Assembly: GCA_963717935.1 (NCBI GenBank)
Contig: CAVQXP010000004.1
Location: 864,001-928,000 of the forward strand
Length of the DNA stretch: 64,000 nucleotides
DNA from: Candidatus Eiseniibacteriota bacterium
GTDB taxonomy: Bacteria > Eisenbacteria > RBG-16-71-46
Reading direction: 5' to 3'
The first letter of the stretch is position 1. Every line of letters starts with the position of its first letter. The notes under the pieces are model-generated. The model ran no database searches, had not been told where the DNA came from, and saw nothing but the letters and a program-made list of their open reading frames with translations. Both the position numbers and the translations under genes were made by a program. Shown one piece after another: positions 1 to 64,000 of this stretch.

Positions 1-250
1 GTTCATCCGCGACCCGAAGTCCGACGCGGTGCTCAAGGAGCGGCTGCGGAAGGCCGGCGTGGAGCCCGCGAGGTACGTGTCCGGGGCCGGCAGGAAGGCG
101 GCGAGGACCTCGAAGATGGTCGAGGCCGCCAGGCCGGCCGTGAAGCGCGCGAAGCCGGTGGCCCGGAAGGCCGCGGAGAAGCCGAAGGCCCGCCGCGGGC
201 GGGTCGCGGGCCGGGCGAGGAAGAAGAAGCGCGTAGCGGAGGTCCGATGA
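1..250 (+). CDS. 3' end of an unidentified gene with a Lys/Arg/Ala-rich C-terminal tail (partial)
   Basis: Frame is open from the window edge (FIRDPKSDAVLKERLRKAG...RARKKKRVAEVR); its TGA overlaps the tmk ATG (ATGA). Confidence 0.6.
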   Translation, partial: FIRDPKSDAVLKERLRKAGVEPARYVSGAGRKAARTSKMVEAARPAVKRAKPVARKAAEKPKARRGRVAGRARKKKRVAEVR

Positions 251-879
251 GCGGCCTGTTCGTGACGTTCGAGGGGGGCGAGGGCTCCGGCAAGTCCACG
301 CAACTCGCCCGCCTGGCCGCGCGGCTGCGCACCCGCGGCATCGAGCCGCTCGTCACGCGCGAGCCCGGTGGCACGGCGCTCGCGGAGGGCATCCGCGAGT
401 TGCTGCTCGACCCGGCGCGCGGCCCGGGCGCGATCTCCGAGGCCCTGCTCATGGAGGCCGCGCGCGCCGACCTGGTCGCGAATCTCGTGCGCCCGGCGCT
501 GGAGGCCGGGCGGGTCGTCCTGTGCGACCGCTACGACGACTCGACGCTCGCCTACCAGGGTGCGGGCCGCGGCCTCGATCCCGGCCTGCTGGCGATCCTG
601 AACGAGGCGGCCACGGGCGGGCTCGAGCCCGGTCTCACGCTGCTCTACGACGTGCCGCCCGTGGTGGGCCTCGCGCGTCGCGAGCGCGCCGCGGGCGAGA
701 CGAACCGGCTGGACCGCGAGCCCGCCGATTTCCACCTGCGCGTGCGCCGGTGTTTCCTCGACCTGGCTGCTGCCGAGCCGGAGCGCTGGGTGGTGCTGGA
801 CGCCACGGCCACGCCGGACGAGCTGGAGCGGCTCGGCTGGGCCGCGCTCGAGGAGCGGCTCGCCGCGGCCGGCCGCTGA
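247..879 (+). CDS. tmk: thymidylate kinase
   Basis: FVTFEGGEGSGKSTQ P-loop, TREPGGT, CDRYxDSTLAYQG. Confidence 0.97.
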   Translation: MSGLFVTFEGGEGSGKSTQLARLAARLRTRGIEPLVTREPGGTALAEGIRELLLDPARGPGAISEALLMEAARADLVANLVRPALEAGRVVLCDRYDDSTLAYQGAGRGLDPGLLAILNEAATGGLEPGLTLLYDVPPVVGLARRERAAGETNRLDREPADFHLRVRRCFLDLAAAEPERWVVLDATATPDELERLGWAALEERLAAAGR

Positions 880-914
880 GCGTGCCCCGGGGAAGGGGCC
901 GGACGATCCTCCTA

Positions 915-923
915 TGCTATATT
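915..923 (+). promoter_or_regulatory. putative extended -10 promoter element for ctpA
   Basis: TGcTATATT in a very GC-rich intergenic region about 85 nt upstream of the start. Confidence 0.4.
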
Positions 924-1008
924 CGGCCATTCGCAGGCCGTTCCTGAACTTTCCCCGGGCCATCCGGGCTCATTCGAGCCGCGAGCCGGTGCCCTCGAAG
1001 GACGTGCC

Positions 1009-2623
1009 GTGATCCGACGTCGCATGGTCCTCGCCACTCTCCTGGTCGTCCTCTTCGCCCTCGGCTGGTGGGCCGGGCGCGTCGCCTCGCGCGACCTGTA
1101 CGCGGACCTCGACCTGTTCGTCGAGGTGCTGCACAAGGTCGAGGCGAACTACGTGGACCCGGTCGAGCCGTCGTCCCTCATGGAGGGCGCCATCAAGGGG
1201 ATGCTGCGGCAACTCGATCCCCACTCGCAGTACCTCGATGAGAAGGCCTACGCCAACCTCAGGAGCATGACCGAGGGCACCTTCGGCGGCATCGGCGTCG
1301 AGGTGAACGTGCGCGACGGCTACCCCACCGTGATCGCCCCGATCGAGGGCACGCCCGCCTGGGAGGCCGGCCTGCGCTCCGGCGACGTCATCGTGCAGAT
1401 CGACGGCAAGTCCACCTACGGCCTGACCGTCACGGACGCCGCCGACCGGCTGCGCGGCCCCGACGGCACCCGGGTCCGCGTCATGGTGAGCCGCGAGGGC
1501 GAGGACGAGGACCACGAGGTGACGCTCGTCCGCCGCGTCATCGAGCGCAAGGCGGTCCCGTACGCCTTCGTGGCGGAGGACAGCATCGGCTACCTGAGGC
1601 TCTCTGCCTTCTCGGAGCGCACCGCCGAGGAGACGCGCACCATGCTCGAGCTTCTGGGCAGGCAGGGGGCGCGCAGCCTGGTGCTCGACCTGCGCATGAA
1701 TCCCGGCGGGCTGCTCGACCAGGCCGTGGGGGTCGCCGAGGCGTTCGTGGCGCGCGGGACGATGGTGGTCTACACGCACGGTCGCGTCCGCAGCGAGGAC
1801 AGTCGCTACTACGCGGACGAGCCCAGGCCGAACCTGCAGTGGCCCGTCGTCGTGCTGGTGGACGGCGGCAGTGCCTCGGCCTCCGAGGTCGTGGCCGGGG
1901 CGCTGCAGGATCTGGACCGGGCGCTGCTCGTGGGCAGCACGACCTTCGGCAAGGGCTCGGTGCAGCGCGTCTTCTCGCTGCGCGACCAGAAGGCCGCGCT
2001 CAAGCTCACGACCGCCCTCTACTACACGCCGAGCGGCCGCTCGATCGATCGCGCCACGCACGATTCGCTCCTGGACGAGGAGGACGCGGCGGAGGATCCG
2101 GCCCTGCCGTCCGCGCCCGACTCCGCGCCCCGGCCGCTCTTTCGCACGCGGGCCGGCCGGACCGTGTACGGCGGTGGCGGCATCACGCCGGACATGATCG
2201 TCGTGCCGGACACGCTCGCCGGTCTGCCGCGCCGCGTCGAGTCGCGCAACCTCGCCTTCCGCTTCGCCAACCGCTGGCTCAACACGCACCCGCAGCCGCA
2301 GCCCGACATGACGGTGGCGGTGCCGTGGACGGAGTTCCTGGCCTGGCTGCGCGAGGAGAAGGTCGAGTTCACGGCCGCTGAGGCTGCGTCCGGACGCGCC
2401 CGTGCTCGAGCGTGCGGTGCGCCGCGAGATGGCGCGCCGGATGCTGGGCGACGGGGCCGCGGCGCGCGTGGCGCTCGAAGGCGACCCGGCGTGGGCGCGC
2501 GCCCGCGCGGTGCTGGCGCGCGCGCGCGCGCCGCGCGACGTGTTCGCCGCGGTGATGCCGGGGGCGGTGCCGGCGCGCAAGGCGCCGGTGAAGCCCCTCG
2601 TGCGCGGGGCCGTGGCGCGCTGA
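1009..2623 (+). CDS. ctpA: S41 family C-terminal processing peptidase (one apparent +1 frameshift near 2390)
   Basis: N-terminal hydrophobic segment, LDPHSQY, FGGIG PDZ, DLRMNPGGLL, SASASEVVAGALQD, TFGKGSVQ, GGITPD; C-terminus continues in ORF 2402..2623. Confidence 0.92.
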
Positions 2624-2624
2624 G

Positions 2625-3278
2625 ATGGCGCGCGCCTTCCTTTGCGACTTCGACGGCACCATCTCGCCGACCGACATCGGCGCGGCCTTCGCGCGCGCCT
2701 TCTCGCCGGGGGGCGCGGCCGAGCACGAAGGCCTGCTCGGGCCCTGGGCGAGCGGCGAGCTGGGGCACCGGGAGCTGACCGAGATGCAGTGCCGGCTGAT
2801 CTCGGCGACGGCCGGGGAGGCGCTGGCCTTCGCGCGTGGTTTCGAATTGGATCCGCACTTCGCGCCTTTCGTGCGCGAGGCGGAGGCCCGCGGTGACCCG
2901 GTGATGGTGGTGAGCGAGGGTTTCGACTTCTACGTCGCCGACCAGCTCGCGCGCGCGGGGCTGCAGGACGTGCCCTTCGCCGCGAACCGCCTGCGCTTCG
3001 AGCCGGGCCGCGTGGTGCCGGAGTTCCCCTGGAGCGCCGACGGCTGTGGACGGTGCGGCAACTGCAAGGGGCAGCACGTGCGTCACTGGCGCGGGCGCGG
3101 CTTCGAGACGGTGCTCGTGGGGGACGGGCTCTCGGACCGCTGTGGGGCCCGCGAGGCCGACCGGGTCGTCGCGCGCGGCGACCTGCTCGAGTGGTGCGCC
3201 CGGGAGGGCATCGCCGCCCGCCGGTTCGACGACTTCGCCGACGTGGCCGCCATCGCCCGCGAATGGGCGGGAGCGTGA
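2625..3278 (+). CDS. MtnX-like HAD-IB phosphatase
   Basis: CDFDGTI motif I, VVSEGFDFY, CGxCK, VGDGLSDRC. Confidence 0.85.
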   Translation: MARAFLCDFDGTISPTDIGAAFARAFSPGGAAEHEGLLGPWASGELGHRELTEMQCRLISATAGEALAFARGFELDPHFAPFVREAEARGDPVMVVSEGFDFYVADQLARAGLQDVPFAANRLRFEPGRVVPEFPWSADGCGRCGNCKGQHVRHWRGRGFETVLVGDGLSDRCGAREADRVVARGDLLEWCAREGIAARRFDDFADVAAIAREWAGA

Positions 3279-3545
3279 CGCTGGCGTTGGCGAGGCAGGG
3301 GCCACGGGGCTCGCAGCGGGGATGCTGCGCTCCGCCAACGCCCGCGATTGGGCGGGCGTCTGATGCTGCCCCGGGCGACGCAGGGGACACAGGGCCCTCC
3401 GCGGGGACGCTGCGCGCCGCCAGCGCCCGCGCTGCGCGCGGGCTTTCCCTGGCGGTGCTCGCTCCCCGGCAAACCCCTGGCCGACACATCCTGTGTCGGC
3501 CAGGGCCGGGACCCCCGCTGCGAGCCCCGTGTCCCCTGCGTCGCC
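3247..3545. repeat. REP/BIME-like cluster: about 2.3 direct copies with 85-bp period, one inverted copy and a perfect hairpin
   Basis: CCGCCAnCGCCCGCG at 3247, 3332 and 3417; 3289-3321 matches the reverse complement of 3513-3545 at 31 of 33 positions; 14-bp stem CCCTGGCCGACACA-tcc-TGTGTCGGCCAGGG at 3475-3505. Confidence 0.8.
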
Positions 3546-3624
3546 CTCCGACTCCCCGGAGCACGCCGCCTCCGGCCCGGGCGCACGGCGGCGCGGCCTG
3601 ATGGCAAGCGCTACACTGACGGCC

Positions 3625-4693
3625 ATGCGCATCGGCGACATCCTCTTCGACTCCCCGTTCCTGCTGGCGCCGCTCGCCGGCGTGAGCGACTCGCCCTTCC
3701 GCCGGCTGGCACGCGAGCAGGGCGCCTCCGGGGTCGTGACCGAGATGGTCTCGGCCGACGGGTTGGTCCGCGGTCAGAAGGCCACGCTCGAGTACCTGCC
3801 GCTTCGAGCCGGAGGAGCGCCCGATCGGCGTGCAGCTCTTCGGCGCCGACCCCGGCGTGATGGCGGCCGCGGCGCGCGCGCTGTGCGCGCTGCCGACCGC
3901 CGAGCGTCCGGACTGGATCGACGTCAACATGGGCTGCCCGGTGCGCAAGGTGGTGAACCGCAGGGCTGGCGCGGCCCTGCTCACGGACCTGCCGTTGCTC
4001 TCGGAGATCGTGCGCCGCATGGCCGAGGCGAGCACCCTGCCCATCACCGCCAAGATCCGGCTGGGCTGGGACGGGACCTCGTCCAACGTGGTCGAGGTGG
4101 CGCGCGCGCTCGAGGAGGCGGGGGCGCAGGCCGTGGCGATCCACGCCCGCACCCGCGCCCAGAAGTTCGGGGGCGAGCCGCAGTGGGAGCTGATCGGCGA
4201 GGTGAAGCGGTCGGTCGGCATCCCGGTCATCGGCAACGGCGACGTGCGGGTGCCCGAGGACGCGGTGCGCATGCTCGAGACCACGGGCTGCGACGGCGTC
4301 ATGCTCGGGCGCGCGGCGTTCGGCGACCCCTGGATCTTCCGGCGGGTGCGCGCCTTCTGGGAGCGCGGTGAGCGGCTGCCGCTGCCGACCGCGGCCGAGC
4401 GGCTCGAAGCGGGCATGCGGCACCTGCGTCTGCTGGTCGAGTGGGCGGGGCCCGATGCGGCCACGCGCGAGATGCGCAAGCACGTGGCCTGGTACGTCAA
4501 GGGGCTGCCGCACAGCGCGCGCGTGCGCGAGCAGGCGAACCACACGCGTGCGGCGGACGAGCTGACCACGCTGCTGCGCGGCTACCTCGAGGAACTCGAG
4601 GGTTGCGGCCCCGAGACGTGCGCGGAACGCGCGGCGCCCGCCGCACCCGCGGACGGTCCCGCCCGTCCGGAGGTCCCGCATGCGGCCGGCTGA
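3625..4693 (+). CDS. dusB: tRNA-dihydrouridine synthase B (apparent +1 frameshift near 3800)
   Basis: LAPLAGVSDSPFR, TEMVS, QLFG, DVNMGCPVRKV, IHARTRAQ, IGNGDV, GVMLGR, EMRKHVAWY. Confidence 0.93.
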
Positions 4694-5456
4694 GCTGAAG
4701 CGCCTGCTCGAGCGCGTGCGGCGCGGGCGCGTGAGCCCCGCCGAGGCCGCGCGGCTGATCGACGAGGCGCCGCTCGAACAGCTCGCCTTCGCCACGCTCG
4801 ACCACCAGCGCGCGCTGCGCACCGGTTTCCCCGAGGTGATCCTCGGTCTGGGCAAGACGCCGGGACAACTGGTGGCGATCGCGGGTCGCCTGTTCGAGAA
4901 GGGTGGCCCGGTGCTGGCGACACGCGTCGACGAGGCCGGGCGCGCCGCGCTCGCGCGGGCCTTCCCGCAGGCCGTGCTGCACGAGCTGGCGCGCTGCGTC
5001 GTGCTGCCGCGCAGGCGTGCCCGGGGCGTCCGCCGGGTCCCCGGCGGCACGGGCTCGGTGCTGGTGGTGTGCGCCGGCACCGCCGACCTGCCGGTGGCCG
5101 AGGAGGCGCTGGTCACGGCCCGGGTCATGGGCAGCCGGGCCGAGCTCATCGCCGACGTGGGCGTGGCGGGGCTCCATCGCCTGCTGGCACACCGGCAGCG
5201 CCTGCGGGGCGCGCGCGTGATCGTCGTGGTGGCGGGCCTCGAGGGCGCGCTTGCGAGCGTGGTGGGCGGGCTCGTGGACCGCCCGGTCATCGCCGTCCCC
5301 ACGAGCGTGGGCTACGGCGCTCACTTCCGCGGTCTCGCGCCGCTGCTGGCCATGCTCAACTCCTGCGCGGCGGGGATCACCGTGGTGAACGTGGACAACG
5401 GCTTCGGGGCGGGCTACGCGGCCCACCTGGTGAACATCGCGGCCCGGCGCCGCTAG
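4680..5456 (+). CDS. larB: nickel-pincer cofactor biosynthesis protein LarB
   Basis: DHQRALRTGFPEVI, AGTADLPVAEEA, DVGVAGLHRL, AGLEGALASVVGG, PTSVGYGA, VVNVDNGFGA. Confidence 0.95.
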   Translation: MRPAELKRLLERVRRGRVSPAEAARLIDEAPLEQLAFATLDHQRALRTGFPEVILGLGKTPGQLVAIAGRLFEKGGPVLATRVDEAGRAALARAFPQAVLHELARCVVLPRRRARGVRRVPGGTGSVLVVCAGTADLPVAEEALVTARVMGSRAELIADVGVAGLHRLLAHRQRLRGARVIVVVAGLEGALASVVGGLVDRPVIAVPTSVGYGAHFRGLAPLLAMLNSCAAGITVVNVDNGFGAGYAAHLVNIAARRR

Positions 5457-5506
5457 CCTGGACGATTCATGACGCGGGCCCTGAAGGGTCCCGGCCGTGG
5501 GGAGGC

Positions 5507-6713
5507 ATGAGCATGCGCATCGCCTGGTTCGACTGCTTCTCGGGCATCAGCGGGGACATGACGCTGGGGGCGCTGGTCTCGGCGGGCTGGCCGGCCGGGG
5601 ATCTGCAGTCGCTGCCGGGACGGCTCGGCCTCGAGGGGGTGCGGGTCGGGGTGAAGGACGTGCGCCGCGGTCCCCTGGCAGCGCTCCAGGTGGAGGTCGT
5701 GATCGAGGCGGCGCGGCAGCCGCACCGCCACCTGCGTCACGTCGAGGAAGTGCTCGGCCGCGCGGACCTGCCGGACGCGGTGCGCGAGCGCTCGCTCGCG
5801 GTCTTTCGCCGTCTGGCCGGGGCGGAGGCCGAGGTGCACGGCACCAGCGTGGAGCAGGTGCACTTCCACGAGGTGGGTGCCGCCGATGCCCTGGTGGACG
5901 TGGCCGGGGCGATGCTCGGGCTCGAGCACCTGGGGATCGACGCGGGTCCACGCCTCGCCGCCCCGGCTCGGGCGGGGCAGCGTGCGGTCCGAGCACGGCC
6001 TGATCCCGGTCCCGGCCCCTGCGACCGCGCTGCTCCTGCGGGGCGCACCCGTGGAGATCGGCGAGGTGGAGAGCGAACTCACGACGCCCACGGGCGCCGC
6101 GCTGCTCGCGACACTGGTCGAGGACTGGGGGCCGCCGCCCGCGTTCCGGCTCGAGCGCGTGGGCACGGGCGCGGGGTCGCGCGAGCTGGCCGGGCAGCCC
6201 AACGTGCTGCGCGTGCTCGTCGGCGAGGCCGGGGAGGGGGCCGGCGCGGGGTCGCTGCGGCACCGCCGGGTGGCCGTGCTCGAGACCGCGCTCGACGATG
6301 AGAACCCGCAGTACGTGGGGGCGCTGCTGCCGCGCCTGCTCGCCGCGGGCGCGCTGGACGCGATGGTGGTGCCGAGCGTGATGAAGAAGGGCCGGCCCGG
6401 GATGTGGCTGGTCGTCATCGCCGAACCGGACCATGCGGACGCGCTGGCGCGATTGCTCCTGGCCGAGACCACCAGCCTGGGCGTGCGCGTGCGCCACGAC
6501 GAGCGCGTGGAGTTGGAGCGCAGGGCGGAGCCGGTCGAGACCCCGTTCGGGCGCGTCCTGCTCAAGGTGGCGTCCCTGCCCGGCGGGGGTGAGCGGGCCG
6601 TGCCCGAGTTCGAGTCGGTGCGCGAGGCTGCCGAGCGCGCCGGCCGGCCGCTGCGCGAGGTGGCCGAGGCGGCGCTGGCCGCCTGGCGTGGACGGGGCGG
6701 AGCCGGCCGGTGA
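5507..6713 (+). CDS. larC: nickel-pincer cofactor biosynthesis protein LarC (apparent +1 frameshift near 5945; start 5507 or 5513)
   Basis: FDCFSGISGDMTLGAL, AEAEVHG, VHFHEVGAADALVD, HGLIPVPAPAT, ELTTPTGAA, MKKGRPG, ETTSLGVR, PEFE. Confidence 0.93.
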
Positions 6714-8081
6714 GCCTGCTCTCGGCCCGGGACCTGTGGGTGGCCCCGCCCGCCGAGGGACCGCAGCGTCAGGGCGCCCCGGAGGCGGTCGTCCGCGGGT
6801 TCTCCCTCGAGCTGGGAGCTGGCGAGTGGCTGGCGGTCTCCGGGGCAAACGGCTGTGGCAAGACGAGTTTGCTCCTCGCGCTGGCGGGTCTCTGGCCGGT
6901 GCGCTCGGGAAGCCTGCTCTTCGAGGATCGGCCGCTCGGCCCCGACGCACCGGGGGAGCGGCGCGCGCGCCTGGCCGTGGTCCTGCAGGACCCGTCGAGC
7001 CAGCTCCTGCAGCCGACGGTGCGCGAGGAGCTGGCCTTCTCGGCCCTGAACCTGGGACATCGCGCCGGACGAGGTGGCCGGCGAGGTCGCACGCTGGAGC
7101 GACCGGCTGGGGCTGGCAGGCGACCTCGAGCGCGACCCCCAGCAGCTCTCGGCAGGGCGGCAGCAAGTGGTCCTTCTGGCTGCGGCGCTCACCTCGCAAC
7201 CGACGTTGTTGCTGGCGGATGAGCCCGCTGCGCACCTCGACTGCGCGACCCGGCGGCTGGTGCTCGAGCTGGTGCGCGGGGAGGTGGACCGCGGGCTCTC
7301 CGTGGTCTGGGTGACCCAGGACGCCGGTGAGATGGCGAGCGCCGACCGCAGCCTGAACCTTGGCGGCTGCGAGGTGGCCGGGCCCGCTCGGGCCGCGGGG
7401 GCCGCGGGCGCGCCATCCGGCCCGCTCCTCACGCTGTGCGTCTCACCGTGGGACGGCGGTGGCGGCCCCGCCGTGAAGACGTCCGTCGCGCTCGAGATCC
7501 CCGTTGCAAAGACGGGGGTTACGGCGATCGAGGGCCCCAATGCGGCCGGCAAGAGCGTGCTGCTCGCGGTGGCAGCCGGGGTCCTGCGCCTGGAGCAGGT
7601 GCAGGTGGTTGGCGGGGCCGACCCGGCCTCACCGCCCATCCTTTCCTCGCAGTACCCGGAACTGGAGATCTTCGAGGAAAAGGCCGGGGACGAGGTGGCC
7701 TACGCCGCGATCAGCCGGGGCGTCCCGCGCGCGATGGCCCTCGGGCGGGCGGCCCTGCTCCTCGAGCGCCTGGGGCTTGGGGCGGATGGGGTGCTCGAGC
7801 GCCATACCTGGGGGTTCTCGGGCGGCGAAAAACGGCTGCTTTCCCTGGCTGCCGCCCTCATCGCCCCGGCCTCGCTGTACGTGCTGGACGAGCCCACCGC
7901 CGGGCTCGATTCCGGCCGGCGCCTGGCCCTTGCGGGGATCGTGGAGGAGTTGTCCCGGAGCGCTCCGGTCCTGCTCGCCAGCCAGGACGGGGCGTGGCTG
8001 GCCGGGCTGGCCGCCCGCCGCCACCGGCTGGGTGGGCCGCCCCTCCCCCCGGATGCAAGTCCCAGCAAAAAAACGGATTGA
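6710..8081 (+). CDS. duplicated ABC ATPase, ECF/CbiO-like (apparent +1 frameshift near 7065)
   Basis: Two Walker A motifs (GANGCGKT, GPNAAGKS), Q-loop LQDPSSQLLQPTVREELAF, signatures LSAGRQQ and FSGGEKR, Walker B LADEP and VLDEP. Confidence 0.82.
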
Positions 8082-8106
8082 CAAGACCCTGTCGTGAGTC
8101 TAGCCT
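8078..8106 (+). promoter_or_regulatory. sigma70-type promoter for the large secreted protein gene
   Basis: TTGACA-17 bp-TAGCCT, with an A-tract (UP-element-like) immediately upstream. Confidence 0.75.
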
Positions 8107-8457
8107 TTCCTACTGCTGGGGTAGATGGTGCGTCCTTATTGAAACCCCCAGGAGCACCTCAAGTTCCGCGGTCATGGGTGACGCAGGAGCTGGCAGCGGT
8201 TCCCGCGTGGCTTCATGGCTCACGACGAGATCGCGCATAAGAATGTGCCGTGCACTCGCCTGAACTGCCTAAGGGCGATGCCGGCAGCGGGAAGGGGGGG
8301 ATAGGCACTCGACTGGCGCAGTAATCAGCCGTCGGAGCCCGGACACGTAGTGTCCGCGGGCGTTCCGTCGGCCGATTCGTTTCCGGCGACACCTCGCTCG
8401 CAATCCATTCCGGAACACTTCGCATTGCCCAAGCATTGCGACGATGGAGGTAGTCAC

Positions 8458-11400
8458 ATGAGAAAGTCGTTTGTCGCGCTTGCCCTTCTCGTGGGGGCGG
8501 CGACGATCTGGACGACCCTGGCAGTTGCGCGGGACTCGCGTGATGAGGGCATGAAGTTGATGAACGCCCGCACCGCGCAGATGCAGCTGACGCGCGCCGC
8601 CCGGCTCGGCACGTCGGCATTCTCGGACACGGTGTTCGTCGGTCACACGACCATCGCGCCCTTCAGCGAGCCGTTCCACGTCGGCCGCGGTCCCTACCGC
8701 CCCGGCGTCGATGGCAACTTCGACGGTGCATGGGACTTTGACGACTACGACGGTGGCGCGATCGACTCGATGCAGGGTTGGGTCCAGACCGTCACGCCCA
8801 ATACGCGTACCTCCGGCACGATCGCCGATTACCTCCGTCCGTGGAACTGTCTGGACTGGGGCAACCGGCTGAACGTGGCGCCCGTCCAGGGCCGCACGGC
8901 TGGCATCATCGGCGTCTGGCACGTGGACGGCGGTGTGTACCTGCCGAGCACCGGCTTCGCCGGCGCTTCGCCCACGTGGGCCCCGCTTGCCGGCGACGCG
9001 TCGGCGTGGTGCGGCCTGCGCGCGGGCGATGATGCATCCGTCATCGAGAGCAAGACGCTCGGCGGCACCGGCAACGCCATCCATGGCGAGACGCTCTACG
9101 GTGTCATCGGCGACGGCATCAACTTCACGCAGCACAACTTCCCGGGCTACGCCAACCAGTGGGACCAGATGCTGTACCGGGACGTGCGTGTCGCCACCGG
9201 CGGCTCGCTGACCATCAGCTTCCTGTACGAGACCGAGATGGACCCTCGGACGAACTCGCTCGCGAGCTCGTGCAAGGGCTGGTTCGACCGTGACCCGCTG
9301 AGCATGCAGCAGGGCGGGAGCGGGGCCGGCGCCAGCAACTTCATCAGCGCCACGGACTATCTGGGCACCGAGTTCGCGGCTGGACCGGTGGACTCGTTCA
9401 TGGTCTACGTGGGCGTTCCCACGAACCCGACGGCCTGCCAGTACGCCGACGGCAACGCCCCGCGGCCGATCTTCGACCTGAAGCGCCGCTGGTTCTCCGA
9501 AGTCATCTCGATCACCAAGCCGTACAAGGAGATCCTGAGCACGTTCGGCTCGGACTCCAGGTACGCGACTTCGGCCTTCACGTACGTCCTGACCAACGCG
9601 GTCATCCAGCCGATGCTCACCGCGCAGGGCGCGGCGGACGGCGGTGGCGTGATCCGCATCGTTTTCCGCTCCAAGACCAACGCGAACTTCTCCGATGAGA
9701 CGAACACGGGTGGTTCGTTCATCTCGACCAACAAGGGCGCCGTCCGCATCGACGACGTGGCGATCTCGGGCTGCACGCCGGCGTTCACCACGAGTGGCTT
9801 CGAGGCGGAGAGCGAGATCAACAACACGGTCGAGCCTGCCAACTCGGCAACGCCCGGCCCGGCCGTCGGCCAGGGCTACGCGCTTGCTGCCTGGCACTCG
9901 ACGGGCAAGCCGCCGAAGCACATGGCGCACACGCACCCGCTGTACGGCGGTTACATCGGCGAGAACAACTACTACTCGCCGCTGGCCTATGCCGACATGT
10001 GCGGAGCGCCGGATGCGCCGGTCCGCTGGTGCAACATCTACAACGTGATCATGTCGTCGACCGACCACGACCTCGGCGAGGCCGCGGGCGGCGCGATCGG
10101 CACGCCGTTCCAGGAGAACCGGAACGGGTTCCTGTCGCCGACGATCAACCTGGTCACGCCGGAAATGCCGGGCTTGAACAACTGCGGCATCGACCGGCTC
10201 CACGCCGAGACGAACACGGAGTGGTGGATCTACTTCGACATCTACACGGGCATCTTCGACATCACCAAGCAGGGCAACGTCTGGGCCAGTTCGATGATGA
10301 GTTGGCCGACGGTGCAGGCGAACGGGGCCACCGTGTGGGGCGACGTCGGCTACCTCACGGGCGTCTGGTACAACCCCGACAAGCAGTGCTTCACGAATAC
10401 GGACGTGCTGCGGGCGTACATGTTCACGTCGAACCCGAGCGGCATCCCGGATTCGTGCAAGCTGTGGATCTTCCGCGAGCAGCGCTGCATCACCTGGACC
10501 GTGACCAGCGGTTGCTCGCCCACGGACGGCCACTACACGGACAACGTCGCTCTGGCCCTGCCGCCGCCGACAACCGGAGCGGCCGACCAGATCAGCATCG
10601 ACATCTGGGACTGGTACACCGACGCCTTCCCGGTCAACGAGACGGCTGGGCTGCCGGGCACCCTGGGGTTTGACACCTGCGGTGCGTACATTCAGAACGG
10701 CCGCAACAACGCGCCGAATACCGGCGATCTCCTGCGCTTCGACGTCCCCGGTGACTCCATGTACATCAAGGGTCAGAATGCCACCGGGACGCCCATGCGG
10801 ATGGACTGCGTGTTCCGCATCTACCCCGGTCCCGGCAACTACATGACCGTCGGCAACAAGGCGACGGCCCTGCGCCAGGTCCCGGCGAGTCGCCACGCCC
10901 GCGGTTTCGGGCGACGGCTCGTTCTGGGGCCAGTACATGGCGAACAACGGTGAGTACGGCTCGCCGGCCGGACACGCCGGTGGGGTCTGGAGCGTGGATA
11001 TCTGGAACAGCGTCCGCTGCGACACCGTCGAACTCAACTACTTCCCGGTGGATGGACGCACGCCCAACATCCCCGCCATCCAGGCGGACTTCTTCCAGAC
11101 CACCCTTCACGAGGACGACCCGCACTTCGCGGCGCTGGGCATCCTCAAGAACCGCTGCTTCCTGATCGACACCCTCGGATCAATCGATCACACGAACACC
11201 ACCTGCTCCACGGTGCCGGTGTGGTTGACGACCGTGCCGCAGGACCGCACGGGCTACGACGGCGTGCAGACGACCGTGGAGTACACGAAGATCTTCCCCG
11301 ACGGGCTCCTGACGGCGGGTTCGCACGTCGAGTACTTCTTCCGTCTGGCGCACACGTCCACTCCGACGGTCTTCGTCATGGCCCCGGACACGAACAAGAT

Positions 11401-12826
11401 CTACCCGCAGCCGATCGGTTCCGCCTGGAACTACGACGGCTTCCGCTGGGAGAACTTCTCGATCCTGCCCGACCGGTGGAAGGATGCCGGTTACGGCGGG
11501 CTGGGCTCAGCCTGCATGCTGGTCGTTGACTACGGCGATCGGCGTGGTGACGAGCCAGTCTGGGTGGGTGCGGCAGACAGCATCGGTGCTACTCAGGCCG
11601 CCAAGTACGGCGCGCACAACGGCTGGCACTGCACGGCTGCATACGTCGCGAGCGATGGTACCCACGACTACACCAACGAGACCGACTGCGGCACCAACCC
11701 GGCCATCGCGGTGTGGTCGCACGGCGGTCAGCCGGGCACGACGTGGGATCTCTACAACGTGAAGGCGGGTGAGTCGTCGACCACTGGCACGAGCCAGATC
11801 GGCAGCCGTCTCGCCAGCCGCGCAGACATGGGTCTCTTGGCGGGCAAGCAGAGCATGCAGGGCCCGACGCCCGAGATGCTGCGCGCTTACTACAACATGC
11901 TGTTCATCTTGTCTGGCGATTTGAACACCAGCTTCTTCGGTGCGGATGTGAATCGTGGACAGGATGACATCGCCCTGGTGCAGGACTTCCTGACCTACAA
12001 CGCCGACGCGGGCAACCCGCGTGGCATCTGGGCCATGGGCAATGGCTTCATGGAAGGCAACGTGGGGATCGACGCTGCCCACGACGCCTTCCTGGCGAAC
12101 AATCTGGCAGCCTCCCTGCGGTTCACTTCGTACTATGCCTCGGCCCTGGGGAACACGCCGGTTGGGTTCCCGGATCTGATCCCCACGAGTGTCATCAACA
12201 CGGCGGGGGCCATCTACTGCGTCGAGCAGTCCTGCCTGTACACGAACGACGTTCTGGACGTGAACGTGGCGGTGAGCGGCGCGACGGTCGCCTCGTACTA
12301 CCAGAACCTTGGTAGGAACGGTCCGTACATCGCGGGCGTCTACGCTCCGAGCACGACGAACCATCCGTACATCTCGCTCATCGACGGCTGGGGCATCTTC
12401 AGCACGTTCAGCCGTCACGGTGGCAACACCGTGGGCCGTCTGCAGTACCTCATGGACGTCCTGGTCAACACGTTCGGCTCGGTTTGCTCGTTTACCGCGG
12501 CGCCGACCATCGATGTGCCGACCAACACGGTCAGGAACATCGACTTCCTCGGCAACGTCTGGGGCAACCCGATGGTGGCCGGCGGGAAGGCGACGGTGCA
12601 CTTCGGCCTGGCGAAGCAGGACCGGGTCGAGGTGAAGGTGTATGACGTGACAGGCCGTCTCGTTAAGTCGCTGGCGGATCGTACCTTCCAGGCTGGCGAG
12701 CACTCGCTGGTCTGGGACGGCTCGAACGACCAGGGCCAGGTGGTCCCGCGCGGCGTGTACTTCACCCAGGTGAAGTTCATCAACAGCCGCTTCCTGGACG
12801 CCAAGAAGGTGACGGTCCTGAAGTAG
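8458..12826 (+). CDS. ~1455-aa secreted protein with C-terminal FlgD-Ig/T9SS-CTD-like domain (apparent +1 frameshift near 10890)
   Basis: GGAGG RBS; signal peptide MRKSFVALALLVGAATIWTTLAVA; joins ORFs 8350..10953 and 10937..12826; tail VKVYDVTGRLVKSL...LVWDGSNDQGQVVPRGVYFTQVK...KKVTVLK. Confidence 0.85.
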
Positions 12827-12844
12827 ACAGCAGCAGTCCGGTGA

Positions 12845-12925
12845 TCGTCCCGCCTTCGGGCGGGACGAGCGCCGGGGAGACAAGTCGGCGGGCGGGGGTT
12901 CCAATCCCCGCCCGCCGGCGTTTGT
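12845..12925 (+). terminator. tandem hairpins / intrinsic terminator after the large secreted protein gene
   Basis: TCGTCCCGCC-TTCG-GGCGGGACGA (12845-12868); 14-bp stem 12884-12919 followed by GTTTGT. Confidence 0.7.
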
Positions 12926-13199
12926 GCAGACCGCCCCGTTCGTCGTGTCACAGTGCGGGTTCGGCGGCGGCTCGGGGGATTGGCTGGAAGAGGAGCGTGT
13001 GGGTGCCTGGCCGTCCGTCGGCCGTCCCCGGACCGGCGGGCACCGGGCCGGAGAACCCGGGGTCTCCCGGCGAGCCCCTGGCCCCCGGCCGGCCTTCGGA
13101 CTCGTGAAGGACCATGGCCACCGGCGCTTACGCGGACACCGGCATCATTTCGGGGTTGCGTCCGGCGCCTCGACAGCGTAACCTACGCGGTCTTCCGGC

Positions 13200-13228
13200 T
13201 TGACGGTTACCGAACCTGTTGCTAACCT
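13200..13228 (+). promoter_or_regulatory. sigma70-type promoter for the lipoprotein operon
   Basis: TTGACG-17 bp-TAACCT. Confidence 0.7.
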
Positions 13229-13273
13229 ACTTTCACTTCCCTCTCACATGACTGGGCGTTCCAGGGGGCGCGG

Positions 13274-15463
13274 ATGCGCTTGAGTGCTCGGGTCGTTCTG
13301 TGTTTGCTGACGTTGTCCTTGGCCGCTGGTTCGGGGTGCCGTAAGCCCCTGACCCCCAACATCGACAGGAACGAAGCCCCGGAGACGTGGATCACGGCAG
13401 CGCCGCTGGACACGCTGACGATCCGGGACAATTACGGCCGGCCGATCGGTGATCCCGCGATCACCACCATCCCGGTCCGCTTCCACCTGTACTGGGCGGG
13501 CTCCGACAAGGATGGCGCCGTCGCGGGCTTCTATTATGCGGTGGTGGAGACCACGGCGGTCCCGGTCGATGGCTTCTTCCCGCCGCTGCCGGGTCCCAAG
13601 CCAGGGCAGTATCGCTTCACGTCGAAGACCGACACGACGTTCGTATTCACGGTTTCGGAGTTGTTCACCGACCGGGCGCACGCCTTCTTCATCTACGCGG
13701 TGGACAACCAGGGCAAGCCGGACCCCACGCCCGCCCGCTTCATCTTCACCGCCATCGACAAGTTCCCCCCGCGACCGGTCATTGGCCCACTGGATGCGAA
13801 GGCCACCGGGGAGATCGTCAGTCTGACGCCCGCCGGTGAGCCGGTCTCCGAGTTCCGGGAGTACTTCGTCACCGACACGCTGAACCTCAAGACGCTCCCC
13901 ACGGACACGGTGCCCGCCTACAGCCGCCTGGATTTCACCTGGCGCGGCGAGATCACCCAGCCGGGGACGTTCGTGACGAGCTACCGCTACAAGCTCGACG
14001 AGTCCCAGTTCCAGACCGCCGACTCGTCCGTGCACTCGGTCTCGTATGGCACGGACCTGCCGGGCTCGGTGCCTGTCGCCCCGGGGCAGAAGGTCTTCAC
14101 GCTGCGCGCGCTCGATCAGGCCGGTGGTGCGGGCGAAACGACGCGGCGCTTCATCATGAACTTCGCCCCCGACACCTGGTGGGCCGGGCCCGACCCCGCG
14201 CTCTTCACGGGGCCCTCGGACGGGGAGTACGACTCGCACAGTCTGGACGTCCTCACCTGGCCGAGCCCGAGCAACCCGGTCTTCGTCACGAGCCCCCCGC
14301 TCCCGCCGGGATCCACGTTCGGTCCGGACTCCTTCGCGTACCGGCCCTCCCGGCGGTTCCCGCCGAACCGGGACTTCACGCGGCCGGGGACCTTCTACGA
14401 GATCTACAAGAACCGGCTCTACGCGCGCACCGAGGGTGACACGGTCCACCTGAATTCGTTCGTCGTCCTCTGGAACGGTGGCTACGACAAGGACTCGCGT
14501 TACATCCCCCGGGCCGACAGCATGGACCCCGCCCTGCGCACTTCCGACGGCCGTCTCATCACCGGGCCGGTGGTCCAGGCCGCGGGCCGGATCGGTTCCC
14601 CGATCGGCTTCCGCTCGCTCATCGTCAATCGCCTGACGCCGTCGGGCCTCAAGAGCCTCCCGGCGCAGACCTCGATGTACCCGGTCTACGAGCCCGCGTC
14701 GGTCTACCGTTCCCTGTTCATGGGCGGCTACTGGCGCATGTTCCAGGCGGGGAAGGCGTATGCGATGGCCCGTGGCGAGGACGCCGACGGCGGCCTGGAC
14801 AAGTCCGTGGTGGACCCGGTGGCGCTGGCCGACGCCGTGGACAACAACGGAGGCACCCAGGCGGAGCGTGACTTGCGCCGCAAGGTGCTGGTCTTCTACG
14901 TGGACAAGGCGCCTGCGTTGATCAGGAGCGGATCCTTCCTGCCCTACGAGGGTCAGTCCATCACCACCGCCCAGTGGGACTTCTACCTGCGCGGCATGGA
15001 CCTCGATCCGCTCGACCCCACCCTGGTGAGCCCTCCGGCCGGCGGTCCCACGGCGAGGACGGTCATCCGATTCAAGGTCAAGCTCTACGGCAAGAACCTC
15101 GCGGGTCGCGACACCTCCTGGACCTATCTCGAGTCGACCGGCCTGCCCTACATCCTCCGGGGCACGGACGTCGCGGTGAGCTTCGTCCCCGGCGGGTCCA
15201 TGCTCACGAACCCGTTCGCCTCGGGGCCGATCAGGGTCAGCATCCAGATCTGTGACTGCATCGACTGCGAGTTCATGCCGGGGCAGGGACGCTGCGTCGA
15301 CGGCATCGACCCCCTGACCGGGCAAGTCCCCGACCGGCCCGGTTTCACCGCGCTGAACGTCATCACCGTCAACTACACGAGACCCGCATTTGAGCCGGAT
15401 CTCGAGACCACTTCATCGACAGTGGGCCGACCGGGGCCTGATTTGTCGGGCGGGAGAGACTGA
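13274..15463 (+). CDS. 729-aa lipoprotein with repeated Fn3/Y_Y_Y-like beta-sandwich modules
   Basis: Signal peptide ending LAAGSG-C; modules LYWAGSDKDG...FFIYAVDNQG and FTWRG...YRYKLD...FTLRALDQAG. Confidence 0.8.
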   Translation: MRLSARVVLCLLTLSLAAGSGCRKPLTPNIDRNEAPETWITAAPLDTLTIRDNYGRPIGDPAITTIPVRFHLYWAGSDKDGAVAGFYYAVVETTAVPVDGFFPPLPGPKPGQYRFTSKTDTTFVFTVSELFTDRAHAFFIYAVDNQGKPDPTPARFIFTAIDKFPPRPVIGPLDAKATGEIVSLTPAGEPVSEFREYFVTDTLNLKTLPTDTVPAYSRLDFTWRGEITQPGTFVTSYRYKLDESQFQTADSSVHSVSYGTDLPGSVPVAPGQKVFTLRALDQAGGAGETTRRFIMNFAPDTWWAGPDPALFTGPSDGEYDSHSLDVLTWPSPSNPVFVTSPPLPPGSTFGPDSFAYRPSRRFPPNRDFTRPGTFYEIYKNRLYARTEGDTVHLNSFVVLWNGGYDKDSRYIPRADSMDPALRTSDGRLITGPVVQAAGRIGSPIGFRSLIVNRLTPSGLKSLPAQTSMYPVYEPASVYRSLFMGGYWRMFQAGKAYAMARGEDADGGLDKSVVDPVALADAVDNNGGTQAERDLRRKVLVFYVDKAPALIRSGSFLPYEGQSITTAQWDFYLRGMDLDPLDPTLVSPPAGGPTARTVIRFKVKLYGKNLAGRDTSWTYLESTGLPYILRGTDVAVSFVPGGSMLTNPFASGPIRVSIQICDCIDCEFMPGQGRCVDGIDPLTGQVPDRPGFTALNVITVNYTRPAFEPDLETTSSTVGRPGPDLSGGRD

Positions 15464-15464
15464 G

Positions 15465-18024
15465 ATGAAGACTCACGCAATCGCCCCGGTGCTGGCGCTG
15501 GCGGCCCTGCTCGGGCTCGGGAGCGCCGGCTGCAGCAAACAGCTGAAGAACACGGTCATCCCGAACCAGTTGCCGACCGTGCGTCTCACCTACGCGCCGA
15601 TCGACACCACGAGCGAGTTCTTCTACGTCTACCGGATGAACTGGGTGGGCTATGATCCGGACGGGCGCGTGGTCCGCTTCGAGTACGTCGTGGATCCGCC
15701 GACCGCGGTGGACGCCGTGATTCCCTGGGTGAGCACGACGAACAACGAGCAGACCATCACGTTCACCGCCACCAAGCCCGAATCGCTGCCCACCCCGGGC
15801 CATCCTCGCACCCCCCGCAGCCAGGGCTTCCACGTGTTCGCCATCCGTGCCGTGGACAACCTGGGCGCGGTCTCCGAGCCGGTCAAGCGCGCGTTCTACT
15901 CCTTCGGCGTCGCGCCCGTCGTACAGATCGAGGAGCCCCGGCCCTCGAACCTGATCTCGCCCGCGGTAACGCCCGCGGTGCGCATCCGCTGGACGGGCAA
16001 GGACTTCGTCGATCCGAACGGGTTCGTGTTCGAGAAGCCGGTCCGGTACAAGTACGCGCTCTACAAGCGGGGCCCCGGCATCCCGTGGAACGCCTGGCTC
16101 CAGGATCCCGATTCCCTGCGCAGGCAAGTCGCGCCGGAGTTCGCGGGCTGGGACTCGACCGGGCCCGACAGCGCGGAGGTGCAGTACACGAACCTCACGC
16201 CGAACAGCGAGTACCTGTTCGTGGTCGTGGCCATCGGGCGCTCGGGCGCGTATTCGCCGATCTTCGACCTCAACTCGAACATGCTGCGGATGGCCGTGGG
16301 GCTCGCGGGCCAGCTCGGGCCGCGGATCACGCTTTTCAACTCGTTCTTCCAGTTCACCTACCCGAGCGGCGGTTTCCCGTCGCCGCTGGATCCCTCGTGG
16401 GCGATCCAGCTCCAGATCCCCGCCGGGCAGCCTCTCACGTTCAACTGGACCGCCGAGCCCCCGGCGGGCTCGATCATGAAGCGCTATCGCTGGGTGCTGG
16501 ACCTCGAGAGCCTGGACGACGAGACGCCGCGCACCAGTCAGGACGACTGGTACCACTGGAGCCCCTGGAGCCAGACGACCGCGGCGATCGTCGGTCCCTT
16601 CGCGGGGGCCGACACCGGCGAGGTGCACAACTTCTACCTCGAGGCCGAGGACATCAACGGGCTCGTGAGCCTGGGGTGGGTCCAGTTCCGGGTGTACCGG
16701 CCGACGTTCGACAAGGAACTGCTGATCGTGAATGACACGCGGTTCAACGTGGACCAGTACGTGGTGAACCGGACGGACACGCTGCGGGCCCCGAGCGGCG
16801 TCTGGCCCACGCGCGCCGAGCTGGACACGTTCCTGTTCGCGGTGGGGGGGTGCGCTGGAAGATGACACCGTCGTCCCCACTCTTCGCGGTCCGGCCGAGT
16901 CCGCAGGGGATCTTCAAGGGCTACAGCTACGACACGCTGGGGACGCGCTACGGCCAGGAGAACCCCACGATCCCGCTCGGGTTCCTCGGCCAGTACCGCC
17001 ACATCATCTGGATGACGGACCTGCGGGGCTCGCTGCTGGAGCTCCCGTCTACGTCTTCGACGCTGCCCACGACGACGCTGCTCTACATGTCCAGGCCCAA
17101 CCGGCAGAACACGCTGGCGACCTGGGTGAGCCAGGGCGGCCAGTTGTGGGCGCTCGGCTCCGGGTTCGGCAACGCCACGAACTCGCCCTGGAACAACCTG
17201 GGCAACGACGTCAACTCGGTCCGGGCCTACCGGTTCGACGGCACGCGACCCGACCTGACGCCGGGGCGGTTCATGTTCGACCTCGCGCACTGGCGCTCGG
17301 AGTTCCGGGTCTTCGGACCGGTCTTCGTGCGTTTCGCGCGCTATGACCAGCCGGACCCGGGGGTCTATTACCCGTATCCGACGACCTACTGGAAGGGCGG
17401 GCACTTCACGAACCCGGACGTGGACTACACGGTGCTGCCGACGACGCTGGAGCCCCGCGATCCGTCGACGGACCCGATCCTGGCCGTTCCGCACGTACGG
17501 CGACTTCTACGTCGGCAACCAGATCTACAGCGGAAACGGCATCAACATCGAGTTCCTCAGCCTCCAGAACTTCATCATCGAGGAGCTCCCGGTGCCTTCG
17601 CCCACGAGCCCGGACTCGACCGTCGAGCGCTCGACGCTCGACAGCCTGTACCTGGTCTACGGGAGCGCCTACCCCACGCAGATGCTGCAGTCGACCGCCG
17701 GGCAGGGCGTGAACACGGTGATGACCTACTACCACGGGCCGGAGAACGCGCCGCTGGTGTTCTCGGGGACGGACATCTGGGACGTTCCGGCGGCAGGACT
17801 GCGTGGCACTGGTGGACTTCGTTCTGGGCCATCTGTGGGGCGTGTACAGGAGCACTTCCTACGCGCCGCGCGCCGTGGCGCCCAGCCTCACGCGGAAAGT
17901 TGCCGTGCCCGCGCCGCAGACCATCCAGCGACCATCCGGGTCGGTCCGGCGGCCGGTCGGCACCCCCCAGCGACCGTCCGGGTCGGTCCGGCGGCCGGTC
18001 GGCACCTCAACATTCCAGCGCTGA
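15465..18024 (+). CDS. ~850-aa lipoprotein related to the upstream one (three apparent frameshifts near 16850, 17485 and 17785)
   Basis: MKTHAIAPVLALAALLGLGSAG-C lipobox; modules MNWVGYDPDG...FAIRAVDNLG, IRWTGKD, FNWTA...YRWVLD...FYLEAEDING; joins four ORF fragments, first break in a G7 run. Confidence 0.72.
17926..18006 (+). repeat. 42-bp tandem repeat encoding QRPSGSVRRPVGT(P) twice at the lipoprotein C-terminus
   Basis: CAGCGACCRTCCGGGTCGGTCCGGCGGCCGGTCGGCACC at 17926 and 17968. Confidence 0.9.
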
Positions 18025-18043
18025 CGCTGACGGGAGCCGTCGA

Positions 18044-19129
18044 ATGACTCGAAAGGCTGGCCGCAATCGCTTCATCCCTGTCGTTGTTCTCCTGGCGCTG
18101 GCCCTCGTGGCCGGCGCCGGGAGCCTGTCTGCCGCCCGCGCCCAGACCGCCGAGACGCCGCAGCAGTTCTGGCACATCCCGGTCTGGGTCCAGCCGGGAG
18201 CGTGGCAGGACTACACGGCGCTCTTCCCCAAACGCTGCATCGGGCTCCTGGAGTCCAGACCTGACAGCCTCAGTCCGAGGCCGCGCACGACGACGGTGCG
18301 CTTCCTGCGCAACCGGCGTGTCGAGGCGCGTCGCGACTTCGGTGGGTACCGCGTCTACCGGGGCACGAACTCGGCCGACACCACGACCATGATGCTCCTT
18401 CGGCGCTATTCGGTGAACATCGGCGACAGCCCGCTGTGGCATTTCTCGCGCGTGGACACCTCGAGCCTCGAGTTCAAGTGCGGAGACGTCGTGGCCCACG
18501 ACAGCGTCATGACGTTCGTGGATCCGGATTCCTGCGGGGCCCTCACCAAGGTGTGCCGCCGCGTGGACTACCTGGGCCGCTGCCTCTCGGTAGGCGACTC
18601 GGTCTGGGCGTTGGTGGCTCCTCCGGGTCCGCACGATGGCTTCCGCACGTGGTACACGGTCATCTACGAGGCCCGCAACACCATCGACAACAACTACGAG
18701 GAGCTCTTCGTCCCGGACACGACGAACGACTATGCCGCGTGCGGCGAGCCCGGGCACCCGGAAACCTGCCCGAACCTGAACAACAAGGCCGCGAACCTGA
18801 TCGCGGAGCCCGTCGAGGCGACCCCGGGGCCGGCCGCGAACCTGCAGACCGTGGCGGTCGTGCCCAACCCGTTCCGGGGTCGGGAGTCGTGGGACCGGCC
18901 GGACGGCAACGAGGTGCATTTCATCAACCTGCCGTCCAAGGCGAGGATCCGGATCTTCACGGTCGCTGGTGACCTCATCAGGGAGTTGAGCCACGACGAC
19001 CCGGTGCGCGACTTCGAGCGCTGGGACCTCAAGAACGCGAACGGACAGGATGTCGCCTCCGGCATCTACATGTTCCGGATCGAGGCGGGCTCCTTCGCCG
19101 CCCAGAACCGCTTCATCATCATCCGATAG
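18044..19129 (+). CDS. secreted Cys-rich protein with T9SS-CTD-like C-terminal domain
   Basis: GGGAG RBS; signal peptide ending ARA-Q; DFGGYRVYR; tail VVPNPF...FINLP...IRIFTVAGDLIREL...WDLKNANGQDVASGIYMFRIE...RFIIIR. Confidence 0.82.
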   Translation: MTRKAGRNRFIPVVVLLALALVAGAGSLSAARAQTAETPQQFWHIPVWVQPGAWQDYTALFPKRCIGLLESRPDSLSPRPRTTTVRFLRNRRVEARRDFGGYRVYRGTNSADTTTMMLLRRYSVNIGDSPLWHFSRVDTSSLEFKCGDVVAHDSVMTFVDPDSCGALTKVCRRVDYLGRCLSVGDSVWALVAPPGPHDGFRTWYTVIYEARNTIDNNYEELFVPDTTNDYAACGEPGHPETCPNLNNKAANLIAEPVEATPGPAANLQTVAVVPNPFRGRESWDRPDGNEVHFINLPSKARIRIFTVAGDLIRELSHDDPVRDFERWDLKNANGQDVASGIYMFRIEAGSFAAQNRFIIIR

Positions 19130-19296
19130 CCTTCAGGAGGGCCCCGTGAGGGGCCCCGGAAGCACCTGGCGCGGCCGCGGGGCGACGGAAGCTCCCCGCG
19201 GCCGCGATCCTCTTTCCGCCCGGCGCCCGCTTCGCGGCCCCCGCGCCGGCGCACGGGGCCGGGGGTGGGGGTTCCACGGATGAGGGCCCGTCACGG

Positions 19297-19302
19297 TATA
19301 AT
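19297..19302 (+). promoter_or_regulatory. putative -10 element upstream of the S8 peptidase gene
   Basis: Perfect TATAAT in a very GC-rich spacer; no convincing -35. Confidence 0.45.
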
Positions 19303-19373
19303 GGGACCTCCGGTCGGCAGCGTGGCACGAGGTCGGTCCGGGGCCGTACGAGCGAGCGGAGGGGGAGCGCACG

Positions 19374-21224
19374 ATGGTTCCGAGAATGCCGGCGGCGTGG
19401 CGTGGAGCGCGGGGCCTCGCCGTGCTGTTGCTGGTCTCCTGTCTGGCCGCGCCGGCTTCAGGCGCTTTGCCCCGGGGCGCGGTGGCCGCGAAACTCGACC
19501 CGCGCCTCCTGGCTGCGCTGACCACGGACGGGGTGGCGCCCGTGAGCGCGTGGGTGACCTTCGGCGACAAGGGCGAGACCGGCCCCGGTGACCTCGTCCG
19601 GCGTCTTGCCGAGGCCGAGGCCGCGCTCGACCCTCATGCGCGGGCGCGCCGCGAACGGGCCGGAGTCACGCCCCTGGTGGATTACCTCGACCTGCCCGTG
19701 CACCCGCCCTACATCGAATCCGTCCGGGCGCTGGGGCTTGCGCCCTACGGGACTTCGCGCTGGTTCAACCGCGTGGCGGTGCGCGCCACCGGCGAGCATC
19801 TGGTGGCGCTGGCCGGACTGCCCTGCGTCGCGCGCCTGGCGCCGGTGGAGCGCGCGCTGCCCATGCGGGACGAGCCCGCCGGCTCCGCCGCAGGAGCGCG
19901 CGAGGCGGGGCTGGCCTCGGTCCGGGCGACCACGACCCTCGACTACGGTCTGACCGCCTCGCAACTCACGCAGATCGGCGTGCCCGCCCTGCACGACCTG
20001 GGCTACACCGGCGTGGGTGTGCGCATCTGCATGCTCGACGATGGCTTCAACTACTACGCCACGCACCCCGCCCTGGCGGACGCCGACATCCTGGCCACGC
20101 GTGACTTCGTGCGGGGCGTGGAGGACCCGACCGACCTGAACGCTCCGATCGGCGACTTCCAGCACGGGACCGAGACCTTCAGCTGCATCGCCGGCAACCA
20201 GCCCGGCCGCTACATCGGCGCGGCACCCGGTGCCACGTTCCTGCTGGGACGCACCGAGTACGACGCCACCGAGACGCCGGTGGAGATGGTCTACTGGGGC
20301 ATGGGCGCCGAGTGGGCCGACAGCGCGGGCGCCGACATCATCAGCTCGTCGCTGGGCTACAGCACGTTCCCGGACAGCGTCGGCCAGGACTACGTGTATG
20401 CCGACATGGATGGTCACACCACCCTCGTCAGCCGCGCGGCCCAGATCGCCGCCAGCAAGGGCATCCTGGTCGTCAACTCGGCGGGCAACGAGGGCAACAC
20501 GGTCTGGCACTACATCATCGCGCCGGCCGACGTGGACGGCGACAGCCTGATCGCCGTGGGTGCCGTGGACTCGACCGGTCTGCCCGCGAGCTTCAGCTCG
20601 TACGGTCCCAGCGCCGATGGGCGCGTGAAGCCCGACCTCGCCGCTCGCGGCGTCAACGCCTGGGTCGCGCTGGCCGCCGACACGGGCTACGCGCAGTTGA
20701 ACGGCACCTCCTTCTCGTGCCCGCTCGTCGCCGGGCTCGCCGCGAGCCTGATGCAGGCGCGGCCCACCTGGCCACCGACGCTCCTCATCCGCGGCTTGCG
20801 GCTCACGGCCTCGCAGGCCACCGCGCCCGATGACCGCGTGGGCTACGGCATCCCGGACGGGGCTGCCGTGCTGCGCTGGATCCCGGATACCGCCTCGGTC
20901 CCGGGGCTTCCGCCGTTCGCCCTGGGATTGCGCCTCACCGGACCGAACCCCCTCACGTCCTCCGCACCCTGGACCCGCGTGGACTTCGGCGTGGGCCCCG
21001 GCGCGGGCGAACCGCGGCTGCGCGTCTTCGACGCCCAGGGCCGTCTCGTCGTGCGCGACCTCGCGAGCAGCGGCAAGTCCACGATCGCCGGGGACGGGCT
21101 GTCCCGGACCGCGACCTGGGATGGCCGCGACGGCGATGGCCGGCTGCTGCGGGCCGGGCTCTACTTCATCACGCTCGAAGCTGGTGGCCGGCGCTCCGCG
21201 GTTCGCGTGATCTCCCTGCGTTGA
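19374..21224 (+). CDS. S8 (subtilisin-like) serine peptidase with C-terminal FlgD-like tail
   Basis: Signal peptide; catalytic ICMLDDGF, HGTET and GTSFSCP; NSAGNEG; KPDLAARG; tail RVFDAQGRLV...WDGRDGDG...AGLYF. Confidence 0.92.
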   Translation: MVPRMPAAWRGARGLAVLLLVSCLAAPASGALPRGAVAAKLDPRLLAALTTDGVAPVSAWVTFGDKGETGPGDLVRRLAEAEAALDPHARARRERAGVTPLVDYLDLPVHPPYIESVRALGLAPYGTSRWFNRVAVRATGEHLVALAGLPCVARLAPVERALPMRDEPAGSAAGAREAGLASVRATTTLDYGLTASQLTQIGVPALHDLGYTGVGVRICMLDDGFNYYATHPALADADILATRDFVRGVEDPTDLNAPIGDFQHGTETFSCIAGNQPGRYIGAAPGATFLLGRTEYDATETPVEMVYWGMGAEWADSAGADIISSSLGYSTFPDSVGQDYVYADMDGHTTLVSRAAQIAASKGILVVNSAGNEGNTVWHYIIAPADVDGDSLIAVGAVDSTGLPASFSSYGPSADGRVKPDLAARGVNAWVALAADTGYAQLNGTSFSCPLVAGLAASLMQARPTWPPTLLIRGLRLTASQATAPDDRVGYGIPDGAAVLRWIPDTASVPGLPPFALGLRLTGPNPLTSSAPWTRVDFGVGPGAGEPRLRVFDAQGRLVVRDLASSGKSTIAGDGLSRTATWDGRDGDGRLLRAGLYFITLEAGGRRSAVRVISLR

Positions 21225-21279
21225 CCCGGTCCGACTTCCGCCCACGATGCTCCGACTCCAGACGAAAGGACCTCTGCGC

Positions 21280-22707
21280 ATGAAACCGTCAGGATTGCTC
21301 GTGCTCCTCGTGTCCGCCGCGGCGCTCGCGCCTGCATCCCGGGCGCTGGCCACGGCGCCCGCGCCCGTGGTTCCCGCCGTCGCTCCGGCCGCCGACGTGC
21401 GGCTCGTGACGCTCAAGAACGGCATGCGGCTCCTGCTCGCGCCCGACTCGGCGGCCGGAGCCCTGGACGTGGCTGTCTGGTACCGGGCCGGCACGGCGCA
21501 CGAGCGCGCGGGTCTCAGCGGCATCTCCCATCTCTTCGAGCGCCTCATGTTCGCCGGCTCCGAGCATTTCGGCCCGCAGGAGCACAACCGCCTGGTGCAG
21601 GCCGAGGGTGGCCTGGCGAACGCCTACACCACGCCCGACTACGCCTGCTACTACCAGACCATCCCGTCCGGGGCGCTCGAGCTGGTCCTGAAGCTCGAGG
21701 CGGACCGCATCGCCTCGCTCAAGCTGACGGCCGCGGCGCTCGAGGCCGAAAAGCGCGTGGTTCGCGAGGAGCAGCGCTGGCGTGCCGGGGCGCCGCCGAT
21801 CGGGAACGCGCTCGATGGGCTCGGCCGCCTGGCGTGGCCTTCTCATCCCTACGGCTGGCCCATCCTCGGGCTCGACGAGGACCTCGCCCGCATCAGCCTG
21901 GCCGACTGCCAGGCCTATTATCTGGGTCACTACGCGCCCAACAACGCCACCGTGACCATCGTCGGCCGCTTCGACCCGGACCAGGCGCTGCGGGCTGCGA
22001 AGCGCTGGCTCGAACCGCTCAAGCGCCGTCGTGTCGCGAACGACGCGGCGCTTGCCGAGCCCGCGCAGAAGACCGGGCGGCGCGCCTTCGAGCGCAGGGA
22101 CGTACCGTTCGGCGCGCTGCTCGCGGGCTGGAAGACCCCCGGCCGCGCGGACCCGGACAGCCCCGCGCTCGGCCTGCTCTCCCGGATCCTCACCGGGGGG
22201 CCGGCCTCGCGCCTGCAACGCGCCCTCACGGCGGAGCCGCTGCGGTGTGTCCATGTCCAGGGCGCTCTGGATGGCCGGCGCGAGAGCGGCCTGCTCTACG
22301 CCATGGCCGTGCTGAGGCCCGGCGCGGACAGCGCGGGCGTCGAGCGCGTGCTCGTCGAGGAGGTCGAGAAGCTCGCACGGGAGCCGGTGGGTGAGGAGGA
22401 GCTGGAGCGCGTCCGGCGGCAGGAGGAGATCGGCACGCTGCTCGCGTGGCAGACGGCTCGCGGTCGCGCCGAGGCGCTGGGTTCGGCCCAGCTCGTCGAG
22501 GGTGACTGGCGCGCGGCCGCGCGCCGCCTCGAGCGGATGCGCCAGCTCACGCCGGCCGACCTGCAGCGCGCCGCGGCGCGGGTGCTCGTCAGCGCGGGGA
22601 GCAACGTGCTCTGGGTCGCGCCCGAGAAGCTGCCCGCCGGTGTTCCGGCAGGGACTGGTGGTGGAGGGCCCGGGCCCGGTGGCCCGCCCGCCGAGGGAGG
22701 ACGCTGA
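21280..22707 (+). CDS. M16 (pitrilysin/insulinase) family protein, catalytic-type subunit with altered motif HLFER
   Basis: TLKNGMRL, WYRAGTAHE, GISHLFERLMF, NAYTT, LEADR, YAPNNA. Confidence 0.9.
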   Translation: MKPSGLLVLLVSAAALAPASRALATAPAPVVPAVAPAADVRLVTLKNGMRLLLAPDSAAGALDVAVWYRAGTAHERAGLSGISHLFERLMFAGSEHFGPQEHNRLVQAEGGLANAYTTPDYACYYQTIPSGALELVLKLEADRIASLKLTAAALEAEKRVVREEQRWRAGAPPIGNALDGLGRLAWPSHPYGWPILGLDEDLARISLADCQAYYLGHYAPNNATVTIVGRFDPDQALRAAKRWLEPLKRRRVANDAALAEPAQKTGRRAFERRDVPFGALLAGWKTPGRADPDSPALGLLSRILTGGPASRLQRALTAEPLRCVHVQGALDGRRESGLLYAMAVLRPGADSAGVERVLVEEVEKLAREPVGEEELERVRRQEEIGTLLAWQTARGRAEALGSAQLVEGDWRAAARRLERMRQLTPADLQRAAARVLVSAGSNVLWVAPEKLPAGVPAGTGGGGPGPGGPPAEGGR

Positions 22708-22709
22708 TC

Positions 22710-24896
22710 ATGGCCACGCTCACCAGAACGCTCGCCCGCACCTTCGCTCCGGCCCTCGTGGCCACGCTGTCCGTTGGTTCCGCCGGGGTCTTCGCGGCGG
22801 AACTGCCCGCCTTCCGCGCGCCGGTCCCGGTGGTCCGCACGCTGCCGAACGGGCTTCGGGTCGCCGTCTTCGAGGACCGGCGGCTTCCCCTGGTCCAGAT
22901 GCAGTTGCTGCTGCCCGCCGGTGTCGCGCAGGAGAGGGCGGAGACGCCGGGAGCGGCCAGCGCCACGGTCCAGCTCCTGCGCGCCGGCACCAGCTCGCGC
23001 ACTGCCGGGGCCTTCGCGGCCGACGTGGACTACCTCGGCGGCAGCATCAGCGGCGCCGCCACCCGCGACTACTCCGCCGTGAGCGGGACGTTCCTCTCGT
23101 CCGATTTCGAAGCGGGACTCGAGTTGCTCGCGGACGCCGTCGTGAATCCCGTCTTCCCGCCCGAGGAGGTGGAGCGCTTCCGCGCGCAGTCCGCGGGCCT
23201 GCTGCTTCCTGCGCTCCAGAACCCCGCCGCGCAGGCGGAGGACCAGCTCTGGGCCCTCGCGTTCCAGGGGCATCCGTACGAGCGGAATTCGCTGGGCACG
23301 CTCGAGTCGCTGGGACGACTGGACCGTGAAGCGGTGAGGGTGTTCCACCGTGATTTCTACCGTCCCGACCTGGCTGTCCTCGCGATCGCGGGGGACGTGG
23401 ACCTCGAACGCGCCTTCGCCGTCGCGAGCGACCGCTTCGGCAGCTGGGCGGGCCGGGCCGCCACGCCACCCCGCCCGCCCCTGCCCGCTCCACCGGCCGC
23501 GATGCGGATCCAGCTCGTGGACCGCCCGGGCCTGACCCGGAGCGAGGTGCGCATCGGCCTCGTCTGTCCGTCGCGCGCCGACCCGGACGCCCTGCCGCTG
23601 CAGGTGGCGAACTACGTCCTCGGCGGCGGGTTCTCATCGCGGTTCACCCAGTCGCCGCAGGTGACCGGTGGCGGGCCCCACGACGTACGCAGCAGCTACA
23701 CCATCCTGCGCGATGCCGGCCTGGTCAGTCTCGGGGCCGTGGCCCGCAATGACTCCGTCGGCATCCTCGTGGCCGGCATGCGCGACGAACTCGCGCGGCT
23801 GCGCACGCGGCCCCCGGACGAGGCGGAGGTGGCGGCCGCGCGGCGCTGCTTCGTGAACAACTACCCGCTCCAGTTCCAGACGCCGGGGGCGCTCATCGCG
23901 CAGTGGATGGGCGCGGACTTCTACGGTCTCACCTCCGCCTGGCTCGACCACTACGTCGAGAGCGTCGGCGCGGTGACGGCCGCGCAGGTGGCCGACGCCG
24001 CGTCCCGCTGGCTGGATCCCGCGCGCTGCGTGGTGGTCGTGGTCGGCCCCGCCGCCGAGCTGAGGGAGCAACTCGAGGCCCTGGGTCCGGTGGAGGCCGC
24101 CGGTGCCGGGGCCGGAGCCGAAGCCGCCGCCGCGACTCCAGCCGCACCGCCTCCGGCCAGCCTCGAACAGAAGAAGCGCGGACGCGAGCTGCTGGCCCGG
24201 GCCCTCACCGCGCACGGCGGCCTCGAACGACTGCGCCGCGTGGAGGACACGACCCTCGAGGGCGACATGCTCTTGCAGCTGGACGGCAATATCCTCACGG
24301 TCCAGACGCGGCAGATCCGCAAGGAACCGTTCCGCATGAGATACAGCACGCGTGCTTCGAGCCTGGAGAACGGCCAGGTTCTCAACGGCACGCGGGGCTG
24401 GATGTACTCGAGCATCGACGACTCGATGCAGGTGATGGAGGTGGACAGCGCGGGCATCGAGGCCCTGCGCGCGGTCTTCCGCTCGGACGTGGTGCATTCG
24501 CTGCTGGCCGCGGCCGAGCCAGCCACCGAGGTCGCCTGGCTCGGGCCGGGCCGGGCCGACGGCCGCGCGGCCGACGTGCTCGAGGTGACCGCCGCCGCGC
24601 CCCCCGGGGGAGGGCCCCCGGAGCAGCGCCTCCTCTATCTCGACGCCACGGACCACCGGCTGATCGCCGAGGATCTGGGGGATGCCGGGATGCGGGCGAG
24701 CCGCGGAGCGGTGCGCCGCGTCTACCGCGACTACCGCACGGTGGCTGGCGTGCCCTGGCCGTTCTACGAGGAGCGCCTGCGCGGTGGCACGAAGACGGTG
24801 ACCCTCAGTCTGCGGAGCGTGACCATCAACACCGGGGTGAGCGACCTGATGTTCGAGCCGCCCGCGCAGCCGGTGAAGGACCAGCCGCTGCGCTAG
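22710..24896 (+). CDS. M16 non-catalytic subunit fused to a C-terminal LolA-like/lipoprotein-sorting-type domain
   Basis: LPNGLRV, FPPEEVER, FYRPD, NYVLGGGFSSR, no HxxEH; C-terminal AHGGLERL...DYRTVAGVPWPF...INTGVSDLMF. Confidence 0.8.
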   Translation: MATLTRTLARTFAPALVATLSVGSAGVFAAELPAFRAPVPVVRTLPNGLRVAVFEDRRLPLVQMQLLLPAGVAQERAETPGAASATVQLLRAGTSSRTAGAFAADVDYLGGSISGAATRDYSAVSGTFLSSDFEAGLELLADAVVNPVFPPEEVERFRAQSAGLLLPALQNPAAQAEDQLWALAFQGHPYERNSLGTLESLGRLDREAVRVFHRDFYRPDLAVLAIAGDVDLERAFAVASDRFGSWAGRAATPPRPPLPAPPAAMRIQLVDRPGLTRSEVRIGLVCPSRADPDALPLQVANYVLGGGFSSRFTQSPQVTGGGPHDVRSSYTILRDAGLVSLGAVARNDSVGILVAGMRDELARLRTRPPDEAEVAAARRCFVNNYPLQFQTPGALIAQWMGADFYGLTSAWLDHYVESVGAVTAAQVADAASRWLDPARCVVVVVGPAAELREQLEALGPVEAAGAGAGAEAAAATPAAPPPASLEQKKRGRELLARALTAHGGLERLRRVEDTTLEGDMLLQLDGNILTVQTRQIRKEPFRMRYSTRASSLENGQVLNGTRGWMYSSIDDSMQVMEVDSAGIEALRAVFRSDVVHSLLAAAEPATEVAWLGPGRADGRAADVLEVTAAAPPGGGPPEQRLLYLDATDHRLIAEDLGDAGMRASRGAVRRVYRDYRTVAGVPWPFYEERLRGGTKTVTLSLRSVTINTGVSDLMFEPPAQPVKDQPLR

Positions 24897-24977
24897 CCTG
24901 GAGCCGCGGGCCCGGTCGCGACAGGAGCGCCTCGAAATCGGGTCTCAGGGGCCCGGCCGGAGATCGGCCGGGCCTCT

Positions 24978-25006
24978 TTGTGCCCTGCGTACATCCCCGC
25001 TATCCT
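24978..25006 (+). promoter_or_regulatory. sigma70-type promoter for ppdK (near-leaderless)
   Basis: TTGTGC-17 bp-TATCCT, 9 nt before the ATG, no Shine-Dalgarno. Confidence 0.5.
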
Positions 25007-25015
25007 GCACTCCCT

Positions 25016-27905
<2,890 letters not shown>

Positions 27906-27928
27906 GCCGAAGCGGGATCGGGAAGTGG

Positions 27929-27956
27929 GAGGGCCGGGGCGCAAGCCCCGGCCCTT
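27929..27956. terminator. hairpin between convergent genes
   Basis: GGGCCGGGGC-GCAA-GCCCCGGCCC-TT with a GNRA loop. Confidence 0.7.
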
Positions 27957-27977
27957 CGCGTCGTGCGCCAGGTCGCG

Positions 27978-28670
27978 CTAGGGACTCGCCGCTGTCGGGC
28001 CGGTTCCAGGGTCGGAGCGCTCGGGGTGGTGGAGCCGTGCGGCCAGCTCGGCCACGACCGGCCCCCAATCGCCCGACGGGTCGGCGGTCTGTGCGGCGTG
28101 GAACTCGGCGAGGGCGTCCCAGGGCATGCCCCACGTGACGTAGCGGTGCGCCCACGTCGCGTGGACCCGCGCCCGCCAGGCGGGCGTCGTCGTCATCCGT
28201 CTCGCGACATCCAACTGTTCGAGGGACTCGCGCATCAGGGCGACGCGCTCGAAGCTCGAGCGCGTGGCGAGTCCCATGAGATCAAGGCGGGGCCGGCTCT
28301 GGATGGCCGCGTTGTGCAGGGCGGTGGAGTACTCAACGTGGGCCGCCGCGGAGGCTCCAGGGAAGCTCGACGCGTGGAGGAAGTAGGCCAGGCTCAGGTC
28401 CGCGCGGCCCGCGCCGAAGAGCTGTATCCCGCGCTGCCGGGCCTCGTCGGGCCCGAGCCGGGCGATCGAATCGGGGACAGCCGCCGCGCTGCCGTGCGCG
28501 CGGGGTCCACGCCGGCCCCACGACCGCAGGACGAGGACGCCGGCCACGACGACGGCGAGCGCCAGCGCCAACGCCACGAGCCCGCGCGCCGGCAGGGCGG
28601 GCCGGGCCCGTCGTGCCGGCGCGTCCGAGCGGGGCGCGCGTCCGGCCCGCGCGCGGCGGCGGGCGCTCAC
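27978..28670 (-). CDS. membrane-anchored helical (TPR-like) hypothetical protein, paralog A
   Basis: GTGA overlap with upstream gene; basic N-terminus, one TM helix; YSTALHNA, RSSFERVALMRE, WGMPWD. Confidence 0.7.
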   Translation of the reverse strand: MSARRRARAGRAPRSDAPARRARPALPARGLVALALALAVVVAGVLVLRSWGRRGPRAHGSAAAVPDSIARLGPDEARQRGIQLFGAGRADLSLAYFLHASSFPGASAAAHVEYSTALHNAAIQSRPRLDLMGLATRSSFERVALMRESLEQLDVARRMTTTPAWRARVHATWAHRYVTWGMPWDALAEFHAAQTADPSGDWGPVVAELAARLHHPERSDPGTGPTAASP

Positions 28671-29389
28671 TTCGCCTCGGGCGTCGCACGCGCGGGCGTC
28701 GTGCCACCGCTCGGGCCGACCAGGGCCGGCGAGCGCAGCAGGTCCATGTACCGGTCCGCCTGCAGGGCCAGTGCGCGGTCTGCGGGGTCGGCGAACTGGG
28801 CCTCGCGGTAGGCCGCGAAGGTCTCCCAGGGCAGTCCCCAGAGCCAGAGCATCCGGGCGCGGGTGGTTCTCGCCAGCGCGAGATCGCGCGGCGTGCGTGC
28901 CAGCCGCTCGGCAGCGAGGATCTCCTGCACGGCCTCGCGCATGCACGCGATCCGCTCCCAGCTCGAGCGCACGGCATACACGGGCAGACCGTTGCGCGCC
29001 TCGATCTCGAGGGTCGCGTTGTAGAGCGCCGTGCCGTAGTTGAAGTGGAGCTGCCAGAAGTCCGCGCGCACGTTCCGGAGCGACTGCCGGTAGTAGGGCA
29101 GGCTCGCGACGTGGCGGTTGGCCAGGCTCAGGGAGTCCGCGGTCCTGAAGACGGTCTCCGGGTCCAGCGCGGCGATGGCGCCGTTCACTGGCGCCGGTCC
29201 GGAGGTCGCGAGCGGCCCGCGCGTCAGCCGGCGGCCGAGGAACCAGGAGCCCGCAGCGACCACGACGATCGCGATCGCGATCCACGCGATTCGGCGCGCG
29301 CGCGGACCAGGCGGCCACCCGGTGCCCTGGTCTCCGCGGAGCGGCCCCGTGCCTGCGGCCGCGGCCCGCCGCCCGCGCCGCCGGCTCAT
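28667..29389 (-). CDS. membrane-anchored helical (TPR-like) hypothetical protein, paralog B
   Basis: ATGA overlap; basic N-terminus, one TM helix; YGTALYNA, RSSWERIACMRE, WGLPWE. Confidence 0.72.
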   Translation of the reverse strand: MSRRRGRRAAAAGTGPLRGDQGTGWPPGPRARRIAWIAIAIVVVAAGSWFLGRRLTRGPLATSGPAPVNGAIAALDPETVFRTADSLSLANRHVASLPYYRQSLRNVRADFWQLHFNYGTALYNATLEIEARNGLPVYAVRSSWERIACMREAVQEILAAERLARTPRDLALARTTRARMLWLWGLPWETFAAYREAQFADPADRALALQADRYMDLLRSPALVGPSGGTTPARATPEAK

Positions 29390-31495
29390 CGCGCGCTCCC
29401 GGTCAGCCGCACGGCTGCCTGCCGCGTGCCGGGCGGCGCCAGCACAACGCGGTCCGAGCCACCGCGCACCAGCGGTGCCGCCGGTACGTCCGCGAGACGT
29501 GTCCCGGGCGGGAGCGTGAGCGAGGTCCACACCGGCACAGCGCTCCAAGTCCAGCGGGCGCCGTCGCCCTGGCGGTGGAACTCGAGATCCATCAGGCCCC
29601 AGCGCGTGGGGGCGCGCTGCACGCGGGCGCCGTTCCACCAGCGGGCGCGGGCGCCGAGCGTGAGCCTCAGCGTGTCCTCGTCGTCGAAGACGAGCGCGTC
29701 GCGCAGGAGATTCGCCAGGGCGGCCGCGCTCGTGCCGTGCGGCGGAAGGTTCACGCCGAAGTCGCGGGTGGAGCGCGAGAACAACTCGGCCCCGCCGCCG
29801 CTCGCGGTGCGCCAGTGCAGCATGGCCTCGAGCACGCTGTCCGCCGCCGCCGGCTCGCCCGCGAGCAACGCCCACGTCGCGAGGTCGGCCCCCACGTAGT
29901 GCTGCAGCGTGTCGGGCGAGCCATACGTCGTGAGCCCCGGGCCGCCTGCGGCCACCCAGATGCGCCGTGCCATGGCCCTGACCCGCGGGTCACCGGCGGG
30001 CAGCACGCCGCAGGGATGGGTGACGGCGACGTTGCCCCAGTCCCGGCCGATGCCCTGCCAGGAGGGGGGTACGTCGCGGTGTTTCACGCGCTCGAGCGCC
30101 TTCATGAAGTCAGCCAGGTACACCGCGCGCGAACGTTCGACCTCGTCCGCCTGTGCCGTGCGGCCCGCGGCCGCCAGCAGGCGCGCCGCGGAGCGGTATC
30201 CCGCCAGGGCCCAGGCGTCGTTGCCCAGGAGTTGGGCCCGCACCAGCTCGCCGTCGCGCGGATCCGCATAAGGAAGGAGCGGTGCCGAACTCCCACCCCG
30301 ACTGGCGGCCCAGCTCACGCTGCCACTCGACCCAGCGCCAGGCGCGCTCGGCCGCGGACGCGAAGCGGCCGACGGAATCGTCGGCCGCAGGTCTGAGAAG
30401 GGCCTGCTCGAACGCCCACAGGGCCTGCCCGGTACCGTCGAGTTGTCCGCGCTGGCTCAGGAAGGCGCCCTGCGGCCATTGCAGGCCCTCGAAGCCGGCG
30501 CACAGATCGCGCGCCTCGCGGGTGTAGCCCAGCACGGCGAGCGCGCGGATCGAGCGGGCCCCATCGCGCAGCCAGACGTCGCGGTACTGGAAGGGATTCG
30601 CGATCGGCACCCAGACCGGGCCGCGGCGCTCGCGCAGCGACAGGAGCGTCACCCGCGCAGCGCGCAGCGCGCACTCCACTTCCGGGTCGCCGAGGTCGAA
30701 GCGCGCGCCCCGCGCCACCTCCCGCTCCCAGTACGTGCGCGCTTCGGTGGCCCGACGCGCGTGCGGGACGCGCGCCCAGCGGGCCAGAGCGCGCGCCGTG
30801 CCGGGGTAGGTGGGCAGGACCAGGCGCAGGCTGCGCGTGGCCCCGGGGGCGAGCGTCCACTCGTGGGTCTGCGCGCGTCCCGGCGACGGCATCGCCCCCC
30901 CGCGTTCAGCGCACCAGCCCTGCACCGTGTCGGGCGTCTCGCCCTCGCCCCAGCGCAGCACGCGGGGCCGCTCTTCCGCGGCGTCGAAGGCCACGAAGGC
31001 CGGCTGCCATGGAGGCTCGAGACGGACCTCGAGGCGGACGCTGCAGGCGGCGCCGCCGGTGTTGGTCGCCCGGACCAGGACCGAGGCGACCAGGCCTGAG
31101 TCGCGCGGAGCGGGCTCGGGAAGCGCGACGGCCTCGAAGTCCCAGCGCACGTCGCCCGAGCGGCGCGTCCAGTGCGCCACCGGGCACCAGCGCTCCTCGA
31201 AGGCGACGACGTGCGGCGCAGCGGCGGAGTCGGCGCCGGCCGAAGGGATGAGCCGCACCTGCCACTCGCCGTTGTAGAGGTCCCCGGCCGGCGTGATCTG
31301 CCAGGCCCGCGTGGCGCCCGGCCACATCAGCGCCGCGGTCGAGCGCGCGTAGGCCTCGGGGATCGAATCGGGGTCGAAGCGCTGCGCCCGCGGGCCGGGG
31401 CCGGACGGGGCGCAGCCGCCGAGCAGCAGGGCGGTCGCCAGGGTGACCGGCAGGATCGTGGAGAGGTGGAGTCGCAGGCGCAATCGGAGGCTCAT
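29386..31495 (-). CDS. lipoprotein with putative six-hairpin (alpha/alpha)6 glycosidase-like domain (apparent +1 frameshift near 30290)
   Basis: LLLGG-C lipobox; NPFQYRDVWLRDGA...ALAVLG...EAR, QLDGTGQALWA, NDAWALAG, PPHG, RAPTRWG. Confidence 0.7.
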
Positions 31496-31601
31496 GGGTG
31501 ATTCCCCGGAACGCGGGTCGGGCGCAGCCGCGCCCGCAGGTGATCACGCGATCCACGATACACGCTGGTCCCGGCGCTGACGAGTCGGGAAGGCGGCCCG
31601 T

Positions 31602-31630
31602 TTGCCGCCCCCGTGCCCGGCCCTTATCCT
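31602..31630 (+). promoter_or_regulatory. sigma70-type promoter
   Basis: TTGCCG-17 bp-TATCCT. Confidence 0.55.
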
Positions 31631-31686
31631 TTCCGCCAGCCTGGCCCGCCGGCCCGTGGCCGGGGGGTGACCCTGCCGGAGGCCCC

Positions 31687-32602
31687 GTGTACATCGAGGA
31701 GTACCTGCAGGACCTGCGCCGCGACGGCTTCGCGCCGCGCGCCATCGTGCGCTACGTGCGGCGCGCCTTCGCGCGGGCGCGCGAGGGCATGATCGCCAAC
31801 CCGGGGGCGGCCCGCTCGATCTGGAGCCTGGGGCTCGTCTTCTTCTCCCTGTGCTTCGTGGGCTCGACGGCCATCGCCCTGTGGGACGGGCGGCGCCTCG
31901 CGCTCGACTTCTTCCTCTTCACCACGCTGGCGATGCTGCCCGTCTTCGCGGCCGTCACGCTGCACCTCGATCTGCTGCGCGACCGCGAGGGCTACCGGCT
32001 CTCGGCCGTGAACCTCCCCACCGCCCTCACGCTGCTGCGCTTCTGCCTCGCCCCGGGCATCGCGCTGTTCCTCGCCGAGCACCACTACGCGCTGGCCCTG
32101 GGCATCTACCTGGCCGCGGAGCTGTCCGACGTCGCCGACGGCTGGCTCGCGCGTCGCCTGAAGCAGATCACCCGCCTCGGCACGGTGCTCGATCCGCTCG
32201 TGGACATCCTCTTCAACGTGGTGGTCTTCGGCGGGCTCTTCCTGGGCCGCGTCATCCCGACCTGGGTGCTGGGCGTGGCGCTGCTGCGCTACGCGGATCT
32301 TCCTCTTCGGCGGAGCGTGCCTGTACCTGTTCGTGGGGCCGGTGACCATCCGGCCCACGCTGTTCGGGCGGCTGAGCGGCGTGGTGATGGTGGGGCTCAC
32401 TGCCTTCCTGCTGCTGCTCCACGCGCTGCGCGCGCACTGGATGGACCGCCTCGCGCCGCTCACCACCCTCGCGCTCGGCGCGTTGCTGCTGGTGGCGGTG
32501 GGACAGGTCGTGGCGCTCGGCTGGTACAACCTGCGGCTCCTGAAGGGCCAGGCCGAGGCCCAGGGCCGCGTGGTGGGCGACGTGCGCTGGGGCAAGCGTT
32601 GA
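31687..32602 (+). CDS. CDP-alcohol phosphatidyltransferase family protein with N-terminal extension (apparent +1 frameshift near 32295)
   Basis: GGAGG RBS; NLPTALTLLR; SDVADGWLARRLKQITRLGTVLDPLVD signature. Confidence 0.88.
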
Positions 32603-33141
32603 GCCAGGCCGTGCTCGAGGGTGACCTGGGCCGCTTCCAGCCGGCCGAGGTCGCCCAGCTCCTCCAGCTCGCGCAGGCCACCGGGCGGCTCGAGCTCTCG
32701 CGGCCTGCCCTCGGCGTCCCGGGCGGACCCGGCTCAGGCCGTGGCGCGGAGACGGTGGACGTGTTCTTCGTCGAGGGCCGGCCGGTGTTCGCGCGCACCA
32801 GCGGGCAGTCGGTGCGGACCGGCGAGATCCTCGTCCACCGCGGCCACGCCACGCACGAGGCGGTCATCGGCGCGCTCGAGGCACAGCGCCGCGGGGCCGG
32901 GAAGCGCATCGGCGAGGTGCTGGCGGACCGCAGCGCGGTCGCGCCCGAGCAGGTGGTCGCAGGCGGTGCACGAGTGCGTGCGCCGCATCCTCTACGGCGA
33001 TGCTGCTCTGGCGTGAGGGGCGCTTCCGCTTCTTCGCCGGCGAGCATGCACAGGACGAACGACCTGCCGCTCGACCTCGACCTCGACCGGCTCATCCTCG
33101 AGGGCCTGCGGCTGGCCGACCAGGCGAGGGCGGGGCGGTAG
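32599..33141 (+). CDS. DUF4388-like domain protein (three apparent +1 frameshifts at 32955-33055 that restore the frame)
   Basis: LEGDLGRFQPAEVAQLLQLAQATGRL, FFVEGRPVFA, GEILV, KRIGEVL, LLWREGRFRF, LILEGLRLADQ. Confidence 0.75.
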   Translation: MSQAVLEGDLGRFQPAEVAQLLQLAQATGRLELSRPALGVPGGPGSGRGAETVDVFFVEGRPVFARTSGQSVRTGEILVHRGHATHEAVIGALEAQRRGAGKRIGEVLADRSAVAPEQVVAGGARVRAPHPLRRCCSGVRGASASSPASMHRTNDLPLDLDLDRLILEGLRLADQARAGR

Positions 33142-33170
33142 CCCGGACGATCCATGGACCGCAGGACCGC

Positions 33171-35326
33171 GTGACCGGCCTTTCGCTGCACCTCGCCCCG
33201 AACGCGCCCTGGCTGCTGCTGGCCGTCGCTGAGCCTCGCCTTCGTGGCGCTCGGTGTCTGGGCCTATCGCATCGCGGTGCCACCGCTGCCGCGCCGGGCC
33301 CGCCGCCTGCTGCCCGCGCTGCGCGTCGCGGCGCTGCTGCTCCTCGCCTGGCTGCTCGGCCAGCCCGTGCTCGAGCGCGCGGCGGGGGGCCGGGCGCACG
33401 TGGTCGTGCTGCTCGACCGCTCGGCGAGCATGGACCTGCCGGTGGGGCCGGGTGGCGGCACGCGTGCCGCCGCTGCCGCGCGGACGGTGAGGACGCTCGA
33501 GCAGGCGTGGCGCGGGCGGGCGAACGTGACGGTCCTGTCCTTCGCGTCACGCCTCGAGTCGGATTCGGCGCGCACGGGCACGCCGGGCTCCGCGGGCGCG
33601 ACGGCCCTCGGGGACGCGCTCGCCGCGCTCGCCGCCGGGCCGGCTGGGCGGGACGCGGGCGCGGTCGTCGTCGTGAGCGACGGGGCGGTGAACGCGGGCG
33701 AGGACCCGGTGGCGGTCGCGAGCGCCCTCGGCCTTCCCGTGCACGCGGTGGTCGTGGGCCGCGCCGGCGTGCCCGACCGGGTCGTCACCGAGGTCGAGTC
33801 GCAGGACGTGGCGCGCGTGGGCCGGCCGACCGTGGTGCGTGCGCGGGTGACGAGCACGGAGGAGCGCGGCGCGCCCATGACGGTGCGCCTGCTCGAAGGC
33901 GGCAGCGAGCTGGCGCGCGCGACGGTGATCGCGCCGGGCGGCGGCGCCGAGGCCACGGCCGAGTTCCAGATCGTGCCCACGCGGCCCGGGCTCGCGGTCT
34001 GGACCGCGCGCGTGGATTCGCTGCCGGGCGATCTGACCCGCGCCAACGATGCCCGGCAAGTGGCGGTCGAAGTCTCACCCGGCCGGCTCGGCGTGCTGCT
34101 GGTGAGCGGCGGCCTCAACTGGGACCTCGCCTTCCTGCGCCGCGCCCTGCTCGGCGACTCGAGTCTGGCCGTGACCACCTTCGCCCGCGAGCGCGGTGGC
34201 TGGCGCGCCCTCGAGCCGCGCGCGGGCGCGGGAGGCGCGCCTTCCTCCGCCAGCCTGCGCGGGCAGGCGGTCGTGGTGCTCGACGCGGTCGCGCCCGCCG
34301 AGGTCGGTCCGGACTTCGACCGGGCGCTGGCCGCCTTCGTGCGCGCGGGCGGTGGGCTGCTGGTGCTCGGGGGCCCGCCTCCGGGTCTCTCGCGCTATCG
34401 TGCGGGCACACTCGGCGCCGAGCTGACGGTGACGCTCGATGGCACGCTCACCGCCCGCGGTGGCACGCCGCAGCCCACGCTCGAAGCGCGTGAGCTGCTG
34501 GACTGGGACCCCGACCCGGCACGGGGTGCGCGCGCATGGAGCGTGGTGGCGCCGTTGGCGGAACTGGCCCCCGTGCAGCCGGGCGCGGGCGACCGCGTCG
34601 CTGATCGGCTCGGCGGGCGGCGGGCCGCCGCTGCTGATCGGGCGTCACGTCGGACGGGGGCAGGCGCTGCTCGTGAACGGCACGGGCCTGTGGCGCTGGT
34701 CGCTCTCGGGCGTGGACGAACTCACCGCCGAGCGCGGCCGAGTGCTCTGGCGACGGCTGGTCCACTGGCTCGCCGAGCCCGCGCAGGCCGAGCCCCTGCG
34801 GGTGCGGCCCGAGCGCTGGCTCGCGGCGGGCGGGGAGCCCGTGCGGCTGTTCGCCACGCTGCAGGACTCCGCGTTCCGCCCGGTCGCGGGTGGCGAGGTG
34901 CAGGCCGAGGTGCAGGACGACGCCGGTCGGTCGCGCCCGGTGCGCTTCGAGACTCGCGCGCGCGGCTCGTACGAAGCCATGCTCGAGGACCTGCCACCGG
35001 GACGTTACAGGTTGAGCGCGCGCGCCGTGCGCGGCGGCCGCGAGCTGGGACGCGCCACCACCGAGTTCGCCGTGGACCGCTGGAGCCTCGAGCTGGCGCG
35101 CAGCCTCCCCGACAGCGCCGCGCTCGCCGCGGTCGCGCGGGCCACGGGCGGCCGCGTCACGGACGCCGCCCGGGTGGAGCGCTGGTCACGCACTCTCCCT
35201 ACGCGTGCGCTGGCCCGCGGCCGCGTCGAGTCGCACCGGCTCTGGGAATCCCCCTGGGTGTCCGCGCTGGTCGTCGGACTGCTGAGCGTCGAGTGGTTCT
35301 GGCGCCGGCGGCGAGGCCTGCCGTAG
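33171..35326 (+). CDS. membrane protein with VWA domain and GATase-like/Ig domains (apparent frameshifts near 33230 and 34600)
   Basis: Two N-terminal TM helices, MIDAS LLDRSASM, TALGDAL, VSDG, GLWRW, C-terminal LLSVEWFWRRRRGLP. Confidence 0.8.
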
Positions 35327-35397
35327 GGACCCTCCCGGTCCGCCCGGCACGCGCGTTGCGATAGCCACGCCGGGTCCCGCCCCCGCCAGGAGGGTCC

Positions 35398-37084
35398 ATG
35401 CTCCACGGGGGTCTGTCGTCCCTGGCCGTGGCGGTCGTGCTGGGCGCGAGTGATGCCGGGCCGGCCGTGCCGGCGACCGCCACCGCGGCCTGCGCGCCGG
35501 CGCAGCATCCGCTCATCGCCGAGCTGCTCTACGACGCCGCCGGCGACGACACGGGCTGGGAGTTCGTCGAGTTCTACAACCCGTTCGACCACGCTCTGCC
35601 GCTCGAGGGCGCGCGGCTCGAGGCGGGTGACGGCTCGGGCCCCGGCCGCTGGACGCTGCGCTGGACCGGCAACGCCGTGGACAGCGTCGCCGCCCGTGGT
35701 CGCTTCGTCGTGGGCGGAGCGAAGGTCCAGCCGGCGCCCCATGCGGTGGTGACCCTCGAGCTGCAGAACGGACCCGACGCGCTGCGCATTGGCGTGGCCG
35801 GACGGCGCGGTCGAGGTGGTGGGCTACGGCGCGCTCGAGTTCGCCGAGTACGCCTGCGGCGCGCCGGCGGCGGACGTCGCCCCGGGGCAGTCGCTCGCCC
35901 GCATCCCGGACGGCGCCGACCTGGGGAGCAACGCGGCCGACTTCCGCGCGGCCGCGCCCTCGCCGGGGCGCGCGAACCAGCCGCAGCGTGACCTGGCGGT
36001 GCCGGCCGGCTCGCTCGCGCTCACGCCCGGGCAACCGGACCCTGGCGCCGCGGCGCGGCTCGCGGGGTGGATCGAGAACCGCGGTGCCACGACCGTCGTG
36101 GCCGGAGAGGCGATGCTCGTCGCGACCGCGGTCTCGGCGGCGGGGAGCGTGCCGCTCTTCGCGCGCGCCGTCGGCACGGCGCTGGCGCCCGGCGACCCCG
36201 CCGCCTTCGACGAGTCCGTGTCGCTCGAGGCGGGCTCGTGGTGGCTGCGGGTCGCGGTCTCGCTGCCGCAGGACGAGGCGCCCGCGAACGATGCCGACTC
36301 CGTGCGGGTGCGCGCCGGCCCGGGCCCGCTCGAGCTGACCGAGATCCAGTTCCACCCCGCGGCGGGGGAGGGCGAGTGGGTCGAAGTGCGGAACCGCTCG
36401 GATGCGCCGCTCGACCTGGCCGCCTTCACGCTCTCGGACCGCGGCGCCACGCGGGGCACGCCCGCGGGCGGCTGGGGCGCGCTCGAGCCCGAGAGCCTCG
36501 CCGTGCTCGCGCAGGACCGCGCGGCCCTGGTGCGCGCCTTCCCCGGGCTGGACACGAACCGGGTGTGGCGCGCGGGCCCGTGGCCGACCCTCAACAACTC
36601 GGACGATTCGACGGGCGTGGCCGACGCCGTGGTCCTGCGCGAAGCGGACGGCACGCCCTGCCAGCGCGTGGCCTACTCGGCCGCCGGGATCCCCGCGGGC
36701 GTGCCGCTCGAGTGGCGCGACGGTGGCTGGTGGCCGGACTCCGATCCGGCGGGCACGCCGCTGCGTCCCCCTCGCTCCCGCTCGCCGCTCGCGCGCCGTT
36801 TCGAGTGCGCGCCGCGACGATTGCGCGAGGGCGGGGCGGCCACGCTGGCGTGGGACCTGCCCTGGTCGCGGGCGCACGTCTCGCTCGAGCTCTACGACCT
36901 CGCCGGGCGCCGCGTGGCGCGGCCGCTCGAGGAGTTCCTGGCCCCGGCCCGTGGGGAACGGGCGTGGTCGGTCGGCGCCACCGCTCCCGGGCTCTACGTG
37001 ACGCTGGCCCGGGCGCGGCCGGACGGGAGCGGGGACTGGATCGTCGAGCGCAGCGCGTTGCGCATCGGGGGGAGCGCGCGATGA
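35398..37084 (+). CDS. secreted protein with two lamin-tail (LTD)-like domains, a CARDB-like module and a FlgD/CTD-like tail (apparent +1 frameshift near 35790)
   Basis: IAELLYDAAGDDTGWEFVEFYNP, LQNGPDAL, SLARIPDG, PSPGRAN, LTEIQFHP...EWVEVRN, LNNS, LYDLAGRRV, PGLY. Confidence 0.78.
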
Positions 37085-37896
37085 GGGCGGCGCGGATCAT
37101 GCGGCTCGCCGCGCTCGCGCTCCTCGCGCTCGCGGGACCCGGGGCGCGCGCCGTCTCCCAGGACTTCACCTGCGCCGCGCTCCCGGGCCCTGCGACTTCG
37201 GCGGGCGCGTTCATCGAGAGCGGCCTGCCGCCGCTCTGCGCGGGGCCCGCGCTCGACGCGTCGTACACGCGCTGGTTCGGCCTGCCCGAACTCGAGACGC
37301 GCGCGACGGCGTGCGGAGCGGGCTGGCGGCTGGTGCGCGTGGCGGCGGGGTGCTCGCAGACGGGCGAGCCCGATCTCGGCTGGAGCGCCATCGGGTTCGC
37401 CTGCGGCGTGGCGCGCCCCGACGGCGGTGCGGGCCTGCGGGCGGTCGCGCGCCGGGACCGCGCGGTCGAGCCGGGCAGCGTCGCGGCCGCGCGGTCCGAG
37501 GCCCGCACGGGCGCCGAGGTGGGCTGGGGCGCATGGCTCCAGGCGGCGCGAGGGCTGAGGCTCTGGGCCGCGGTGCCGCAGTCGTGGAGCGACGGCGTGG
37601 CGCCGCCGCTCGACCGGCCGCTCGAGTGCGGCGGAGAGTTCGAACGCGACGGACTCACACTCTGGCTGACGCGCGCGGCGCCGTCCGGCGGCACGGAGGC
37701 CGACCATGGCGCGGGCGTGGCACTGCGCTCGGGATCGCTGGTCACCTGGGCGTCGGCACGCGACCGGCCGCTGCGGGGCGGTCTCGGGCTGGCGGCATCG
37801 GTGAGCCGGCTCTTCGTCGCGGCCGAGGTCGAGAGCCATCCCGAGCTGGGCGAGACGGTGCGGCTCTCGCTCGGGCTCGCCGGTGGGGCGCGGTGA
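37081..37896 (+). CDS. hypothetical secreted protein, probable outer-membrane beta-barrel
   Basis: ATGA overlap; signal peptide ending ARA; alternating hydrophobic strands; YTRWFGLPEL and terminal HPELGETVRLSLGL. Confidence 0.6.
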   Translation: MRAARIMRLAALALLALAGPGARAVSQDFTCAALPGPATSAGAFIESGLPPLCAGPALDASYTRWFGLPELETRATACGAGWRLVRVAAGCSQTGEPDLGWSAIGFACGVARPDGGAGLRAVARRDRAVEPGSVAAARSEARTGAEVGWGAWLQAARGLRLWAAVPQSWSDGVAPPLDRPLECGGEFERDGLTLWLTRAAPSGGTEADHGAGVALRSGSLVTWASARDRPLRGGLGLAASVSRLFVAAEVESHPELGETVRLSLGLAGGAR

Positions 37897-39341
37897 CGGC
37901 CGCGGCGCCTTCCACCGCGCGGGCCGCGGTCCTCCGTGTCCCGCGTCGCGTCGCGCTCCTCGCCCGCGCGTTCGCGGCGGCGGTGTTCGCCGCGCTCTTC
38001 CTCACGGTCGCCGCCCCCGCGCAGCCGGCGCCGGACTCCATCGGGTACGCCGAGCCCCCGCCCGAGGAGCCCGAGGGCGCCGACTACGAGGTCGAGTCTG
38101 CCGACACGCTGGCCGAGGGCGCGATCGAGCTGGGCATGGGGGCTTCGGGCCGCGTGGGTGCCAGGCCGCGGCAGACGCGGCGTGTGCGCTTCAACGACCG
38201 CGCCCTGGGCGGCTCGGTGCGCGAGGGCGAAGGCGACCCGCTCGCGGGCGGCTCGATCGAAGCCGGCGCTCTGGCCGGACGCGTGGGCGTGGGCCGGCTC
38301 GCCGCGCGCTGGGGGCGTGGCCTGCTGCTGGGCGCGGCGGCGGAACCGTGGAACGCGGCCGCGGCCGATCGCGGCGCGGCCGCGCCCTTCCGTGGTCGCG
38401 CGGGGCGCGGCGCCTGGTACCGGCTGGGCGAGCGCGGGGCGCTCGAGGCCCTCTACGGGCGCTTCGCGAATCGTGACCTGGCGGGAGGCCGCGCGCGGGC
38501 CGGCCCGTTCGGTCTCGGCGCCCTCGCCGACCGCGCCGGCCACGCGCAGGCCAGCCTGAGCCTCTGCCGGGGCCGGGCCGAGCACGAGCTGGCGCTCGAC
38601 CGTGCCGGCCGCTGGCGCGTCGAGACGGCGCTCGAGCGGCGCGCGGGCCCGCTGGCATTGGCCGCCCGCGCGCGTGGCGGATCGGCGGGCCTGCGCTCGC
38701 TGGCGGAGCCGCTTCGGAGCGGTCCGGCGCGCACGCTCGCCATGGAGCTCCGGGACGACGCCCCCTGGGGCCACGTGCGCGCGCAGACCGCGCTCTGGCG
38801 TTTCGCCCCGGGCCGCGGTGGCGCGCGCGCGGCCCTTGAAGTGAGGCGGCGTCTCGATCGGCGGGGATCGCTGGCCGTGGGCTTCGAGGAGCGGCATGGC
38901 ACGCATCGCGAGAGCGGCCGCGTCCCGGGCTTCCGTCAGGGAGCCTGGGGCGAGTGGCGCGGCGAGGCGGCCGGACTGGCCCTCGCGCTCCGCCACGAGG
39001 TGCTGGGCGCGGAACGGCTCGGCCGCACCGCGGTCCGCGCGGTGACGGCCGCGCGACTCGAGCTCGACGGGCCGGCCGGGAGCGGACTGCGGATCACGCA
39101 CTGCGCCTATCGCGTGCGGTCCGGCGAGAGCCTCTACCTGATCGAGACCGCAAGCGACCGCGTCATCCTGCGGGCGGTCTCCGGCATGGGGCGGCGCACC
39201 CGCGTGGAGGTTCGCGCGCCGGGCGCCGGTGGCCACATCAACGCCGCGCTCGAGCTCCCGGGCGTGGCGGGCGCGCGGAGCAGCGAGGCGAACCGACCAC
39301 GCTGGACGCTGGACTGGACACGACGTGCGCGAAGCCGGTAG
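37893..39341 (+). CDS. hypothetical secreted protein, probable outer-membrane beta-barrel
   Basis: GTGA overlap; signal peptide; GRLAARWGRGLLLG; many amphipathic strands; C-terminal RWTLDW strand. Confidence 0.6.
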   Translation: MTAAAPSTARAAVLRVPRRVALLARAFAAAVFAALFLTVAAPAQPAPDSIGYAEPPPEEPEGADYEVESADTLAEGAIELGMGASGRVGARPRQTRRVRFNDRALGGSVREGEGDPLAGGSIEAGALAGRVGVGRLAARWGRGLLLGAAAEPWNAAAADRGAAAPFRGRAGRGAWYRLGERGALEALYGRFANRDLAGGRARAGPFGLGALADRAGHAQASLSLCRGRAEHELALDRAGRWRVETALERRAGPLALAARARGGSAGLRSLAEPLRSGPARTLAMELRDDAPWGHVRAQTALWRFAPGRGGARAALEVRRRLDRRGSLAVGFEERHGTHRESGRVPGFRQGAWGEWRGEAAGLALALRHEVLGAERLGRTAVRAVTAARLELDGPAGSGLRITHCAYRVRSGESLYLIETASDRVILRAVSGMGRRTRVEVRAPGAGGHINAALELPGVAGARSSEANRPRWTLDWTRRARSR

Positions 39342-39478
39342 CGGGGGCGGTCCAGGAAGGGCAGCTCCGCGACCGGGATGAATCCAGACCAGGCTTTGAA
39401 GCCGGCCGCGGGCAGGAGCCGCCCGGGGCCTGGATCGGACTTCGAGGCGCCGGTCCGCGCCCGGGCGCGCTGCGTCCG

Positions 39479-39494
39479 TGGCACATGGCGTGCA
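39479..39494 (+). promoter_or_regulatory. putative sigma54 (-24/-12) promoter
   Basis: TGGCAC-ATGGC-GTGCA with exact GG-N10-GC spacing, about 50 nt upstream of ATG 39544. Confidence 0.55.
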
Positions 39495-39543
39495 ACCCCG
39501 CCCTGGTCACGGCCCCCGCCACCCGCCCCTGCGGGACATCACC

Positions 39544-40182
39544 ATGCACCTGGCAGCCGCGTACCTCGCCCTCGTCCTCGCCTTCCTCCGTCCGCCGGCC
39601 GGGCCCGTGTCGGTCGCGCAGGTCGGCCCCGGCCTGCTGCTCAACGAGTTCCTCGCCGGACCGGCGCGCGACTGGGACGGCAGCGGCACCCTCTCGACCC
39701 GCGACGACGAATGGGTCGAGGTCTGCAACACGGGCCTCGCGGCGCTCGATCTCTCGCCCTTCCTCATCACCGACGGTGACCACCTGCCGCGCTACGCCTT
39801 CAGCGGCACGCTCGGGCCGGGCGAGCGGCGCCTGGTCTTCGGCAAGGAGTCCTACGACTGGGAGAAGGCCAACGGTTTCCCGGCCTACGGGCTCTCGCTC
39901 TCGAACACCGGTGACACCGTGATGCTCTGGCAGGTCGCGGGGGCCGAGACCGTGCTGGTGGACTCGTACACCTACCTGAGCCACGAGGCCGCGGCCGACC
40001 GCGCCGTGGCGCGCAAGCCGGACGGTGGAACCTGGATGCTCTTCGACGGGCTCAACCCCTATGTCGGCACCACGCCGCCGCTGGGCACGGGCTGCGCGCC
40101 CACGCCCGGACTGGCCAACGTCTGCGAGAACACGCCGGCGCAGGTCCCGACCTGGGGGAGGCTCAAGACCCTGTACCGGTGA
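39544..40182 (+). CDS. secreted lamin-tail-domain protein with C-terminal TWGRLKTLYR motif
   Basis: LLNEFLAGP, DWDGSG, DEWVEVCN, LSLSNTGDTV, ARKPDG, PTPGLAN; ends TPAQVPTWGRLKTLYR. Confidence 0.82.
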   Translation: MHLAAAYLALVLAFLRPPAGPVSVAQVGPGLLLNEFLAGPARDWDGSGTLSTRDDEWVEVCNTGLAALDLSPFLITDGDHLPRYAFSGTLGPGERRLVFGKESYDWEKANGFPAYGLSLSNTGDTVMLWQVAGAETVLVDSYTYLSHEAAADRAVARKPDGGTWMLFDGLNPYVGTTPPLGTGCAPTPGLANVCENTPAQVPTWGRLKTLYR

Positions 40183-40395
40183 GACGGAGTGCCCCGCCCT
40201 CCTCGATTTCGCCGAGTCGTCCGCCTCCTCCGGCGCATCTGAAGCAGTCCCGGCGGGCCGCGTGCGCCAGCGCAGGAGACCCGCCGGGACTCTCTCGCGC
40301 CCTGCCCCGACCGCCCATTCGGCCTTGTCCGCGCCTGCGGGTCGAGGGCACACTGGTGCGGTGCCCGATTCACCTGGTTCCCGTGGAGGCGAACG

Positions 40396-41322
40396 CTGAA
40401 CCCCGACCCGGCTCAGGCCCGTGACCTGCTGGAGTCCCACCGCGCCGGCCGGCTGCTCTGGCCTGCGGGGCGCCTGCGCGAGAAGGCGCTCGAGATCCGC
40501 CGCGACCTCATCACCCTGCTCGTCCAGGCCCGGAGCGGGCACACCGGCGGGTCGCTCTCGGCCGCCGATTTCGGCACGGCCCTCTTCTTCCACGAGCTGA
40601 CCCTGGACCCGCGCGACCCGGCCTGGCCGGACCGCGACTTCTGGCACTTCTCGATCGGGCACGTGACCCCGCTGATCTACTCGCTCATGGCGGAGCGCGG
40701 CTATTTCCCGCTCGCGGACCTGATGCAGTTCCGCACCTTCGCCGGGCACCTGCAGGGCCACCCGTCGCGCCACGACACGATCGGCATCGAGGTCTCCTCG
40801 GGCTCGCTCGGCCAGGGGCTCTCGGTGTGCGCGGGCGTGGCGATGGCCGCGCGCATCGACCGGCACCCGCGGCGCGTCTACTGCGTCATGGGCGACGGCG
40901 AGCAGCAGGAGGGACAGGTCTGGGAGGCGGCGATGTTCGCGGGGCACCGCCGGCTCGACAACCTCTGCGCCGTCGTGGACTACAACCGCAAGCAGATCGA
41001 CGGCGACGTCGAGGACATCTGCGGGATCCTGCCGCTGGCCGACAAGTGGCGCGCCTTCCGCTGGAACGTGATCGAGGTGGAGGGGCACGATCTCGAACGG
41101 ATCCTCGGCGCCTTTGCCGCCGCGCGCACGTGCAGGGGCCAGCCCACCGTGATCCTCGCGCACACCGTGATGGGCAAGGGCGTGTCGTTCATGGAGGACG
41201 ATCACCGCTGGCACGGCAAGCCGCCCGGGCCCGCCGAGGGCGAGCAGGCGCTCGCGGAGCTGGGCAGCACGTTCGCCGAGTGGTCGGCGCGGCTGCTCGC
41301 GGGCCGGGGGGACGCACGATGA
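40396..41322 (+). CDS. transketolase N-terminal (TPP-binding) subunit, apparent CTG start
   Basis: SGHTGGSLS, DRDFWHFSIGH, LQGHP, SGSLGQGLS, GDGEQQEGQVWEA, WHGK; conserved sequence begins well upstream of the first GTG. Confidence 0.92.
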   Translation: MNPDPAQARDLLESHRAGRLLWPAGRLREKALEIRRDLITLLVQARSGHTGGSLSAADFGTALFFHELTLDPRDPAWPDRDFWHFSIGHVTPLIYSLMAERGYFPLADLMQFRTFAGHLQGHPSRHDTIGIEVSSGSLGQGLSVCAGVAMAARIDRHPRRVYCVMGDGEQQEGQVWEAAMFAGHRRLDNLCAVVDYNRKQIDGDVEDICGILPLADKWRAFRWNVIEVEGHDLERILGAFAAARTCRGQPTVILAHTVMGKGVSFMEDDHRWHGKPPGPAEGEQALAELGSTFAEWSARLLAGRGDAR

Positions 41323-42287
41323 CGGACATCACGCTGCCCGCGCAGGTCGAGAAGAGGAAGACCCGCGAGGGCTTCGGCCGCGCGCTGGTCGCGCTGGGGG
41401 AGCGGGACCCGCGCATCGTGGTGCTGGTGGGCGATCTCTCCGAGTCCACCATGGTGAGCTTTTTCGCCGAGCGCTTCCCCGAGCGCTTCATCCAGGTCGG
41501 GATCGCCGAGCAGAACATGACCGGCATCGCCGCCGGCCTGGCGGCCGCGGGCAAGGTCCCGTTCCTCGCCACCTACGGCGCCTTCGCCTCGTACCGCGCC
41601 GCGGACCAGCTGCGCGTGACGGTGGCGTACTCGGAGCTCAACGTGAAGATCGTCGGGGCGCATGGCGGCCTCTCGGTGGGCCTCGACGGCGCCACGCACC
41701 AGGCGCTCGAGGAGATCAGTATCATCCGCTCGATCCCCAACCTGACGCTGATCGTGCCGTGCGACTACTGGGAGGCGTACAAGGCCACCATCGCGGCCGC
41801 CGTGCACGCCGGCCCGGTCTACATCCGCCTCGGACGCGAGGACGTGCCGGTGGTGACCGCCGAGGACACGCCGTTCACGTTCGGCCAGGCGGAGGTCTTC
41901 GCCGCGGGCGGTGACCTCACCATCGTCGCCTGCGGTGTCATGGTCTACGAGGCGCTGCGCGCGCGCGAGGCCCTGCTCGAGCGCGGGATCGCCGCCCGGG
42001 TCGTGGACCTGCACACGCTCAAGCCGCTCGATGTCGCGCTGCTCGAGCGCTGCGCGCGGGAGACGGGGGCCATCGTCACGGCCGAGGAGCACCAGGTGAA
42101 CGGCGGCCTGGGCGGTGCCGTGGCCGAGGCCGTGGTCCGCACGCACCCGGTACCGATGGAGTTCGTGGCGGTGATGGACCGTTTCGGCCAGTCGGGCAGG
42201 CCCGACGAGCTGATGGAGGCCTTCGGGATCAAGTCGGCGGACATCGTCGCCGCGGCGGAGCGCGTGCTGGCCCGCAAGCGGGGCTGA
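41319..42287 (+). CDS. transketolase C-terminal subunit
   Basis: TREGFG, GIAEQNM, DGATHQALE, GPVYIRLGR, TLKPLD, TAEEH, FGQSG. Confidence 0.94.
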   Translation: MTDITLPAQVEKRKTREGFGRALVALGERDPRIVVLVGDLSESTMVSFFAERFPERFIQVGIAEQNMTGIAAGLAAAGKVPFLATYGAFASYRAADQLRVTVAYSELNVKIVGAHGGLSVGLDGATHQALEEISIIRSIPNLTLIVPCDYWEAYKATIAAAVHAGPVYIRLGREDVPVVTAEDTPFTFGQAEVFAAGGDLTIVACGVMVYEALRAREALLERGIAARVVDLHTLKPLDVALLERCARETGAIVTAEEHQVNGGLGGAVAEAVVRTHPVPMEFVAVMDRFGQSGRPDELMEAFGIKSADIVAAAERVLARKRG

Positions 42288-42614
42288 GCCGGGCGAGGAG
42301 CGCCGCTGCCGCGCGTGGGGGGCGCGGGATCCCGGGTGTCTCCGCGGGTTCCCGCGCCTGCTCGATCCCCGGACCGTCACGGCGCCAACTCCAAACGGGA
42401 CAAGCTGTTCCGCGTGCAGCCCGATTCGGTGGCGCTCGCCCCCGGGCGGTGCTCCACGCGGGCAGGAGCACCGGGCCGCCTGGCGCCGACCGAATCCTGG
42501 TGACGCCCCTCCGCACCGGGCGCTACGATTCTCCCCGACAGACCAACGCCCTCCGTCCGGAGGCCGCCGCGACCAGGATGCGACGTCCGGAGGGGGCCAG
42601 CCTGGGAGGCCGCC

Positions 42615-44513
42615 ATGCGATCCGTTCCCCCGCCATCTTCCCCGTCCCTCCGTGCAGCGCTGATCCTCCTCGCCATGGTGAGCGTCGCCCTGCCCGCCCT
42701 CGGAGCGACGTGGACCGGGGGAGTCGACGTCCAGGTCAACCAGGATCCTCCCGTGCTCAATCAGAACGAGACGGCGCTGGCCCTCAACTGGAGTCTGCCG
42801 GGCAACCTGCTCATGGCCTACAACGACAACCCCTGGCCCGGCGGACCGGGGCTGGGCTACAGCTACAGCTTCGACAACGGGATGACCTGGACCGACGGGC
42901 ATCTCGCCCTTCCGCCCGGCATGGTCCAGTACCACGACCCGATGGCGGCCGCCGATCTCACGGGACGGTTCTACGCCGGTGGCTGCGCCAACGACAACGT
43001 CGTGAACGGCAACAGCGGCCTCTACGTCTACTCCTCGACGGACGGCGGGGCGACGTGGTCGGCGCCGGCCGTCGTGTCGTCCGACGGGCCCCAGCCGCTG
43101 CCCCAGCCCGCGACCCTCAACGACCGCGGGCACCTCGTGGTGGACACGCACGCCGCGAGCCCGTACGCGAATCACGTCCACCTGACCTGGATGAAGGACG
43201 TGGGCTCGACCGGTCCGTTCGGTGACACGTGGTTCAGCACCTCGCCTCCGGGCGGGACCTCGTTCAGCCCGCGGCTGCAGATCAGCGACCTCCCTTCCGG
43301 CACGTCGCGCAGCCACGCCCCCCACGTCGCGAGCGCCTCGGACGGGACCATCTACGTGGTGTGGGCCGACTACGACATCACGGTCTCCCAGAGCCCGGCC
43401 ACCTTCTGGCTCGACCGCTCCTACGACGGTGGCGCCAACTTCGGGCAGGACGTCCAGGTCCTCTCGGGGATCGCCACGGTGCCCCGGGTCTTCAGCTCCT
43501 TCCTCGGGCCCGACACGCAGGGGGACACGGCGCCCGTCATCGCCACGAATCCGCTCCAGCCGAACGAGGTCTACGTCGTCTACAACGCCGATCCGGATCC
43601 GGTGTTCACGGGTGACGAGGGCGACATCTTCTTCGTGAGGTCGCTGGACGGGGGGACCACCTGGAGCCTGCCCATCCCCGTCACCCAGCCCCCGTACAAC
43701 TCCGGCCCCCAGTACGCGCCCTGGATCGGCGTCAAGCCGAACGGCGTGATCGATGTCGCGTGGTACAGCGGCAATCTCGTCGATGGCCCCTATCCTCTCG
43801 ACTGGGGCGTGCTCATGAGCCAGAGCCGGGATGGCGGCACCACCTGGACCAGCCCCGCGCCGATCAGCGACGTGTGGACCCGCGCGCCGCGGAATCCCTT
43901 CGCCACCACCGGCTGGCTGGGCGAGTACCTCGCCCTGGTCGTGGACTCGACCTGGGCGTACGTCGGGTGGGCACAGGCGCGCGCCGATTCTCTCGGCGAC
44001 ATCTACTACGACCGTGTCAACAACATCGTGTTCGGGGACTGCGACGGGAACGGGATCCCCGACTACCAGGACCTCGCTGCCTGCGCGAGCGATCCGCGCT
44101 GCCTGGACTGCAACGGGAACCAGGTGCTGGACGGTTGTGACATCGACCCGGGCGATCCCGACGGCGACGGGTGCGTGAGCCTCGACGCCGACGGCGACCT
44201 GATCCCCGACGAATGCACCTCCTCGGGGGTCGGAGAGGGCGGCTCCGGGGGGATCGAGTTCCGCGCGCGGCCGAACCTTACGCGCGGTCCGGCGCGATTC
44301 CACTTCGGCACGGTGTTGCGGGCGGGCGGGACGGTGACGCTCTTCGATGCGACGGGTCGGATGGTGCGCGTCCTGGCCGTGGCGCCCGGGGCGGCGAGCG
44401 TCGCCTGGGACGGGACGAACGCAGGGGGCGAGATCGTCGCGGCGGGGACCTACTTCGCCAGGCTGGTCCACGAGGGCGGGAGCGCGAGGACGCGCCTCAT
44501 CGTGGCCCGCTGA
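42615..44513 (+). CDS. secreted BNR/Asp-box (sialidase-fold) protein with Asp-rich repeats and FlgD-like tail
   Basis: QNET; Asp-boxes SFDNGMTW, STDGGATW, SYDGGANF, SLDGGTTW, SRDGGTTW; GEY; DCxGNxxxD repeats; FDATGRMVR...WDGTN...GTYFARL. Confidence 0.85.
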   Translation: MRSVPPPSSPSLRAALILLAMVSVALPALGATWTGGVDVQVNQDPPVLNQNETALALNWSLPGNLLMAYNDNPWPGGPGLGYSYSFDNGMTWTDGHLALPPGMVQYHDPMAAADLTGRFYAGGCANDNVVNGNSGLYVYSSTDGGATWSAPAVVSSDGPQPLPQPATLNDRGHLVVDTHAASPYANHVHLTWMKDVGSTGPFGDTWFSTSPPGGTSFSPRLQISDLPSGTSRSHAPHVASASDGTIYVVWADYDITVSQSPATFWLDRSYDGGANFGQDVQVLSGIATVPRVFSSFLGPDTQGDTAPVIATNPLQPNEVYVVYNADPDPVFTGDEGDIFFVRSLDGGTTWSLPIPVTQPPYNSGPQYAPWIGVKPNGVIDVAWYSGNLVDGPYPLDWGVLMSQSRDGGTTWTSPAPISDVWTRAPRNPFATTGWLGEYLALVVDSTWAYVGWAQARADSLGDIYYDRVNNIVFGDCDGNGIPDYQDLAACASDPRCLDCNGNQVLDGCDIDPGDPDGDGCVSLDADGDLIPDECTSSGVGEGGSGGIEFRARPNLTRGPARFHFGTVLRAGGTVTLFDATGRMVRVLAVAPGAASVAWDGTNAGGEIVAAGTYFARLVHEGGSARTRLIVAR

Positions 44514-44608
44514 GATGCGAGGGGGCCCGGGCGGAGTGGGCCGCCCGAAGACGGACGAAGCCGCCCCTCGCGGCCACCGGACGAGCGCCAACGCGGCCCC
44601 GGGCCGCG

Positions 44609-44638
44609 TTGACGCTCGGTGCCCCCGCGTCCTATAGT
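44609..44638 (+). promoter_or_regulatory. sigma70-type promoter of the tRNA-Leu/smpB operon
   Basis: TTGACG-18 bp-TATAGT followed by a GC-rich discriminator. Confidence 0.75.
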
Positions 44639-44656
44639 GCGGCCCGCCGTTCACGT

Positions 44657-44743
44657 GCGGAAGTGGCGGAACTGGCAGACGCACTAGATTCAGGGTCTAG
44701 CGCCCGCAAGGGTGTGGGGGTTCAAATCCCCCCTTCCGCACCA
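44657..44743 (+). tRNA. tRNA-Leu(CAG)
   Basis: Acceptor GCGGAAG/CTTCCGC-A-CCA; anticodon arm CTAGA-TTCAGGG-TCTAG; long variable arm; GGTTCAAATCC. Confidence 0.96.
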
Positions 44744-44837
44744 CGCTCCCATCCGTTGGATGGGCGCCTTCCCGCCATCCGGGCGAGTCAAGGCGGTCGT
44801 GCCCGTCCCACCGCCGGCCCCGCGGACGGTTCCTGCC

Positions 44838-45353
44838 ATGGCTCGTGAAGACTCCAGACCGACCTCCGAGCGGACCCGCGGGCCCTCGCCCGAGGATCGC
44901 CTCGTCGCCCAGAACCGCCGCGCCCACCACGACTACTTCATCCTCGAGACCTACGAAGCGGGCCTCGCACTGCGCGGCACCGAGGTGAAGAGCCTGCGCG
45001 CGGGCAAGGCCAGCCTGGCCGAAGCCTACGCCACGGTGGAGGGCAGCGAGGCCTGGGTGCTGCAGTTGCACATCCCGCCCTACGAGCAGGGCAACCGTGC
45101 GAACCCCGACCCGCTGCGCCGGCGCAAGCTCCTGCTGCACCGCGCCGAGATCGTGAAGCTCAAGGAGGCGGTGGCACGCAAGGGCCAGACGCTGGTGCCG
45201 CTCAAGCTCTACTTCGCTCGCGGCCACGCCAAGCTGCTGCTCGGCGTGGGCAAGGGCAAGAAGAACGTCGACAAGCGCCACGCGATCGCCGAGCGCGATG
45301 CGAAGCGCGAGATGGACCGCGCGCGGCGCGTTTCCCGGGAAGCGCGCGGGTGA
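44838..45353 (+). CDS. smpB: SsrA-binding protein
   Basis: NRRAHHDY, EAGLALRGTEVKSLR, RKLLLHR, GKKNVDKR. Confidence 0.97.
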   Translation: MAREDSRPTSERTRGPSPEDRLVAQNRRAHHDYFILETYEAGLALRGTEVKSLRAGKASLAEAYATVEGSEAWVLQLHIPPYEQGNRANPDPLRRRKLLLHRAEIVKLKEAVARKGQTLVPLKLYFARGHAKLLLGVGKGKKNVDKRHAIAERDAKREMDRARRVSREARG

Positions 45354-46813
45354 GTCCGAGGCGCTGGATCGCGCGCGGGGCAGGCGTGGCGCTGCTCGCG
45401 CTGGCCGCGGGCTCCGGGTTCCGGGCGCCGTCTTCCGGCCTGGCCGCACCGGGGCCGCACCCGGCGTCCCCAATCGCGCTCCCGGCTACGCTCCCGGCCT
45501 TCGAGTCGGCGCCGGTGCTGCAGGTCGGGGGCGTGGCGTGCGTCGGGGCGAACGACCTCGCGCGGCTGCTCAAGGCGACCAAGTTCTGGCGTGCCGACGT
45601 GCGCAAGCTCGTGCTGCGCGCAGGCCCGCACCGGGTGACGCTCACGACGGACAACCCGTTCGCGGTCGTGGACGACCGCACCGTGTGGCTGCGCGCCCCG
45701 GTGGTCTCGCGGCGGGGCGAGTTGCAGGTGCCGGTCTCGCTGCTCGACTCGCTGCCCCGCGACAGCACGCTCGCGCGCCTGCTCTTCGAGCCGCGCCGTG
45801 GCGCCGTGGTCAGGGTGCCGCGCGGTGGCCTGGTGAGGAGCCCCGAGGTGACCGCCGACGACACGTTGACGCGCGTCGTCTTCCCGGTCGAGCGCGTGGC
45901 CGACGTCACCGTGGCGGGCCGGGCGCGCGGCCACTTCCGCGTGCGCCTTGCCGGGACGTTCGTGGGTGCGGCGCCCGAGTCGCTGCCACCCGCGAGCCTG
46001 GTGCGCGGGATCGCGCCGGTCGCGACGGCCAGGGGCAGCGTCTTCGAGCTGGAGGTGGCATCCGGCGCGGCGGGCTACCGGCTGGTGCGGGGCGGGGGCG
46101 CGGCGGACGCGGCGGCGGGGACGGTGGCGCTCGAATTCCCGCGCCTGTGGCGCGCGGGGCTCGAGGCGTTCGCGCTCGAGGCCCGGCCGTCGCGCGTGAG
46201 GGTGATCGTGCTCGACCCGGGCCACGGCGGGCCCGACGCGGGCGTGACCGCGGGGACCGACGTCGAGAAGGATCTCGCGCTCGCGCTCGCGCGGCTGGTG
46301 CGCACCGAACTCGGGCGCCGGCTCGGGGCCCAGGTCGTCCTGACGCGCGATGACGACCGCCCGCTCGCGCCGGAGCAGCGCGCCGAGATCGCGAACCGCG
46401 CGCGCGCCGACCTGGTGGTGTCGCTCCACTTCGACGCGGTGCCGGGCACGCAGCGCTCGGGCGCGACGGCCTGGTGCCCGCCCGCGAGGGTGGGAGCGCG
46501 TGAGGGCCCGCTCCTGCCGCGCGTGCCGCTCGTGCTGCTGCCGTGGCGCGAGGTCGCGCTCCGCCGGGCGGTGCTGAGCCGCGCGGCGGCCGAGGCGATC
46601 CTGGGCGCGTTGGACGCGTCCGGCGCGGGACCGGTACGGCTGCGCGAGCGGCTCATGGTCCCCCTGCTCGGCGTGGACGCGGCGGCCCTGATGCTCGATT
46701 GCGCGACGCTCGGCGCGATCCCCGACCGGATCCGCGTGGAGGACCCGCGCGGATTGCAGGAGCTGGCCGCCGCGATCGCCGAGGGCGTGGCGCGCTGGGC
46801 GAGAGGCGGATGA
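45350..46813 (+). CDS. N-acetylmuramoyl-L-alanine amidase (Amidase_3) with N-terminal extension
   Basis: IVLDPGHGG, EKDLAL, LTRDDD, RAEIAN, ADLVVSLH. Confidence 0.85.
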   Translation: MSPRRWIARGAGVALLALAAGSGFRAPSSGLAAPGPHPASPIALPATLPAFESAPVLQVGGVACVGANDLARLLKATKFWRADVRKLVLRAGPHRVTLTTDNPFAVVDDRTVWLRAPVVSRRGELQVPVSLLDSLPRDSTLARLLFEPRRGAVVRVPRGGLVRSPEVTADDTLTRVVFPVERVADVTVAGRARGHFRVRLAGTFVGAAPESLPPASLVRGIAPVATARGSVFELEVASGAAGYRLVRGGGAADAAAGTVALEFPRLWRAGLEAFALEARPSRVRVIVLDPGHGGPDAGVTAGTDVEKDLALALARLVRTELGRRLGAQVVLTRDDDRPLAPEQRAEIANRARADLVVSLHFDAVPGTQRSGATAWCPPARVGAREGPLLPRVPLVLLPWREVALRRAVLSRAAAEAILGALDASGAGPVRLRERLMVPLLGVDAAALMLDCATLGAIPDRIRVEDPRGLQELAAAIAEGVARWARGG

Positions 46814-47403
46814 GGCGCGCACCCTCGAGCGAGCGTCCCGGGCGCCCGCGGCGCGGCGCGCGCGTGCTCGGGCTCGTCCTTGGCGGGCTCATTCTCGCTG
46901 TGCTAGCGTGGGCCGCGTGGCGCTGGAGCCTGCGCTCCGGCGAGGTGACGGTGGTGGATCCCGCGGCCGCGGACACCGCGGGCGCCGGCTTCCGGTCGGC
47001 GCGGCTCTGGTTCGTGGCGCGTACCGGTGACGCGCTGGTGAGCGAGCCGCGCGAGGTCATCGAGCAGACCGGCCTGCACGAGCGCGTGGCCGCGCTGCTG
47101 GACGAGCTCGTGCGCGGGCCGACGGGCGCGGGTCTGACGCTGCTGCCCGCGGGGACCTCGCTGCGGCATGTCTACCTGGACGACCGTGGGTTGCTCACGC
47201 TGGACCTGTCGGGCGCGTTCCGTTCCGGTTTCCGCGGCGGGGCGGGCGCCGAGGAGTTGGCGGTGGGCGCGTTGGTGCGCACGCTGGGCGACAACCTGCC
47301 CGAGGTGAGATGGGTGATGATCGTGTGCGAGGGCGCACCGCTCGCGAGCCTGGGCGGGCACCTGCCGCTCGACCGTCCGCTCGAGCTCGCGGACTGGCCA
47401 TGA
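46810..47403 (+). CDS. GerMN-domain protein
   Basis: One TM helix; LWF, ELVRGP, LPAGT, LDLS, LVRTL, SLGGHL; usual amidase-GerMN-murI-rph synteny. Confidence 0.82.
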   Translation: MRRAPSSERPGRPRRGARVLGLVLGGLILAVLAWAAWRWSLRSGEVTVVDPAAADTAGAGFRSARLWFVARTGDALVSEPREVIEQTGLHERVAALLDELVRGPTGAGLTLLPAGTSLRHVYLDDRGLLTLDLSGAFRSGFRGGAGAEELAVGALVRTLGDNLPEVRWVMIVCEGAPLASLGGHLPLDRPLELADWP

Positions 47404-47431
47404 GCGCTGGAACCGAACGGAGAGGAGCGGC

Positions 47432-48307
47432 GTGAGCGAGACCCGGGATCCACGGCCGATCGGCGTGTTCGACTCGGGCCTCGGCGGCCTGACCGCCGTG
47501 CGGGAGCTGTTCCGCGTGCTGCCCGGCGAGAGCGTGGTCTACTTCGGCGACACGGCCCGCGTGCCCTACGGCAGCAAGTCGCGCGAGACGGTGACGCGCT
47601 TCAGCCTCGAGATCGCGCGTTTCCTGATGCGCCAGGACATCAAGTGCCTGCTGGTGGCGTGCAACACCGCCTCGTCGTACGCGCTCGACACGCTCAAGCG
47701 CCAGTTCGAGATCCCCGTGGTGGGCGTGATCGACCCCGCCGCGGGCGTGGCGGTCACCGGTGGCGGCCGGGGCGTGCCCGTCGCCGGCGGTTCTCCGCCG
47801 CCGCGCATCGGCGTCATCGGCACGCAGGCCACGGTCGCCAGCGGCGCCTACGCCCGCGCCCTGGCGCAACTCGCCCCCGGCACCCACGTGGTCTCGCGGG
47901 CCTGCCCGCTGTTCGTGCCGCTCATCGAGGAAGGCTGGCTCAGCCACCCGGTCATGCGCAGCGTGGCCGAGGAGTACCTGGGCGAGCTGCGCGACGAGCG
48001 GCTCGATGGCCTGATCCTGGGCTGCACGCACTATCCGCTGATCGCGCCCCTGCTGCAGGACATCATCGGTCCGCAGGTGCGGCTCATCGACTCGGGCGCC
48101 GAGGCCGCGCTCGCCACGGCCGGCCTGCTGCGCCGGCGCGGCCTGCTCGCCGAAGCGGACCCCGCGCCGCAGCACCGTTTCTACCTGAGCGACGAGCGCC
48201 TCGACTTCGAACGCGTCGCCCGGGCCTTCCTGGGACGCGAGTTGCCGCCCACCGCGATCGTGGACCAGACCGACCTGCCGTGGTTCGAGCGCTCGATCCC
48301 GCGTTGA
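47432..48307 (+). CDS. murI: glutamate racemase
   Basis: [40 protein letters not shown]. Confidence 0.97.
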
Positions 48308-48368
48308 ACCGCGGTGGGGCCCGTCCGGCCCGTGTCCGGCGGGTGCCCCCGCTCGAGAGGAGTCCTTC

Positions 48369-49142
48369 GTGACCGAAAGCCCCAGGCCCGCCGCCGCGGG
48401 CGCCACGCCCGTTCCGGTCCGTCCCGACGGCCGTGGGCCGCGGGTGATGCGCCCGCTCAAGATCGAGCGTGGCGCCCTGTCCGCCGCCGAGGGCTCGGCC
48501 CTGGTGACGATGGGGCGCACGCGCGTCCTGTGCAGCGCCACGGTCGAGGACCGCCTGCCCGGCTGGCTGCGCGGGAAGGGTGGCGGCTGGGTGACCGCCG
48601 AGTACGGCATGCTGCCGCGCGCGACCACCGACCGCACGCCGCGCACGGCGCAGGCCGGCGGCCGCACGCACGAGATCCAGCGCCTGATCGGGCGCTCGCT
48701 GCGCGCGGTCACCGACCTGAAGGCCTTCGGCGAGCGCACCATCATCCTCGACTGCGACGTGCTCGAAGCCGACGCCGGCACGCGCACCGCGGCGATCAAC
48801 GGCGCCTTCGTCGCCCTGCACGACGCGTTCCTGAAGCTCTCGAACGCGGGCCACCTGAAGCAGTCGCCGTTCAGGGACACGGTCTCGGCGATCTCGGTCG
48901 GCCTGGTCGCGGGCGTGCCCTGCCTCGACCTCTGCTACGCCGAGGACTCGAAGGCCGAGGTGGACATGAACGTGGTGATGACCGGCGCGGGCCGCTTCGT
49001 CGAGGTCCAGGGCACGGGAGAGAGCACCACCTTCGACGCGGCCGAGCTGCGCGCCCTGCTCTCGCTCGCGCGTCTCGGCATCCGCCGGGTCACCGCCTAC
49101 CAGCGCCGCCTGCTCGGCGACTCCGGACTGCTGCCGCGCTGA
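48369..49142 (+). CDS. rph: ribonuclease PH
   Basis: [51 protein letters not shown]. Confidence 0.96.
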
Positions 49143-49190
49143 GCGGGCGCGCCGCGGGTGGGAGCGCCGTTCCACGCCCCGAGGGACCCC

Positions 49191-49823
49191 ATGGACTTCA
49201 TCCTCGCCACCTTCAACCGTGACAAGCAGCGGGAGCTCTCGGCGTTGCTGGGGTTGCCGGGGGTCGCGCTTCGCGCGCTCTGCGACGTGCCCGGCGCGGT
49301 CGCGCCCGAGGAGACCGGTGCCACCCTGCGCGAGAACGCGCTGTTGAAGGCGCGCGCGGCGCTCGCGCTCACGGGCAGGCCGGCGATCGCCGACGACACC
49401 GGGCTCGAGGTGGACGCGCTCGGCGGGCGGCCCGGCCTCCACGCCGCGCGCTACGCCGGGCCCGGGGCCACCTACGCCGGCAACCGCGCGAAGCTCCTGG
49501 CGGAGCTGGAAGGGGTCGAGCCCGCGCGGCGGGCGGCGCGCTTCCGCTGCGCCTGCGTCGCCTGCCTGCCGGACGGGCGCGAGCTGGTGGCCGAGGGCGT
49601 GCTCGAGGGCCGCATCACGCTGGCGCCGCGCGGCGCGAACGGCTTCGGCTACGACCCGGTGTTCGAGGTCTCGCAGCTCGGTCGCACCATGGCCGAGTTG
49701 TCCGACGACGAGAAGAACGCGCTCTCGCACCGCGCCCACGCCGTGCGCGCGCTGGCGGTGCAGCTCGCGCAGGCGGTGCCTGCCCTGCGCCCGGGCGGCG
49801 ACGCCGGAGAGGCGGGCCGATGA
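49191..49823 (+). CDS. rdgB: non-canonical purine NTP pyrophosphatase
   Basis: LATFNRDK, EETG, ENALLKA, ADDTGLEVDALGGRPG, GFGYDPVF, KNALSHR. Confidence 0.95.
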   Translation: MDFILATFNRDKQRELSALLGLPGVALRALCDVPGAVAPEETGATLRENALLKARAALALTGRPAIADDTGLEVDALGGRPGLHAARYAGPGATYAGNRAKLLAELEGVEPARRAARFRCACVACLPDGRELVAEGVLEGRITLAPRGANGFGYDPVFEVSQLGRTMAELSDDEKNALSHRAHAVRALAVQLAQAVPALRPGGDAGEAGR

Positions 49824-51880
49824 ACCGCGGCAGGGCGCGTCCGTCGCCGAAGGCGGCATCCGCGGGTCCCGCCCGGCCCGCGCGCGCGGCCGTCCCGGCC
49901 GCACCCCCGCTGCATCTCACTCATCCGGCCATGCTCTTCGCCGCGCTGGTGTGTGCCGCCATCGTGGTCCTGTCCGTCACGTACGACGTCTACGATCCGG
50001 ACCAGTGGCAGCACCTGACCGTGGGCCGCTTCATCTGGGAGCAGCATCGCTTCCCCACGGTCCAACTCTGGACCTGGCCCACCTACGGCACGAAGGAGGT
50101 GGACTACGCCTGGGGCTTCGAGGCGCTGGCCTGGCCGTTCTGGAAACTGGGTGGCGTATCCGGCCTGTATGTCTGGCGCTGGTTCACCACGCTGGCGGTC
50201 TTCGGCCTGGTCTGGGCTGCCGCGCGCCGCATGGGGGCGAAGGGGCTCGTGCCGCTCGTGGTGATCGCGCTGTGCGCGGTGATCTACCGCGGGCGCACCC
50301 AGGTGCGCCCCGAGACCCTGGCGGCGGTCCTGCTCGCGGCCGAGATCTGGCTGCTCGAGTGGCGCCGGCACGGCGGGCGCGTGAATCCCGCGTGGCTCGT
50401 GCTCATCGCCTGGGTCTGGGCCAACGCGCACATCTCCTACTACCTGTTCTTCGTGGTGCTCGGCATCCACGTGCTCGCCGCGCACCTGCCGCCGCGGCGG
50501 GCGGGGGCCCCGCCGGTGCGCGGGTTGTGGCTCACGGGGCTCGCCGCGGCGGCCATCTCCTTCGTCAATCCCTCGGGGTGGCGGACGCTCTGGCAGCCGT
50601 TCGAATTCTGGCTGGTGTGGCGGCACGAGCTCATCTACCAGGTCATCGGCGAGATGGGCCCGGTGCAGTGGTCGATCCACATGAGGGACGGCCTGCCGCT
50701 GGTCCTCGTCCTGTGGCCGGTCCTCGCGCTCCTGCGCCTGCGCCGCGGCGGCCTCGACCGGGTCGAAGTCATGATGTGCATCGTCTTCACGGCGATGCTC
50801 CTGGTGGGTCAGCGCTTCACCGGCGTCTACGCCCTCGTCGCCGCGGTCTACCTCGCGCGCGACCTCGACGAATGGATCCGCGGCGCGCGCGTGCCCGCGT
50901 GGGGGGCGCGCCCGTGGGCGCGCGGCGGTCTTGCGGCGGCGGCTTGCGCGCTCGTCAGCCTGCCGGCCCTCTCCGGGCCCGGGTACCCCCTCCGCCTCCA
51001 CCTGCCGGGGAAGCACGCTCCCATCGGCGCCAGCGACTTCATCCACCGCCACGACATCCACGGGCGTCTCTTCAACCAGTTCGGCTACGGCGGCTACCTG
51101 TGTTTCCGCTTCTGGCCGCGCCGCGACCAGCTCCCGTTCATGGGCATCCACCAGGAGGGGTCGAAGGAGCTGCGGCACCTCTACATGCTCGCCTCGTACC
51201 GGCAGGACGCCTGGCGGCTGCTCGAGGAGCACTTCCGCTTCGACTACATCGTGCTGATGCGCAAGCTCGCGCCCGACGACAGTCTCCTGGCGTTCGTGGG
51301 GCGCGATACGGCCTGGACGCGCGTCTTCGGCGATGACGGGGCCTGCGTCTTCGTGCGCCGCGATGGCCCGTACGCGCGTCTGGCCGCCGACTCGGGGTAC
51401 ACGGTGATCCCGACCGACCCGGCGCAGTTCCCCGCCTTCGGCCAGGCCACCACGGGCGACTCGCTCCTGCGGCGCCGGGCCGAGCGCGAGCTGTGGCGCG
51501 AGGTGGCTGGCTCGCCCCACCACGCCGAGGCGCTGGGGCTGCTCGCGAACATCGCCTTCACCGAGGGCCGCTGGGACGACGCGCGGCGCCAGCTCGAAGA
51601 GGCGCTCCGCATCGAGCCCCTGACCCTGTCCGCGCGGGAGAAGCTCGGCATCGTCGCCCTGCAGCAGGGCCACCCGCGCGAGGCGCTGCGCTGGTTCGAG
51701 CAGGAGCGGCGCGTTCTGGGCTACCGGGGCGTGATCGATCTGCGCCGCGGGCAGGTCGCACAGGCGCTGGGCGACCTGCGGCGGGCCCGCAGCCTGTACC
51801 GGCGGGAGGTCGAACGAGCCCCCGACAACCAGGAGGCCCGGGACTCGCTGGAGTCGGTGACGGCGAGACTCGGGAGGTAG
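49820..51880 (+). CDS. polytopic membrane protein (GT-C-like) with C-terminal TPR repeats
   Basis: DPDQWQHLTVGR, RPET, WANAH, VNPSG, GRLFNQFGYGGYL, many TM helices, TPR-like helices at the end. Confidence 0.75.
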   Translation: MNRGRARPSPKAASAGPARPARAAVPAAPPLHLTHPAMLFAALVCAAIVVLSVTYDVYDPDQWQHLTVGRFIWEQHRFPTVQLWTWPTYGTKEVDYAWGFEALAWPFWKLGGVSGLYVWRWFTTLAVFGLVWAAARRMGAKGLVPLVVIALCAVIYRGRTQVRPETLAAVLLAAEIWLLEWRRHGGRVNPAWLVLIAWVWANAHISYYLFFVVLGIHVLAAHLPPRRAGAPPVRGLWLTGLAAAAISFVNPSGWRTLWQPFEFWLVWRHELIYQVIGEMGPVQWSIHMRDGLPLVLVLWPVLALLRLRRGGLDRVEVMMCIVFTAMLLVGQRFTGVYALVAAVYLARDLDEWIRGARVPAWGARPWARGGLAAAACALVSLPALSGPGYPLRLHLPGKHAPIGASDFIHRHDIHGRLFNQFGYGGYLCFRFWPRRDQLPFMGIHQEGSKELRHLYMLASYRQDAWRLLEEHFRFDYIVLMRKLAPDDSLLAFVGRDTAWTRVFGDDGACVFVRRDGPYARLAADSGYTVIPTDPAQFPAFGQATTGDSLLRRRAERELWREVAGSPHHAEALGLLANIAFTEGRWDDARRQLEEALRIEPLTLSAREKLGIVALQQGHPREALRWFEQERRVLGYRGVIDLRRGQVAQALGDLRRARSLYRREVERAPDNQEARDSLESVTARLGR

Positions 51881-51920
51881 CGCGGTCTCCGGCCGGCAGG
51901 GGAGCGTGGTCGCCGTGCGC

Positions 51921-51950
51921 TTGAGTCCCGGCCGTGGCAGGTCGTAGGGT
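51921..51950 (+). promoter_or_regulatory. sigma70-type promoter positioned for a leaderless transcript
   Basis: TTGAGT-18 bp-TAGGGT, then 7 nt, then ATG 51958. Confidence 0.55.
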
Positions 51951-51957
51951 CCGGCTC

Positions 51958-53691
51958 ATGCGCCCCGCCCGCCGCAAGCCCTCCAAGGAGACGCGACTTC
52001 CCGGCCGGGCCCGCGGTCTCCGCCGGGAGCGCTGGTGGGTCGTCGCGCTCCTGGTGGTCCACGTGGCGCTCGCGGTCTGGGGCGTGCTGCGCAACTCGGT
52101 CACCTTCGACGAGAACTTCCACCTGCCCTCGGGCGTGATGATCGCCGCGCGCGGCGAGCTGCGCGTCTCGGCGGTCAATCCCCCGCTGGTGAAGGCGCTG
52201 TGCGGAGCCGCCGCACTCGCCGCAGGCGCGCGGCTGCCGGCCGACGAAGCGCTCCGCGATGGCGAGCAGGGTCTGGTGGGCGAGTCGTTCATGCGCGCGA
52301 ACGCCGACCGCTACCAGCGCGTGTTCGTGGCGGCGAGGCTGGTGATCGTGCTGCTCTCGGTGCTGCTGGGCCTGCTGGTGTGGCGGGTCGCGAGACGCCT
52401 TTACGGGCCGCGGGGCGGCGTGCTCGCGCTGGGCTTCTACGCCTTCATGCCCGAGGTCCTCGCGCATGCGGGCCTCGTCACCCTGGACCTCGCGACCGGG
52501 CTCTCGTGGCTGGCGAGCGTGTACGCCTTCTGGATGTTCGCGCGCTCGGGGCGCTGGGGCTGGTGGGGGATGGCGGTGGCTGCGGTCTCGTTCGCGTTCC
52601 TGGTGCGGTTCACGGCGCTGCTGCTCGGACCCGTGCTGCTCGCGATCGCGCTGCTCACGGTGGTGCGGCGCCAGGCGCGCCGGCCCGGCAGGCTGTGGGC
52701 CGGACTCGCTCTGCTCGTGCCGCTGGTGCTCGTGGTCCTCGGTGCCGGCTATCTCGGCCGGGTGTCGTTCGCGCCCATCGGGCACGCCGGATTCGAGTCG
52801 CACCGCCTCGAGTCGCTTTCGCGCGCAGCGCCCTGGCTGCGGCTGCCGCTTCCCGATACGTGGCTCGGAGGGCTGGACCGGCAGCTGGTGGAATCGCAGG
52901 CGGGTGTCACACCCGCGTACCTGCTCGGCCGCGTGATCCCGCGCGCCGTCTGGTACTACTTCCCGCTCGCCTTCCTCTTCAAGTGGCCGCTGGGATTCCT
53001 GGGAGCGCTGCTGGCGCGCACCCGGCTCGCCCTTGCACGCCGGCGCCGACGCGGCGACTTCCTCGCGGTGCCCGTCGCGGTACTCCTCGGGGTCGGGATG
53101 TTCGCGGGCAACCTCGACATCGGGATCCGCTACCTGTTCCCGCTCGTGCCGTTCCTGTGCGTGTGGCTCGGTGGCCTCGGCTCGGTGCGCCTGCTCGCGC
53201 ACCTGAAGGGGCGGGGCCGCCTCTGGCTGCGCGTGGGACTCGCGCTCGCCGTGCTGCAGGCGGTCGAGGCGGGACTCGCCGCGCCCTGGTACCTCTCGTT
53301 CTTCAACTGGCCCTCGGGCGGGCCTGGCGGCGGCTACCGGCTGGTCAACGACTCGAACGTGGACTGGGGGCAGGGATTGATCGCGCTGCGCGACGAGATG
53401 AGGCAGCGCGGCATCGGGCGCATCCACCTCGCCTACCACGGCACGGCCGACCCCGCCGTCTACGGGATCGACTACGTGCCCTACCTGGGTGGCACGCCGG
53501 GGAAGGAGAGCGACTGGGTCGCGGTGAGCAGCTACTACTTCGTGGGGCTCGGCCAGCGCATGATGACGCCGCGCGGCCGCACGCAGCCCCTGCGGATCGA
53601 CTTCCGCCCGCTCTGGGCCGTGCGACCCGTGGCGCGTCCCGCCGACTGCATCTACCTCTTCCCGCTGCGCAGGGCGAGGAGCGGGCGGTAG
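51958..53691 (+). CDS. ArnT/PMT-like (GT39/GT83, GT-C fold) glycosyltransferase
   Basis: SVTFDENFHL, NPPLVK, LAHAGLVTLD, WYYFP, IGIRY, DSNVDWGQ. Confidence 0.82.
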   Translation: MRPARRKPSKETRLPGRARGLRRERWWVVALLVVHVALAVWGVLRNSVTFDENFHLPSGVMIAARGELRVSAVNPPLVKALCGAAALAAGARLPADEALRDGEQGLVGESFMRANADRYQRVFVAARLVIVLLSVLLGLLVWRVARRLYGPRGGVLALGFYAFMPEVLAHAGLVTLDLATGLSWLASVYAFWMFARSGRWGWWGMAVAAVSFAFLVRFTALLLGPVLLAIALLTVVRRQARRPGRLWAGLALLVPLVLVVLGAGYLGRVSFAPIGHAGFESHRLESLSRAAPWLRLPLPDTWLGGLDRQLVESQAGVTPAYLLGRVIPRAVWYYFPLAFLFKWPLGFLGALLARTRLALARRRRRGDFLAVPVAVLLGVGMFAGNLDIGIRYLFPLVPFLCVWLGGLGSVRLLAHLKGRGRLWLRVGLALAVLQAVEAGLAAPWYLSFFNWPSGGPGGGYRLVNDSNVDWGQGLIALRDEMRQRGIGRIHLAYHGTADPAVYGIDYVPYLGGTPGKESDWVAVSSYYFVGLGQRMMTPRGRTQPLRIDFRPLWAVRPVARPADCIYLFPLRRARSGR

Positions 53692-53725
53692 TCCCGCGGG
53701 CGGTGGCGGGCAGCGCGCCGCCCGC

Positions 53726-54952
53726 TCAATGCAACTGGACCATCTGGAACCAGAGCGTCCCCCAGGCGTTGACGGCCACGCCGAGGGCCGTGAGGACCGC
53801 GGCCAGCCAGCCCGGGACGCGCCTCGCGGCGAGCGCGCACGCGGCGAGCGCGAGCGCGATCCAATCGAGCGCGAAGCGCTGCCCGAACTGCACCCAGCCG
53901 TCGTTGTAGTACAGCAGCGAGGGCAGCGCGATGAGCAGCGCGGTGCCGAGCATCACCCACTCGTGCGTCGTGACCCGCCGCGGCGCGAACAGGAGCAGCA
54001 GGAACGGCGTGGTGAGCAGCAGGCTCAGGCCGTGGCCGTCCGGCACCAGAGCGCCGTATTCGAGGCGCGGGAGGGCGAACAGCCAGCCGCCCAGGTTGTG
54101 CGGCAGGAAGTGCAGATTGAAGCGCCCGTAGCGTTCGATGAGGGCCTTGAACTCGTCGCCCATCAGGATGTAGTGGTAGCCGGCGTCGGTGAAGCTGCCG
54201 AAGCGCGCGAAGTTGTAGAGCCCGTGAAGCGCCACGGCGAGCACGACGGGCACGCCCAGTGCGAGCGCCGCGCGCCCCAGCCGCGCGCGCGGCGGCGGGT
54301 CCTCGCCCCCCCCGCGCCGCAGCAGGAGCCAGAGAGCGAGCGGCGCCGCCAGCGCCACGGTGGGGCGCGTGAGCACGGAGAGCCCCAGGGCCACGCCGCT
54401 CCACCACCCGCGTCCGCGCGCCGCCATCCACAGCGCCCAGCACTGCAGCGCGGTCGCGCTGATCTGCGCGTGCAACCAGACGTTCCCCATGGGCGCGCCG
54501 TAGTGCATGGCGGTGCCGAGGGCGAAGGTGAGCGTGGCCAGCGCGCGGCGGAAGCGGTCCGGCGGGTCGGGCAGCGCCGCGAGGAAGCGGTCGAAGGCGA
54601 AGATCGCGAAGAGCGCGGTGAGCACCAGGACCAGCACGTCCGGGGTCGCCGGCCCGAAGAAGGGCACGAGCGGCATCAACAGCAGGGCCGGGAGCGGGCC
54701 GAAGACGATGAAGGCCCTGCCGGCCACGATGGCCATGTCCCCGGCTTCGGCGGGATGGTGGAAGAGGTGGAGTTGGCCGTGCGCGAACGCGTCGGCCAGG
54801 TAGACGTAGTGGCTCCAGTGCGACGTGCGCCAGAGCGCGCCGCCGGTCTCGAACAGCCAGGCCGCGAGCGTGGCGCCGAGCAACAGCCAGATGAGCCGGT
54901 CGCCGCCCCCGGGCCGGGCCGCGGGTCTCGCGCCGTGCCGGCGTGCCGCCAT
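53726..54952 (-). CDS. polytopic membrane protein, putative GT-C glycosyltransferase
   Basis: YLADAFAHGQL, FGPLPALL, LTRP, YNFARFGS, GLSLLLTTP, QFGQRFALD. Confidence 0.65.
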   Translation of the reverse strand: MAARRHGARPAARPGGGDRLIWLLLGATLAAWLFETGGALWRTSHWSHYVYLADAFAHGQLHLFHHPAEAGDMAIVAGRAFIVFGPLPALLLMPLVPFFGPATPDVLVLVLTALFAIFAFDRFLAALPDPPDRFRRALATLTFALGTAMHYGAPMGNVWLHAQISATALQCWALWMAARGRGWWSGVALGLSVLTRPTVALAAPLALWLLLRRGGGEDPPPRARLGRAALALGVPVVLAVALHGLYNFARFGSFTDAGYHYILMGDEFKALIERYGRFNLHFLPHNLGGWLFALPRLEYGALVPDGHGLSLLLTTPFLLLLFAPRRVTTHEWVMLGTALLIALPSLLYYNDGWVQFGQRFALDWIALALAACALAARRVPGWLAAVLTALGVAVNAWGTLWFQMVQLH

Positions 54953-54956
54953 CGCC

Positions 54957-56393
54957 CTAGGCCGTCCCCAGCCGGTGCACCCGCAGCGAGTTGGTCGTGC
55001 CGGCCACTCCCGGGGGCGTGCCCGCCACCATCACGACCAGGTCGCCGGGCTCGCCGCGGCCCAGCTCGAGCATGGCGTGCGTCACCTGGTGCACCATCTC
55101 GTCGGTGGTGCGCACGTCGGGCACCACGAAGGTCTCCACCCCCCAGACCACGGAGAGCTGACTGCGCACGGCGGGCTCGCTCGTGAAGGCGTAGAGCGGC
55201 ACGGGCTCGCGGTGCGAGGCGAGCAGGCACGCGGTCGAACCGGACCGCGTGAAGGCGACGAGCGCCTGGGCACCGAGGTCGCGCGCGGTCCGGGCCGCGG
55301 CGCACGCGATGGCCGCCTGCACCGAGGTCCGGTCCTTCAGCGGGGGCAGGGAACGGAGACTCTCGACCTCGGCCGCGAGGATGATCCGTCGCATCGTGGC
55401 CACGACCTCGACGGGGTAGCGCCCGATGGTGGTCTCGGCCGTGAGCAGGAGCGCATCGGCCCCGTCGAGCACGGCGTTGGCCACGTCCGAGACCTCGGCG
55501 CGCGTGGGCCGCGAATGGCACACCATCGAATCGAGCATCTGGGTCGCCACGATGACCGGCCGCGCGTGCTCGCGGGCCATCTGCACCGCGTGCTTCTGGA
55601 CCAGCGGCACGTCCTCGAGCGGCATCTCCACGCCCAGGTCGCCGCGCGCCACGAGCACGCCGTCGAAGGCCTTCACGATGGCCTCCATCTGGAGCACCGC
55701 CTCGGGCTTCTCGAGCTTGGCGAAGACCGGCACGCGCCGGCCCGCCGCGTCCATGACGCGGCGCACCTCGACGGCGGCGTCCGCGCTGCGCACGAACGAG
55801 AGCGCCACCATGTCCACGCCCAGCTCGAGCGCGAAGCGCAGGTCGTCGATGTCCTTGAGGGTCAGCGCGGGGGCGCTCACCTTCACGCCCGGCAGGTTGA
55901 TGCCCTTGTGGTCGGAGACCTCGCCGCCCTCGACGACGCGGCAGCTCACCCGCACGCCGTCGCTGGCGAGTGCCTCGAGCCGCACCAGGCCGTCGTTCAC
56001 CAGCAGCACGTCGCCCGGCCTGACGTCGCGCGCGAGGCCGTCGTAGGTGCTCGAGGCCTGGTGCGCGTCGCCCGGGACGGGCTCGGTGGTGATGACGAAC
56101 GAGGCCCCCGCCTCGAGCACCACCGGGCCGGCGGGGAAGACGCCCAGGCGGATCTTGGGCCCGGAGAGGTCGGCCATGATCCCGACCGCGCGCCCGGCCG
56201 CATCGCTGGCGGTGCGCACCCGCCCGTAGTGGGCGCGATGCTGGTCGTGGGTGCCGTGCGAGAAGTTGAGGCGGGCCGCGTCCATGCCCGCCGCCACCAG
56301 GGCGTGCACCGCCTCGAGCGTGTCCGTCGCGGGGCCCAGCGAGCAGATGATCTTGACCCGCGGCGTCACGCCCGCGGTCTGTGCGCTCGACAT
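54957..56393 (-). CDS. pyk: pyruvate kinase
   Basis: KIICSLGPAT, ARLNFSHG, DLSGPKIR, KGINLPG, AKLEKPEA, VARGDLGVE, ATQMLDSM, PTRAEVSDVANA. Confidence 0.97.
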   Translation of the reverse strand: MSSAQTAGVTPRVKIICSLGPATDTLEAVHALVAAGMDAARLNFSHGTHDQHRAHYGRVRTASDAAGRAVGIMADLSGPKIRLGVFPAGPVVLEAGASFVITTEPVPGDAHQASSTYDGLARDVRPGDVLLVNDGLVRLEALASDGVRVSCRVVEGGEVSDHKGINLPGVKVSAPALTLKDIDDLRFALELGVDMVALSFVRSADAAVEVRRVMDAAGRRVPVFAKLEKPEAVLQMEAIVKAFDGVLVARGDLGVEMPLEDVPLVQKHAVQMAREHARPVIVATQMLDSMVCHSRPTRAEVSDVANAVLDGADALLLTAETTIGRYPVEVVATMRRIILAAEVESLRSLPPLKDRTSVQAAIACAAARTARDLGAQALVAFTRSGSTACLLASHREPVPLYAFTSEPAVRSQLSVVWGVETFVVPDVRTTDEMVHQVTHAMLELGRGEPGDLVVMVAGTPPGVAGTTNSLRVHRLGTA

Positions 56394-56411
56394 GCCGCTG
56401 GACCTCCGGCG

Positions 56412-56450
56412 CAAAGGAATGACCGCGGCCACGGGGGGGTGGCCGCGGTC
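56412..56450 (-). terminator. hairpin downstream of the tRNA cluster
   Basis: 12-bp stem GACCGCGGCCAC/GTGGCCGCGGTC followed on the minus strand by ATTCCTTTG. Confidence 0.6.
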
Positions 56451-56457
56451 GAGAGAT

Positions 56458-56534
56458 TGGGGTGGATGATGGGGTTTGAACCCACGACCCCCTGAGCCAC
56501 AGTCAGGTGCTCTGCCAGCTGAGCTACACCCACC
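56458..56534 (-). tRNA. tRNA-His(GTG)
   Basis: G-1, acceptor GTGGGTG/CATCCAC, C73-CCA; anticodon arm CCTGA-CTGTGGC-TCAGG. Confidence 0.95.
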
Positions 56535-56570
56535 GCCATTCGAACTCGATGCATGAAGGGCGCGAAAGAC

Positions 56571-56647
56571 TGGCGCGCCTGGAGGGAATCGAACCCCCGA
56601 CCGACGGATTAGAAATCCGTTGCTCTATCCTTCTGAGCTACAGGCGC
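56571..56647 (-). tRNA. tRNA-Arg(TCT)
   Basis: GCGCCTG/CAGGCGC-G-CCA; anticodon arm ACGGA-TTTCTAA-TCCGT. Confidence 0.95.
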
Positions 56648-56750
56648 AGGACGATTCCATCCGGGCCCACGGCCTGGAATCCGGGACACGAATCCCCGAA
56701 CCCGCCCGGACGGGTGCCCCACCCGCCGGGCGCCCGCCCAGGCGGCAAGT

Positions 56751-56827
<77 letters not shown>

Positions 56828-56853
56828 GACTGCCCGCAGGCATTCGACTGCGG

Positions 56854-56882
56854 AGGATAAGGGCGGGCTCAGGGGGCGTCAA
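56854..56882 (-). promoter_or_regulatory. sigma70-type promoter of the tRNA-Pro-Arg-His operon
   Basis: Minus strand TTGACG-17 bp-TATCCT. Confidence 0.75.
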
Positions 56883-56985
56883 ACGCGGGGTTGCCGCGGC
56901 TCCGTGCCCGTGCGGGGCCAGCCCCGCTGCGGGACGGTCGCGGCGGGCGAGGCTGCACGGCCCTGTGCCCCGGCCCTCGCGCGCG

Positions 56986-57014
56986 TTGCGCCCGCGCACC
57001 GCGGACCGTATGCT
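56986..57014 (+). promoter_or_regulatory. sigma70-type promoter for ssb (and probably ssrA)
   Basis: TTGCGC-17 bp-TATGCT. Confidence 0.65.
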
Positions 57015-57082
57015 CCCGCGGACAGCGGATGGCCCCCGGCGACACGGACGGCCCCCGGCTGGCATTGAACGAGGGGGAGAGC

Positions 57083-57511
57083 ATGGGTGTGAACAAGGTG
57101 ATCCTGGTCGGGAACCTGGGGGCGAACCCCGAGATGCGATCCACCCAGGGTGGCCAGAAGGTCGCCAACCTGCGGCTCGCGACCACCGAGCGCTGGACCG
57201 ACAAGAACGGCCAGAAGCAGGAACAGACCGAGTGGCATCGGGTGGTGGTCTGGGGCAAGCAGGCCGAGTTCTGCGGCCAGTACCTCGTCAAGGGCCGGCA
57301 GATCTACGTCGAGGGCCGTATCCAGACCCGGCAATGGCAGGATCAGCAGGGGCAGAAGCGCTACAGCACCGAAGTCGTGGCGCAGGTCATCCAGCTGCTG
57401 GGCAATCGCCCGGACGGTGCTCCGCGCGAGGACCCGAGCGCGATGATGCCACCCGACGAGGCCGTGACGAACGGTTTCGGCGGCGGGCCGGACGACGACA
57501 TCCCGTTCTAG
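57083..57511 (+). CDS. ssb: single-stranded DNA-binding protein
   Basis: [38 protein letters not shown], acidic tip DDDIPF. Confidence 0.97.
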
Positions 57512-57870
57512 GGGGCGAACGGTCTCGACGGGGGCCGAGAAGCAGGAAGTGCAGGCCGGGGACCCGTGACCTCGTCAAAAAAGCGGGACCATACAACTGC
57601 CAATGAGCAGTTGGCTTTCGCTGCCTAGCTAAACACTAGCAGCGACGGCCGCCCGGACCCCGCCTGTGGGGGCTGGAGCGGGCGTCAGACAAACGCAGGC
57701 TGGTCCGAGGTCAGGCCCGAGGGCGGAGGACGAGATCAATAGAGGGCTGGCGTGCCGCTGATCCCGCCGGTCGGAGCGGGGGTACGCGAGATCCAATCGG
57801 CCGGACAAGCCTGTAGGACTTCCTGGGGACCGACTTTCGGACGCGGGTTCGATTCCCGCCGCCTCCACCA
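57511..57870 (+). ncRNA. ssrA: tmRNA; tag ORF 57599-57628 encodes ANEQLAFAA
   Basis: 5' GGGGGCG pairs with 3' CGCCTCC-A-CCA including G3-U70; TCGAC near the 5' end; T-arm GCGGGTTCGATTCCCGC; tag ends in AA-stop; 360 nt. Confidence 0.95.
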
Positions 57871-57876
57871 ACTCCC

Positions 57877-57901
57877 GGGCCGTTCCCGAAAGGGGCGGCC
57901 C
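57877..57901 (+). terminator. hairpin after tmRNA
   Basis: GGGCCGTTCCC-GAAA-GGGGCGGCCC, no U-tract. Confidence 0.45.
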
Positions 57902-57957
57902 CCGGCACACGATGACCGTCACCCGCCACCCACGCATCCAGTGGAACGTTTGACCAC

Positions 57958-60406
57958 ATGAGCCCATCTGGAAGACGCCCCCGAGCCGGGCGCTCCACGA
58001 AGAAGAAGCCGACGCGCTCTCCCTCGCGCCCGGCCGCGGCTGCACCCCCCAGGTCGGCAGCGCCGGCGCGGCCGAAGGCGCGCCCCGCCGCGGCCGGGCA
58101 GCGGCGGGACGAAGCGGGGCTGCGCGCGAGCGAGGAACGCTGCCGCGCGCTGGTCGAGCAGGCTGCGGACGGCATCGTCGTCGCCGACGGGGACTTCCGC
58201 ATCCTCGAGGTGAATCCGGCCTTCTGCACGATGATGGGCTATCCCCGCGACGCATTGCTGCAGGGCAGCGCGTGCGATTTCTTCGCGTCCGAGGATCTGG
58301 CCGCACGCCCGCTCACGATCGAACCCCTGATGGGGGGGGCGGCGTTGCTTACCTGCCGCCGGCTGCGCCGCAGGGACGGCACGATCTTCGTGGCGGAGTG
58401 CAGCTCGAAGCGCCTCGTGGATGGCCGCATCCTCGTGATCCTCCGCGACATCACCGAGCAGAAGCGCGCGGAGGAAGCGCTGCGCGAGAGCGAGGAGCGG
58501 TTCCGGCGCGTGTTCGAGTCGGAGATGATGGGCATGGTCTTCGGCCTGCGCGGGGGCCCGGTGGCGAAGGCCAACGACTACTTCCTGCGCCTCGTGGGCT
58601 ACACCCGTGACGACCTGCTCGCGGGCCGGTTGCGCTGGGACGCGATCGTGCCGCCCGAGTTCGCGCACCTCACCGAGGAGGCGGTGCGGCAGGCCCGTGT
58701 GGCCGGTACCAGCAAGCCCTTCGAGACCGAGTTCATCCGCAAGGACGGCACCCGCGTGCCGGCGCTGTGCGGCACCACGTTCATCGGATCCGCGCGTGGC
58801 CTCGGGGGCGGGTTCGTGCTGGACCTCACCGGGCTCCGACGCACCGAGCAGCGCCTGGCGGAGAGCGAGCGCTATCTCGAACGGGCCCAGGTGCTGGCGC
58901 ACGTCGGCACCTGGGACGCCGACCTCGCGACGATGACCGCCACCTTTTCGGACGAGATGCTGCGCATCTTCGGCAGGCCGCCTGGCGGTCCTGCCGTCAC
59001 CTATTCCGAGTTCATCGCAGCCATCCACCCGGACGATCGTCCGGCAGTGGAGCAGACCATCCGGCAAGCGATCACGCGGCCCGGCGAGCAGAAGTTCGAG
59101 CACCGCCTCGTGCGTCCGGACGGCACCGTGCGCATCGTGGAGGCCACCTCCGAGTCCGTATGGGACGCTTCGGGCCGGCCCGCGCGGATCATCGGCTCGG
59201 CCCAGGACATCACCGAGCGTCGCTTCCTCGAGCTGCAGTTGCGCGAGGCGCAGAAGCTCGAAGCCATCGGCCGGCTCGCAGGCGGCGTGGCGCACGACTT
59301 CAACAACCTGCTCACGGTCATCCTCGGCTTCACCGAGACCCTGCTGGAAGGTCTGCCCGCGGGGGACACGCGACGCGCGAGCGCCGAGCAGATCCGCGCG
59401 GCCGGGCGGCGCGCGGCCAGGCTCACCCAGCAACTGCTCGCCTTCGGCCGCCGGCAGGTGCTCCGGACGCAGGTGTTCGACCTGAACGTGGTGCTGGCGG
59501 AGATGCGGGACATCCTCGAGCGGCTCATCGGCGGGGAGATCGAGATCGTCATCTCGCCGGACGCCAGACCGTGCCTGGTCGAGGCGGACCGCGGGCAGCT
59601 CGAGCAGGTCATCCTGAACCTGGTGCTCAACGCGCGCGACGCGATGCCGGCCGGCGGGCGCCTCGGCATCGCGACGCGCAGGGTCGAGCCCTCCACCGGC
59701 GAGCAGCGCGCGTCCTGGCTGGAGCTCGCCGTGAGCGACACCGGCACGGGCATGAGCCCCGAGGTCCAGGCGCAGATCTTCGAGCCGTTCTTCACCACGA
59801 AGGAAGTGGGACAGGGGACCGGTCTCGGCCTCGCCACGGTCCACGGCATCGTGACCCAGACGGGCGGCCACATCGAGGTGAGCAGCGCCCTCGGGAAGGG
59901 CACGACCTTCCGCGTGTTCCTGCCCTGTACGGAGCAGGAGGCGGACCCGGTGGAGGCCGCGCCCGCGGAGTCCGGGTCGGACGGCGTGGAGACCGTGCTC
60001 CTGGTCGAGGACGAGAGCGCGGTGCGCGCGCTCATGGCCAGGGTGCTGCGCCGCCGGGGCTATCGCGTGATCGAAGTCGCCGATGGCGACGAGGCGATCG
60101 AGGCCTCGGACCGGCACTCCGGCGTGGTCCACCTGCTGGTCACGGATCTGGTCATGCCGGGGATGAATGGCCGGGAACTGGCGCGCTTCCTGGTGCACGT
60201 GCGCCCGGGTCTGCAGGGTGCTCTTCGTGTCGGGCTACAGCGACCAGAGGGTCGAGCCGCGGAAAGGCCGCGTGGGGAGGGAGGCCTTCCTGCAGAAGCC
60301 CTTCACCCCCGTCGTCCTCGCCGACGTGGTCCGGCAGCTCCTGGACGCCCCGGGTCCTGCCCCGGCTGCGGCCCCGACCCCGGCTCCGGGCCCCTCCGGG
60401 AGTTAG
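57958..60406 (+). CDS. cytoplasmic hybrid histidine kinase: three PAS domains, HisKA, HATPase, receiver (apparent +1 frameshift near 60215)
   Basis: GRLAGGVAHDFNNLL, QVILNLVLNARDAM, DTGTGM, FEPFFTTK, GTGLGL, LLVED, TDLVMPGMNG, FLQKPF. Confidence 0.93.
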
Positions 60407-60548
60407 TCCCGCGGCCGCAGCCGCGCGCCGGAGCCCTCCTTGCGGCCCGTCCGGTCCCCGCGGGCCCCGGGAGACCCCTCCGGGCGATGGCGAGGCCCTC
60501 CGAATCCTCTTGCGGCGGACAGGTTCGGGCGCTTAGTCTCGCGCGCTT

Positions 60549-61251
60549 GTGGATCCTGACGAAGGCACCCTCCTGCAGCGTCTGGACGAGGTCCGCGGCC
60601 GCATCGCCGCGGCGGCGGGCCGTTCGGGGCGCCCCGCGGAGGGGGTGACGCTCGTCGGGGTCACCAAGACGGTGGCGGCGGAAGTGGTGCAGGCGGCGGT
60701 CGCCCTCGGCCTGGCCGACCTGGGTGAGAGCCGGGTGCAGGAGGCGCAGGCCAAGATCCAGACCGTGGGCCGGGACCGGGCGCGCTGGCACCTCATCGGC
60801 CACCTGCAACGCAACAAGGCCGGCCGGGCGGTGGAGTTGTTCGACCGCGTCCACGGCGTGGACGACGCGGAACTGGCCGGGGCGCTCTCCCGGCACGCCG
60901 TCTCGTCCGGGCGATCGCTCCCGGTGCTGGTGGAAGTGAACGTGAGTGGCGAGGCCACCAAGTTCGGCGTCGCCCCTGAAGGGCTCGAGCCCCTGCTCGA
61001 GCGCATCGCGGTCCTGCCGGGCCTGAGGCTCGATGGCCTCATGACCGTGGGGGCGCTGGTCGAGCGCGCGGAGGCTGCGCGCGCGGGCTTCGCGCGGTTG
61101 CGCGCGCTGCGCGACCGCGCGGAGCGGCAGCTCGGGCGGCGTGCTGCCCGAGCTCTCGATGGGCATGAGCGGCGATTTCGAGGTGGCGGTCGAGGAAGGC
61201 AGCACGATGGTGCGCGTGGGCTCGGCGATCTTCGGAGCGCGGTCCGCGTAG
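60549..61251 (+). CDS. yggS: PLP homeostasis protein YggS (apparent +1 frameshift near 61140)
   Basis: [69 protein letters not shown]. Confidence 0.93.
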
Positions 61252-61276
61252 CGACAGGTTCGGGGAGGCTCGCGGC

Positions 61277-61576
61277 ATGTTCGTGGTCGGCAATTTCCTG
61301 GGGGCGGTGGCGGGCTTGCTGGACGTCATCCTGCAGGCCCTGCTGATCGTGATCCTCGTCAACGCCGTGCTCTCGTGGGTGCGGCCGGACCCCTCGAACC
61401 CGATCGTGATGTTCCTGGACCGCGTCTCGGACTTCGTCTGCGCCCCGTTGCGCCGGCTGTTCCCGACGGTGTTCGGCGGCATCGACTTCGCGCCCTTCAT
61501 CGCCATGCTGGCGATCTACTTCATCCAGCAGTTCGTGGTCGGCTCGTTGCGCGGCGTGGCCATGCGGATGGGCTAG
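61277..61576 (+). CDS. yggT: YggT family membrane protein
   Basis: AVLSWVRPDPSNPIV, PLRRLFP, GIDFAP. Confidence 0.92.
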   Translation: MFVVGNFLGAVAGLLDVILQALLIVILVNAVLSWVRPDPSNPIVMFLDRVSDFVCAPLRRLFPTVFGGIDFAPFIAMLAIYFIQQFVVGSLRGVAMRMG

Positions 61577-61578
61577 GG

Positions 61579-61897
61579 ATGCCGGTCCGCCTGCAGGTGC
61601 GGGTGCACCCCGGCGCGCAGCGGCCAGGCCTCGTCGGACGGCTGGCGGACGGGTCGCTCAAGGTGGCGGTGGCCGAGGCCCCCGAGGGTGGCCGGGCGAA
61701 CCGGGCGGTGGAGGTGCGGTGGCCGGGGTGCTGTCGCTTCGGCGCGCACAGGTGAAGGTGGTGGGCGGCGCGGCCGCACGCCTGAAGCAGGTCGAGATCG
61801 AGGGCCTGGACGCGGCGGAGGTCGAGCGCCGGATCGTCGGGGCGCTCGCTGGAGCGCGGCGAAAGGCATGGCCGAGAGGCGCCACGATGGCAAGTGA
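61579..61897 (+). CDS. DUF167/YggU family protein (frameshifted; 3' end uncertain)
   Basis: LQVRVHPGA, LKVAVAEAPEGGRAN, VKVVGGAAARLKQVEIEG. Confidence 0.78.
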
Positions 61898-62727
61898 GTA
61901 CCTGAAGCGGATCGAAGAGGCGGCGGCGGCGGTGCGCGCGCGCACGCGCGTGCGGCCCGACGCGCGGGCGTGATCCTCGGCACCGGGCTGGGCGACTTCG
62001 CCGACGCGCTCGAGCTCGAGACGGTGGTGCCCTTCGCGGAGATCCCGCACTTCCCGGTCTCGACCGTGGAGAGCCACGCGGGCGAACTGCACCTGGGCCG
62101 GCTGGCGGGCCGCCCGGTGGCGGTGATGAAGGGGCGCGTCCACTACTACGAAGGCTACGCCATGCGCGAGGTCGCCTTCCCGGTGCGCGTGCTCCGGGCC
62201 CTCGGCTGCGGCACGCTCGTCGTCACGAACGCGGTGGGCGGGATGAACCCGGACATGCCGCCGGGGACCATCGTGGTCACGACCGACCACATCAACCTGA
62301 TGGGCGACAACCCGCTCGTCGGCCCCAACGACGACGAGCTGGGCCCGCGCTTCCCCGACATGAGCGAGCCCTACGCGCGCGCGCTGGTCGCGCTCGCGGA
62401 GCGCGTGGCGCTCGACCTCGGCGATCGCGCTGCAGCGTGGCGTGCTGGTCGCGGTGCCGGGCCCGAACCTGGAGACCGCGGCGGAGTACCGCTTCCTGCG
62501 CGCGGTCGGCGCCGACATCGTGGGCATGTCGCTGGTGCCCGAGAACCTCGCCGCCGTGCACGGCGGGCAGCGGGTGCTGGCGTCTCAACGTGGTGACCGA
62601 CGCCTGCCTGCCGGACGCCCTGATGCCTGCCAGCATCCCCGAGATCCTGGCGTGCGCGGGACGCGCGGCGCCCGCGCTCATCCGGCTGGTGACCGAGGTC
62701 ATCCGCCGTCTGGGCGACGAGCAGTGA
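61887..62727 (+). CDS. purine-nucleoside phosphorylase, PNP-I type (three apparent frameshifts)
   Basis: [72 protein letters not shown]. Confidence 0.9.
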
Positions 62728-62767
62728 GATCGAGCTCCCGTCCGATCAACGATACGGAGGTGTGACG

Positions 62768-63682
62768 ATGGCCAGTCAGCGCAAGTCCGCGAGCCCGACC
62801 CGAGCCGCGAAGACCGTGAAGCAGAAGACGGCGCGCCGCGGGAAGTCCGCGGCGAAAGCGCGGCCGCGGTCGGCTGGCGCGGCTGCGACCCGTCACGCCC
62901 GGCCCGCGAAGCCCACCCGGAGGACACCCGTGCCGAAGAAGAAGGCGGTGACCGTGAAGCAGAAGAAGAAGGCCGCCCCGGCGTCGAAGAAGGCCGCCCG
63001 GACGCCGAAGAAGGCCGCTCCCGTGGCGAAGAAGCGTGCCCCCGGTCGAAGAAGACCGCCGCCCGGGCCGCCGCGCCGGCGGTGAAGAAGACGGCGCCGC
63101 GCGCCGCCTGAAGGCGGTGCCGCGTCCACCCACGCCCGGCCCCACGGTGCGCCCGCTCGGCGTGCTGCCTCCGGAGGCGCGCGCGCGCAGCGCCGAGCGC
63201 CAGGCGCACGGTCGCCGCGGTCCTGCCGCGGCCGGCGGCCGCGCCCGGGGCGGCCGGCGAAGCCGGGACCGAAGGCCCCGGGCGCTGCAGCGCGTGACGG
63301 AGAAGGACCTCAAGGAGCTCGAGGCGATGCTGCTCGCGGAGCGGGTGCGCGCTGATGAAGGAGATGGGGCACCTGGAGAGCACGGTGCTCAAGGTGAACC
63401 CGCGCGAGAGCGCCGGCGACCTCTCCGGCTACTCGTTCCACATGGCGGACGCGGGCACGGATGCGTACGAGCGCGAGAAGGCGCTTCCAGTTCGCCTCGA
63501 CCGAGGGGCGGCTGCTGCTGGACCTCGACGAGGCGCTGCGCCGGCTCTACCGCGGCGAGTACGGCACCTGCGAGTCGTGCGGCAGCGCGATCGCGAAGGC
63601 GCGGCTCGAGGCGATGCCCACGGCGCGGCTGTGCCGTGACTGCAAGGAGAAGGAGGAGCGGGAGAACCGCCCGCAGCAGTGA
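62768..63682 (+). CDS. TraR/DksA C4-type zinc-finger protein with long Lys/Ala/Pro-rich N-terminus (several frameshifts)
   Basis: GGAGG RBS; KKAA repeats; SFHMADAGTDAYERE; EALRRLYRGEYGTCESCG...RLEAMPTARLCRDCK. Confidence 0.82.
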
Positions 63683-64000
63683 GACGCTCCCTGCCCCTGC
63701 TGGCGGCGCTGGCCGTCGTCGTCGTCGCGCTGGACCGGTGGACCAAGCACTGGGCCAGCACGACGCTGACCTTCGGCCAGCCGGTCCAGGTGGTGGGCGA
63801 TTACCTGCGCCTCACCTACACCCGCAACTCGGGCGTGGCATTCGGCATCGGACAGGGCACCGGCTTCCCGTACTACGTCTTCTCGCTGGTCGCCATCGTC
63901 GCGATCGTGTGGATGTTCCTGCGCGGCCGGGAGGGGCGCGATCCGGTGCGCCGGGTCGCGCTCGCGCTCATCCTGGGCGGCGCGGTCGGCAACCTCGTGG
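63679..64000 (+). CDS. lspA: lipoprotein signal peptidase II (partial, runs off the window)
   Basis: GTGA overlap; LDRWTKHW, LTYTRNSGVAFG, ALILGGAVGNL. Confidence 0.92.
   Translation, partial: MRRSLPLLAALAVVVVALDRWTKHWASTTLTFGQPVQVVGDYLRLTYTRNSGVAFGIGQGTGFPYYVFSLVAIVAIVWMFLRGREGRDPVRRVALALILGGAVGNLV

Follow-up and report, generated by a model that had tools for sequence, protein, structure and literature searches.

What happens to a message when the last base of its stop codon is also the first base of a tmRNA? This question is raised by the ssb and ssrA genes of Candidatus Eisenbacteria, a soil bacterium, which we examined in one stretch of its DNA (64,000 nucleotides; hereafter the window). 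An initial annotation had proposed that maturation of the tmRNA turns the ssb mRNA into a message without a stop codon, and that this could act as a feedback circuit in which RNase P and trans-translation influence how much SSB is supplied.

The upstream gene encodes an SSB that matches Pfam PF00436 over residues 3–106 (E = 1.5e-41; 141.1 bits, cut-off 26) and is 92% identical to the SSB of a sister species, L001. Its acidic DDDIPF motif forms the extreme C-terminus, as it does in 37 of 39 related loci; the SSBs of L038 and L039 end in DDLPF instead. The ssb 5′ UTR resembles those of L001, L002, L003, and L005. Downstream, the tmRNA is matched over its full length by Rfam RF00023 (model positions 1–374 of 374; 161.7 bits versus a gathering threshold of 47). 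In the Rfam alignment, a 7-bp acceptor stem (GGGGGCG/CGCCUCC, with a G3-U pair) is followed by the discriminator A and CCA, and the T arm reads GCGGG-UUCGAUU-CCCGC. ARAGORN finds the tag ANEQLAFAA, whose reading frame occupies 57599–57628 including its own TAG; tags in relatives are ANEQLALAA and similar. All 40 tabulated tmRNAs (the window and 39 related loci) start with GGGGGCG and they end alike, with the one in L020 trimmed differently by ARAGORN.

The junction between the two genes reads ...GAC ATC CCG TTC TAG (57497..57511) followed by GGGG-CGA, and the run of Gs at 57511–57515 counts exactly five in the assembled sequence. Because ARAGORN and Rfam both start the tmRNA at 57511, its G1 coincides with the last base of the ssb TAG, confirming that the two genes overlap by one base (Table 1). 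The initial annotation had deduced this from the need to pair GGGGGCG with CGCCTCC-ACCA, G3-U included, when only five Gs were present; the stem, the count, the start position, and the tag it had read (ANEQLAFAA) all agree with the sequence and the two programs.

The 5′ ends of tmRNAs are made by RNase P, according to a review of trans-translation (PMC3985003), and from this known processing we predict a cut between 57510 and 57511. No nucleotide separates the ssb coding region from the tRNA-like RNA that follows it, and given the established behavior of RNase P, an ssb transcript that enters ssrA and is cut at G1 would lack a stop codon and have ...UUCUA as its 3′ end. In the minimum free energy (MFE) fold of the junction, the ssb segment GGCGGCGGG (57479–57487) pairs with the 3′ strand of the tmRNA (57855–57863) and the tRNA-like domain does not form, so access of RNase P to the long precursor is not guaranteed.

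Table 1. Features of the ssb-ssrA locus, in window coordinates.
Feature	Positions	Strand	Basis
Divergent tRNA-Pro (56753–56827) with promoter-like TTGACG-17-TATCCT (56882–56854)	56753..56882	−	
Candidate ssb (operon) promoter: −35 TTGCGC (56986–56991), 17-nt spacer, −10 TATGCT (57009–57014)	56986..57014	+	Motif level
Putative 5′ UTR and ribosome-binding site (GAGGGGGAG, 57071–57079) of ssb	57015..57082	+	Sequence
ssb, 142 aa, OB fold and C-terminal tip DDDIPF; stop codon TAG at 57509–57511	57083..57511	+	Translation; Pfam PF00436; similarity to L001
Base common to both genes: last letter of the ssb stop codon and G1 of the tmRNA	57511..57511	+	ARAGORN, Rfam, and sequence; junction also in L001, L003, and L007
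ssrA (tmRNA), one-piece, CCA end encoded	57511..57870	+	ARAGORN; Rfam RF00023
G+C-rich hairpin past the tmRNA CCA, without a T run; weakly indicated as an operon terminator or 3′ processing stem	57877..57901	+	MFE and centroid fold of 57861–57960

A one-base overlap within a run of Gs could be produced by a single sequencing error, and the initial annotation had cautioned that the assembly contains many indels and that a sixth G would leave the stop codon intact. That caution was reasonable as far as the rest of the window is concerned. In the ORF at 57958..60648, the match to the Response_reg domain breaks off at position 65 of the 111 in the profile, and several further domains are incomplete, suggesting that the window likely carries frameshifts or indels elsewhere. 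A 79-aa ORF downstream of the kinase gene with the suspected frameshift has no Pfam match, and the L001 locus stops short of the kinase region, leaving no comparison there. The junction itself is another matter: three other species (L001, L003, and L007) have the same five-G sequence, TTC-TAG-GGGG-CGA, in independent assemblies. The contig names of these three read as MEGAHIT and SPAdes style. We therefore reject an assembly artifact as a general explanation and, judging from these sequences, regard the five-G junction as genuine in this clade, irrespective of how error-prone the window may be. That the window alone truly has six Gs, an intact stop, and a 0-nt spacer would fit its probable frameshifts, but with an identical junction in its sister L001 as well as in L003 and L007, we consider it extremely improbable.

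How widely the two genes are linked was assessed with an SSB protein search that used one genome per GTDB species. It gave 421 pattern matches, of which 280 were confirmed, and the best 80 of the 280 were analyzed. Among these 80, ssb is immediately followed by ssrA, in the same orientation, at each of the 40 nearest loci (L001–L039 and L050), so that the linkage holds in 41 of 41 loci with the window included. The tmRNA was found by ARAGORN in 39 of the 40 and by Rfam in the remaining one, L016; Rfam also confirms the tmRNA start given by ARAGORN in L001, L002, L003, and L007. By title, 29 of the 40 belong to Candidatus Eisenbacteria, eight to "uncultured bacterium," and three (L012, L014, and L017) to other names, and these three nest among the remaining loci in the tree. 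The 40 more distant loci, from Myxococcota, Bdellovibrionota, and other groups, contained no tmRNA by ARAGORN and no Rfam match of any family. The ssb-to-ssrA linkage is thus, in this sample of genomes, a trait of one phylum-level group.

The overlap is much rarer than the linkage. Counting the nucleotides that separate the ssb stop from tmRNA G1, we found that this spacer ranges from −1 to 762 nt across the 41 loci, with the value for L016 taken from its Rfam match and that for L029 corrected to 145 nt on account of a 100-N scaffold gap that duplicates the end of ssb. The window, L001, L003, and L007 stand at −1 nt; L002 follows at 7 nt, L033 at 8, L012 and L031 at 9, L004 at 22, L034 at 23, and L005 at 27; and the other 30 loci have 35 to 762 nt. 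Spacers are therefore shorter than 30 nt, and unable to accommodate a promoter, in 11 of 41 loci. None of the 41 has a spacer of 0–6 nt while four stand at exactly −1, a gap that, being a post hoc observation on a small comparison with about six independent short-spacer lineages, is suggestive at most. At each of the four overlaps the sequence is the same, TTC TAG GGGG CG, with TAG as the stop; in 34 of the 41 loci the ssb stop is TGA. Conservation of the 1-nt overlap in relatives, which the initial annotation had named as a check, is thus found in part: it recurs exactly in L001, L003, and L007, but 37 of 41 loci lack it, and sister species have intact stops with spacers of 7 (L002), 22 (L004), and 39 nt (L006).

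To follow the history of the overlap, we built trees from aligned ssb and tmRNA sequences (40 rows and 899 columns, with the spacer excluded and L016 omitted). FastTree and IQ-TREE agree in placing the overlap genomes in three well-supported groups, each of which includes a member with a spacer. The first pairs L007 (−1) with L006 (39 nt; support 100/100), the second joins the window and L001 to L002 (7 nt; 100/100), and the third joins L003 (−1) and L004 (22 nt) to L005 (27 nt; 100/97). The overlap state consequently requires at least three changes on either tree. A single origin is rejected (AU test, p = 3.4e-5), for a group of four that was defined with the first tree already known. Because the spacers of L004 and L006, which flank the base of the clade, share GCGGGAG..CGG.A in alignment, the ancestor had a spacer and the overlap came later. 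Read from these alignments and trees, the overlaps are three separate deletions.

Two readings of these repeated deletions can be set against each other. The 1-nt overlap may have been selected, with tmRNA maturation serving to strip the ssb mRNA of its stop codon in a programmed manner. At least three independent changes within one small clade would fit this idea, as would four loci at exactly −1 with no spacers of 0–6 nt, and so would a linkage kept in all 41 genomes of the group. On the other hand, a deletion running from the G of the TAG to G1 would, through one base of microhomology, yield exactly the −1 junction without any selection, and the single shared G could be the mutational reason for −1 rather than 0. 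Nor is the state conserved: the sisters have spacers of 7, 22, and 39 nt, and 37 of 41 loci are without an overlap. Drift alone does not obviously predict both the three or more changes and the missing 0–6 nt spacers, in what is a post hoc and small comparison.

Whether the overlap matters for ssb depends on how ssrA is transcribed. The promoter-like TTGCGC-17-TATGCT that the initial annotation placed ahead of ssb is also seen in the relatives: with L016 left aside, 32 of 40 loci (the window and 39 others) have TTGNNN-N16-19-TANNNT within 200 nt upstream of ssb, mostly as TTGCGC/TATGCT. Six further loci (L012, L024, L025, L035, L036, and L037) have a TATGCT-like −10 by eye without a TTG, and the L004 contig ends before the promoter region. 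Inside the gene the picture is reversed. Between the ssb start and G1, TTGNNN-N16-19-TANNNT occurs in one of the 40 loci (L038). Even the −10 element by itself, TANNNT, is missing from these 428 nt in the window, L001, L003, and L007, and from 12 of 13 loci examined, which extends to the whole gene what had been noted for its 3′ part. A promoter scan found no plus-strand promoter in 56600–58200, its sole call being the promoter of the divergent tRNA-Pro. An internal sigma-70 promoter in ssb was accordingly rejected for the overlap genomes by the promoter scan and both motif searches. Hexamer scans are blind to other sigma factors, and TANNNT is rare in TA-poor coding sequence anyway. That sigma-70-type hexamers are in use here is shown by the divergent tRNA-Pro, the first gene of a tRNA Pro-Arg-His cluster that also precedes ssb at most of the related loci.

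The spacers of relatives show what the overlap genomes have given up. In L024 and L013, the spacer holds GTGACA-18-TAGCAT and ATGACA-18-TAGCAT, respectively, each the only promoter-like match in 1300 nt (0.1 expected from shuffles), and L029 has a similar site in its spacer by eye. A perfect-stem scan of 33 spacers revealed a G+C hairpin directly past the ssb stop in many relatives. Canonical intrinsic terminators, with a stem and a T run, were rejected for these 33 spacers since few of the hairpins have T runs, and a terminator scan called no plus-strand terminator in L013, L024, or L035. By this comparison, the overlap genomes have lost both the promoter-like site and the hairpin. At the motif level, the window has neither a promoter nor a terminator between the two genes, which lie on the same strand, and an overlap of 1 nt leaves no room for one. 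Transcription of ssrA in the overlap genomes must therefore come through ssb or from a type of promoter invisible to the scans. Spacers too short for a promoter arose in at least six separate lineages, which suggests that ssrA expression is independent of the spacer.

The second of these possibilities deserves attention. If ssrA were expressed mainly from its own promoter inside ssb, recognized by another sigma factor or through a weak −10, read-through ssb transcripts would be minor and poorly processed, and the overlap would be nearly without effect on ssb. The promoter-like sites in the L013 and L024 spacers speak for independent ssrA transcription within the group, and a non-sigma-70 promoter would escape hexamer scans. 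However, neither the paired hexamers nor TANNNT occurs in the 428 nt before G1 in any of the four overlap genomes, promoter-less short spacers evolved repeatedly, and transcripts from the ssb promoter must enter ssrA anyway because the overlap cannot accommodate an ssb terminator. We regard a hidden promoter as quite unlikely.

Considering the junction, its history, and the transcription signals, we favor, with moderate confidence, a fused ssb-ssrA operon squeezed by deletions, in which the overlap is a tolerated end-point and the non-stop ssb mRNA a by-product. Both genes would form one transcription unit, driven by the conserved sigma-70-type promoter upstream of ssb and probably ending at the hairpin past the tmRNA CCA. 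This hairpin appears in the fold of 57861–57960, a segment that is no more stable than its shuffles (z = −0.72), and was not called by the terminator scan. In the ancestor, ssb and ssrA would already have been neighbors with a spacer between them, of the kind that in some relatives may still hold a hairpin or even a separate ssrA promoter. A deletion from the G of the TAG to G1 would then have removed the entire spacer in the lineage of the window, and the 5′ leader of the pre-tmRNA would now be the whole ssb mRNA. If the overlap is such a neutral deletion product, it offers a clean example of how far an operon can be compacted without killing two important genes. In either case, the natural series of junctions in close relatives (−1, 7, 8, 9, 22 ... 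nt) could be used to study the 3′ needs of terminating ribosomes and the effect of RNase P timing on the lifetime of an mRNA.

The fused operon would give the ssb message two successive states. On the uncut co-transcript, SSB would be made with its normal UAG, and the folded tmRNA would act as a protective 3′ end. Cleavage by RNase P 5′ of G1 would mature the tmRNA and leave an ssb mRNA ending in ...UUC-UA, with neither a stop codon nor a 3′ structure, which would probably decay fast from its 3′ end. The kinetics of RNase P would set the lifetime of the ssb mRNA with or without the overlap; what the overlap would add is that the stop disappears. The cut message is expected to be translated little because, in E. 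coli, PNPase and PAP I are mainly responsible for the exonucleolytic loss of the secG mRNA released by RNase P, whose half-life is below 30 s (Mohanty and Kushner 2008; PMC2241853). According to the review of trans-translation, tmRNA prefers ribosomes whose message extends only slightly, or not at all, in the 3′ direction (PMC3985003). Those on the cut ssb message would be non-stop complexes, to be rescued by tmRNA-SmpB or another rescue factor. Rescue by tmRNA-SmpB would yield SSB-AANEQLAFAA, which would then be degraded, and a tag-free rescue factor would yield normal full-length SSB.

A different fate for such an end is familiar from organelles.

In animal mitochondria, mRNAs that end in U or UA after tRNA excision are completed to UAA by polyadenylation. 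The resemblance to the ssb junction is close, as in both a coding region abuts a tRNA-like RNA whose excision by RNase P leaves, or would leave, U or UA. The two differ in that mitochondrial genomes encode no full stop at such sites, whereas the ssb DNA encodes a complete TAG that can be used before processing. Following this geometry, poly(A) polymerase or PNPase might add a non-templated A to the ...UA end of the ssb mRNA, restoring UAA and allowing SSB to be released normally. Bacterial tails mostly promote decay, and we judge a repair of this type very improbable. In its favor, decay of the E. coli secG mRNA proceeds mainly via PNPase and PAP I (PMC2241853).

The idea of a selected circuit can now be weighed in full. 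Its components hold, namely the overlap, the tmRNA, and the conserved promoter, but the feedback that the initial annotation built on them is unsupported and the overlap is confined to 4 of 41 loci. Two precedents lend it plausibility: control of arfA through a non-stop message (PMC3985003), and E. coli reporters ending in the SSB C-terminus, which a 2026 preprint reports to be tagged by tmRNA when Uup is missing (10.64898/2026.10.08.757592). Against it, SSB is normally essential and abundant, making its tagging costly. The secG precedent, too, is one of rapid decay and not of sustained translation (PMC2241853). Together with the simple microhomology route to the same junction, these points lead us to consider selection for a circuit unlikely. 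Were it true, SSB would be tagged on its partner-binding tip and degraded, its supply would be tied to RNase P and trans-translation, and every new tmRNA would be born alongside one of its own substrates. It would also extend to this group the link seen in E. coli between SSB termination and trans-translation.

The fused operon that we favor can be compared with three described systems. The closest in layout is secG-leuU of E. coli, in which a single RNase P cut makes both the 5′ end of an RNA and the 3′ end of an mRNA (PMC2241853). Like secG-leuU, ssb-ssrA would place a coding mRNA and then an RNase P substrate on one transcript. The downstream RNA is a tRNA in the one and a tmRNA in the other, and the cut in secG-leuU, as described there, keeps 14 nt past an intact stop, while that in ssb-ssrA would fall inside the stop codon (PMC2241853).

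In arfA, it is the consequence for the message that is similar. An endonuclease removes the stop, and tmRNA then normally tags the product for destruction (Garza-Sanchez 2011 and Chadani 2011, as summarized in PMC3985003). There RNase III makes the cut, at a hairpin within the reading frame, and the truncated ArfA protein is active and serves as a backup for tmRNA (PMC3985003). In ssb-ssrA, RNase P would be the nuclease, SSB would be full length, and the RNA released would be the tmRNA itself. The arfA arrangement is reported in the same source to be conserved. For ssb-ssrA, by comparison, the site that would remove the stop is shared among relatives in only 4 of the 41 genomes.

A third parallel concerns the SSB tail. 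In E. coli, termination after the C-terminal Pro-Phe of SSB is reported to be inefficient, with a stronger effect at UGA than at UAG, and Uup rescues this termination; otherwise tmRNA tags the reporter (10.64898/2026.10.08.757592). In common with that system, trans-translation would act at the Pro-Phe-stop of ssb. According to that work, the E. coli effect stems from the nascent peptide together with the release factor and not from the loss of a stop, and ssb and ssrA are unlinked there (10.64898/2026.10.08.757592). Combined with the phylum-wide linkage, the E. coli findings on SSB termination nonetheless suggest a functional tie between ssb and ssrA (10.64898/2026.10.08.757592).

Among the matches listed from the full-text literature that we searched, outside which most subscription journals lie, none described such a tie, an ssb-ssrA operon, or a bacterial tmRNA or tRNA whose 5′ end overlaps a stop codon. 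Each part of the arrangement has a known counterpart: the co-transcript of an mRNA and an RNase P substrate, the non-stop message made by a nuclease, and tRNA punctuation. Their combination, with a tmRNA as the excised RNA, is new. If the processing occurs as we predict, a bacterial RNase P would cut through a stop codon as it excises a tRNA-like RNA, a geometry otherwise associated with animal mitochondria, and the RNA released would be the very one that rescues ribosomes from stop-less messages.

The end of ssb could pair with the tmRNA that follows it. A stretch of ssb Gly codons, GGCGGCGGG (window 57479-57487), is perfectly complementary to CCCGCCGCC in the tmRNA (57855-57863), which comprises the 3' strand of the T-stem and the four bases that open the acceptor 3' strand. 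In both the MFE and the centroid folds of 57451-57875, the resulting ssb/tmRNA helix replaces the tRNA-like domain; the fold of the segment as a whole is not significant (z -1.6). On a co-transcript, such a helix could keep RNase P from recognising its substrate promptly, a delay that would last until the passage of a ribosome. The pairing may instead be chance, because each of the two strands is constrained by its own function.

Other elements lie near ssrA in the loci of the closest SSB relatives (L numbers), within the spacer that separates the ssb stop from tmRNA base G1. In a subclade with long spacers, a promoter-like sequence is followed on its 3' side by a strong hairpin, GGCGCTCCCGGC...GCCGGGGGCGCC, whose 3' arm repeats the 5' end of the tmRNA (GGGGGCG). 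The hairpin ends 10-20 nt before G1 across the five loci (L013, L024, L029, L050 and L032), and 10-14 nt before it in four of them. A related hairpin (..GGAGGCGCC) occurs in L009, L020, L035 and L017, followed in the last two by a T run. Such a hairpin might serve as a leader structure, or else as a terminator. Elsewhere, a perfect palindrome, GACGTATC-GGAA-GATACGTC, is held at a constant distance from the tmRNA in three loci. Its L027 version carries paired changes, GACGTAGC-TCCA-GCTACGTC, and further variants are found in L028 and L023. This palindrome could act as an RNA element or as a protein operator of an ssrA promoter.

Upstream of ssb, many loci (for example, L013, L017, L018, L024, L029, L034 and L050) share a conserved 5'-UTR hairpin, GGGCCCCCGCGACGGGGACCCC, downstream of the promoter and ahead of the ribosome-binding site, possibly an autoregulatory or stability element. 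The window differs here, with a GGCCCCCGG repeat at about 57028-57058.

Some spacers also contain actual or possible copies of the ssb end. In the L018 spacer the ssb 3' end is repeated (ACGACATCCCCTTCTAA) immediately after the stop (1228-1245), and a short motif, GCATC(G/C/T)(A/C)AA, appears at variable positions in most spacers; this motif might be the degenerate remnant of a copied ssb end (GACATCCCNTTC) or a signal of some other kind. The duplicated ssb end in L029, with one copy on either side of a 100-N gap (3427-3526), is a scaffolding artefact.

Features in the window and in spacers of related loci
Feature	Position	Detail
smpB (tmRNA partner)	window 44657-45353, probable start 44839	Pfam SmpB, E 6.8e-58
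RNase PH	window 48369-49139	
PAS histidine kinase	window 57958-60648	Response_reg domain ends at profile position 65 of 111
142-aa ORF	window 27477-27902	only last third of PEP-utilizers_C
Dus	window 3830-4690	match begins at profile position 58
PNP_UDP_1	window 61970-62593	profile 5-141 of 233 covered
Promoter-like GTGACA/ATGACA-18-TAGCAT	L013 3498-3527; L024 3509-3538; also L029, L050, L032 spacers	long-spacer subclade
Perfect 8-bp palindrome/hairpin	L015, L030, L027 spacers	stem end 55 nt before G1

The four window ORFs with partial domains (the histidine kinase, the 142-aa ORF, Dus and PNP_UDP_1) are likely frameshifts or fragments, and their truncation is consistent with, but does not prove, single-base indels in the assembly. 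Three records (L012, L014 and L017) are titled Udaeobacter, Saccharimonadaceae and Limnocylindria, yet each has an Eisenbacteria-type tRNA-ssb-ssrA locus and is placed within the Eisenbacteria group in the tree; the titles are probably binning or labelling errors. As for the tmRNA calls themselves, ARAGORN missed the L016 tmRNA (3294-3615), which Rfam found at 114.2 bits, and its two "permuted" calls (L022 1009-1384 and L032 3838-4466), both overlapping an ordinary tmRNA, look spurious.

The gene for the tmRNA partner, smpB, lies 12 kb upstream of ssrA. A same-strand tRNA-Leu(CAG) sits 95 nt upstream of smpB, and therefore both trans-translation genes adjoin tRNA-type genes.
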